Assembly: GCA_012295275.1 (NCBI GenBank)
Contig: CM022670.1
Location: 19,840,001 to 19,904,000, forward strand
DNA length: 64,000 bases
Direction of reading: 5' to 3'
DNA from: Chrysomallon squamiferum
Lineage: Eukaryota; Animalia; Mollusca
Shown here: positions 1 to 64,000 of the stretch, one piece after another
Layout: each line of letters begins with the position of its first letter
Numbering within the stretch: the stretch's first letter is position 1
Translations under genes and position numbers: made by a program
The notes under the pieces: generated by a model
Databases searched by the model: none
What the model was told of the DNA's origin: nothing
What the model saw: the letters and a program-made list of their open reading frames with translations, nothing else

Positions 1-159
1 TTTTTTTACATTTTAATTTAATTTAATTTTTATTTATTTATTTATTTTATTTTATTTTATTTCATTTATTTAACATTTTAATTTATTTATTTTTATTTAT
101 TTAATATTTATTAGTTATTTATTTATTTATTTAATTATTTCGTTTTATTTTTCTATTAT

Positions 160-212
<53 letters not shown>

Positions 213-3200
213 TTTAAGAAGAAAAAACCAGTCTATGGTGTGGTTCATTTAACACACAGATGTCTAACAATTTACTAAATTAATAAATAACAATCGAAGT
301 AATAACTTGGTATTAGCTACGGGCTTCTCGACAATTATTAAACCTGCCGAACATACGCCTTAGATACATGCCCAGCGCATATTAGCAATAAAACCACATA
401 TCGTAAGATAACAATAAGTGGGCGTGGCGATTTGGCCAGGTAGAAAACGGAAATAAAACGCTGTTAACGCAGGGAAGTTAATGGAGCGTAATATTAATCT
501 CATGGAAAGTCATTTCACAGTGGGAATCCACACAAGTAGAGAAAGCGTGGCTTTGAATATTGCACAGAAAATGATCAAGTCGAAGGAAAGTGGAGTGAAG
601 AGGTTTAATCTGACAGCTTGAAAATAAAAATCCTTTTCATCTGCTGAGCATTGGCACACCTGGTAAATGTAGCCAGTACGGCCGGTTCACGACAGATATA
701 AACCTGGCTTTATTGTCGTCTTCAAAAGCTGTTTCTTTCTCAAAATTTGCATGCAGAATATTGAAAAGTGTTCGATAAACTTTGCGAACGAAATGATTGT
801 GTTCGATATAAAGGAAGATGAAATAAAGAACAAAACGAAAGGTTCCATGAGCCAAGTAAATCACGCTCATGGTAATTAAATTCAGTTTAGAGTAAGATAA
901 ACGATTAAATGACTGCCATTTCGATTGACGTCCAGTGATTTATGCAGCCAGATATTTTATTATCTTCAGAACTCACTACATACTGATGAGTCGCCAGTGG
1001 GGACCCCGACAACGAGGGACAATTGCGAACAAAAACCAGTCGTTAAATTGGTGGGGAGCTTCCAAAACTTGGTCTTTTCAGAGCCCGTAAACACACAGAA
1101 GGTGCCATCTAAAAGGCGTAGTGCAAGTTGTCTGTTCATGCTATTGACTCGTTTCGAGATGGCTTTTCAAAGTCAACAATGAATTATGTTCTCTTCAAAG
1201 CAGACTGGATGTCTTGTTGAATCTCAGAAAACCACCTTGCATTGATATTTGTTGATTCAATTGACTGCATTTCTGTGCCTCTTAAATTATGATATGGTTA
1301 AGTTGCTTGACGAGGTAGTTCTTAATATAATCATGACTGTATATGAAAAAAACTAACCAGTTCCCCGCCTGACCGTCGTATGTTTGGATGTATGTTCGTG
1401 TGTATGTGTATATATATGTATGTACATATTAAAGTTAGTGTGTGAATTAGTATGTGTGAATATATATGTGTGCGTATATTTTATGTACTTGCATGTGTGT
1501 GTGTTTGTGTGTATATACATATATATATGTCTGTGTAGGTGTGGATGTATATGTTTATATGTATACGTGAAGATATATAAAATATACATTTTGTTTCTAA
1601 TCACGTATTTATTCAAGAATAGATACGAAGAACTGACTGTACCTCCAGTAAGAGCAATGAAACACGTTGTATTTTTTAAATTTAAAATGAAATTTGTTGT
1701 CTTTTTTGTTTATATGGACGCTTCAGAGAAGTGTCTTTACTAATGAAATTATGTCAAATAATGTTAATTTTAAAGAGCTTTCTTAATTTATTATAATTTT
1801 TTTTTTTTTTTTTTTTTTTTTTATCCATTTTTCTGAAATAATTATTAAAATAACCGGCATTTCCGAATGGAAACAACCAAGTGTTGAATAATTGATTGTG
1901 TGATAAGAGACGACGGCGTAAAATTAAACTGTTACGTGTTGATTTGATCCGGAGGGTTTAATCCGACAGATGTTTCTGAGGTCAGCGCGCAACCCTCGTC
2001 AAAGCGAAAAGAAAGAACAGGTAACCGAAGCGGCCTACGACCACCATCCCAATGAAATATTGGCACCCTGCGCTTGTGCAATAAATATTTCACACATATT
2101 TACATCCATTGTGGCGTGCCAGTTTCAACTACATTTCACGTAACACCAGTGACAAGCCGATAAACGTGACGTTGATGGGTTTAACAATACCGGGCTCTGT
2201 AAAAACAGCGGATTCTGATATGCCGTTTGCAACACCAGTGTCTGTATCCGCATTAATAAAGAACCATTCTCGTTGTGCACAGCTACAGGAGGGCTGAAAT
2301 GAGATTCGTATTTTTATTTTATATGGTGGGAAAATAAAGGGGGAAGATCTTATGTCTGAAAAGGCGGTGGCATGGCATTTATAATGTAATCATAACTAAT
2401 TGTGTTATTATAATGAACATTATAATAATGATGCTTATAATAATTATTATTTATAATAATAACAACAAATACAACAAAAGCAATAATTATTAACAATAAT
2501 TCGAAGAAGAAAATTGAAAAGACACCTTTATAGGTAAATGACTTTCAATTTTCTTTTCTACATAAAAAAAAAATTAACTTTAAAAAAACCCAAAAAACAA
2601 AACAAATGTAAACTAAATATACTTTAGCAAAATAGCATTTAATTAAATTTTTAATAGAAATTATTTTTCAAAATAACATTTTGAAAAGTGTAAACTAAAT
2701 ACACTTTTGCAACATAACGTTTTATTAACTTTTTAATAATAAAAATATAATAATAATTTAAATCTGTCTCATACTTTGTAAAATTTAATTTAAATAACAA
2801 AATAACAAATGAAGTATACAGTTATTATTTTTTAGATTCGAAAATTCGAAGTTTTAAAGAATAAATATAAAATAAATAAAATATTAAATATGGAATAATA
2901 ATAATTATAATTATAACAGCTATAATAAACAGTGAATAAATTAAAATATTATAAATAATATTAAATATAAGTAAATACGTGAAACAAAATTTGTATTTTC
3001 TCATCAAAAAATATTTATAAAGTTTGTATTTCAAACAAATTGTAACATTTAAAAAAAAAATTATCTAAGTTATTTGATACAGCTGTCTATTTGTTCAGTT
3101 ATTTGTTTTTTTGTTTATTTATATTCTGAGATAAAATAAAATACTGTAATTTATAATTTTCATAACTATCATCATCACCATCACCGTCATATTTCCCATT

Positions 3201-3214
3201 TTCAGCAGCATCAG

Positions 3215-3248
<34 letters not shown>

Positions 3249-6200
3249 ATAATTATTATCATTATTATTATTGTTGTTGTTGTTGTTGTTGTTACTATTA
3301 TTTACAGAAAGATTAAGCTCGATATATCATCATATTAATGTTATATATTTATTCAACTTTTGTTAGTGATTTTTGAAACAGACACAGTTGACATAACTAA
3401 GACAAATATTACGAAAGTAAATTTAACATATTGAACTTAATGTGTCTGAGATGATTTTACCGCAGAACACGTATGGTCAGCATCTATCCAATAAATTAAT
3501 GAACGAAACTGTTATCTAAAACTTATGTGTTTTATAATTAATTTTATAGTCATAATGTATGTCACACAATGCCACTGCTAGAACAGCCGTTGTAGATGTA
3601 CTTGTAACCAGCGGTCTGCCACCAGTCTATTATACTGTACGTGAAGCTTGCTGCAGTTATATAAAATGTTTACATATTTTACCAAGTTCATCTCTACCCG
3701 GACAATTTAGAGAAATGAAATTTCGTATTATAAAACATACCTTGATGCAGATTTCTAGCTATGTGGAAATGAAAAATAATATACATAAACTTAGCTTTTA
3801 TAATTTATTACTGCTGCAACGAATAATTACTTTTGAAACTGCTTTACGAAATTCATTTTCAGTTAGTTTATTTATTTATTTATTTATTAAATAATGTAAT
3901 AAAATAATAGTGTACATTAACGTTTTTATTTATTTACAGATTTTATTATCATTATAACAATTACATACGTTACATACAAATATTATTATTATTATTATTA
4001 ATATTATTATTATTATTATTACTATTATTATTATTAGATAGGAAGCTTTAATTATAATATTTAAAAAATATGAATGACGTTTTTGACTAATAATATTAAA
4101 GGTAACTTGTGCTGTATATAAGAGAGACTCTTCATTTCTTTCCTTTCTCTCTTTTAATCTTTATCTTTTACAGTATTTTTCAAAGAGTACATACTCCACA
4201 CCTCAGCAAAACTGAGGCACGTGCGTCCAAAACAGAACTTCTCGCTGTCAGTAATTTAATTTAAATGAACATTAAAGTCACGGATTGCATAAACCAAACG
4301 CAATATGACATTGTTGGAGAGATCACGGGGATTAAGAAAGCAATTCACACAGCCATGGATTCGAGATAAGTAGAAACAGAAAATTAAACTAGAATCGTTT
4401 CGAATCGCGCGGAATGTTGATTTGGTAAGCGTTTCATTGTTAACGCAACAACGTTACAACGGCCGCTATACGCAGAGACAGAGAAAGTCTTAGCGAACGA
4501 CCGAGTTGCTCGCAAATCAAGCGGACGGTTGACAGTCCTCGAGAAAAGCTGATAACAATGGCTGAAGTAAGGGATCAGGTAGTTAATCCCCACAAAAACA
4601 GGTGTCCTATGATTTACCCGAGTAAACAGTTCAAATAATGTGAGAGCTAAACGAGGGATCACTCCATTTTCAAAATTAGTTTTTACAGGTGTTTTCATTC
4701 TCCCGTCTTTCTTTTAAATTGTTTTCCTCTTTCTTTTTGTTACTGTATTTTTATTATCATCGTCACCACCATCATCTTCATCATCATGATTATGACAAGT
4801 TTTAATATTCATATTCGTAACGTAATACTAACAGTTCAGTGGTAGCAATAGTCAGTTGGTTTGTTTTTTGCTATCTTTATTAAAATTATTATTTAAATTA
4901 TGTTTTAATATGACTATGGACTATATAAACGAAGAGAAGAAGATGAACTAGTAATATATATGTAATGTCCCACTCTCTGGGCTTTTTTCTTTCTGTTTCA
5001 CTCCCCATCCATTCATCATTTGTACACATAAATGTATACCACAAATAAAATAATTAATAAATTAACTTAAAATGTTAATGAATTTCTTTTTGTGATGAAA
5101 TGGCCAATTAAAAAGCTTTAAGCATGTTTTTTTTTTAAATTTTTTAATTTATATATTTTTTATTATTAATTTACTTATTTTATTTCAGTTTTTATTTATT
5201 TATTTATTTATTTAATATAGCTTAAAATGTTTTGGATTTTATTAGTCTTATATAAAACGGATTTGAAATAATACACATATTATTCTTATTAGATATTTAT
5301 GTATTCATTCATTTTGTTTATTATGATCAAAATAAATTGCTATTTTTATTATTTTGTTGTCACCATTGTCATTGTCATCATCATCATCATCATCATCATT
5401 ATTATTATTATTATTATTGTCATCATTACATTATTATTATTATTCAATTTTGTTTCGTTTTTGAAATATTTTTATATTACTATAGAAATAGACATATAAT
5501 TAATTATTAATAAAACAATACGAGGAGAGTATGAAACTAATTTCTTTGAAATTGTTTCTAATATTATAAATACCTAAATGCAATTATTATAAAAGATAAA
5601 AAGTACTTACACATAATTAGGTAATTTTAAATCTAATTTCCTTATCGAATAGTGTGAGAAACAAAATGAAAGTTTCTTCATAAATATTATGATAAATATG
5701 TTATACTGATGTATTTTTAAGAAAAAAATAAATAAAAAATAACATCTGTTTTGAAAAAGAAAATGTATCTTTGTTTTTAAATTTCTGTTACACCTGCTAG
5801 GCGCGTTTAAAATTTCTGGCAGACGTTTGTGTTAGTAACGTCATAAGACTGACTGGGTGGTCCTGGGATTAATAGAACAATACAGTAAGCGGTACGTGAA
5901 AAGGTGCCAGTTAAAGGAATGTAATATAATTATAGAGATATGGTGTTGTTAACTCGATAAAGTTCCACTATTCTCATTTGAGAAAATAGAGAAGAAAAAA
6001 ATAATTAAAAATTAAAAAATATATATAGAAAAATAAATATCCTATACGGATTCACTGCGTGTTGCTTTCTAATTTATTTATTTATTTATTTATTTATTTA
6101 TCATAAATTTCATATATTACTGAAAATGATAATTTTTTATTAATAGCATTGCTTTTTGTTCTTCATGTTCTTGAATGAAGTGGCTTTTTTCTTTTGCTTT

Positions 6201-6517
6201 TTATTTATATATGAAATCTTCGATTTTTTTTTTTAAAAAAAAAATTTCGATAATAACACTCTAATAAATATTAATAGTAGAATTTGTAATTTTAACAAAC
6301 TGATGAAAAATATTCAAAATTCACTTTAAAAAATGAAATAGGATAATTTAAAAATAATAATAATAATAATGTAAATAAACAAATAAAATAAAGTTTATAA
6401 AATTAAGTTGAAAAAATAGCATACAAATGTTTTTTCTACAACAACAAAAAACCCTGTTCTTCCTTTCATTAATGGTTTGCCTTAAGCAATAAATTCTCTT
6501 AAACTTTTTATTCTGAG

Positions 6518-6549
<32 letters not shown>

Positions 6550-9500
6550 AAAGAAAAAGAATGAAATAGAGAAAAGAAGAAGAATAAAGAAACAAGAAAA
6601 GAAAAAATAATAACTAAATTTAATTAAAAACATAAATACATTAATTAATACACTGAAGAAAGGAAAATATATAAAAACGTCATAAAAGTAAAAAAAATAA
6701 TAATAGAAAAAAAATATATTAATAAAATAAAGAAAAATGTAGAGATTTACAAAAAGAACATTAACAGAAGGTCCGACTGAGCTGCTAGTATCAGAGAATT
6801 TGCATTACTTGAATAATGAGACAGCACTGTATCGGGTTAAGTCGGTAGTTTCATTGCTTGACAAGCAAATACCCGAGTCGTGTTAAAATATATATTCTAA
6901 CACAACGCCACCTCGCTGCACCTGGCCTGGGATATCGAATAGCTTTATCCCAAGGTAAATGGGCCTCTTGTTCGACAAGACAAACGACCGCATGACCAGT
7001 CGATCTTGACAGCTTGATCCCAGTTTAAATTCATATTCCCTGTAGATGGCGCTGTAATCCCACCTTGAAAACCGGAGTGTTCGTTACGACTGAGTTAATG
7101 TGCAATACAAATAGCAGACGACAAGCATGATCTTAGGGCCATGCTGAGAAGCAAACACGAACAGAAACTGGCTTGAAGTACTGGTGACGTTTCCAGTGCA
7201 TGTTCTAATGGCAGAAGTCGTGGATCAGGATGATTTTTCCTCCGTTGTCTCAAAAACCTAAACAACAACAACAACAACAATGATGATAAATCAAATAATA
7301 TAATAATTATAAAGAATGAGAGAAAAAAAAGTCGTTGTCTCTGCATTATTATTTATTAAAAAGTAATGTTTAATTATTTTTATTTTGGAGAGAGAGGGGG
7401 GAAAAAAGATCGGTAAATAAAAATGAATATTTGTAATTAATATCATAATATTAATATATTAAAGTAGAACAAATAGTAATTAACTGAATAAAAATTGTGA
7501 CTCATTTCTGAGTTGTATATTAAATATATAAAACTTTTCTAAAATTAAATTTAAAACAAAGAATTGAATGACTGTTAACTTTTTCTATATACATATATAA
7601 GGCATTTAAAATTAAGAGGGAAAAAAGCTTACAAAATAAAATAAAACAGCGAACAAAAAACAAAATAAAAAATAAATAAATGGATTAAAACAAAAATCTA
7701 CAGAGCAAAATTCCTACTTGATTCATTGCGCAAAAAATAATTTTAAAAAGTTTTAAAACAGCCAGATTTACAAAATAATTAATGAAGAATAATTAAATCA
7801 TGGATTAGGAGAGCTCGATAGGCGTATAAAAATCGAAAATAGCAAAAAAGAGAGCAAACAAGAAAGAAAATGAAAACAAAGAAAGACAGAAAGAAAGAAA
7901 ATGTAAAAAATAATATCAATAAAGTTACAAAAATGAAGTTAAAAAATAAACTAAATTTAGGAAACAAATGTATGAAAAAAACAATTAGACAAAAAGAATG
8001 TCTTTTAGTCAAATAAATATATGGACAGATTCGATGACGAAACGACATATATCGGAGCGAAAGTGACAAACACACAGAGCAGTTAATTTTTAGTTCACTT
8101 GTCTTGGTGTTTCGTAAGAAAGTAACAGTGATTTATGTCTGGTAAATCACCTGGAAAGTTTAATACAGGTACGTGTAGCGTCTTTGAAGTCCTTAAGCTT
8201 CGAACACAAACTGGATTAACTTTTAAGTGCACACTGCTGCAAATAAGACATATTCAAATCAAGACGTAACACACGTATAATGTAAACATGAAGGTGCGAA
8301 TTGTTTGCAGACTTGAGGATTAGGATTCCGATAATACGAGCGCTTCGAAAACACGTGCGAACCCGTCTGTAAGATGTCAGCGGTGCTTTAAATAAAACCC
8401 AGAAAAAAACTCGCACCTCGGTGTAAATCTCGGAAATATGTTGACTTTTACAGAAATGTCGAAGTCGCGTTTCAGTTTACAAAGTTATAAGCATAATTTC
8501 TGCGTTGAAAGACTTGGGCGAGATAAAAACGAATATTTAAAGAAAAGAAGGAAAGAGAATGTCAACCAAAATTGCATTTCCGTTTTAAGCACAATTTGTT
8601 CTTCATTCTCATTTTTACATCGTATCCAGTATTAGACAAATCTAAGATTTTTTTTCTTTCTTTTAATATATATATTTTTAATATTTTTATTTTTTATTTT
8701 TTATTTTATAAAATAATTTTTATAAAATTGTGCAAATTATCAGTTACTAATAGTAGGCCTACACACTAATAAATTATAAAAGTTTTTAAAACATCCCTAA
8801 CAATCTGACGCACAGTCTGATACAGTGTTACCTTTTCGAATTTTATTGAAACAGGAAGGAAAGGCAGAGTAACAAAGCGTTTACATTTGCTTTTAACTTT
8901 CCAAACACTAATTTTTAAAATTTGTTTTGTGAAATTTGATAGTAAAGAAGATCTGTCTTAACATTCTCTCTCTCTCTGGTTTCAGTTTGTCTTATACAAA
9001 AATGAATACAGTTTAATTGAGATCTTTTAAGAATTATGTTCCAGAGCATCTTCTACATCAACATTTAAGGAATATGAATTACTTTATAATGTACAAAAGA
9101 CATTAAAAAAACGAACAAAATAAACCCTAACACAAAACACAAAACAAAAACAAAACAACACAACACTGTAATTGTATACTTTTTAATGGTTTACTTTACA
9201 ATATATGGAAATTCGTAGACCATAAACACTGTCAACATTCGTCAAGAACCTGTAAAGGTAGGGTTAAAACAAAATTTGATGCTACGGCTAAATTTTCTTT
9301 ATTCTGTTTCAAGGTGAGAGAGATGCCCGTAAAATGCATTTTACAGAAATAAATATGTAAAGATATTATCTGTATCTATATAATTTAGTTTAGAATTTCT
9401 CGTTATAAATATTCCTGTCATTTAAAAATATATGTAAATAGTGCTTGACTGGCTCGCCCGTTTTGCTATTCCGCTTTTAAATAAAATTATTTTTAAGATG

Positions 9501-9944
9501 GAATTATAATTCACACTGCTTAGTTCTGTGCGTATTTTTTGCGATAAATGTTTGATAAAAATAACTATTTTTTTTTGTTGTTGTTGTTGTTGTTGGTTTT
9601 TTTTTTTCGTGGGGGTTGGTGAAATTTGATAGTAAAATAGATCTGACTTATTTTTTTAATTTATTTATTTATTTATTTATAAAATATAAAAACTAAATTA
9701 TATATCTGAACTTTCAAAAACAAACAAAAAAGACTGTAAAACGTAATTTAATTTATTAATTAATTAATATTATTGAAATTTTTCCACATGTTCCTCTTCT
9801 TATTTATATGTCACTAGAATATTTGACTTATAAATGAAATTGAAATTATTATTTTTTGTTCGGGTGCTGTCTCGATAAAATGCGCGAGTGTTTGGGACAC
9901 CAAACAAGATCCATTTTTAAACGAATTTTAAAGAGAATACCGAC

Positions 9945-10681
9945 AATTATTAATTTTCTGGGATTTTGTTATTAAACATATATTTACAGTTTATATTCAT
10001 CAAAATATTAATTCTTCTACTCGTAAAGTTATAATTTTCTGATATTTTGTCATTAAATATATAATTTATTTACATATATATTCATCAAAATATTGAATAA
10101 TGTTGAATTCTTCTACCCGAAGATTTATAATTTTTTGATATTTTGTCATAAATATACATTAACAGTTAATATTCATCAAAATATTAAATAATGTTTAATT
10201 CGTCTACCCGTAGACATGCAATATTCTGGTATTTTGTTAATAATTAAATAAATAAATAAATAATGTAAACTAAAATGCACTGCATAAATAAAAACAGTTA
10301 ATAATTTTTTGATATTTTGTCATAAATATACATTAACAGTTAATATTCATCAAAATATTAAATAATGTTTAATTCGTCTACCCGTAGACATGCAATATTC
10401 TGGTATTTTGTTAATAATTAAGTTAATAAATAAATAAATAAATAATGTAAACTAAAATGCACTGCATAAATAAAAACAGTTAATAATTTTTTGATATTTT
10501 GTCATAAATATACATTAACAGTTAATATTCATCAAAATATTAAATAATGTTTATAAATTCGTAAACTAAAATGCACTCTAAATAAAAACAGACATAATTT
10601 TGCAATATTTTGATATTTTGTTAGTTAATATTCATATTTTAATGTTTAATTGGTCTACCCGTAGACAAATATATATATATA

Positions 10682-10720
<39 letters not shown>

Positions 10721-10770
10721 TTACAGTTTATATTCATCAAAACACTAAATAGCGTTTAATTCTTCTAATT
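9945..10770. repeat. Degenerate AT-rich tandem array: ~85-90-bp subunits with a near-identical ~175-180-bp higher-order duplication
   Basis: ATATTCATCAAAATATT recurs near 9993, 10078, 10169, 10343 and 10525, with a variant near 10730. The blocks at ~10127-10300 and ~10301-10480 are almost identical. Confidence 0.85.
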
Positions 10771-11153
10771 ATTACAATCTGTGTTTTGTATATTTTTAAA
10801 TCTTCGGTGTTCGAGAAAAATTCCCTGCTGTAGAAATTCTGTATCGTCTCCTTAAATATATACAAAAGTTCTGAGCTTTTTTTAATGATATTTTACAGCT
10901 TTTCTGTTTTAATAATTGCGTTAACAATAAAATGTAGAGCAAACATTATTTTAAAGACTTTATTTATATATGTGACAATTTTTAATGAACGTTTTTCAAT
11001 ACATGTTATTTTATTAGATTTTATAAATAATGATATGCGTTTCTATCAATATGTAGCCTTTGTGATTACATCTTGGTTTGTCTCTAAGTATATCTGCGTT
11101 TTTTGTTTTTATTTATTTATTTTATAGTTTAATTCAAAAGGCGTATTTGTGCG

Positions 11154-11188
<35 letters not shown>

Positions 11189-11974
11189 TTAGTCGTATTT
11201 CGAGTGAACAAATAAATAAATGTGAGTACAAGATATTTGTTTATTAGTGTGAGTATTTATTTATTTATTTGTTTGTTTGTTTGTTCATTTATTGATTTAT
11301 TGATTTATTTACTGTGATTGCATAAGTAATGGTTAACAGCTGCTTATAAATGAAAATAAAATGTATTGTTGTTTACAAAAGGAACTTTTTGAACAGAGCC
11401 ATACTGCTTTTAAAAGAAAATTATCTTACTATCATGACTCTTTGTTAAATTATTATGATCATTGTACACTTATTTATTTATTTATTCATTCATTCATTTA
11501 TTGAATCATTTATTTATTTATTTACTTATTTATTAACTTATTTTATTTTATTTTATTAAATTAAATGATTATCTATTATTTTAGTTTATTTATTTATTTA
11601 TTTATTTATTAATTTATTTAATTATTTATTTCTAATCAGTTGTTTAAAAACTTAAATAAACAGAAAGGTTTATTATTTACAATTTATAAAGAATTTTAAC
11701 AGAATAAATAATAATGTAGTTAACTAACTAACAAACTAAATAAATATAAATAAATAAATAAATAATTAAGTAAAATAAATAAAAATAAATAAATAAATAA
11801 ATAAAATATGTAAACTAAAATGCACTGCATAAATAAAAAATGTAATTAATTCAAAATCACAATATATAGAGAAAATTAATTCTTAATATCGTACAGAATA
11901 ATAAAATGACGAATAATTTTTTTTATAAACATTAAATACATTATAATGATCATTGTTTTCTTTTTCTTTTATCA

Positions 11975-12016
<42 letters not shown>

Positions 12017-13993
12017 TTTTTGTTTGTTTTTACCCTTAAATTTGTAAAGTGAGGCAACAGACAAAGAATTTCAATTAAAACATGTTCTTCAAAGAGAAGT
12101 AGTGAATGAAATTTTTAGATTTTTTTTTTTTTTTTTTTTCATTTTTTGTTCTTTTCTTGACTTTTCTGTCTTTTTTAACATAGAAAATATCTGGTTTCGT
12201 TTATTGATGAAAAACATAAATTTAAAAATAAAAAAAATATATTCAGCACGACTGCTTTGATAAATGATGCTGAACGGGGGTTAAGCATATAAACATTCCA
12301 CAAAGGCGAAGGTGTGTAAAATTTTCACTTTAGCAACCCCACGAAACACTTTTTTTTTTTTAACAAGATGACCTCCCATGTAACAAACAAACAGCGGGTG
12401 TAAATGATTTTATAATCTGGAATCATCGCAGCAACCGTGTATCCCATTAGGGCCTGTTTGGATGCGAGTCTATTCAAAGCCTGTAATCTCAAGATGGTTT
12501 CAGAAATAGTTCATAAAACGCAATCACATCTTCATACAAGTAAACTTCTCAGTCGAAACTAAGCTGGCACAAAAACTGACGTACCGTGTATATATCTGAT
12601 ATGTTTTTAACTGGATACATGAGTGTGTGTTCGTAGGTGAATGAATGCATGTGAGGTACACAAAAGAGATACATTCATGAGTAACGAACTTGCGTTCGTA
12701 TGCGTTTTTGTAAAGAAAATGTTCGCATATTTATATTTTTTCGTTCATCAGCATTCAAAAGTAAATTTAGTGAACGAACAAACGATTATAACTGCAACAT
12801 ATTTATTTATTTATTAATTTATTTACGCTTTTAGCTACGTTTAAACTCCACAATTTTATTTTTATTTCGAGGTTTAATTTTGTTATAAATGAAATTAAAA
12901 TTATTTGAATTGTGTCTCTGATATAACTGTTTCCTAGATATCGTGAGTGAAAAAAAAAAAAAAAATTAAAATCAGTATAAATTAAAATAAAATTAAATTG
13001 AAAAGTATTTACTTCATGGACGAAACTTATATTTATTTATTTTATATTTATTTATCCAAATGTATAGCGCTTGTTTAAACTATTTTCGGTTGTTAATGTT
13101 TGCAGTTCGGTATTTTTTGTTTTATTTTTCAAGAGTGCAAGCTGTTTTCTTTTCTTTTATTCATTCTTTCTTTTTTTTTCTTTCTTTCGTTCTTTCTTTC
13201 TTTCATTTGTTTTAATAATTTATTTATATCAGTTTTCATTTTTAATTATACACATACTCTATCATCATATTATTATCTAGGAAGAGGTTTCCAAATAAAA
13301 CAAGACATAATTAATTAACCCACCAGTTGGTACTCAACAGGTTGGGGCGGCAAGGAGAGTATTTACGTCTACCGTTATTTTCGTTTTCCCTTTTACGCGT
13401 TTTACAAGCGGCTCGCTAACAGATTTTATTGATGAGCAATAAGCAACGAGTTTATGGAGCTGATCGGCTTTATTATCTACACTATTGTCCGCCGTAATCC
13501 AGCGCCTTTGGTCTTCCGGGCGTTTTATCGTCAATAAAACAGAGAGGCCCACAGTGAAAGGCTGTGTTATTATTTTTCACTGCACGCCAAATAACGGCCG
13601 ACTGTGAAAATACAAGCCACAATGTTAATGGTACCATTAGAGTAATTTTTGTTAGTTCTGGACTGTTACACCTATACTTGCATCTCATATAATTTTAGAG
13701 ATGTACACTCCATCGTTAACTGTAGTTAAATGTTTATTCGGCTATTATAGTGGTATGGAGAGGTTCCGTTACTTCGATACAGAGAAAGACAGATGAACGG
13801 AAGAATGGACAAAAGTTAGAGGAGGAAAATAACAGAAGAAAATGTTGAGACGGAGAAGAAGACAATGATTATAATTATCATATAATCATACTTAATAATA
13901 AATTTATGTTTTATTTACATAACTGAAACACAACTGTAAGTATCGTTAAAAAAATATAATTTAATTAATAATTTCTAAAATACTACATATAGT

Positions 13994-13997
<4 letters not shown>

Positions 13998-14072
<75 letters not shown>
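13998..14072. repeat. (GA)n microsatellite
   Basis: Perfect dinucleotide run. Confidence 0.97.
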
Positions 14073-14075
<3 letters not shown>

Positions 14076-15754
14076 TTATTATTTATGTAATTATTATTAT
14101 TACATAAATAATAATGTGTCTGTTCCGTTGATTCTATTTCTGCTGTGTGTGGTCTTTCCGAATTAAACATTTGCTAATATTTTATTATACTGCTGACATA
14201 GGAAAATATATTAATAGTATTATTATTGTTATAAATACTTTATCTTTTTCTTTTTTGTGTTTTTTTTTTTTAATTATTAGTGAATAATATTAAATGTTTA
14301 CGTGTTTTCCAACACGTATCTAAACTTTTATTACATTACCGACGGCTAATTTAATCAGTACGATAAACAAATAAATACATAAATGCAAAGTATAAATTTA
14401 TAAATCGGCGAATGTCTAAGGATAGGCTGTATAATTAGCAACTATTCCTGTACAATTTCCCACCTGAAATTGCTTACATGTTTATTCTTACTAATAAAAA
14501 CGTATATAATCAATAATCTAAGAATATGAAAGTAATATTATTACAACATAAAACAAATATTAAATATTCGCGCTGTTTTTCTATTTCATTTTTGCATTTA
14601 TAAGAATTTTAAATGTTTAAATAATTATGTGATCTAAACAAATAAAAATAAAAGGAAAAGAAAAGAGAAAAAAGTTAAAACGTACTTCTGTCTTGTTACA
14701 TAGTGCCTTTTACCGCCATTGTGAGCTTCGTCCAGTGAGAAAACAGTTTATAATTTATTATTTCAACAGACAAAAGAAAATGTATTTTACTTAGTCGTTC
14801 ACTTACTTTTTCTTTTTTTTTTTTTTTTTTTTTTTTCTTCTTTTTCTTATTATTATTATTGTTGTCGTTGTTGTTGTTACAATAACATCTACCAACAAAA
14901 GTAAATAGCCTAGAAAAAAAAATAGAAAAACAAAGTTCACAAAATATTTGTGTCTCTGTAGCAAAATAATCCTTTATTTACAATGTCACTTTCATTTTAT
15001 TTCCACAGGTCTTTTTCAGTTGAACTAATGCAGTATATTTATTTCTGTGTAACAAAATATTAATAAATAAATGAATAAACAAAAGTAGTCCGAAGAAATA
15101 TAGTTTTAATGGTGTAAGGGAAACAACTCTAAAACGATAACTTCATATTTGGTGTTTCTGTTACCTATTGATGGAAAACAAAAGTGATCTGAAAAAACGT
15201 TTCATAGAGACTATATTTTCGGCTAAGTTATTAAACCAGAAAGTAAATATTCAAAATTTATAGCAAATACATTGAATTTTGGGGGCTAGCAAATAAATAA
15301 ATAAAGTAAAATATATTTGACTAGATATATCCGTAATAATGTTTTAGTAATTCAAACAATACAAACAGCAACAACAATAACGATATATAAATGTATAAAT
15401 AAATGTAGTAGTACGATCAAAATAATTGGAAGTAAGTTTGAAATATTTATATCCTCCATTTAAATTCGAAAATTAAGGAATGAATCCGTCTAAGAAATAA
15501 AAATGTATTTCATGGTATAAGGGAAACAACTCTAAATGGCTTAAATACGTCGAAAGAAAAATTTGACTTAATAAATATCAAATATCCAGTTCATATATAA
15601 CCACCAATAAAATTTATTTGAATTATTATTAATCTATTTATTTTGTAAATTAAATTAACTGGACATAAAAAAAGAAAAGTAATATTTATTTTTAAAAATA
15701 AAGATACAGGTTATAATAAAGGTATTTTCATTCAATTTAAGAAAATCGATGATA

Positions 15755-15966
15755 AATTAATTACCCAGTTGTTCCGAAGGTTTCATATATTACTGTTTAG
15801 TAATTTTATTTATTTTATTTTATTTATTTATTTATTTATTTAATTATTTTTTAAATTCTCGAATTGATTTTTTAATGCAGGTTATGGAGGCTCAGTCTTT
15901 CCATTATTAGTGTGTTGATTAACAAATTATGTCCCTTAGACCGTGAATTATTTTATTACATTTTTT

Positions 15967-16029
<63 letters not shown>

Positions 16030-16328
16030 AATTACTCTGAATTATTACATTAATAATATCAAAATGCTTCAAAATAAATAAATAAATAAACATATAAACC
16101 AGAAAATAAATTTTGAAGATCTCTGCCTTCCTCTCAGAAGATTAAATCAATACCCAGTAGTCTGAAGGTTTCATATATATAAGGTTTCGTAATTTTATTT
16201 TATTTATTTATTTATTTTAAAAATTATCGAATTTATTTTTAATGCAGTTTATGGAGGCTCAGTCTTTCCATTATTTGTGTGTTGATTAACAAAGTTATGT
16301 CCCTTAGACCGTACATTATTTATTTATT

Positions 16329-16370
<42 letters not shown>

Positions 16371-16700
16371 TTTATTATCATTATTATTATTATAAATTAT
16401 TCTGAATTATTACATTAATAATATCAAAATGCTTCAAAATAAATAAATAAATAAATAAACATATAAACCAGAAAATAAATTTTGAAGGTCTCTGCCTTCC
16501 TCTCAGAAGATTAAATCAATACCCAGTAGTTCTGAAGGTTTCATATATAACTGTTTCGTAATTTTATTTTATTTATTTATTTATTTTAAAAATTCTCGAA
16601 TTTATTTTTAATGCAGTTTATGGAGGCTCAGTCTTTCCATTATTTGTGTGTTGATTAACAAAGTTATGTCCCTTAGACCGTAAATTATTTATTACATACA

Positions 16701-16735
<35 letters not shown>

Positions 16736-17166
16736 TATTTATTATCATTATTATTATTATAAATTATTCTGAATTATTACATTAATAATATCAAAATGCT
16801 TCAAAATAAATAAATAAATAAATAAATAAATAAACCAGAAAATAAATTTTGAAGGTTTCTGCCTTCCTCTCAGAAGATTAAATCAATACCCAGTAGTTCT
16901 GAAGGTTTCATATATAACTGTTTCGTAATTTTATTTTATTTATTTATTTATTTTAAAAATTCTCGAATTTATTTTTAATGCAGTTTATGGAGGCTCAGTC
17001 TTTCCATTATTTGTGTGTTGATTAACAAAGTTATGTCCCTTAGACCGTAAATTATTTATTACATTCATTTTTTTTTTTTTTTTTTTTTAAATTTATATTT
17101 ATTATCATTATTATTATTATAAATTATTCTGAATTATTACATTAATAATATCAAAATGCTTCAAAA

Positions 17167-17205
<39 letters not shown>

Positions 17206-17882
17206 ACCAGAAAATAAATTTTTAAGATCTCTGCCTTCCTCTCAGAAGATTAAATCAATACCCAGTTTTTCTAAAGGTTTCATATATAACTGTTTCGTAA
17301 TTTTATTTTATTTATTTACTATTTTAAAAATTCTCGAATTTATTTTTAACACGTTTTGTGGAGGCTCAGTCTTTTCAGTATTTGTGTGTTGATTATCAAA
17401 GTTATGTCCCTTAGACCGTAAATTATTTATTACATTCATATTTATTTACTTATAAATGAAATAAATAAACATATAAACCAGAAAATACATTTTGAAGATC
17501 CCTGCCTTCCTCTCAGAAGATTAAATCAATACCCAGTTGTTCTGAAGGTTTCATATATAACTGGTTGGTAATTTTATTTATTTATTTATTTATAAATAAT
17601 AATAATAATAAAATTTATATATATAAAATTACCAACCAGTTATGTATGAAACACTTAAAACAACTAGGTATTGATTTTCCTATTTTATTTTCCTATTAAA
17701 AAATAAATTTGAGAATTTAACAATATATATATATATATATATTTGCTTTTTAATTTTTTTTTTTAATTTTTTTTTTTAATTCTTGAATTTATTCTTTAAT
17801 ACTTGGGTTTTAGAGGCTCAGTCTTACTATATCATGTGCGTTGATTAATAAAGTTATGTCCCTTAGACCGTATTATTATTAT

Positions 17883-17914
<32 letters not shown>

Positions 17915-18050
17915 TTATTATTATTATAAAATATTCTGAATTATTATATCATTAATATCAAAATAAATAAATAAATAAATAAAAATTGTAAAGCATATAA
18001 AAAAGAAAACTAAGACTGAAGATTTGTCCTCTCAGAATATTAATATTATG
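15755..18050. repeat. Satellite-like tandem array, ~367-bp unit, about 6 copies
   Basis: GAGGCTCAGTCTT...GTTATGTCCCTTAGACCG recurs at ~15887, 16253, 16622, 16989, 17359 and 17813, with spacings of ~366-370 and a longer last interval. Units carry TCTGCCTTCCTCTCAGAAGATTAAATCAATACCCAG and embedded poly-T, (TAT)n and (AAAT)n runs. Confidence 0.93.
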
Positions 18051-18097
18051 GTAAAATAAAAGGAAGATAAAATGAAAATAAATTATTTAATATTTTG

Positions 18098-18840
18098 GTG
18101 GGACACCCACGGGACCGAGCTAAAGTGTCCCTACATCGCAGGTGTTTCCTAATCAGAGGGACAGTATTTACAATCTTTATTCACATGCACCACACCAGTA
18201 CCCACAACAAATATAAATCATTGCAGCCAGGCATTGCCATAGCAAGTATCATGGCTTTCTCGTAAAACAGAACTGCAAATATACCGAGTTCACTGGATGT
18301 AAATAAAACATTTTGCACGTCACAGGACTCATAATAAGCATACGGTATATTTATGTTTTACAAAATATTGCGTTTGAAAATTACAGTTATGATATGTGCC
18401 AGCCAAAAATTCCGTTTGACGCGTTGTTTAAAAAACATGCATGGAATGATGTTGGATGATCGAATTCTTAAAATTATGTACCAAATGTTTTCAACTCGCA
18501 TGTTTTTGCGGGCAAACGTTTGGTGATTGCAGTTCGCGGATTCTTGTATCCCAGATAGAACATGTCGAGAATGCACTGTGCAGTGCACTATAAAACTATA
18601 AAACAGTTGTACAACAATAAAAATACAAATCCAAATCGGTATGAAGGTCCACTGTAGCAGTAGAATAATAATTTAAATAATGTTGAACATCGTAGGCGGC
18701 CGCTAAAGTCAGGTGGTACTGTACTGTCACCGAATTAGCGTAATATGCAGTCATGTGAATGCGAAAAGCAAGTTGTTCTTAAAACCAGGAATCCCTTCGA
18801 AATACATCCTAGCAGACAGGGGTCTAGGTATAACAGAGTA
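18098..18840. mobile_element. Possible degenerate non-autonomous DNA transposon remnant
   Basis: GC-richer block starting GGTGGGACACCCACGGGACCGAGCTAAAGTGTCCCTACATCGCAGGTG, resembling sub-terminal motifs of invertebrate Tc1/pogo-type MITEs. No clean TIR pair found. Confidence 0.3.
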
Positions 18841-19169
18841 AGGAACTAAATGAAATAAAGTTTTATATCTTGTTCTTTAATTTCCCTGCAGTTCTGTTCT
18901 ATTTATTTATTTATTATTATTATTATGCACCATCGTTTTCTTCAGTATCATTAAATAGCATTTAATTAATAAAAAATGCTAAATCAGTTAATTTTTCTTT
19001 GTGAGTTTTAAATATTTGTATTTGTTTTTATAAGATGCTTTAATATACGGTAATTATGTAAACCTACAGTCATGTACAACTTTAAATTATATAAAATTTA
19101 ATAAAATTTGTTGCCATATTCTTGTTTATTTCGAGACGTAATTGAAATACTCATTTTATTATTATTATT

Positions 19170-19220
<51 letters not shown>

Positions 19221-19399
19221 ATTATTATTATTATAATTTTATTTTATTTTATTTTATTTTATTTTATTTTGTCTTTGTTTCAAACAAATCCGCTAATACT
19301 GAGACAGGCTTTTCGATTGTTTGCCCGTGAATGTCTAGCTAATACGTTTATTTCGACTGCCTGATTGAATGATTGATTAATATAATGTAATGAAAGTTC

Positions 19400-20799
19400 G
19401 GCTGAATTATTCACCTGACATCATATATTCGTCACCAGAGGCATTAGTGACACTGAAACTGAATCTTTAAATATGTTGTCTAAATACGAAATTATTTGTT
19501 TGACTGGTGATTTTAACGTGTTTCTAACGACGACTGCATATTTAATAACACAGACGATGAAAGTATTGAACAATTAAGTGACACATACAAATTAAAACTA
19601 CTTAATATTCTTCTTAATAGAAAAAGTATGGACACCCAAAATAAATAATTATGGCAATATACTTTGTGTAAATAATGTAATCTGTATGTTCTAAACGGCC
19701 GTGTCAGTGAAGACAGACATTTTGGTAAATACCTCTTAAAAACTATTTTGTTGTAGATTATTGTACTGGTGCCAGGAGTTTATTAATTGTGGATGATGAC
19801 TTTTACATTCTAGAATTTTCAAAACTGTTTCCTGATATTCATTGTCCACTATCTATTAAACTAAAATCTAAAAAGACTATAGACTCTGTTAATGAAATAT
19901 ATATTGATTTACAAATTTCCGAGAAACCAAAGAGGTTGGAAAACAGTAAAAAATATGATTTATGTAGAAATATTAATACTAAATATAATTGAAAAACTTC
20001 TTCTCAAGTTTTGCAAATATATATTATGTGTTAACAATTCAGCACCATGCTTTATGGTTTATGATGAATTAGTAAGATATCCACTGTCTATTAGTGTTAA
20101 AGTAAGAATGTTTACATTTTGGGCAAAGGTTCTTAATTGTAAAGAGTAGAGACTGTCTTTTGTACTATACATGTTGTTATCATATAACCATAGTATAAAT
20201 TTTATACGAAGTCCTTGGTTATCTTCTATGAAACCTATACTAGATAGATGTGGTTTATGTAACATATATTCATGTGTACAAGCGAATGTTTTGTATAATC
20301 AATTGTTGCTTAAATCATCTAAAGGCATTAATTATAGAATGTTTAAAGATGAATTTAAATTACAGCATTATCTGTTAACGCTCCCAACAAAAAATGCTAG
20401 AATATTATGTAAATTTAAAAGCTAAAATGCCAAGCTTTCTAGAGAAACTGTAAGATGGTTCGATACTGAAAGAGAAAGAAGAATTCCGACATTTGTGTTG
20501 TGTTCCACTATATTTTTATCTTTTGAGAGAAGAAAATATATACTATAATATACTTAGACCAAATGCAGTAACATTTTAACATTTATTTTATTGCAAAAAA
20601 AAAAAAAAAAAAAAAAAAAATTTTGTATAAGATTTCCCGACATATACAACTTGATATTGAGAGAGTCATTTTTCCGGGTTAAATCATAATCAATATGTTT
20701 TGTACCAATACAGAAAATACTGTTTAAATTAACTTTTATTTATATGTTTTCAACACTGCGCGCGGTGCAGTCTTTAGAGAAATAAACTTCTTGTCTTGA
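19400..20799 (+). mobile_element. Degenerate, internally deleted non-LTR retrotransposon (CR1-group, L2/Crack/Daphne-like) ORF2 relic
   Basis: Frameshifted fragments carry APE endonuclease motifs (ICLTGDFN at ~19495-19517; NLYVLNGRV...VVDY; FPDIHCPL). These are followed by post-RT motifs (EKLLLKFCKYILCV...MVYDELVRYPL...VRMFTFW; YRMFK...F.LQHYL...LCKFK). The 3' end is AATAAA (20781) plus CTTGTCTTG. No RT core (YADD) seen. Confidence 0.8.
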
Positions 20800-21032
20800 C
20801 GAGTTAATTCGATCGCATAGCTTTCTATAAGTATTTGATAGAACGTGATAACCGTATGCCTAATTATACAGTTCAAAAGATACAAATAAGAAATATATTA
20901 CTTTAAAATATGGTTTTATAAATCAGTTTAGCAACGATTTTTTGTTACATCTTTGTCTAAACTTGACTGAAACTGTAAATAAATAAATATGGTGCGAGAC
21001 CCAAGACGAGGGGAAAATAAATAGAAAGAATT

Positions 21033-21043
21033 CAAGATGGCGG
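21033..21043 (+). promoter_or_regulatory. YY1-like motif overlapping the KAT8 start codon
   Basis: CAAGATGGCGG matches the YY1 consensus, which often overlaps the ATG of housekeeping genes with short 5'UTRs. Confidence 0.4.
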
Positions 21044-22398
21044 AAAGTGCGAAGAAAGGTGTTTCGGTGGATTGCAATTCGTTAAATTCTCCGCAAACAC
21101 CAAATACTACAAACTTTAAAACTCAGACTTCATCGAGAACTGAAGAAAGAAAAGACAGCAACCGCAGTGATGATACTATTCCCGATATTGGGGATCATTA
21201 CTTTGTTAGAAGACCCGATAATTCGTGGCACCCCGCCGAAATAATCCAGGTCAGGGCTGATGATTCAGGCTGCAAACATGAATTTTATGTACACTACGAG
21301 GGCTTTAACAGAAGACTGGATGAATGGGTTCAGATAGATAGATTTAATCTTACCACGAAAATTGATGACCAGCAGACAAAAGTTAAAGATCTTACTATAA
21401 ATTTAACGGACCTTGCAGATAGAACGGACAGAAAAATAACAAGATTTCAAAAAAGAAAACATGACGAAATTAATCATGTTCAAAAAAGCTATGCAGAGAT
21501 GGACCCAACAACAGCTGCTCTGGAAAAAGAACACGAAGCTATCACAAAAGTCAAATACATTGACAAGATTCAGATTGGAAGATACGAAATTGATGCCTGG
21601 TACTTTTCTCCGTATCCCGAAGAATACGGCAAACAACCAAAGTTATTCATTTGTGAATTCTGTTTGAAATACATGAGGTTGGAGAAAACCTATAGATACC
21701 ATCAAAGTCAGTGCACCTGGAGACACCCACCTGGGAAAGAAATCTACAGAAAGGGAACAGTATCAGTGTTCGAAGTTGATGGAAAAGACGTCAAAATATA
21801 CTGTCAGAATCTTTGTCTGCTTGCAAAACTTTTCCTTGACCACAAGACTTTGTATTTCGATGTTGAGCCATTCTTGTTTTACATTCTTGTTGAGGTTGAC
21901 AGACGTGGTTGTCATCTCGTTGGTTATTTCTCAAAAGAAAAGGAATCACCTGATGGAAACAATGTTGCCTGTATTCTGACACTCCCACCATTCCAGCGAA
22001 AAGGATATGGCAAATTTCTCATTGCATTTAGCTATGAACTTTCAAAACTTGAAGGAGCTGTTGGCTCACCAGAGAAACCTTTATCTGATTTAGGAAAGCT
22101 CAGTTATCGAAGTTACTGGTCATGGGTCCTGCTTGAAATTTTACGAGACTTTCGAGGAACACTGTCCATAAGAGATCTCAGCCGGATGACAAGTATTGGC
22201 CAGAATGATATTATCAGCACTTTACAGTCACTAAACATGGTGAAATACTGGAAAGGTCAGCATGTGATATGTGTGACACCTAAGTTAGTGGAGGAACATC
22301 TCAAGAGTGCACAGTACAAACGTCCTCCACTCACAGTTGATCCCACTTGTCTGCGATGGGATCCTCCAAAGAAGATTCCAAAGCCCAACAAGAAATGA
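21037..22398 (+). CDS. KAT8: Histone acetyltransferase KAT8/MOF (MYST1), single coding exon, 453 aa
   Basis: Chromo-barrel (WHPAEIIQ...[16 protein letters not shown]), C2HC zinc finger (CEFCLKY...HQSQC), MYST domain with FLDHKTLY (autoacetylated Lys), NVACIL, QRKGYG (acetyl-CoA binding) and [11 protein letters not shown] (catalytic Glu). The linker [19 protein letters not shown] is KAT8-typical. Confidence 0.97.
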
Positions 22399-25300
22399 CA
22401 TGTTTAAAATTGTAAAAGTTATTTGAGGTCTTTACTTCAACAGTTTTAGTCAGGGTAGATTATCTCAGTAATGCCTGTCACTTGGAAATATTTCTTCTCT
22501 CTTGCTAATCATCATTTCTTTTTAAATTAGTGGAGCTTTCTAAAGAAAAGATTCTCAATATAAAAATGAAATTTTGTTTAACGGTATCTCACATTCTTAC
22601 TGTTGATGTATATAGCTTTAGTAAATGCAGTTCGTCAGAGAACATTTGAAAACTTCCTTTATATACAAATTGTTCAAGAAATGTAAATGACAGTTTTCAG
22701 TTTTTGCATTTGTATTTGGATAGTTTTTTAAGTGTTCTTTTTCTTAAGAATCTAGAAAAATGTCATTTTAGAATGTAACTGATTTCATTACCTGGATTCA
22801 AGTATTTGTTATTCTGACATAATGTTTTTTTTTTCTTTCTCTAAAAAAGTCAGTGCTATTAAATTCCATTTTGCAGAACTGTGCTTTTTTTTTTAGTTTG
22901 TTGAAGGAAAAGGAGGCAAACTATTTTATACTGAAGGTGGATGTGACCAAATTATTTAAAATTATTATTTTCTCTATTATTATTAAGGGATGCACACAAC
23001 AAAAGAGAAAACAAGAATGTTTTTTGGTGGATTTTTATTTTATTTATAAAGCCCTCCATAATTTCCCTCATAACATGACACACAAATACAGACAAAAGCA
23101 AACTGAACAACATCAATAAGTGCCAGAAATGTGGAAAAACACCATTATAATGATTTGTAATGTTAATTTCGGATTTCTAATGAATATTGGAATTTGCCAC
23201 TAAAGGGATATTAATCTGACAAGCAACATGCAAATTTCAAAATTAGTTGAAATAATCAAATTAATATGTTCAGATATTATTATCCGATAATAGCATCAGT
23301 TAATGCACAAAGTATTAAATTACGTCTTAATAAAATGGTCAAGTTGAAATAAGAATGGTTTTTCCCACCCCAAAATTTAATGTATATGTTGGGTTATATA
23401 TTTTAACTTTTTCATAAATCATGCTGTTTGTATCATACTGCACTCAAAATACAAGTGTGTCAGTACACAACTATCTTACACCAATATTGATATTGTTACG
23501 TAAGCAAAATGACAAAATTTAGCCAGATATTTCTAGTAGAACTCCAAATGTATTTAATTTATTATCTGAAAATTTAAAACAGTTACTTCAAGAAGTATTT
23601 CAACAAATGACCTCAAAAAGAGAGGTAAAAAAACTGTCCAATAAGACTGGTTTTTCACATATTGAAAAATATAAATGAACACAACATTAATGACATAGCT
23701 GAATTATACACTAGAAGTAAAAACTATTTACATCTCTTGAGGTGTAGTTATAATGAGGAGGACAGTGTAATTCACAGTCTGTCGTCAGTTATTCACTGAA
23801 AGATTAAAATCAGTAGAAATAGGTTTCTTTATGATAAATCTTAATATTTTTGAAAACAGCAGGCCTGTAGATCAACATGTGGCTAAAGACTTGAACTAAG
23901 ATGTCTTGTGCTGTGAACTTCATATTCAAATGGCTTTGGTGTGTTCTCCTTCTCATGGTTCCTGAATACTTATCTGTCAAATTCACTGATACCAAAACAT
24001 TTTATGAATCATGCTGCCCTCCTGTTACAGTTAAAAAAAAAAACAACATGCACAAGAAAACAATAAAAAAAAGACAGTAACCATGGTAACATGAACCATG
24101 TAGCCCGTTGTCCCCCAGTACTGGGTTGAACTTGTGAGTGCCTCCCACACAATGAGTTGTTCAAGATGTAAAGGCAGTCGAGATGGACCAGTGGGACAGA
24201 ATCTTGTGTTGTTGTACCACAAACACCTCTCTACAAGACAGACCTCTTCATGGTGTTCACTGTATATCAATCTGAGGTACATCACATACTATATAAAAAA
24301 AATACATTAACTAGTTAGTATTACAGTATCAGAACATTAAATTTTATGAAATGAGTTCAGTGGTAGCCTGCATAAATTGGGAAGAAATCTATGAAAACTC
24401 ATATACATTTTGTTTTTATGAGGAAACACAGATAAAGAATCTTCAGTTTCAAATCATTTTATTATTTTTTTTCATCAAAGTTTGTGACCATATTCAGCTA
24501 CTTGAATATACACTTCAAATTGAAAACCATTCACCTTGACTGAATCCCACTTCATTCTTTTAAGGTAAAAATCTCTTAGAATGTCATGAAGGTAATGGTG
24601 CATTATACATTTTCAAAAGTTTTCATTCCTTTTATCTTACAACTATTCTGGTTTAATTAAAAGAATGTTTATTAGCTGTTGGAAATTTTAGTTTTCACTT
24701 ACCAATATATAACAGACCTTTAAAATGTTAAATAATACACCTGAGAGTGATACAGATGAATTACAATGTGACATACCACAGTATGATATTAAACAGTGAT
24801 CCCCACACCAACCCTTCCAATAATACCATGACAATATAAAAAGAAATATACATTATTTTGCACATGAAGCAACTGATATATTTTGATAATTTTAAATGCA
24901 AAACTAAACATGGATATTACTGTTTATAATTATTGTTCTCATATACATTAAGGTGTCTCCTATTGTCAAAGTTAAAAAAAGAGGAATGCAGAAATGGTTT
25001 TATTGGATGGGTTGGTTTACTTATAACATTTTAAAGCTGCAAACTTCCACAAACAGAACATCTACTTTTGCCTGTAATGAAAATATATACAATGGTTTAT
25101 GTAGAAATATAGTACAGAACACGTATTAACAAATATTTGGAGAAAAAAGAAAAGAGAAAATAAAGTGATGTTTCCATTAACTGTCCCCAAACAGTACATA
25201 ATTAATTAAACAAAAACAAAATTCAGTATTTGTAACAGAACCAATCTGTGCATTACATAATACATAAAGTTCTGTGATTGTACCACAACCAAGAATATAT

Positions 25301-27115
25301 TTTTTTTAAACCTACACGTTACACATTAAGATGTGAAAAAGTAAGTATATTTGCATTTTGAATGAAGAATAAGACAACATCTAAGTAGTAAATATTCACT
25401 TAATTTGTACATTTATTTCAGAAAAAGATAAAACAAAACATATTTATCAGCAATAAAGTTTATAATTTTAACTTTGCTGAGCTACAAAAACTGAAAGCCC
25501 TCGACAATAATAATAAAATGTATCACTATAGATCTATTATTGGTAGTAACTGCAATATTTAGTTTCTACAACATTATCACAAAATCAGGAATCTGATTTA
25601 ATCAGTTTTCTTTTTTTTTTTTCTACATTTTTATTTTTATAGTATTTCATTTTTGTTTATTATCTGCCATGCAATTTAAAAAAATAATATTAAAGGATTT
25701 AGTTCTGAAATTAAGATCTTAATAATTTGATTGATTTTGTTTACTACTGTTTCACTGTAATCTCATTGTTCTATCAACAGTATTAAAGTTACAGAAATAT
25801 ATAAATGAAAAATAAAATAAATATAAGATTTGAATGCATGGACTGTTACAAAGATTAATTTAATTTTCAATTTGAAAATAATATGTACTGATAAGAAATG
25901 ACATGAATGTTATGTGATTATCAGCAATCCAAATCAAAATAAAATAAATAATATCCCAATAATCAAAAATACAAAAACCCAGAAGTATCTTTCAGTAACT
26001 ATATTTTTACTCAAAGAACATCCATGCCAATATGAACAAAACAGCTAAATACATTATTTAAAAAATATATCAATTGGACTTGTATATTGGCAGCCTCCCA
26101 ATATCTATAAGCACTTGTATTGATTTACTTTGTTACTAACAAACTCAAATAAAATAATAATGTATTTAAGCTGACTGTTTATCAAAAATACACGTCAAGT
26201 GTAAACAAGAAAAGAAATGTCCTATTCCACAAAGCAGAGAAACATAAAAATTACAAGAACAGAAACATAAACATTTGTAATTTACACTATACAGTTCCCA
26301 AACAACCCCCCACAAAAAAAAAATTTAATCTGTGTTTCAAAGAACAATTATTAATAATGTTGCTTTTAATGAATACATATGCTTTATCTAATAATTTAGT
26401 ATTCATTCTGAATAAATAATAATAATTAAAAAATAAAAAGATTAAATAATTGTGTGTCTGTGCCTTAAAATGGTGATAAAGATGAAGCAAATTGTAAGTT
26501 AAATTTGGAAATTTTGAAAAAATTAAACCAAAGAAATACTGCAACAGTGTCTTCAAACTCAGCACTAGTATAAATATCACAGAGTGCATTCTGATCAAAA
26601 ACTTATCTAAACAGTACTTAAAAAATAATAATAATAAAACAGAGATACTTTACTTTTATTATCTATATTTGCACAAATAAAAACTTAAGTATTTTGGATT
26701 TACAAATGTGGCACAATTAAAAAAACAAGAAATGGTTTATATAAAACATGTATTGTTTTAAAAAAAAAAAAAATAATAATAATAATAATAAAATATTTGT
26801 GAATATTAAAAATATTTATTTACCAGTTATTTCAAATGAAATGTATGTATGTTGTATTGTCAAATTTGGCATATTAAATAAAGAATAATAATTCTAGACT
26901 ATTTTATTGTTCTTCAAATATCACATATCTTAAACATATCCTACACCAATCAGTTGTTATTACACATAAATAACAGTTCAGGATTTGATAAATAAAACCA
27001 TATGAACTAATGACATCCATTGTTGTTGGTTCTTTAAAAAAAAAAGTAAAAAGCCTGAAAGATAGACAGATACTTTTCATCAACAGAGATTCTACAAAGT
27101 AAGTAAAGGAACTGT

Positions 27116-30100
27116 TTAAATTTTCTCCACACGAATCTTGATTGGCAATGGACTGGCTTCAACACGTTCTTGAAGATGGAGAACCTGTATACCTTTACCT
27201 TCAACAGACAGCTGCCGCAAATATTCCAAATCTCCATTGATACTTAGCTTCTGTAAATAAATACAAATAAATAGTCACAGATAAAATTTAAAAAACAAAT
27301 ATTAAACAAAACAAAAAAACATTTTAATAAGATGATTTCAAAATTTTAAGATATTTTGTATAATAATTAAATGATTCAGAACTTATATTTTGTCACACCA
27401 CAGGAAATTTTTACAAATACTTAGGGAGATATTTTGTATCTGTTTTGTCTACAAATGAGGAATCGTAATGCAGGGAAATGATTAGAACTGGAAACAGATT
27501 GGTGGATTCATATTGATCCTGTGACTGTTATAACCCTATGTTGTCTAAGATCTTTTTTCAATAAGGTCACTTTTCAAAAAACATATAAAAGTAATCAATT
27601 TTACCATGTGAACTCTTGCTTTCTTTACAAATAAAAACAACAGCGATAACAAGATAGTTTTTACACCAACCTGACAGTGAATTCTTTGATCCGGAGCAGT
27701 GACAGCTGCTGTTAAGCACAACCAAATCATTGTGATAGCACAGAAGAGTATTAACAGACACAGCAGTAGTCTAGGGACACCGGTCTTTTTAGCAATACAC
27801 GACAACCAGTCTGATCCAGCAGCTATGCCAGATTCTTCTATCACTGAAAAATGAGCTCCATCTTCAAAACTACGAGCAGCTCGCATCTGAGAATTCTTCA
27901 GCATGGGAGTGGCAGCATTGTCGAGTGGTTCAATATTAGTTTCCCAGTAGTTGGAGGTCCTGTCATCTATAACTGGTCCTTTGTAATCTGAAATGGGACT
28001 ACTTTTTTACAATCTTTTGTTGTAAAATTAAGAAACCAGTTTGAAACAAAAGAAAAATATAAATGTTTTAAGAGCATTTCTCATTTTATATGTAAAAAGA
28101 TGTTAAGGTATTAAAAACATAATAATAAAAACTGAAAAACAAAGTGTTTTTTATTTTTGTAGCAAAAAAAAAAGTGAAAATAATATTGCAACTCTTAACT
28201 GTAAATTTGGAATAGAGATTATTTTTTACAATTTTGAAATTTAATTACATTATCAGATATTTTATGACAAATAGTACATAAATTTTACCATCAACATCTT
28301 GTGCATCCATAAATTCAGTGAAAACTTGTGGCTGTGACTTGATAACTACAAGTTTTCCATCACCAGCAGCCATGTAAAAAGACCATCGTACAGACACATG
28401 TTTGTATGCTTTGTCTATCATGTTGCTGTAAAGGTTATGTACATACATCAGTGGATACATGAGATGCATGCTTGGCTCCACATCTTTCATCTGTCAATTA
28501 AAATTATATTCTTATAAAGTTATAGTATACTTCAAAAAACCCCATATTAATACTCATTATACTTACATCTGTTAAATAATTTATTTATATTTTATATATT
28601 TCCAAGCAGTTATTCATTTCTGGTAAATTTTATAGAAAAATTCTTATTACACTGGATAAATGATTAAGACAAATCTTAAAATGACATATATTTTATGCTA
28701 GCATCACGAAACTAGAATTACTTTCTTGAAATAAAATCTTCATGTAATCCGTGTTTTTTCATTATTATAAACAATACTCATTTAGAATTGTAAATAAATG
28801 TGTTTTTTACTTTTATTCTGCATGGTAAAATCTTTCAACAGCATGCAGATTGAAAGGCCTGTTCTAGTGCAATGAAAACCATGTGACAGAGACCAATAAA
28901 CAAATTTTAAAATAAAACATAAATACTTACCGCCTTAGCTCTCTTTTCAGCAAATGGGGCTTCGCTCTTGCACCCCAAGCTGCAAGCACTAACCTCACTT
29001 TCTTTTTTGTAAGCTTCTTTGCAACCTTCAAAAAAAAAAATTAAAAAAAATTAAATAGTCATGGATAGTAGAAGGTGAATCAAAGAGTGCTCAGTATATT
29101 TAAAGATTAACTTTCTTAGCATATTATAAAAATTTAAATTATAATGTGATGTATACGTACATGAAAGGCAGTCCTTTTCTGTTCCATTTAGATCAGCTGT
29201 CTCGTGGATAAATTCCATTATTGAATAAAACCTACAACCTCGGTGGCAAGATTCATAGCTACTGCCCTTTAAAGAAAGCAAAAACAAATTACTGCAGCTG
29301 AAACTGACCCAGTGTATGACTGCATGCATATGTGGATGTTGATGTAAGTGTAAGCATTCGTGTGAAAATGTTTCATTTATTGCCAGAAACAAATTTAAAA
29401 AAAATTAATAATTTGAAAGTACACAAAATGAAATTAGGCCATTGTACATACCACCAAAGGTAAATATTAAAATAATTTATTAATATATCAATTTATGTTC
29501 AAGCAGATATTATTATCCAGTAAAATGGCTGCATACTGTTGTTTTTCTGTTACATGTCAAAATGTAAAATGTAAAAGGCTTGTCATGGGGTATTTTTGTA
29601 TATATATATATATATATTGATTATATGCAGCTGTATATTTCTACTGTTGTATAAACTGAACAACAATCCTATTTAAAATTGCTTTGTGGTTCAGAGAGCA
29701 GGATCAAGGCTGATGGGTCAGAAGATAAATCTACTTATCATGTTAGCCTAGCTATTTCCATCATGGGAATTTCATAATACCTAATTTATCAAAGATCACA
29801 GAATACAGTTTTCTGTTTTTTGAAAGGTGCTATAAAATATCATACTTCTGATGAAAATAAATTAGTTCATTTTCTTGTACTTTTCATGTGGATTTCTTTT
29901 CTTATTTTTATATGTATTATCCTCAACAATACTCTGAATGTCTAAAAAATTTCAAAACACAGGCATGTAAAAATAGTTTATGATTCCATATCTGACATCC
30001 TTTATTTAAAGAAAATAGTATTATCCTTTTTTTTTTTGTTTTTTCTCTGTGGTTGTTGGTTTTGTTGCTTTAAAAAAAAAAAATTATTATAAAGTTTATT

Positions 30101-30705
30101 TTTCAGTACAATAGATGTTTTCAGTTTATTTAAAAATAATAAATTAATAAAGAAAAAGAAATGAATGAAAGAAAGAAGTGATTTTATTATTATTAACCTG
30201 GAAACATTTGTAATAATGCCAATGATTTCATAGCAAAATAGTAAATCTATGTGGGTGGGTCACTGAAACTGCTACTTTCATGTTGTTGTTTTTTTTTTTT
30301 TTTTTTTTTTTGTAAACCTGAATAAATTAAATTTTAAAATAAATGTAGTTTTATTTATATGTGCTTGTCAGTTTATAGCATTAAATTCAGCATGTTATTG
30401 GAATTATTTTAAACATTTCATTCAACGCATTTTAGATATATATATGTGTAATTTATTTGAAAAAAATCAAAATAAAAGTATGAAAGTATTGACAACCTTC
30501 AACCAAATGAACTAAGATTGTCAGAAGGCGGTCCCATTCTTTAACTCACCTGCTCGTACGTGTGTGATGGGAATGTATTTTTGCAAATTTCAACACAAGA
30601 TTTAACATCACCTAAAGCTCTATCAAAAACATCACTTGATGACGACTGAATAATAAAATAAATGAAAACCGAAATAAATAAAATATACGTTACGCTGGCA
30701 GCCAT
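27116..30705 (-). CDS. TMEM59: Transmembrane protein 59 (TMEM59/TMEM59L family), 6 coding exons, ~336 aa
   Basis: Exons (minus strand): 30705-30550, 29266-29161, 29025-28931, 28490-28289, 27987-27671, 27250-27116. All introns are GT-AG and phases are consistent. Protein has a signal peptide, FDRALGDVKSCVEIC, CHRGCRFYSI, ACSLGC, WSFYMAAGDGKLVVIKSQP, WLSCIAKKTG plus a TM helix, and the tail KLSINGDLEYL...EASPLPIKIRVEKI. Confidence 0.93.
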
Positions 30706-30751
30706 AATTGATTTTAGATTACGTATGGCTCTTTCCGGTTTGGTTATTTTG

Positions 30752-30761
30752 ATCACGTGAC
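30752..30761 (-). promoter_or_regulatory. CLEAR/E-box element (GTCACGTGAT on the minus strand) upstream of TMEM59
   Basis: ATCACGTGAC lies ~50 bp upstream of the TMEM59 ATG. A related ATCACGCGAC lies at ~30837. Confidence 0.5.
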
Positions 30762-30983
30762 ATCTTTAAAAGCTTCAGCGATCGGACATTTTCGGTTTTC
30801 ATTTTGGTGGGGTGGGGGGGGAGAAATAAGGATTAATCACGCGACCTGTGTTGTGTCTTTCTTTTAACCACATTTATTGTCCTCTGACAATATGTATTAT
30901 GGCTGAAAGTTTATCATTATGTTAGATATATGTATTTATCACTCCATATTTTAGCTGGGAAAATCATACACATTTAATCTTCA

Positions 30984-31022
<39 letters not shown>

Positions 31023-31927
31023 CCAATTAATAAAAATAATTACAATAAAATATTTCATACCCTGTCACTCATATATATGTACATGTTTATCCTGCGATTT
31101 GTGTGTATGTGTGTGTGCGTGTGTGTGTGTGTGTGTTGTTCAAAGTTACTTATTTAGTGTTTAATGCTGGTTTTGATCTTTAATACAGTTTTGAAAACAG
31201 CTGTCATTTACAAAATAACAAATAAACTGTAATTATTTAAGAACCATTTTTTATTAATGTATAACGACAATGAAACTATTATTATTACTATTATTATTAT
31301 TATTTGAATATTAAATGTGTTATCAACTGATAACATGATACATATACAGCATGTATATTTTAATTTATTTATTTTAAATTATAGCCTTATTAGAAAAAAA
31401 AAAAAAAAAAAAAAAAAAATTAAACGCAAAAGAAAGAAATGTTTTATCCCCTACTTATTGTGACACTGATCAGTGATATTTCTGCAAGAGCTCTTTTTAG
31501 TATTCAGTTATTTATTACCCCTCATACATTAACGTTTGTAATAACTTTTTAAAGAATGTATGACATTATTTACACACTTCTATTTATTTATTTATTTTTG
31601 TTTATATTTTTATTTCTTAAACCGAACTTTCAATCCCCACTATCGTTTTATGTTTAATAATATCAATCACTCAGTAATAATAATAATAATAATAATAACA
31701 ACAATAATAATAATAATAATAATAATAATAATTTAAAATTATTTGCCTATTCATAGTAACATATTAACAGATCGATGTTCTATTATATAAATTTAAAAAC
31801 AACAACAACAACAACAAAAACCTTCATATATATTTACTTTAATAAAATTTGCCTGTATGTGTTTGCATATCTCTCTATAATAGCATAAAAAGAAAAAGGA
31901 AAAATAATTATTTAGTGCACCGGTGCT

Positions 31928-32037
31928 GTAAATGATATTTTGTAGTAGTATTGCTACTAATAATTAATTGCTGCAGCTACAGTAAAATGATATTTTGTAG
32001 TAGTATTGCTACTAATAATTAATTGCTGCAGCTACAG
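31928..32037. repeat. ~55-bp direct tandem duplication
   Basis: GTAAA(A)TGATATTTTGTAGTAGTATTGCTACTAATAATTAATTGCTGCAGCTACA occurs twice, head to tail. Confidence 0.9.
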
Positions 32038-32266
32038 AAACAGCAGCATTTAAATAATAATAAATAAATCAATTACGATGACATGGTCTATAGGTGTAAC
32101 ACATATTTAAGTTAGACGACAGTCTATTAGTTTAGTAATTTTATTATGGAAATAATAATAAAACATAGGCATAAACGTACACCATCAAATCGGATTACGA
32201 AAATAACCGAGAGGTGCCGACAACAAAGTACTTGACGATTCTCTGCGGTACTGTTTTGTTGACAAA

Positions 32267-35200
32267 ATGTCGGATATGGAGAATGTTTCTGCAAACGAAT
32301 ATAGACATGAAGCAAAGTGTAAAATGGAAACCGATTTTCAGAATAATTCATTTGCTCAGTCTATCGAATATCGAATTATGTCTGGATCACAGATAGATGC
32401 AAAACAGTGTTTCACTGACTTAAATGGCCAAAAAGTGAAAGCAGTACCAGTTTTAGTTGATTTTAGAAGATTGCTTCAGCTTGGAAATGCCGACTACAAA
32501 AATGGAATCATTGATGGCGTATGATAGAACATATTTTGATTTAAATTCCCCTATCCCCGTTTACATTGTTTAGGACACATATTTAGGAAACAAAATAAAA
32601 TAAATAACAATCTTTTTTTGATACACTGAAAATCCGTTATGAGCACATACTGATACTGATGATGAATTTGAAAATGTATAAATTTATTAGTGTTTACAAA
32701 AGTTAAATAATTGAAAAATTAATAATAGAGAATGTTTAAGTGACCCATATCTTATTTGTCCTAAATATTATTTTCACTTTTTTCAAATTAGAATCAATAC
32801 ATATTATTAAATTTTATTGTATAATACTGTTATACGTTTTCATAATATTACTAATAACTTATTTTTTCATTGTTAAGTTTTGTATTTTGACAGATATCCA
32901 ACAGAGATCTCCTTCATGCTGTTGTTGGATTGTATGATGTTTCATTATCAGAAATGACACCCGATGTTCTCTATTCAACAATTTGTGAAAAGTGGGCCAG
33001 AACAATTGTTTTAGTACGAGACACTCAAGGTACATAGTGAAAGATTATTTATTCAGTGAAATCCAATTTTACTTAACAGGTTTTTGATAAAACAAAAGTG
33101 TATTCATCAGATGTATTCAATTATTTTTGATTAGATATATTTTAAATGGAAAAAATATAGAAAGAAAATAATAATAATAAAAAATATAAATACTTTATGT
33201 AAGTGTGAACTGGTGTGTGTGCTTATGTAAATATGTGCGCCCAATGTCTGAGATAAATATTTTGGAAATGATTTAACATAAATAAATCTATTGAATTCCT
33301 CATCATCTATTTCTTATTATCCTTACATTTTATTAATCAGAAATACTAGAAAAATTAAAAATAAGAAGAATGTATCTGGAATAGGAGAACAAAATGATTT
33401 AGTGTCAGTTGAGGTACCTTCCACTAACCTAGAGAAAAAGGACCAAACTGTTGCCAATGGAGATAAGGACACTTATGAACCAGAAGAAAGCAAGCCAAGT
33501 ATCTTCACTGGAGTCTTTAGTGACACAGAGGATGATGAAGAAGAAGAAGATGAAAGGTGAATGATGATGAACATGATGATGATAATTTCTTAGCCAGTTA
33601 GAGACATAATTTTATGTTGTGCTGGTTATTCATTCAGACATTCCAGCCCAGTCTCTGTCATTTAAAGATTATATCTGCAAAACTCAAAAACATCTATAAA
33701 TAATTGGTTCTGAAAATTACCATCCCAGTAGTTAATTGGAAATAAGAAAAAATTCTATTTACTAAAAATTAAAATTAAAATTAAATTAATGATTGATTAT
33801 TCATTTATTATTATTTCAATTATTGTTAATGTTGAATAAAAAAATTTTGATGATTTTAATTTTAAAATTGTTAATATTATTTATTTATTTATTTTGAATA
33901 TTTAGTGAAGAAGAAGATTTTTCTATTGGAATTAACAAATTTATAAAGGAAGCTTCAGAAAGGAGTAAAAGGAGGAAAGAAACAATAGAAATTAAAGAAG
34001 AAGATATTGGTGTGGAAAGTAGATTGCTTGCTTGTGCTACATTTGAAAAGAAATATATGTAAGTAAAACTGATTATCTGTGTCAAGGTTAAAATATAAAT
34101 AAGCCTGGAGGTAAAAGAAACCAAAATTATTTGAATGAATATAAATAAATAACAATATAAAAGTAGGAGTATGCGTTCATCTTTCCTTCATTCCAGTTTA
34201 TTTCTGTTTTAATTTTTCATTCTTCTTCCTTATCCCTGTGTATCTCTGGGAAGTATTACAACTAAAAATGTACCATTATTTAATATTAATTTCAGTTAGT
34301 AGAACATTTTTTAAAAAGTCAGAGTTGTCAAAATACAATTTACAGATACATGTTAAAATACTTAATATATTAAAGATAGTATGATAATTCCTTTTTTGAA
34401 ATTCATTTTTCTTTTTAGAAATCATAAAGAACTTGTAATTCATTTGACTTTGATCAGTGTCAGACAAAAGTTCAGGAACTATGGAATTGGCAGATATCTT
34501 CTTTCAGCAAGTAGCATTGATAGATCTATGATAAATCAAGGGATTTGCATGATTCCCTCCTCACAACTATTTAAAAAAATATATATTACATTTAATAAAT
34601 GTAAAATTTAATCCAGTGAAAAAATGTAATGAATCAATATTTTCTTTTTACTTCTATTTATTAAAAAACCCAACAACAACTGATCTAGCTCTTCTTAATG
34701 TTAACTAGAACATTTCTTATTATCTTAAAAATGGAGTAAATAAATAAATAAATAAATAAAAAGTATTCTCATCCATAGTGAAAATGCAGTATCATTAAAA
34801 CAATGTTTTTTTTTCATTGTTGACTAATTTAACTGATGTTTTGTCAGTCCATATATTCATTCAGTTTATTTATTTTCTATAGCTTGTCACATCACAAAGT
34901 ATAATAGGTTCATATGTTGCTGTTGTTGTCCATGCAGATAATTCTGCTGTCAATTTTTTTGCAAAGTATGGATTTTCTGATGATTTTGTCTTAAATAGCA
35001 GATTCAGGTGAGTTAACTTTACCAGTTTTAAGTAGATCCTGATTTATTTTCTTCTTTTTTAATAAAATAAAACAACAAGGAACCACTGATAACAAAAATA
35101 TAAACAAAATATACTGATTAACAAATTAAAAACATGAAGAAATATGACTACACAATTATAATTGAATAAAGTTATGAAAATTATTTTTAAATCGAAATAT

Positions 35201-35580
35201 TTTCATTATGATTTTATTAGAAAAGAGTAAAAAAAAATTATTCTTCTTCTCTCTGTCTTATATCCATAAAAAATAAAAATATTTCAATGTCTTAAAAAAT
35301 CTGGAAAAATAATATTTTTTGTTTCTGTCTGAAATAGATTTTTAAAATTATGTTTGTATTCATTTCAGTGAACTTGCAGAGCAGTTCACAAACTGTACTC
35401 TGATGTGTTATCTACCAGGATTTTCAGGTAAAATCAAATATTGCACCTGTTCAGGTAAAAATTGGTACAATAAACTAAGAGGATCTAATGGTTTTTTCTG
35501 TTGTTACATCGAACAGATTAAAATTTCATGATCTCTGTTTCAGCTACATTTTTATTTCTTTATTTACTAGTATTTATTTA

Positions 35581-35644
<64 letters not shown>

Positions 35645-38600
35645 TATGATTATATTTTTAAGTTTCAAAATGTTGTATAAATACTTTTTATGTTGTTTCA
35701 GGTAGTAAACTGCTGAAAACTTCTTATGTACCAGGAATCGAATTCTTTGAACTTGAAATGGAATTTAATAAATGGTGATTTTTTTGGGTACTATTAAACA
35801 GTTTTATTTATTTTATATATTGCATTTTCTTTCTCTTTTTTTTCATTCTTTCTTTCTTACTTTTTTCTTTTAGTTTTGAGATTTATTTTATTGGTGTTTT
35901 TAAATATATATATTTTTTTCATTACATTTTAAATTTATTGTATTGTATTGTATTGTATTCTTTATATGTTAAGATCATACTTTTTTATTTTAATCCTAGT
36001 ATCACAGTACACTGAATTTGTTATTGCATTATTGTAGCCTGCTGGTATTGCCTGTTGATAGACAAGAGTTACCATGCACTTTTTTCTCTCTTTTTTTTAT
36101 ATTTGTCTTGATTGTGATTTTTGTTGTATATTGTTTTGTTTATTATGTTTTTTTTATTTTTTTTTTACAGGAAAAACAAAACTCTGGAGTCATATCAAGC
36201 TCAGGTTGGTCTGGTTATGAGAATGAAACATGAAATTTTGCAGCTCAAATCTATTGTAAGTAATTTAATGATTTACTGCAAATTGAACACTGTGTATTAT
36301 TTATGCCCATATAGTTTTAAAAAAATAAAAGAAAGAAAAAAAATCTCCTAAACATTAGAGATACAATTATTATAGCTTTTATATTAAGTACAGAAACACA
36401 ATTATTCCACATCACCCCTTTTTTGAAGATAATTTTTGTCCAAGTTCAAAAGTTAGCATCATTTTACACTAAATATTGTTATTGATAAGTTTTTGTTTTA
36501 GGTAACAACTCAGTCAGATCTTTTATCAAAAATTGCAAGGGAAAATAATAAACTGAAAATGGAAAAACTGGCCATTGGTATGTTTATTTTTAGTGAGATT
36601 CATTATTTAATATTAATTTATGAAACCCATTCTTTTTTCTTCTTTTCTTTTTATAATATCTAGTTTACTTTAAAGATCATTGAAATGAATATTATAAATG
36701 TTTCAAAACATTTAAATTGTCACATTTGATGGATTTATATTTTTATTATTTTTCAAAAATATATTTTGTATCTGAACATTATAATTATTATGATGTTAAC
36801 TTATATCTTTGTCAGAATAAAGGTATATTTATTTATTTTATTTTATTTTATTTTTTTTTTTTTCTCTATATTTAATATTCATTTTTCTAATGTAGAAAAG
36901 GAGTTTTTCACGTACAAACTGTCAACATCCGACTCTCAGTCAGCTGCTCTGAACAGACAACTACTTGAATTAAGTGACCATGGTCAGTCTTAACAATTTT
37001 AACTATAGACCACAGGATCAGTCCTCCTCAGTTACTTGATCTGGTCAATTACCATTCTTGCCATTATTCTTCTTTTTAACATTTGTCGGATACTCTAAGT
37101 GAGTTTTCTGATAACTGTAATTTAAAGTTGTAAACCATGGCCAGTGAAGTATAGTTTCCTATCTATAGGAATGTTTATATAAAAGATCTTATGCTGCTAA
37201 CTGAAAAGTGTTGTGTAAGAACCTTCACAAGAGTTGTATCATCATTAGATAAAAACCACATTACTAAATTCTTAGTATGATTACAGTATACCAAATGTTT
37301 AATTATCATTAAATTTCCACATCTAAATAATCTGTGTCCTTAAAATGACCTTTTCTTATTAAATATAATTCTGTAATGTTGTTATGGTTTAAAAATGGTA
37401 ATAGTTGAAATGACTGTTATAAAAATAGTTATAATAAATATTTAGTGTTTATTAATGACACTAACGTTGTTCTGGTACTGTAACATTCATAACTGCTTTA
37501 CTTTATCATGATGATTATTAGGACTATTTTTGTTGCCTTATTTTTATCATCAAGCAACAGGAAAACTTTTTGTTAGTCAGTTTGACTGGTTATTCTTATG
37601 AACTGATATAAATATTGGTTTTTATCATTTTCAGATGAGGATGACAATGATGATATTTGTACTGAGGAGTTGATTGAAGATCTTCAGAGACAGGTTGACA
37701 TGTTGCAGGCAGGTTTACAGGGAAAATATCTGCATGCTGTTAGCAGCAATGGTAGCAACACACACAAAGTTACTTCCATAGGTCAGTTACTATTTATTTA
37801 AAATATCAGTAAAATAAAATAAAGAGCATTAAGTATTTATATAAAATAAGCAAGAAAAGATATTTACATCTTGTATCTTTTAGCGTATCAGAATATGTGG
37901 TCAATGATATCAGAAATATTTTCAATATTTCAGGTGCTTCGAATTACGTATCATTTCCAAGTGCATGTGTTCGAAGTCAGCAAGAACCATATGATCTCAC
38001 ACAAGATGCAACTGACTTTTATAACATCACTGAGAAATTTATAGAGTCAATGAAAGAAGATCTGAATGTTAAAATATCTTACGAAGTGACCTCTGTAGTG
38101 AAGGTATGACTATAATGATACTACATCATAAATAAATTCCAATTTAGTATTATTTGATATAATTTATGATACTTTGAAATTGATTTTACACTGTTAACTC
38201 AGATATTATGATATGATAAATACAGCCTTGATCATTAGCAAATAAAAGTTAAGAAATATATATATAATTATAATCTTGACATTGTTTTAATAAGCTTCAT
38301 GTCTGGTAAAAAAAAAAAAAAAATGTTTAATAGCCAGATATAAATAAGATGTCAGTATTGATAAAAGTTTATTTTATTAAAAAATAATGTTTTTATAAGG
38401 AACAAATTAAGGATTCTGAAACATTTAGTAGATAAAATGCATAACAATTAACTTTTGTTAATAGTAGTAATAATATTTTGTCCTCTACATCTTTCAGGCA
38501 ACATTAACAGAAGCTGTGAAAGAAAATTTCAGCAAAAGTATAGAAAAACTTCACAATTCTGACTTGGTGACAGAACTATACTATTGTGGTTCTTTGGAGA

Positions 38601-40004
38601 AGCCACACAGAATACCAGAGATTCTGAAGTTTGGCTTTTCTGAAGAAGGTAAACTTGAAAACTTGCACTAGAACCACAGAACAAAACACATTGTGCTTTT
38701 TGCTGGATATTATTATTATCATTAATCTTCTTCTTATTATAGTTGTTTGAACTGTTTTTATTATAACTACTTATATTATTATATAATTTAGAATTTAAAA
38801 AAAAAAGTATTTTTGTTGACTAAATTCCAATGATGGGTACAGGTGAAACCAATAGGTTTTTTTTGTTCATTCTGTATAACCAGGAAAAAGCTGTGCTTTC
38901 TTTACTTTCTGTTTATAGCTGATTCTATTACTAACATCTTCATCTATTTACAATGATGGCATTTTCCACAGCAATGTAAACAGTGCTGGCATGTTTGCAA
39001 TTCAGTTCTGATAACAATTTAAAAATGTTAAAAAAAAAGAAATAAAAAAGAAAAACAAAAAATAATTTTATATAAAATAAATATTGCCACAAAGAAAATT
39101 AAAGTAATAGAATTAGTGTTTATTTATTTCCTTTTGTTTGTAGATTTCTCTTATGGGGAATATGGAAGAGGTCTTTACTTCTCAAAATACCCTTCCACTG
39201 CTGCACAGTTTTCTGCAGTAAGTACACCATCTATAAATTAATTTATATTCATTTGTTTAACGAGTTTAATACTTTTATACAAACTATTTGTTTATTTTTA
39301 CATTTATTTAACATTTTGTTTAACAGAATGTAGTAATTTTTTATCAGTAGAAAATAAAATGCCTCAAGTTTACTCATTTCTAGTTGATGTTGTTTTTGTT
39401 TTTATAGGTTATCATGATACCAAAACTCTAAACTCAAAAAAGCTTTGTGTTAATGCATTTAACTGTCACTCAGTGAGATTGCTACGAATAATTAAAATGC
39501 TGTGAGATCTTCTTAAACAAATATTCATAAATTTAATTTACAGCTTGGGAAATTGCTGGTTGTTGAGGTGGGTCTTGGTTCTGTAGAAACCTGTACAAAA
39601 TTTGAACGCACAAAGAAACAACCAAATGATGGTTTTGACAGCATTATAGTAAGCGTTTTTTAAATTTAATCTTTGTTTTGTATTATTTCAGTTCCTTAAA
39701 GAGATGAGCATTGTATTTATCTTGAATTTTTAATGCCATTTTACATTACAAAAAAAAAAGAGAATTAATATTAGGATCTTTTTATTTGTTAGTTAATTAG
39801 TTTTATTTCTTTCACTTTTACATGAACCAAGTAAAGGAATGAACTAGATTAAGTTCTAAGTCGATGGCAAAATTATATTAATAAAAGACACAGATAAAAT
39901 CAATTACAACTTAAAACTTAAATTTTTAATATTACTTGTGCTTTTTGGTTTGTTGGTTAGTTGGTTGAGTTGTTTTTATTTATTTATTTATTTATTTATT
40001 TATA

Positions 40005-40040
<36 letters not shown>

Positions 40041-40309
40041 TATTTATGTAAGTATGTATGTATTTTTATATTTATTTATTTATGTATTTATGTATTTATG
40101 TATTTATGTATTTATTTATGTATTTATTTATTATTTCAGTTTAAGTTTTTTGAAGAAGAATTACTTCACTTGTTTGTGTTTTTTAGACTCCTGGCCGGCT
40201 GAGTAAGAATGTCACCACAGATGATATTTCTCTTCACCAAGAGTACATCATTTTTGACTACATGCAAGTTAAACCAATCTGCCTTATCTGTTACCAGCCT
40301 ACAACTTGA
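32267..40309 (+). CDS. Uncharacterised GNAT (GCN5-like) acetyltransferase + coiled coil + PARP-like catalytic domain fusion protein, 17 coding exons, ~700 aa
   Basis: Exons: 32267-32518, 32894-33029, 33341(or 33385)-33556, 33906-34058, 34419-34506, 34883-35007, 35369-35427, 35702-35774, 36171-36255, 36502-36577, 36896-36982, 37635-37781, 37934-38103, 38498-38648, 39144-39217, 39544-39648, 40187-40309. Phases join into one frame, except that exon 3 needs the downstream acceptor or one extra A, and intron 5 is GC-AG. GNAT motifs: ISVRQKFRNYGIGRYLL, VHADNSAVNFFAKYGFS, NCTLMCY. PARP motifs: LYYCGS...ILKFGF, YGRGLYFSKYPSTAAQF, LLVVEVGLG, GFDSII, QEYIIFDYMQVKPICLICY. Confidence 0.85.
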
Positions 40310-40784
40310 ACACTTCCCATCTCATCAATATTCATTGTTTCCAACAACAAAAAAACAACATTTCACAATATTCTGATGTTATAATCCTTGAAATAAATCA
40401 AATAGCCAGGAGAAAAAAAAGTAAAATTTTAGGAAATATTATGGCCATAGGATTTCCTACGGCAGTTTTACTATTAATATTTCCAGAACTGCAGCAATTT
40501 ATTGGTTAATGTTTGTTGCTGTAACAATTGAAGTTGTATTACATATGCATTATATTTGCAAGAAAACTGCACAATAAATATGATAAATTGTCTGATATAT
40601 TTTATTACATATTGTATCTTTTAGTATTGTATGTGCTTGCTATACTATTTCAGACCTACATAGCATGTTATTCGTAGTACATTCCAACCAATAAAATTAT
40701 TTAAAATGCTAATGTAAAAATTAAATTTTGGGTTAGAAGATGTTATATGTTGAAGGATAAGCATGCTAAAATGAAAAGAAAAAA

Positions 40785-40825
<41 letters not shown>

Positions 40826-41127
40826 TATCTTCATGAGTAGGATGAGTGAGACCCAAATCTGAAGTGTTTCGCAAAGTTGATTTATTTATTTATTTATTAT
40901 TAATATAATTAATTTAATATTTAGAAGGTAAATGAATTCTTTTATGTAATATTACCTCAATGTATTTTAAAAATGAAATTGTGTCATGTTGTGAGAGAGG
41001 AATATCATTAAAACATGTTCATGGGCTACTCTGACCAATTATTAGAAACATGCTTTGTACCAAAAACAGAAAAGGACATCCATGTATTTGTTAGTTACAG
41101 GGAATTACTAGAAACAAAAATTATTAA

Positions 41128-41167
<40 letters not shown>

Positions 41168-42457
41168 TGTTTTTGTATTATGAATAAATAAAGCATTAAT
41201 CTCTTCAAAATTATAGATCCAAACAGTACAAAATGTTTTGAAAATTTTTGTTCAGCATAATTTGTTATACAAAATTCATTAGTAAAAATGTATATATTGT
41301 GATCATAACATAATTTTTTTCTGCTCAAACCAATACAGCATTATTTAGATAGATTAATACATTTATAACTTTTATTATTTATACTGCTATGCAATTGATG
41401 TATGTGGATAAACTTGCCATATTCACTTTTGTGATAACAGTATTTTTAACTGCCAGAATTCTTATTTTTCTATGTTATTTTGTGATGTAATTCAAAATAG
41501 ACTTAAATCAGTTTAAAAACCAAACACTGAAAAGAAATGCATTCACATATATCTTTATATGTGCATGTCTAAATACACACTCTCATAGAAAAACACAAAA
41601 GCATACCCACATAGAAATAATTTTGAGTGTGTGCATGTGCACGTGTGCATACGCATTATTACATATTCAGTAAATGTAAAACCTTTCCTGCTCACTTTTT
41701 TCTCTCTATCACTTTTCTATATATTAATAGGTATTCAGTTTATGTTAAACAATTATTTTATTTTATTTATTTATATGTTTTTGAATTGTACTAATTATTG
41801 TTATTACTTTTTAAAATATCATTTAAATGTTTTGTACATCAAATATATTTTTAAGAGTATAATTATACATTCTTCCGTCCATACATCCAGTTGTGTTATT
41901 TCATTAATGGATACTGTAATGTAGTACATAAAACTAGTTATACATTTATTATTAGTTATAAAATTATAGTCACCATTTAAATCTTTTATTACTTAGTTAC
42001 ATGATAATTTATATTTTAATTAACTTTGAATGTTCATAATACATGAATATTGTTTATAATGACCATTCTAACATACACAAACAATTGACCAATAAAATAA
42101 AGTTTTAATATTTTCCTGTTTTGTTGTTTCATTTATGTACAATATTAATAACAAAACATGACATCAAAATTTGTAATTTTTATTAAAATTATAATATGTA
42201 GTGTGTATGCTATGAGATGGTTGAATCAAAAATGGATGAATTAACTTAATTGTTTTTTATTTAATGAATTTTTAAATGATTAAATATATATATATATATA
42301 TAAATATTGATTTATTTATGTATTTATTTATTTTCAAGAGGGATAATTAATTATTGATGCAAAATTCCCAAAAGAAAGAGCCAAGAATACACTGATTTTC
42401 TGTTTCAAACAGTTCCGCCTTTATTTCTGACAAATATGCATGCAGTACCAGTCGACT

Positions 42458-42472
42458 GTTGTCCGTGACAAT
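42458..42472 (+). promoter_or_regulatory. RFX X-box-like imperfect palindrome
   Basis: GTTGTC-CGT-GACAAT lies ~120 bp upstream of the ATG at 42594. Confidence 0.4.
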
Positions 42473-42593
42473 TACAACGCCATTTACGTACTGATGTCAG
42501 TGCGATTAGTATTAAATACCAAATTTAAATATTGTTTTTGAAAGATATGTTGTTCTTATAAAATACCCATCACCAAAATTGATTCCTTTCAAC

Positions 42594-42809
42594 ATGGGAA
42601 GTGGCAGTAGCCGGGAACCTGTTGTAGGAGCACCTGCTAATCCAAGAGTAGTTTACGCAGACCAACTTTCGAAACGAGAAAAGAAAGTAATTAATCGTAA
42701 AATTATGTCGATTTTTTTTTTTACATATTAATATTTAGTGATATGATGTATTTAGCACACTTATGTCTTAAAATATTTGAACTAATTCAATTATCATCCA
42801 TCTATTAAA

Positions 42810-42863
<54 letters not shown>

Positions 42864-44937
42864 TATTATTATCTTACGTGAGATATACTGACTAGAAAAC
42901 CAAGATCATTTTACTTCTTACTATTAATTATACAAATCTTAAATTTAACATTCAGTGGAAATTTTAAATATGTACTTTGAAAGGATGTTTTTTTAAAGAT
43001 AATAATGATGTAAACAAAACCTGTACTATACAGTTAATCAATATGTAATAGCAGGATAGAAACTGATTAGTGTTTAGGATACTAATAATAAATATAACTT
43101 AGAAAATAAATTAATAGCTACAGTCTATGTTGTTGATGTTTTTGTTGTTGTTGTTGTTGTTTATATACATATATATATTTTTTTCTTTCTTGGTTTTGGG
43201 GGGTGTTTTTTTAAAGAATTTATTTTTTTATTGCTTGCAAACATTACAAACACATGCATATAAGCATTTACATATGCACACTTACAGACGTGTACATTCA
43301 TTTTTTCAATATATTTTTTAAACTTTGTTTCTTTGACTTTTAGAAAGTACTTTTGGATACTCCAGTTCTAATAGATATCCAACATGGATCTGTCAGATAC
43401 AGATACACAGAGTATGATGGAGAGCCACGGGACAAAACAAAAAGAATAGAGAAACCTTACGAAGGGAGACAAGCATGTAACAAGAAAAATTACTTCTACC
43501 ATCCAAGACTTAACTCTTATGGATCAGGTGGGTGAATTTTTAAACATTATTTTAAATATGAATTAAAATCTATATTTGTTAGGGGTATTTATTTATATTT
43601 TTATTATCTGGTTATTTATTGCATTTCTGTTAAATCAATTTTTTAAATTATTTATTTTATTTCCACTGGCATGTACTGTTGCTATTATTTTATTATCAAC
43701 ATATTTTATGATAATATGTTTCATTAATTTAATTCAGTACTTATTTTTTATTATTTAACCTACAAAAGCTGGAAGATATGAATATTTAACCACAGTTTTT
43801 ATCAACAATAAGTGATGAAAAGTGTAATGATATGGTGTCATTGTTTCTGTTTGTTTAAATACTTTCATATGTCTTTGTTTTGCCTGTTTCAGAAACTGAT
43901 TCAAAAATCCAGAGTGATTACAAGGTAATGCATGTAATAAAAGGACCTGACAGAGCAAAACAGAAGAAATTGTTCTATGTGTATGGGTATGGCTGGGATG
44001 CCAAAGATGGTTTGAGAGTAAAGCCAACACTCACAAAAGAAGAAGGAACAGATTTTTCCTGGCCACAACTTCGAATTCCTAATGACCTGTATTACAATTT
44101 GCATTTTCAAGGTAACATAAATATTAAACATTTGGCAGCAATAAAAAAAATAACTTTAAATTTTTTTTTTTTAAATAAAAACATTGTGAAAACATTTTTA
44201 TTATTCATTTTTAAATACACAAAAAATCATAGAATGATTCATAAAAATATGACCACTACAAAAGACTATGTCAGAATATTTTTCGTATTAACTAAAAAAT
44301 TATGAGTGTAAATATAAGTTGTATAGTAGATAATTTCAATGTAGAGTATTAATATTCAATTTAAGCAACCATATCTCAGTATTACACTGGCAGAATTATG
44401 TTAAGGATGTGGTATATGTATTACCCCATAAATTCTCAAAAATAAGACTCCTGCCTCAGTTACATATGTGGTTTCAGAGTATTATGATAAAGAGGAACCT
44501 TTACTGAAATATCACATTATCAGAAGCTTAAAAAAAAAGCTTTTCTTTTACTCTTTTATACAGTTGTCTTATGTTGACCAATCCTGTCTTAAATTAATTG
44601 CTGAAACATTCCTGTATTTACATTTAACACTGTCAGATAACAATTTTGTTTCTCATATTTTTAATTACTACTTTTATCTACTTTCAAAAATTATTATGTT
44701 TTATTGTGTGATATACTGTTTTATTTGACTTTGAAGATGATGAAAAAAATGAAGAGCTGCTTCAAGAAGAAAAGACATTTTCATCCAGTCAAGATAAAAT
44801 AAGGTAAAGCCTTATTTGTTGAAAACAAATCTAAAATATGAATTTTAAACCAAAATTTCACTGCAATTGGAAAAGGGGGTATCAGGTACAAAAAGGCTGT
44901 GAATATTTGTTTTAAATATTTAAGAAAATAGATACTG

Positions 44938-44990
<53 letters not shown>

Positions 44991-46694
44991 GACAATAACT
45001 CATAAATTATTAATGTTATTCCTTTCAGGTTAACCCTTTGTAACACAGAAAAAGTTTCTGATGTGAAGGCTAAACTGGCTGTTAAGGTTTTGAAGGCAGC
45101 ATACAACATACATGTGTGTTTCAACAAGCAAGAACTGAGGTGAGAATACACTAACATGCTTAATAGACTGACAGATTAACTAAAATATTTGTTTCTGATA
45201 TTCTGAAGTTATATATCACTGGATGTAAGAAATAATAGCATGAATGCAGTTTATATACTTAGAGGTTATTACTGGTGTTATTGTTATTATTAGATGTAGT
45301 AGCAGAAATAGTAGTAGTAGTAGTTGCTGTGGTTATAGTAGAAGTAATAGTAATACATCTGTAAACCTGCCATATCCCACAGACTATCAAATGAAAGTTT
45401 TAATTGTAATTATTTTCCCAAATTTAAAAACTATCTATAACAATTATTAAAGCATCATTATAATAACATTAATTAGATTGTATATGGTTTATGATTGTGT
45501 AATATGAAGACACATCTATGTGTATAAATTTGTATTTTTAGTGATATTTATGTTTAACAATTGGTTTTCTAAGCTCATGAAATTCCAGTAATAGTTTCAT
45601 ACAATCTCTATTTATAAAATAATATATAAAAGAAAAAATGCCTTCTATTGAGCTTATTTTATTATCATACTTCATTATTAGCTAAGATTAGTTGCAACAG
45701 AAACAATATATAAAATATATTAAAACTATTACTGTATACAATAAATAACTTTAATATATTTGTTCTTTTCCCAGGTAATAATAAAATTAAATTAAATCAC
45801 TTTTTATATTTAGTGTTACACTTATTTTTCAAAAATTCTCAGTGTTTTCACTTAAGTTGTCCAAATGAAACTGAAATGTTCATATTAACATCAGCCAGCA
45901 CATATCAGGGAAAACTCTTTAATTAATTCCCTAGTGGATTCGATACACATTAGGCATCTACACTTTAAACACCTTTCGTTTGTTTCCATTTTGTTATTCC
46001 ATTGTGTATAATTACTGGTTCAACAAACAGTAAATATTTTAGTTGATGTACTTGTAAATATAGATTACCAAAGTGTCATGTTGTTTTGAAAGCAAACGTT
46101 AGCTTCAGATTTCCTACACAGATAATAAACTCAAGGCACTTTTTGCTAAATACCTTGAAGGCAAAAGTTCTGGCTACATTTTATTTTTAAAAAGATCATT
46201 ATTTTTTAAGATTTAGAAAAAGAAAGGATAGAATAAAAAATTTGCCATTATAACTATTTATGAAGTATTTATATTCTATCTTTCACAGAAAGTGAAGTAA
46301 GCTAAATAAATTTCCATTTTTTATTATTACTGTTTGCAAAAACCAACAGCAGCTGCCAAAAAAAATATTAAATAGCTCTGAATCTTTGTAAATATTTTTT
46401 TTCTTTTATTTTCTTTCTTTTTTTTTTTTTTTTTTTAAGTCTTCCATTATGGCTACTTAGGAAACATTAATAATGTATCTTTGAATTAATTTTTGTTAAA
46501 TATTCTTTTTTTCTTCTCTTTCTTTAAAAAAAAAATTGATTTATACTGTCATTATTGTCTTTCATCTTCAGTTATGTTCCTTTTTAAAATTTTATTTTAA
46601 AAATTTTGATTTCAGAAATGATGATGTTATTGGTGAACTGCGATCTGATGACAAAGACACAGAGATATTTCCTGTGGAGATGAAGTTGATATGA
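42594..46694 (+). CDS. Uncharacterised protein, ~250 aa, with an N-myristoylation motif and a C-terminal ubiquitin-like domain, 6 coding exons
   Basis: Exons: 42594-42686, 43344-43527, 43893-44111, 44737-44803, 45029-45139, 46616-46694. All introns are GT-AG, phases are consistent, and the total is 753 nt. It starts MGSGSSRE. The C-terminus KIRLTLCNTEKVSDVKAKLAVKVLKAAYNIHVCFNKQELRNDDVIGEL...FPVEMKLI aligns by eye with ubiquitin ([24 protein letters not shown]...LIFAGKQLEDGRTLSDY). There is no terminal GG. Confidence 0.8.
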
Positions 46695-46844
46695 ACAAAA
46701 CATTTTTTTTCTTTCTCTCTCTCCTTCTTTCATGTTTTAACACTGATAATGGGTTTGTGTTGCTGTTATTTTTTAACTGAATAAAAACATGTCATAGAGA
46801 TTCATTACAAAATATTTCAATGATTTTGATCATGGCATTAATAT

Positions 46845-47190
46845 TGGTTTGAATGTTAATGATTACTATGTTGAAGATTATGATGATTTCCAATGCTGAT
46901 GGTTTCAAATGATAAACATTTGATGGTTTACATTACTGATAAATAGTTATATGAAGATTATGATCATTTATAATGTTGATAATTAAAAAAAAAAAAGATT
47001 GATTAACAATGCTAACGGTCAAAATGATGTAAATTTACATTCCTTATGGTTTGCAATGCTGAAGACTACAACAAAGATTATGATGATATACAGTGCTAAT
47101 GATTAAAATGATGAAGATTTTGATTATTAAAAAGATGAAGATATTAATGATTAAAATTATGATTTTGATGATTAATAATACTGATGTAAA
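46845..47190. repeat. Degenerate low-complexity minisatellite (GAT/AATGCTGA-rich) downstream of the UBL gene stop
   Basis: Repeated GAAGATTATGAT and AATGCTGA/AATGCTAA words. Confidence 0.5.
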
Positions 47191-49665
47191 TCTAAAATCT
47201 GTGAATTGAATCTGTAAAATAGAATCCTTGTGACATTTTATCAGTTTGATATTATTACATGCTCACTATCAAAATTATTTAGTTTATTCATTAACATTAA
47301 TTATAAACATAATTATTAAAATTATTACAATTATTAATTCTCTTTTTTCAGAAATTTAGAAATATTATGATATTAAATTTATTAACTTATACTAAGGAAC
47401 AATGCCATAATCTGAATCAGAGAACATCCATTCATCAAGTTTACTTGAAACCTGGAAAACAGAAACTGTTAAAAAACTGAAGTTACTAAATTGGGCTGCC
47501 ATTACAATGATGAAACTAAAAAAATGTCTCACATAAAAATATTTGACAAACTGCTTAAGGACTGTGACATTTCCAGATTTGACAATCCTGTAATATATTG
47601 TATAATTATGCTTATGTTTTCAAATGAAACAAACATATTACAGGATACAAGTAACAAAGTGTTGATTCAGTTTTATTATAGATATTGTAATCCTGTTTTA
47701 AAACTAAGTTGACCCTAAAATATTTTTATGCAACTTTATAATATATTTACAAAGTGGATGGATGCAATGCTGTTTAGTCAAAAGAAAAAATTAATAATTT
47801 AATTTTATTGTATTCTGTTTTCCATTTGTGTTAAAGTTAATATTTTGTATTTAAGTAGTTTAGAAAAGTTTGGATTTTATTTATTTAGTTATTTATTTAC
47901 TTTATTTCATTTATTTCTGTCATGTCACTTTCATATGTTAAAATGCAGTGAAACTGACTGAAATAAGAAATAACAGACATCTAGATCATTTCAAACAATT
48001 TAATTTTTGTATGACAATCACTGCACACAAACTATGGTTAGGCATTTATTTTCAGAACGCTGAGTAGTAAGGTATTATTTTTATAAAACAAATATTTACT
48101 TATACCCAGTGCATATGTGAAAAGACTATTAAAAAAACAAAACAACAACAAAAAAAAAAAAAAAAAAAAACAAAATAATAATTCATTCATAAAAATATTT
48201 TATAATCTGTTTCAGAAAGAAAGTAATTTAAAGTAACTAATATTTTATCTTATCACAAAATAATAATAATAAAAATAATATATATTTCAAAAACAATTTG
48301 AAAAAAAAAAAAAAAAAAAAAAAAAGATTGAAGAAAATGTCTGTTTTATCAATGTCTTTTCCACTGACATTAATGAAGAAATAAATCTGACAAGATACAC
48401 ACATCACCTTTCTTTGAAAATGTCTGACAGCAATTAGATTTACTGTCTGCTGCATAACACACGAGTTCAAAATATCTCATTTTCATTTCTTATATTCTTT
48501 TTTTTTTACTTTTTATTCTTTTCTTTTATTGTTTCTTATTTTATTATTGTTGTTATAATTATTATTATTTTAGTTATATTATTTTTTGTTTTATTAGTTG
48601 TTTTATTTTTTGTTTTATTATTATTTTTTGTTTATTTATTATTTTTTTATAATTATTATTAAATTTTTTATTATTATATATTATTATTTTTGTAGTGGTA
48701 TCTAAGGACAAAAGGTCATTTGAAAATCAGTATATGTGTAACAACAAATTTATTTTATCTGAGTGTAACAAAAATGTTTTTGTTTTATATTTTGCTTACT
48801 TTTTATAAAATGGATTTTGCTTATTTATATCTTTATAATGATTAGTATTCTGTTCATAGTTTTTTCTTTCTTTTGCTTAATTTGTCTTATTTATTATTAC
48901 AAATGATTATATATGCAGCAGGATCTGTATTTTAAAAAAATGTAAAAATGTATGTGATATATAGTGCCTGTGATTATGTAATATTTTATAAAGATAATTA
49001 TTTTATGATTTTTAAAAACTGTTGACAAGTTTTATTTTCTATATGGACTTGTTTTAAATTTTATGATATAAATTGATAAATATTATTATATAGTTAATAT
49101 ATTTTTTTAATTTATAAGTAATGCTTCAGCTAAAATACACACAGAACATGTGTTATGAAAGTAATGGAAAGCTCATTCAGAAAAGATATATAATTTTAAA
49201 AAAAAGGTTGAGCAAGGTATTGTAACACAAAAATACTGTACACACATATGCATGCACACATTAATTAAAAAAAAAAAAAAAAAAATTATTTGTAGTTATT
49301 AGTTTATAAACTAAAACTATTGATCATTCAAATATTTGAAATGGTTTTGAGTCCTGATAGTATTAAGGACCCATATTGTGAAATCCAAAGAGGTCACCAT
49401 ATTGATACTGACTTTTAGCATGAAAATCATTTTTCATTTTGGAATTAAATTATTTAATCTTGTTAATGGTATAAACAAGATAAAATAAATTCAAACTTTT
49501 AAAAGGGACCATATTGGCTTGAATTATTGTTATATCTTATTTCACTGACACTGTCACACACACACACAAAGGTCGGAAGTGCTACTGAAAAAAAACATTT
49601 AAAAAAAAAAATTAAAACAACCTGGCATAATTTACTTTATTTTAAAACAAGGGCGGAATCAGGAA

Positions 49666-49696
<31 letters not shown>

Positions 49697-52278
49697 GAAA
49701 AGAAAATAGAAAAGAAAGAAAAAAAGAAAAATAAAGGCGGGGTGTTGATGGGAAACCATTTTACTGCAAAATACGAAGAAACTTCTAGTTGTGCGCCAGA
49801 GTATCTTCATCAAGTATGTTTTCCGTTGTTTTTGCGTAATCAAAATGCTAACAAGAACTGACAAAGAAACTGTACGATCTACGTTAACAAATGTGTTTCT
49901 TTGCAGGCCCATATCATTAATTATGTGGGGTTCTTTTTTTGTTGTTTTTTGTTTTGTTTTTTTATTATACACTGTAAAACGATGACAAAAGGAGGAAATT
50001 ACGTCTTTTTCCCCCCCGTTTTTAGAGAGACACAAATGCGAAAACAGAATTACGTCAGTGCACTTTTTTCGCTCTTTCCGTTTCCTTATTTTCTTCAAGA
50101 AATTCATTTCCATCTGTTATTCTCAAGAAATTCCCAGCTGTAGAAATCAATGATAAAAATAAAGTAATTTTTTTTAAATCTTTGTTAATTAATGTCTGTA
50201 GGTGTAATTAGGCATTTCTGTTGGGTTAGTATAACCTGAAACCTAGTTATCAGCTGAGCATCTTTTTTGAGTTCGTTGCCACACGAAAAAAAAAAAAAAA
50301 AAAAAACAGCGTACATGTGCGTATGTGCGTACGTGCGAGTGCCTATAGCGATTTTTGTGGCCATATTTGATAGTGTGTGATACGAGACCGAGACCATGAT
50401 AACATCATACAGTCAGGAAAAAATAAGGCAAAATGAATTATACAAATACAAAATAAAATAAAAGTACATGGAAACATAGAAACAGCCTTATTACAATTAT
50501 ATGGGTTACATTTCATTTCTTTCTTTAAATTAGATTGAAGGATACATTAGCATAAAATTTACTTATAATTATAAAACAATATTTTTATACCTTGCTTCAA
50601 ATGGATTAAGGTTCCGATTATTTATAATAATACAATTAGTATGTATTTTATTTTTTGTTTTAGAAGATAATATGCTGTCGCAGTTTGCCTTAAATCTGAC
50701 AAAATAGAGTAATTGCTTTACTCGGAATTTACAAACTGGTTCTCACACTTTTCCGGAGTAAAAATTGTACATTCATATTATCAATGGCTTTCCATCTTGC
50801 AGATATCTCACACTCAATTAGCGACCACAACAGCGGATCTATGACAAAGGAGGCAGAGCAATAAACAGCTTAATTTAGTTCAATTGAGAGAGAACTGTAC
50901 GAGGATGATGTTAATCAGGTCATTGTTTTCTCCAGTTAAAGTTAAGGTTCGAAAAGTAAGCTGAAACATAATGACCTCAGAGACACCCAGAAAGAGTGGT
51001 GTGTGTGCTTGTGAATGAGTGTGTGTGATGCTTTCACATAAATAATTAATTGATTAGACTTCAACAGACATATGCACACTGATACGAACATAAGCATCAT
51101 AAAGTGCATGTGTTCATGAACCAAGACTTCATTCTTTAAAATCATAACTAAAATGTCTTTCCAGTAAGCTATGGTTTCTTATCTAATAATCTTCGTGATC
51201 TTATACGATAAAATTTGCATCTCACCCTAAAAAGATGATTTAGTCTTGTACTTCATTATGTGTCTGTCTATGGCTGATTTAACGTAGCTACACCAGTAAT
51301 ATTTTATACTTTATCTGTCTAGTACAGCATGGATCACATAACCAACCTATCTTTATGTTTCATTAAAGCACATTCATGTGTGTAATGTGCACAATAGAGC
51401 ATTCAAAGGACACTGATAACGAGCTAGTGCATCATTGTTACATTATTATCATTTAAATTGTGCAATATATTATGTTCCGTTGATCTGATAATGATTTCAA
51501 ATGTCAAAGGGCGTGTTTGCAATCAGTTGTATCACGGTACATGCATTATGTATGTATGTTTGTATGTATGTATGTACGTTCGTATATGTATATGTATATG
51601 TATATGTATGTATGTATCGTTCTATATATTTATTTATTTATGTTTGACTGTCAGTCAGTTTGTATGTCTTCTTATTTGTCTTGCTGCCTATAAGTCAGTT
51701 TATTTACTTAACACAACCGATTTAGTTTTTCTGTTTGTGTTTCTCTATGTTTATCTATCGTATGTTTTTATTACTACTGCTTCGTCATGCCTGCGATATT
51801 CATCTGTGTAATAAAATGCCACTACTCGACGACTCATTATCATCGAACCGCGTATTTTATAATTATAAAAAGTACTGCTCCTGTACAAATATTACTCTTT
51901 AGCACATGTTCAAAAGAACATACTCTTGAAGAGGTAATAAAAAGTCGCAAGGAAATCCGAATTGCAATTCTTTAGAATGGGTTAATTCAATGTCTTCTGT
52001 TAAAAAAAACCCAAAAAAAAATTATAATTAGCATCATAATTTCTAAGATATTTATTACTTATAGACGATATATCCAGGCAGTGATGCCTGTTTTTCAGTT
52101 AACATTAATGTTCTTTTAATTATTTTGTGTGAGGAACTGAAGGTGGATCAAAGATACTAAACAGAAGAAGCAAAATAAAAAGGTAATAAAATTTAAGTTA
52201 ATTAAGGTTCCTCGTTCCCTCGTTTACTCTTATTTTTGTTTCTTATAGATCGCAATGTGCAATGCTTTAAAGTGAGCT

Positions 52279-52280
<2 letters not shown>

Positions 52281-52363
<83 letters not shown>
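52281..52363. repeat. (TC)n microsatellite
   Basis: Perfect dinucleotide run. Another lies at ~53764-53815. Confidence 0.96.
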
Positions 52364-52366
<3 letters not shown>

Positions 52367-53761
52367 TCTATTATTATTATATATCTGTTGCGATTTAATG
52401 ATGATTTATTTATTTTCATTTTACATACTAATAAACAAATCAAATACCATGTAATTAAAAACATAGCAGAAAAATAAAACGTACTGATATGATGAAACTG
52501 CATCAGTGTACAAAATAAAAATGATAAATAGAGGCTAAATGTTACTGAATATATTATTTTATAACTTATTATTTTCTATTACGAATATATACTAACTGTA
52601 CAGATTTTATTTATTTATTTTATTTATTCAATCCCTACATTATTTCATAATACAAATCTGGTGAACGAAAACGATCAGACAGTAATCGAGTTAATGTATA
52701 GAAGATCGATTAATGTTGTCATTTACCAGTAATATTTCTCAGTAACATAAATGTCTTTTACATGATCAGTTTCTCTCTCGTAAACACAAGGTAATAATGT
52801 AAATTTAAATACAAACTGTTTTTGTGATTAATGTTTCATAAACTAATTATATCATAAGTTTGTTATGTGTGTCTACTTATATCAGTACAGAATAAGTTCA
52901 TTTTGTACGCTATTTCATACAGGTGAATGATCTACCAAGACAAATCTGTATTAATTTCTCCAGAGAGCGCACAGTTTCAGCGATACTTTCAGATATTTGC
53001 ATGTCATAATTACTTAAAATAAAAATGCTCATTTTGTAATTTTAATACAAAACCTCCCCATCCATATTTAGCATTCCCTTTCTGTGATATTTCCCGTTCA
53101 AGCCAGGGTTCTAATATCATTGTATGGACAGCTATGATTTGCTGTTCTTTCTATGAAAATTCTAACATATATACAAATATATATATTTAAAAAAAATATA
53201 TGTTTAAAAACAAAAAAAAAATGTTTCGTCATTTGACGAAAGCAGCCAAAATAGCAGTTTTGTTTTGGTTTGGTTTTTCACCTACATATTATGACACCAT
53301 AAAAAGAATATTTATATGTTCCATCATCTGGAGTGGTAATAATAAATAATAAAAATTTTGTTTTGAAAAGGTTAAAAAAGAAGAATATAAAACAACAAAA
53401 AAAAAAAAAAAAAAAAAAAAAAGAAAGAAAGAAAATTAAAACTTTGACCTTCATTTTGATAATGACTAGCATTAATAGTTCCTCAATCCGTATTTTCTTC
53501 TTCATTTAAATAACAAATTTCTTACTGACAAAAGAAATAATTACTGACGCTTTCACTTTAAATGTCACCATTATTAGCAGAATATTTCATCTGCATATCA
53601 TAAATATAATTTGATGTTCTTTTGTTCATTTGTTTTCATAAATTTAATACTCTATAATTTAACTGTGAATATCAATAGCATGAGTTACTTCTTTATTTTT
53701 TTATGTGTTTTTTCGATTCTCTTATCTCCTTTTTCATAATCTTTATTTTTACTTTTCACCA

Positions 53762-53820
<59 letters not shown>

Positions 53821-56640
53821 ACCTTTGTTTTTTTTTTTTCCACTTTAACATTTATCTGTTTCTCGTAATTTTGTTGCTGTTTCTCTCTACTTCAATATAT
53901 ATATGTGATGAATTTAAAATAGAGCACAAGCAAACAAACACACACGCACACACACACATACACACATGCACACACATAACATATATTGTTACATACACAC
54001 ATAATTTTCGTATAATCTTTTCTGCTTTGGACACTGTTTCTATTATATTTGTTTAAAAAATTTTCAGTATATTTTACAGTACAGAATTATAAATGCAATC
54101 ATTTTCTTTGACTAATATAGAGCGAAATAATAAAAATGAGAGAGACAAAATGAAAATGAGAGAAAGAAAGTATAAAACAGACTGAATAATAAGAAAAATA
54201 TGTTAAGTGAGAGTAGGTCAAAGAACAAGAGCTTTAGTTATTTATAATCAGAAACTGTATTATCAGAAAATGTGCTACTTGCGAGCTCTACCAAGACTTT
54301 TGTTTCTGGATATTATTTTTAGCTCACCAGTTAAACATGAAAATTTGGTAATATTGTAATAACACTATTCAGTGCTTAGTAAAGTTCGTGACCATTGCTT
54401 TCGGACTTCTAATTGGTGTCAAATTTCAAACAAGGAAGCCCCGTCGTTCAGACAGAATCATCAGAGAGGTAGAATCAACAAGATGTGTTGATTACTTTAA
54501 CAGCCTAACGGTATCTAAATTTGAAAAGTATGGTCGTCTAATCAAGTTACGAAATTTTGTTTTTCGTTTGCAGATAAGTAACGCGATAGAACATGCGCAG
54601 TGAACCATGTTATCACCTACTGAATATTTTACTTACACGTTTGGAAATTATAGCTGCATAATCAAGTTTGAGCTGCATATATTATTTAATCAACAGATGT
54701 TAAATATCAGCCTGTGGCATTGCGTCTAGAATGTTCGGGATCTTCAAGCAGTACCGAGACCATAGGAATTTATATTTTATTAATAGCCTATTAATATACG
54801 TTACTGTCTGAAAATATAAATACTGAATCGCAGCTCACTCGATGCCATGACAGCGTTCAAGATTGACATATTCTGTGAACCTTTATAATTCATCTTCCCT
54901 TCAGTCTCGAACGATTTTATTTTCCTTAAAAAAAAAAAATAAAGTCAGTCCAAACTTTTTTTTCAGTAAGATCATCGTTGACAATCAGCTTACGGGGATT
55001 TAATAGAATTTCGACTTGTTAGACAGTACTATTTATTTCAATCACCACTGTAAAACGCGTGACATTTTAAATTGTCAGATGCACTTATCCTTCTCAACAG
55101 TCAAAACCATTTTCGTGTCAGTTTTAAAGGGTTTTAAAAACAGCTATTAAGTGTCACTTCAAATATTAAATTTTTTGTAAACTGGAATCAGTCGTGTTTT
55201 CGATTTTGTTTTTAAAACCGACGGACATGGTTTCTTAAGGTCGTAATACAACATTACAATATGTTGTTGTTGTTTATATTAACGTTTTATAGAATTTAGA
55301 TTGAATAAAACTGTGAGTTTTGACTTTTAAAAAGTCAGTGTGATCAAAAGTTTCATTAATTTTTATATGGTTTGATAGTTATATACTTTCGCTATTCATC
55401 TGAAAAGAAGTTGCAGTAAAACTTGATAATTTATTTTCAATTTACATACAACTACATGAACAAGCAGACCAAACATTTTGTTATAATACCAGAAAAAGAC
55501 GTAATATTTTTGGGGGGGGGGGGGGGGGGGGGGAGGGGTCTTCGTCAGCTAAGATTATTTTATGGGGAAAAAATATATCGTACAGAGAAATCCTATACAA
55601 ATTCTATACCAAGAAAATTTAGTCTTAGGTTTATATTTGACTTAGAGAAACGGGGATCGATCCAAAGACCATTCAGCAACCAAAATATTCGCTTTCAGCT
55701 ACATTAAGACTACATCCTAATATCTTCAAGTGATGAATAACACAAAGTGACACCATAAGATTGTACTGAAATTGAGACATGAACCAACTAATTGACTAAC
55801 CAACCGTTAAAGCTTTAACATCTTAACATCAAGTCGGTATTAGCTACAACTGCAGTGTAAAAACAATTAGCGAGATAATGGTATAGTTTGTAACCGTGGA
55901 TGAACACAACAGAAACGTTAGTCTAACACAGGGGAAATGAATAATCAGAACGAATAATGAGAAACATCTAGCAATTTCAGAGGATTAGTGCTTTTACCAA
56001 TGATGGTCATCAAGAAGAAAAATTTGTAAACGATACACTCTCTTTGTTGTATTTGCTTCTCAGGAGGACTCATATGCATTTGCCCTCGGACCAAACTGAC
56101 TGGGATAATATGAACTCTCACTCGTGTTAACATGGTGAACTGTCAAGTTCTATCCGTTACTTCGTACGAGTGAAGTTGCCTTTTAAGATAATATTTAAGA
56201 CATCTTGTGCAGCATTCATTATTTTTTTGTATTATTTTATCTCACTTGTTGTTATCTGAAGCGTAAAGTTTGGTAAGTTACCAGTTACAAACATGCTAAG
56301 CGGCCAAACATTCTCAATCATCGACTGATATCGATTTCCACTCTCCCAACAGCGGCGCGGCATTCTTTAGTTTTCATTCGTTGTGAAGTTTCTACAGTGT
56401 CGAGAGTTCGTTAACCGTTACCATTATACCTACAGCGAAAGCCAAGACTTTGATTTTATTTCAGAATTATCACCAAATACAGTTTTATCTGCGATAATTT
56501 TAAATTTATAAAATAGAATAATCTATCAGAAAAATTACTATTAAGATATAAATTGAACCAAAACAAGCAAAGATGTATGCTTATTACACTTAAGTGTTGA
56601 TTGTTATAATACAAAGCCAAAATAAGAAACATCAGTTACG

Positions 56641-57066
56641 ATGTCGATGGCACCTGAGGGTGTCAGTGGCACCGACTTTTACATGGAATGGATAAATTCA
56701 ACAGTTACTACGACATCACCAGAGCTACTTAACAATTCTACAGTTAGTAATAATTTAACACAAACGTCTCCTACTCAGAATAAAATTACAACTTACTCTA
56801 CGGTGACCGAAAGTTTTATGTCATATGATGCCAACAGTACGGATTACTATTATAACTACGATGAATCTGTCAGCTCACTCCCGTTAGACGAGCTTTTGCC
56901 AAATGCCATGGTCTACGGCACGACGTTCTTGCTGGGACTCATCGGCAACATCCTCGTCATCGTCTCCGTCGCTCGGTTCAAGAGGATGCAGAATGTCACC
57001 AACATTTTCTTGCTCAGTCTGGCCACAGCTGATCTTCTTCTTGTGCTTATTTGTGTCCCTGTCAAG
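56641..57066 (+). CDS. First coding exon of a rhodopsin-class peptide GPCR (invertebrate orphan GPRnna14-like / QRFP-like receptor group); partial
   Basis: Ser/Thr-rich N-terminus with several N-x-S/T sites, TM1 VYGTTFLLGLIGNILVI, ICL1 RFKRMQNVTN, and TM2 FLLSLATADLLLVLICVPVK. It ends at the donor AAG|GTAAGA (phase 0). No TM3-7 exon was recognised before 64000. Confidence 0.9.
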
Positions 57067-58732
57067 GTAAGATTTTTGCTGTTGTTTGTTTATGTGTATA
57101 ATGTGACCGAAAGGACCTGAAGAATTTTATTTACTCACATTACTTGTTAAAGGTTGTGTGTACGCTCCTCTCCATGACATTACAATTTTTTTTTCTTTCC
57201 TCAAGGATATAATTTTCTATGCCAATGGTTGGATGCTATAAAGAACAACTTTTTTGCAGAGCTGAAATTTTCCATTTTTACAGTGGTTTAAACTGTCATA
57301 CTTATCTTGTTAGACCCTGATTTGAGGAAGTCACTGTAAATCAAGATGTCCGAATCAGTTGTCCATTGAATGTCAGTGTACTCACTTTCCTATATGTTGC
57401 GAATTGTTCCATTTGTTTGTTTGTTCAGTTTGAGATTAAATTATGACTGCAATGAAATTTTCTGGTTAGAGACAAACAGAGAGACAGACACAGAGACAGA
57501 GAGAGAAAGATACAGGGAGTGAGACACAGAGAGAGATAGAGATTGAATCAAATTATCCAATTATAAACATTTAATTCAGTGTATGCGACGAAATCCAGAA
57601 AATATTATAATCAAAAATAAATTTTTTCAACGACTAAGCACCATAATTTAAACAAACAAAGGAACGTCAAATTAAATTTATGATATAATTAGCAGACCCC
57701 CAAACATAATGAGTTTAAAATAAGAAACCTATTCCTGCCTTTTAACGGATTACTATCGTTAAGTAGAAGTAAAAATGTTCTACATTTACCATCCTTTTGT
57801 TAGAAAAACTAATATCAGGCCTTTGATGCCTCAGATGTGTTGAACTGGTTGGAATGGGAAACATCTCAAAGCACATACCAAGAAAAATAAATCGTTAAAC
57901 TCGTTCAACGTTCTGTCCTGAGGTTGATATCTTTCCTCATTATAATTATATTCAAAGATGAACTCGGAATGATATGGGGAAAAGATAAATAGCTTAAATT
58001 ACACAGGATTCATAAAAAATATTGTTGTTAAAGAAACAGCTATTTTTTTACCAAATTAGCTGCCTTGGATGAACTGCGGTCTATATCATTATTAGCAGCA
58101 TAAAATTATGCAAAATACTCTTTGCTAGAGAAAATCAGATAGATCGTGAAATTTCTTATGAAAGGAGTAGTCCGGTAGAAAGAAAAGACAGACAGAAAAC
58201 GGATGAATGAATGGATATACGAAAGGATGTATAAATAAATAAATAAATAAAAATAAGTAAAAAAAAATCCAAATAATCTAAGAAAATATACGGGGAACAT
58301 AAAAACAGAAGACAAAATGAAGCATTAAAAGCGACTAATAAAAAGCAAGAAACAAGCAAATAATTAGACTATTATCACAATCCTTTTAACTTTAAAGAAG
58401 GATGAAATCAGAGCCACACCACAAAGAGTTCTAATCATTAGTATCTATTATTCGTCTACTTTAGATGTAAGTCAAAGCAAATGAAAACCTAATTTATTTG
58501 ATGAAGATAATATAGTGTTACTGTTAACACGTGCTTTTTGTCTTTTGTAACGTGATATATACTGGAAAAAAATAAATCGATGATGAGATATCTGATAAAG
58601 AATTTTGTGTGTGTATGTTTATGTGTGTGTGTGTGTGTATATATATATATGTGTGTGTGTGTAATTTGAATATCGGATTTACGAATAATACTATTATAAT
58701 AATATATACAAACCATACATACATACATACTT

Positions 58733-58771
<39 letters not shown>

Positions 58772-59102
58772 TTAGGTGTGTATACGTGTAATATACAAAC
58801 ATTTAAGAAAAATGTAAGAACAATCTACTTAGTCAAGTATGGTTATAGAAGATATCGATTACACTGAGTCTTAGTTTTACGCGTCTTTTTTCATTATGTA
58901 CTGATTTTTATAGGAAAGTAGCTCATTTATATTTGTAATTGTACAGTTTATTTTTTCTTTTAGATGTAACATATCTCAAATTAAAGAAATGATTTTCACA
59001 AATGTTTGTAGACGATCATATTCACATTATTGAACATTTCATTAACCAATAAATATATCTATTCCACTTTGGTGATATCCTTTATATATTAAACAACGTC
59101 CC

Positions 59103-59207
<105 letters not shown>

Positions 59208-60045
59208 TATTTCTAGGCATTTTCTCAGTAATTCGGTCTCTCAGTACTCTTTACCATTTTATTTCGCTCTCCAGTTTTTATTAATTTTCTGTAGTTAGAT
59301 GAACTTGCACTGACTGAATGTTATTTATTATAATCATACGTACATAAATATCTAATATATACCGCGGTGTTACCGCCCAGTTCTACTTCCAGTGCATTAC
59401 TTGTCTTGATTCTGTGATTAATGACAATCTTCTAGGATACAGTTGTTCAGTGTCTGTCTTTAACTCTATAAAGCTATATATACACTGCAAAGTACATTTC
59501 TTTTCTGACTTTATCTATTATTTATGTAACTAATAGGCATCACTAGAAATAACATTAAGGTTTTCATTTCCTTGCTTGTGAAATACTCTAATACTCTGTT
59601 TTGATTAGGGAATCGATACGTTTACAAATTCTTTGATCTCTGTTTTGTTACAGCGTTAAAAGCAAATTAATCTGTCTGTACGGTAACAAATTAAGAGATA
59701 TGAACATAATGAAAATGAAAATTACCCAAACAAATAACTAATTTAAAGATTTTTTGGCACAATATGCGAGTTACGAAACAACATTTTATTCAGATTTCTA
59801 AAAGAGCAAAAACTAGACAATACAAATTATAGTCAAAATATGACAGGTATATTTTGTTCAGTACAGTAACCGACTGAAAGGTTTCTTAATACAAAGTTGA
59901 TTAGAGTTCGAAAACTGCGCAATATTGCACACTGACAGTGTGATCTATGATAAATTGTAACTTTTGTTGTACTAAGAAGTGGTTTAAATATTTTATGTAC
60001 ACTTCCAGAAGTAATGTTTGTTTATTTTTTATTTATTTATTTTTT

Positions 60046-60088
<43 letters not shown>

Positions 60089-60875
60089 TTTTTTTATTTA
60101 TTTATTTATTTATTATTATTGTTTTTATTATTATTATTATTATTTAATCTTAATTAATAACGAAGGATAAGATTAGTTTAAAAATAATTATAATTAATAC
60201 TAGTGCGCCTCGAAAGCTACAAGGTCACGACTCCATTTGTGAAGAATCTTTCGCAAACGCTTTATTTTATTACGTGAGTTTATATGTTGCTCAGAATAAT
60301 GAAATACTGAATTTGAAGCATAAACTATTTTTTATCTGATCATTTATTCGTACAACCACAAGTACATTTTCATTTAAAATGTGGTAGATTTTCAATAAGT
60401 GTTTGCCTTTTCTGATTCTCTATTCAGATTTTCTTTCAAAACTGCTGTAAAATTCGAAATCAGTCGAGTTTTGTCAAACTATAATAATAATCATATAATC
60501 ATTTGTCACGTTAATGCAGGCGAATTTAATCATAGATAGCCAGGCGATGTTCGTAGAAGCAGAGATTTATAATCGTAATAAAATTATTTTTTGCTTTGGT
60601 CTTGAAGCTTGTGGCTGATAAAAATGTTCCATTATGACTGATCATCTTGATCTGGGGTAGGAGAAATCGATTTCGCGAAACACGTAAATTTATTGATAAA
60701 ATGTTTAGTAGATTCAGAATTTAAATTAATGGTTAATTTTTTTTTTTTCTAGTGCAAAACTATAACGTTTATTTTATAAATTATTATTATTATTATGTTT
60801 AATTTTCTTTCTTTCTTTCTTCATTTATTATTGTTGCTGTTGATAATAATAATAATAATAATAATAATAATCTAA

Positions 60876-60922
<47 letters not shown>

Positions 60923-61269
60923 TTAATCATTTATTATAAACTAAGGTTGTTTGCTAGCGAAAAACAGTATGGTTATTCATAAAGCCTTCTATGTGAATTA
61001 TTGAAACATTTCACTTTTCTATCGTCACTTCTTGAGACAGCGATTATGAAGACCTGTCACTGTGTTCATATATATGATTTGTCTACATTTATACATTCAT
61101 TATTTCATTCATTTAAACAAGTTTATATCTTTGTATGCAAGTACTGCAGTAAACATAATTATTGTTTATCTGTGTATGTCTACTTCAGTGTGATTTGTGT
61201 AATTGTCTCTGTGTAATTACGTGTACGTTTATTTATGTGACAGATGAGAATATTGTTGTGTGAGTATCT

Positions 61270-61515
61270 TACAAATACATCCGATCCTGGATAAAACAAC
61301 TAGTTATTCTGACGTGAATCTTGGTGAAAATATTAACCCTTTCTTTTAATTTTTTTAATATAATTCTGGATAAGATAATTAGTTATTTTGAGGATTCTTT
61401 AAAATCTTTATGAACTATTAAACCCTTTCTATTAAATTTACAAATACTCCTGATTCTGGGTAAGACAGTTAGTTATTTTGACATTTTTTTTAAAATCTTG
61501 CTGAACTATTAATAA
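61270..61515. repeat. Degenerate ~80-90-bp tandem repeat, 3 copies
   Basis: CTGG(A/G)TAA...TAGTTATT(C/T)TGA...AATCTT...TATTAA recurs at ~61287, 61366 and 61456. Confidence 0.7.
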
Positions 61516-61885
61516 ATTTAGCAGTTCTGATTTAGTGAAGGAACATGACGAAGGAACTGAATTATTTTTTAATACCTTTCTGCCACCATTACGGCATTTA
61601 TTCCAGTGCCTCAAAAATCTCATAAATAAAAGCAGAGGCTGATCGAGAAAAGAGAGGATATATTGAGGTAAAAGTGAATAACTTTCAGTACGTTTAATTA
61701 TAAAGACAACTGAATTTTACTTTAACGTAATGAAAACTCTGTTTGATTCATATCAAAATTTTAACTGAGTGAAAAGGAAGATAATTTATTTATTTGTTAT
61801 TTTTAATTTAAATAATTTTTGTATATCTATGTAAATAATATGAATATTTTTGCTTTTGAATTATGAATAATATTTTAAGGACTGT

Positions 61886-61916
<31 letters not shown>

Positions 61917-61983
61917 TTATTTGTGAGTTTGTTCTGTAGTTCATATTGTTTTTGCTGTTACTGTCTTGACGTTATTGCTCTTA

Positions 61984-62233
61984 CAGATTGAGGACCCTTG
62001 CCCAACATTCCTTACAATTTTCGAATTTTTATGCATATAAAAACAGCATTTTGTTCACAAAATTATCAAAAATATTAATTTAAAAATCCTCCAGATTATC
62101 TGTGTAAACTGTATATGAAAAATAAACAGATTACATATTTAGACGTAGATTCTATTCTCATGCTATTTCCTTATGTTCCAAAATCCGAAACACTTCCGGT
62201 CCGAAGGATTTCGGAAAAAGGATTCTCAAGCTA
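61984..62233. mobile_element. pogo/Tigger-type MITE (~250 bp) flanked by TA
   Basis: Left end TA|CAGATTGAGGACCCTT; right end TCCAAAATCCGAAACACTTCCGGTCCGAAGGATTTCGGAAAAAGGATTCTCAAGCTA|TA. The ends are imperfect inverted repeats. The right end resembles the Tigger4/MER46 terminus as I recall it. Confidence 0.65.
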
Positions 62234-62268
62234 TACTACTTTTATTATTATTAATAATATATAATTCA

Positions 62269-62325
<57 letters not shown>

Positions 62326-63807
62326 GTCATTGTTGTTGTTGTTGTCTGAGAATTTAAAAAAAAAGAAAGAAACTAAACTATTTTATTCTAGATTTTATAT
62401 TTTAAATATATTTCCTTTATTTTTTTATTATTATTTTTTTTTTTTTTATTTACCTTGTATTTGTATGTTTATTTGATCATTCATTCTAAGAATATAACTG
62501 CAGCACAATGCGAAAATGAAGTAACCAAACTTTTCAGCACAAATTAACCTGAAATTGGTTTGAATTGGACATTATGTAAATTTGGCCGAACGCAATCAGT
62601 TTATTTTAACTGAGAAAATAGAATAAATTGTTTTAGGTGCACACGACCTTGTCGCCGTAAATAAAATGCAAATACAACCAGTGCTAGGGATATTGGTCTA
62701 AGCCACGAAACACAGAAATAAGCTTTTTGTTCTCTTTTCACTTTACACAGCCAATAAGGCCACTTAGCTGTCAAAACCAGAAGCGTTATCAGCTGGCTTC
62801 GTTCCGCCAAAAAGCCTGACTTTCTTATTTTATCACGATGACCATGAATTTATAGTTTTTCTTAATTTTCATCTTTACTTCCGTGTGTTTTTCACAAGCT
62901 TTCTTTGTTTTTCTCTCTTTTTAATTTTTTTTATATCATTCATTCATTCATTTTTTTTCCCTGTTACATTTCGTTCTTTCTTTCTCGACCTTTCTCGTTC
63001 CTTGCTCCTTTGTCTTCTTTTTTTTTTGGTCTTTTTTTAAATCTACTTATACAGACGTTCTTATTGAAAAGTCTTCTTTTCTTTTTTTTTTCTTTTTCTT
63101 TTTAAAATACGTTTTACAAATTTACTAACAAAATAAATTACTTTAGTTTCTTAACCGTTCAAATTCAACACGAAACTGTCATTAAAACGTTCATCTAGGT
63201 TCTGAGCTGACACAAACACATTAATTGATTAAGAGGACCACCGCACTTTCAGCTTATCAAGTCATCAACGATAAATCACAAATCACGAAAACAGGACCGC
63301 GAAGGTCAGTCATCGAGAAACAATTAAACAAAAAATTTTGTCGACTCACGAGGATAGCAACGTCGTCATTTATGAAAAAAAAAGGAGGTAAAGATGTAAT
63401 AATTTCAATTCTTGCAGAAAAAGTAATCATTATAGATTTATTTTACTATTTTTTCGCTATAGACTTTAAGCTTGTCCAGACAGCTCTGTTGTTTACGCTT
63501 ATGAACGGGAAACAACATCGTGAGAGATATTATTTAAATTCTGTTCAAAAGGAAGACTGTTTTAGAAGAGTCAGTGTTGTTACTATACCTATTGAGCTGA
63601 CTGAACAGATATACCTCTACTAAGGTACAATCCGAACCTCTCTATATAATGTATATGCTGATATTGCAACTACAATGTCTAAATCTGGTTATTTTTGGGT
63701 TCATGATATTTTTATTTTTCTCTATCAGTCTGTTTATTTATATAAAACACACACACACCCATGCACCTGTATATAAATAGGTTAGTACGTATGTAGGTGT
63801 GTATGTG

Positions 63808-63845
<38 letters not shown>

Positions 63846-64000
63846 AATACATGTATAAACATGCATATATAAATCCTTGCATGCATACATAAAATCATAT
63901 ATATGTGTGTTCATATGTACGTGCATACTCATACATACACATACATGCATACTTATATATATAATTATAGCTTTTATATTGATAATACTTCCATTTTTTT

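Follow-up and report, generated by a model that had tools for sequence, protein, structure and literature searches.

A Gene of Chrysomallon squamiferum Joins a GCN5-Type GNAT Fold to a PARP-Type Fold That Lacks the Triad Histidine

Introduction

The P-loop consensus of GNAT acetyltransferases and the role of the general-base glutamate of GCN5 have been described (PMC4964394). PARP-type proteins have been sorted in evolutionary surveys into six clades (Citarelli et al. 2010) together with a few pseudo-ART families, and a fusion of a PARP to an acetyltransferase is not mentioned in the accessible parts of these surveys. According to the available part of one report, Arabidopsis PARP3, whose triad is C-V-E, shows neither activity nor NAD+ binding, whereas AtPARP1 mutated to C-V-E retains NAD+ binding (PMC6701155). 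A cysteine alone thus need not abolish NAD+ binding, and a conserved glutamate is no proof of activity, because plant PARP3 keeps this residue and is nevertheless inactive. In the ART domain of LRRC9 both the tyrosine and the glutamate have been lost, as stated in the portion of the article at hand (PMC7955679).

Described here is a gene in the window (the whole stretch of 64,000 nucleotides that was analysed) for which a GNAT domain, a coiled-coil linker and a PARP-like domain in one protein had been proposed from the DNA letters.

Gene model

The gene extends over positions 32267..40309 of the forward strand and comprises 17 exons, all of them lying where the original prediction had placed them. 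Every exon is preceded by an AG acceptor; the donors are GT in 15 cases and GC in one (after exon 5). The uncharacterised Gigantopelta protein P0001 matches exons 1–17 in order (tblastn). The splice joints 32518>32894 and 33029>exon 3 are present in RNA contigs of 3/3 RNA runs (three samples, one study), with loose ends extending into exon 4. RNA-read joints in C. squamiferum end at exon 3–4, and the exons beyond were placed by splice sites and tblastn. In the X1 RNA contig of 2588 nt, exons 1–3 take up the first 576 nt, and the remaining 2012 nt leave room for the 1516 nt of exons 4–17.

The acceptor used by the RNA at exon 3 is position 33341. At the start of this exon the RNA reads one letter more than the window (12 against 11, 33341–33351), the assembly being short of one base, and as a result the as-assembled frame stops at codon 144 (TAG, 33382..33384, forward strand), which is absent from the RNA frame. 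Fourteen AG sites further along exon 3 could likewise repair the frame; these were dismissed because the RNA uses 33341. After insertion of one unknown base at the exon 3 start, the frame is open for 706 amino acids, without a stop codon or frame break between the GNAT exons and the PARP exons. The proposed single frame of about 700 residues from 17 exons was thus recovered, with the correction that the assembly is one base short in exon 3 and that the RNA restores the frame; the proposed lack of a stop between the two halves was borne out by splice sites that hold one frame across exons 7–13. The 706-residue protein is 74.6% identical to P0001. It carries Val294, at a position occupied by Asp or Glu in 122/133 family sequences. 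The fusion is almost certainly one real gene.

Acetyltransferase half and linker

All exons are given on the forward strand. Exon 1 (32267..32518, aa 1–84) contains the ATG and encodes a disordered N-terminal tail followed by the first GNAT strands, the fold starting at about aa 40–60. The proposed order of GNAT, coiled-coil linker and PARP holds; the GNAT domain, placed in exons 2–7 by the original prediction, begins slightly earlier, in exon 1. Exon 2 (32894..33029, aa 85–130; RNA-supported) encodes GCN5-like N-terminal helices and a strand, with a weak alignment to residues 23–58 of Tetrahymena GCN5. The GNAT fold is then split by an acidic insertion (32% D/E in aa 134–205), which occupies exon 3 (33341..33556, aa 130–202; RNA-supported) and ends in exon 4 (33906..34058, aa 202–253; RNA loose ends and tblastn), where the fold resumes. 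Motif A lies in exon 5 (34419..34506, aa 253–282), with His261 (34441–34443) at the position of the GCN5 general-base glutamate and the P-loop R-x-x-G-x-G at 34474–34491. Motif B and the conserved Asp301 and Asp316 are encoded by exon 6 (34883..35007, aa 283–324), and the final strand, which resembles the C-terminal strand of GCN5, by exon 7 (35369..35427, aa 324–344; tblastn). A long helix begins in exon 8 (35702..35774, aa 344–368), continues as a predicted coiled coil in exons 9 (36171..36255, aa 368–396) and 10 (36502..36577, aa 397–422) and ends in exon 11 (36896..36982, aa 422–451), which also carries linker; an acidic patch and a short helix follow in exon 12 (37635..37781, aa 451–500). 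Exons 8–12 all have tblastn matches.

Pfam Acetyltransf_10 was matched by the 74.6%-identical ortholog P0001 at E 2.1e-7, and Acetyltransf_1 was above its cut-off, which places the protein in the GNAT superfamily by profile; single window exons gave weak Pfam values only (E 0.02–0.09). Among solved structures, the closest relative by profile is Tetrahymena GCN5 (E 6.2e-10), to which the top four PDB matches all belong. The model of aa 59–348 superimposes on yeast GCN5 with Z 14.0 and rmsd 3.1 over 161 aligned residues, and GCN5 entries head the fold matches at this value, about 1 above NatD. The P-loop Q/R-x-x-G-x-G/A is present as R272, G275 and G277. Among 133 non-redundant family sequences, Gly277 is found in 130/130, Arg or Gln at 272 in 126/129, Asp301 in 119/131 and Asp316 in 123/129. 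The general-base position (n=128) is variable: His 48, Gln 42, Asp 11, Tyr 8 and Glu 4. Catalysis without a fixed general base is common among GNATs. The originally proposed oligomerisation through the coiled coil may occur; a homodimer prediction for residues 38–445 of P0001, run without an alignment, scored 0.03 (mark 0.32) and weighs neither for nor against it.

PARP half

The PARP fold begins in exon 13 (37934..38103, aa 500–556; tblastn). Exon 14 (38498..38648, aa 557–607) encodes Cys586 (38585–38587), at the position of the triad histidine, and Gly587; exon 15 (39144..39217, aa 607–631) the triad tyrosine Tyr618 (39176–39178), Ala626 and the stacking Phe629; exon 16 (39544..39648, aa 632–666; tblastn) further PARP strands; and exon 17 (40187..40309, aa 667–706 and the stop) the triad glutamate Glu685 (40241–40243).

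On P0001 the Pfam PARP profile (PF00644) gave E 2.4e-12 and 47.2 bits (cut-off 26.7), and the PARP fold was matched by Foldseek at E 9e-10; with the Acetyltransf_10 match, both predicted folds were recovered by profile and fold search. Superposition on tankyrase-2 gave VIA Z 19.2 and rmsd 2.6 over 169 aligned residues; the pseudo-PARP domains of TASOR and RCD1 match the same fold at Z 13.1 and 17.2. In the register of the alignment to tankyrase, the triad histidine is found in 0/118 aligned sequences (7 more of the 125 being gapped), and the triad reads C-Y-E in 81/125. Other PARP residues are kept: Glu685 in 76/78, Tyr618 in 74/85, Gly587 in 70/82 and Phe/Tyr629 in 73/84. The catalytic glutamate ranks 6th of 182 columns by conservation and is retained from Cyanophora and Diacronema to animals. 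The nicotinamide-pocket serine (K-S-N-Q-Y in tankyrase) is replaced, with Ala626 in 82/85. WGR, regulatory, ANK, SAM, BRCT and VIT domains were not found at E<=0.1 in P0001 or P0002.

Distribution and expression

The domain order, sought in other eukaryotes as the original prediction had suggested, was found among animals in molluscs, cnidarians, Trichoplax, a ctenophore, echinoderms, amphioxus, chimaera, coelacanth and amphibians, and beyond them in Pigoraptor, Cyanophora and Diacronema. GNAT and PARP lie in one chain in 105/230 proteins examined (profiles from A1; window protein included; many of the others are fragments), and GNAT-only and PARP-only proteins also occur among the 230. Three protists carry both domains in one protein (Pfam), and the fusion proteins P0012, P0016, P0056 and P0077 stem from Logan contigs of 2.1–2.9 kb, too short for introns. 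The window protein groups with that of Gigantopelta with support 1.0 (FastTree). Orthologs annotated si:dkeyp-50b9.1 were obtained from Callorhinchus (P0072, E 1.3e-98 over 94% of P0001) and Latimeria (P0218, which holds all four modules).

Database entries from Styela, Limulus, Sycon, three trematodes, Amia, Acipenser and Antedon show no PARP part, nor do the ray-finned fish members seen in general. Its absence in several lineages argues for an accessory module and not for an obligate bifunctional enzyme. For some of these proteins, a truncated gene model may be the cause.

No mammal, bird, insect, nematode, fungus or land plant was among the named matches (named rows and 30 checked clusters). 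In pattern-limited searches, neither the 95 matches in genome_contigs nor the 70 in viral_contigs included a prokaryotic or a viral relative, respectively. The 62 loci in metagenome contigs are mostly intron-split animal fragments (L001, L002, L003, L007 and L037 examined). Exon 1 alone retrieved no homolog (27 candidates).

RefSeq/UniRef already contain the family under the label 'uncharacterized', with both Pfam domains marked, and no description of it was found in the literature searched. The earlier remark that no characterised protein of this architecture was known agrees with this. In the accessible part of one study, a list of genes up in testis includes zebrafish si:dkeyp-50b9.1 alongside meiotic and flagellar genes (10.1101/650218); its name did not turn up in supplementary files (small or partial) of Foxj1/cilia papers, which gave the ciliary idea no support. 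For the site of action, male germ cells or flagellated cells are a lead only. Since the ray-finned members seen lack the PARP part, the zebrafish data may be those of a protein without it.

Discussion

The original prediction of a bifunctional enzyme stands as regards one gene encoding a GNAT, a coiled-coil-like linker and a PARP fold; as regards two active halves, it is weakened by the loss of the triad histidine and of the general-base glutamate and by the tails missing in several lineages. Tentatively, we favour an old eukaryotic family of atypical acyltransferases that carry an accessory module, predicted to bind NAD+ or to mono-ADP-ribosylate, and not a polymerase. A PARP-type fold without the NAD-binding histidine points to an unusual acetyltransferase with a dispensable, predicted NAD-binding module as the likely case. 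The constant core would be the GCN5-type GNAT with its long predicted coiled coil, probably an acyl-CoA-dependent lysine acyltransferase that works without the general-base glutamate of GCN5. CoA may be bound through the intact P-loop, and another base (candidates are Asp301 and Asp316) or none may be used. The acidic insertion and the coiled coil could dock the protein on a basic or filamentous partner. The histidine-less pocket, in which Gly, Tyr, Phe and Glu are kept, would bind NAD+ and either modulate the acetyltransferase or complement it; at most, the tail would transfer or hydrolyse single ADP-ribose units. The non-conserved general-base position fits a dead enzyme as well and counts against this explanation. 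So do the lack of the histidine in all 118 aligned sequences, the alanine in place of the pocket serine and the inactivity of Arabidopsis PARP3.

Two readings question the gene itself. A broken allele or pseudogene in the window would account for the exon 3 frameshift of the assembly with its stop at codon 144, as well as for Val294, and no listed piece of DNA run X5 covers the exon 3 site; this is very improbable, the extra base being present, in frame, in 3/3 RNA runs and the rest of the frame being intact and 74.6% identical to Gigantopelta. That GNAT and PARP are two neighbouring genes joined by annotation only is scarcely credible: canonical splice sites hold one frame across exons 7–13, and both parts occur together in 105/230 proteins, including ones from transcript-sized contigs and from three protists, even though RNA-read joints end at exon 3–4, GNAT-only and PARP-only proteins exist and the longest stop-free frame of metagenome contig L002 holds coiled coil and PARP only.

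Two others accept the gene and differ from our preferred reading in the activities assigned. In one, both halves work: acetylation by the GNAT would be joined by mono-ADP-ribosylation by the C-Y-E domain, either of the same target or of one next to it, which would tie acetyl-CoA levels to NAD+ levels. The catalytic glutamate (76/78, from Cyanophora and Diacronema to animals) speaks for it, unlike the loss reported in the available text on LRRC9, as does the NAD+ binding described in part for the AtPARP1 C-V-E mutant, the family keeping the tyrosine in addition. Against it stand the histidine count (0/118), the missing tails and the inactivity of plant PARP3 despite its glutamate, as far as the source at hand goes, so that we consider it rather doubtful. 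That both folds are instead non-catalytic scaffolds or cofactor readers, held by the coiled coil on a structure such as the flagellum or a germ-cell complex, is in keeping with the loss of a signature residue in each fold and has precedents in AtPARP3 and LRRC9 (from the portions available), TASOR (Z 13.1) and RCD1 (Z 17.2). It is nevertheless unlikely, as the CoA P-loop, motif B and two acidic residues hardly vary, the PARP half retains its Glu, Tyr and Gly, and a fixed general base is dispensable in many GNATs.

Members of the family come from animals, a filasterean, a glaucophyte and a haptophyte. The catalytic glutamate being kept and the histidine always dropped, it provides a natural test of the need for the triad histidine in NAD+ chemistry; it also tests whether a GCN5-type domain works without its base, and the natural tail-less proteins are a built-in control. 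Should both halves be active, acetylation and ADP-ribosylation would be directly linked in one protein; should they not be, a conserved pseudoenzyme pair would still need a function. A bolder and rather improbable reading is an overlooked PARP-like lineage predating the animal/algal split, in which one chain would acylate lysines without a general-base glutamate and mono-ADP-ribosylate through a histidine-less [C/A/G/S]-Y-E triad. Such a lineage would couple acetyl-CoA with NAD+ in male germ cells or in flagellated cells, and would have escaped notice because it seems to be lacking in the common model mammals.

Relation to known systems

In domain order and C-Y-E triad, Gigantopelta aegis P0001 ('uncharacterized LOC121375513') does not differ materially from the window protein. 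P-loop, motif B and C-terminal strand of GCN5/PCAF (KAT2A/KAT2B) align with the family. The general-base glutamate (TtGCN5 E122, ScGCN5 E173; also E570/E575) is mostly His or Gln in the family, the GNAT of which, unlike that of GCN5/PCAF, is split by an acidic insertion of 70–150 residues and followed by the coiled coil and PARP fold. A bromodomain and a PCAF N-terminal domain were not found in P0001 or P0002 (Pfam); the C-terminus is the PARP fold.

The catalytic domains of tankyrase 1/2, PARP4 and PARP3 are the best matches of the PARP half (E 2.7e-10 to 7e-8; Z 16.9–19.2), and their Gly, Tyr, stacking aromatic residue and Glu are retained. The histidine of active H-Y-E PARPs is exchanged for Cys, Ala, Gly or Ser, mostly Cys, the pocket serine for Ala, and the loop after the stacking residue, 21 residues long in tankyrase-1, is nearly absent. 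Land-plant PARP3 (clade 1D, Citarelli et al. 2010), as described in the accessible text, shares with the family Cys for His, a C-G-S motif and the kept Glu. Its triad is C-V-E, with Tyr kept in moss, whereas the family keeps Tyr in 74/85; its architecture comprises BRCT, WGR and regulatory domains, none of them found in P0001 or P0002, but not a GNAT. Cys for His is likely convergent in the two. LRRC9-ART and the TASOR pseudo-ART are likewise degenerate ART folds within proteins that are not otherwise PARPs, and LRRC9, in the portion of the source available, shows testis-leaning expression such as that listed for zebrafish si:dkeyp-50b9.1. Unlike LRRC9, so far as that portion describes it, the family keeps Tyr and Glu, and unlike LRRC9 and TASOR it lies far nearer the PARPs, passing the PF00644 cut-off.

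Gene model and expression

The GNAT-PARP fusion gene (32267-40309, + strand) is real and expressed. Its 17 small exons lie in a region with the composition of AT-rich animal DNA, and their boundaries are canonical: all 16 acceptors are AG, and the donors comprise 15 GT and one GC. The latter (GCAAGT, intron 5, 34507-34882) appears to be required for the reading frame. Four RNA runs, all from one study, contain the stretch; contigs of three of these (X1, X2 and X3) and one DNA-like run (X5) were compared with window positions 31900-33800. All three RNA runs compared show exon 1 joined to exon 2 and exon 2 spliced onto the 33341 acceptor. Loose contig ends in each continue into exon 4; the RNA evidence for splicing spans exons 1-4.

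As assembled, the coding sequence (2120 nt) reaches a stop at codon 144, early in exon 3. At the acceptor at 33341, the RNA of all three runs is one letter longer than the window (12 against 11); addition of one unknown base at this site gives an open frame of 706 aa. The 17 exons and single frame of ~700 aa in the original prediction were thus retained, with the correction that the frame is open only with the extra base of the RNA. The missing base was read as an assembly deletion; since no piece among those listed for the DNA-like run crosses the exon 3 site, a null allele in the assembled animal is kept as an improbable alternative. The X1 contig (2588 nt) holds exons 1-3 within its first 576 nt; its length leaves room for exons 4-17 (1516 nt in total), which is consistent with a single transcript, short of proof.

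Three exonic RNA-contig/window mismatches (32413 C>T in X1, 33413 G>A in X2, and 33426 A>G in X2 and X3) are probably alleles. By eye, a sequence of ~55 bp was noted in two tandem copies directly upstream of the gene (about 31930-32040).

Neighbouring loci

An apparently intronless MYST acetyltransferase, presumably KAT8/MOF-like, is encoded 10 kb upstream by a single long ORF (21040-22398, + strand; Tudor-knot, zf-MYST, MOZ_SAS E 4e-87). A TMEM59/BSMAP-like gene (about 27100-30706, - strand; PF12280 E 2.7e-5) has its likely ATG near 30706 and points away from the fusion gene at a distance of about 1.6 kb; a shared promoter is possible. Also present are the first exon of a rhodopsin-family GPCR (56626-57120, + strand; 7tm_1 E 2.8e-10) and an open frame with a protein-like stretch (43859-44305, + strand) that gave no Pfam match.

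Family membership and distribution

A search with exon 6 returned two full-length proteins, in both of which Pfam recognises a GNAT and a PARP domain. The better match, P0001 from the gastropod Gigantopelta aegis, shares 74.6% identity over 674 aligned residues and covers the 17 exons one after another, which points to a related snail as the probable source of the window. A search with P0001 gave 86 proteins from molluscs, Lingula, nemerteans, annelids, a bryozoan, echinoderms, hemichordates, amphioxus, a tunicate, cnidarians, Trichoplax, Callorhinchus (named si:dkeyp-50b9.1), sturgeon and amphibians. The A1 profile, built from 49 of these, matched 126 representatives at E<=1e-30. Organism names were checked for 30 clusters; those named include Latimeria (SI:DKEYP-50B9.1), Pleurobrachia, Sycon, Macrostomum, trematodes, Limulus and Amia, and, among protists, the filasterean Pigoraptor, the glaucophyte Cyanophora and the haptophyte Diacronema. 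Both Pfam matches fall on a single chain in these three protists; the predicted architecture recurs from molluscs to a glaucophyte and a haptophyte. As far as is known, each of the hosts identified by name forms flagellated cells.

With profiles cut from A1, both parts were found in 105/230 proteins; the 230 include the window protein and the 49 A1 builders, which match by construction, and many of the others are fragments. Only GNAT and coiled coil were found in Styela, Limulus, Sycon, three trematodes, Amia, Acipenser and Antedon; some of these may reflect truncated gene models. For 43 chosen proteins, a FastTree built on the GNAT and coiled-coil portions and rooted arbitrarily on Cyanophora agreed roughly with organism relationships, with weak deep support. 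The tail-less proteins were scattered in it, which suggests repeated loss of the PARP tail. In two proteins, P0177 (677 aa) and P0168 (427 aa), the PARP domain of the family has its Tyr position occupied by His and, by the A1-cut profiles, comes without a GNAT; here the tail may have been transferred to another protein. The ESM Atlas contains two clusters with both domains, in eukaryotes only, and a GNAT-only cluster (180 members, mostly chordate, lower score of 0.78).

Full-text literature searches, with most subscription journals outside their coverage, found no description of the architecture, in line with the original prediction. Term searches of the main text of PARP/ART surveys (PMC4245714, PMC2964712, PMC7955679, PMC10450202) likewise gave no acetyltransferase fusion. 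Proteins of this architecture, both Pfam domains included, are already present in RefSeq and UniRef under the label uncharacterised. The family is old and seems not to have been described before; it combines two known folds, and in both of them the signature catalytic residue has been substituted.

Predicted structure

P0001 was modelled by AlphaFold2 on the A1 alignment (mean pLDDT 77.5, pTM 0.49). The model comprises the GNAT (about 40-345), a helix of 85 residues (356-440), a short helix (460-482) and the PARP domain (521-706). The best a/d register of the long helix is 56% hydrophobic, a modest coiled-coil signal. Both predicted folds were recovered by Pfam on relatives, by sequence profiles and from the P0001 model. 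The Foldseek matches listed were all PARP domains; VIA aligned the PARP part with tankyrase-2 (Z 19.2, rmsd 2.6, 169 aligned) and the GNAT part (model 59-348) with yeast GCN5 (Z 14.0, rmsd 3.1, 161 aligned) and NatD (Z 13.1). The best solved relatives by sequence profile were tankyrases and PARP4 for the PARP part and Tetrahymena GCN5 (E 6.2e-10) for the GNAT part. In the window protein, an acidic insertion (32% Asp/Glu across 72 residues) interrupts the GNAT.

Active sites

In the alignment to Tetrahymena GCN5, His261 takes the place of the Glu that acts as general base (PMC4964394). This column (n=128) holds His 48, Gln 42, Asp 11, Tyr 8 and Glu 4 times, with Gln in Pigoraptor, Cyanophora and Diacronema. 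Conservation is strong at the P-loop, motif B, Arg268, Asp301 and Asp316. Val294 (exon 6) stands where 122/133 relatives have Asp/Glu.

The triad, H-Y-E in classical PARPs, is Cys586-Tyr618-Glu685 by alignment to tankyrase. Of the 125 proteins that contain a PARP part, 95 have Cys at the first position of the triad, 8 Ala, 7 Gly, 5 Ser, 2 Phe and 1 Val; 7 are gapped there and none has His. In the 86 non-redundant proteins, Glu (76/78), Tyr (74/85), Gly587 (70/82) and the stacking Phe/Tyr629 (73/84) are largely kept. Lys655 (exon 16) stands where 73/81 relatives have Arg.

Proposed function and comparison with known enzymes

Because the core of GNAT and coiled coil is constant and cofactor-binding residues are retained, we tentatively favour an atypical acyltransferase whose PARP tail would be an accessory module, predicted to bind NAD+ and to be mono-ADP-ribosylating at most. 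An enzyme with two activities seems unlikely; of the originally proposed bifunctional enzyme or sensor, the single gene and the apparently undescribed family are supported, but both signature catalytic residues are replaced. A double pseudoenzyme, in which neither half is active, is about equally unlikely; the retained cofactor-binding residues count against it.

The only functional hint for the family comes from 10.1101/650218, which lists zebrafish si:dkeyp-50b9.1 among genes with raised expression both in juvenile gonads of the male-like type and in testis relative to ovary, together with sycp3, hormad1, dmc1, tekt1, dnah6 and spag16. This was the only source found by gene name in full-text literature, most subscription journals lying outside coverage. 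The zebrafish protein may lack the PARP tail.

The atypical acyltransferase with an accessory tail can be set against known PARPs. Tankyrase-1 has a 21-residue loop beyond the stacking residue and PARP4 has 6 extra residues, whereas the fusion family has nearly none; a short loop here goes with mono-transferases. Ala626 (82/85 of the non-redundant set) replaces the pocket Ser of tankyrase, and Ala at this position also occurs in active diphtheria-type ARTs. Arabidopsis PARP3 (C-V-E) counts against the favoured reading, being inactive and without NAD+ binding, but AtPARP1 mutated to C-V-E retained NAD+ binding (both from PMC6701155). Moss PARP3 retains the Tyr (PMC2964712) and so provides a plant precedent for the C-Y-E triad.
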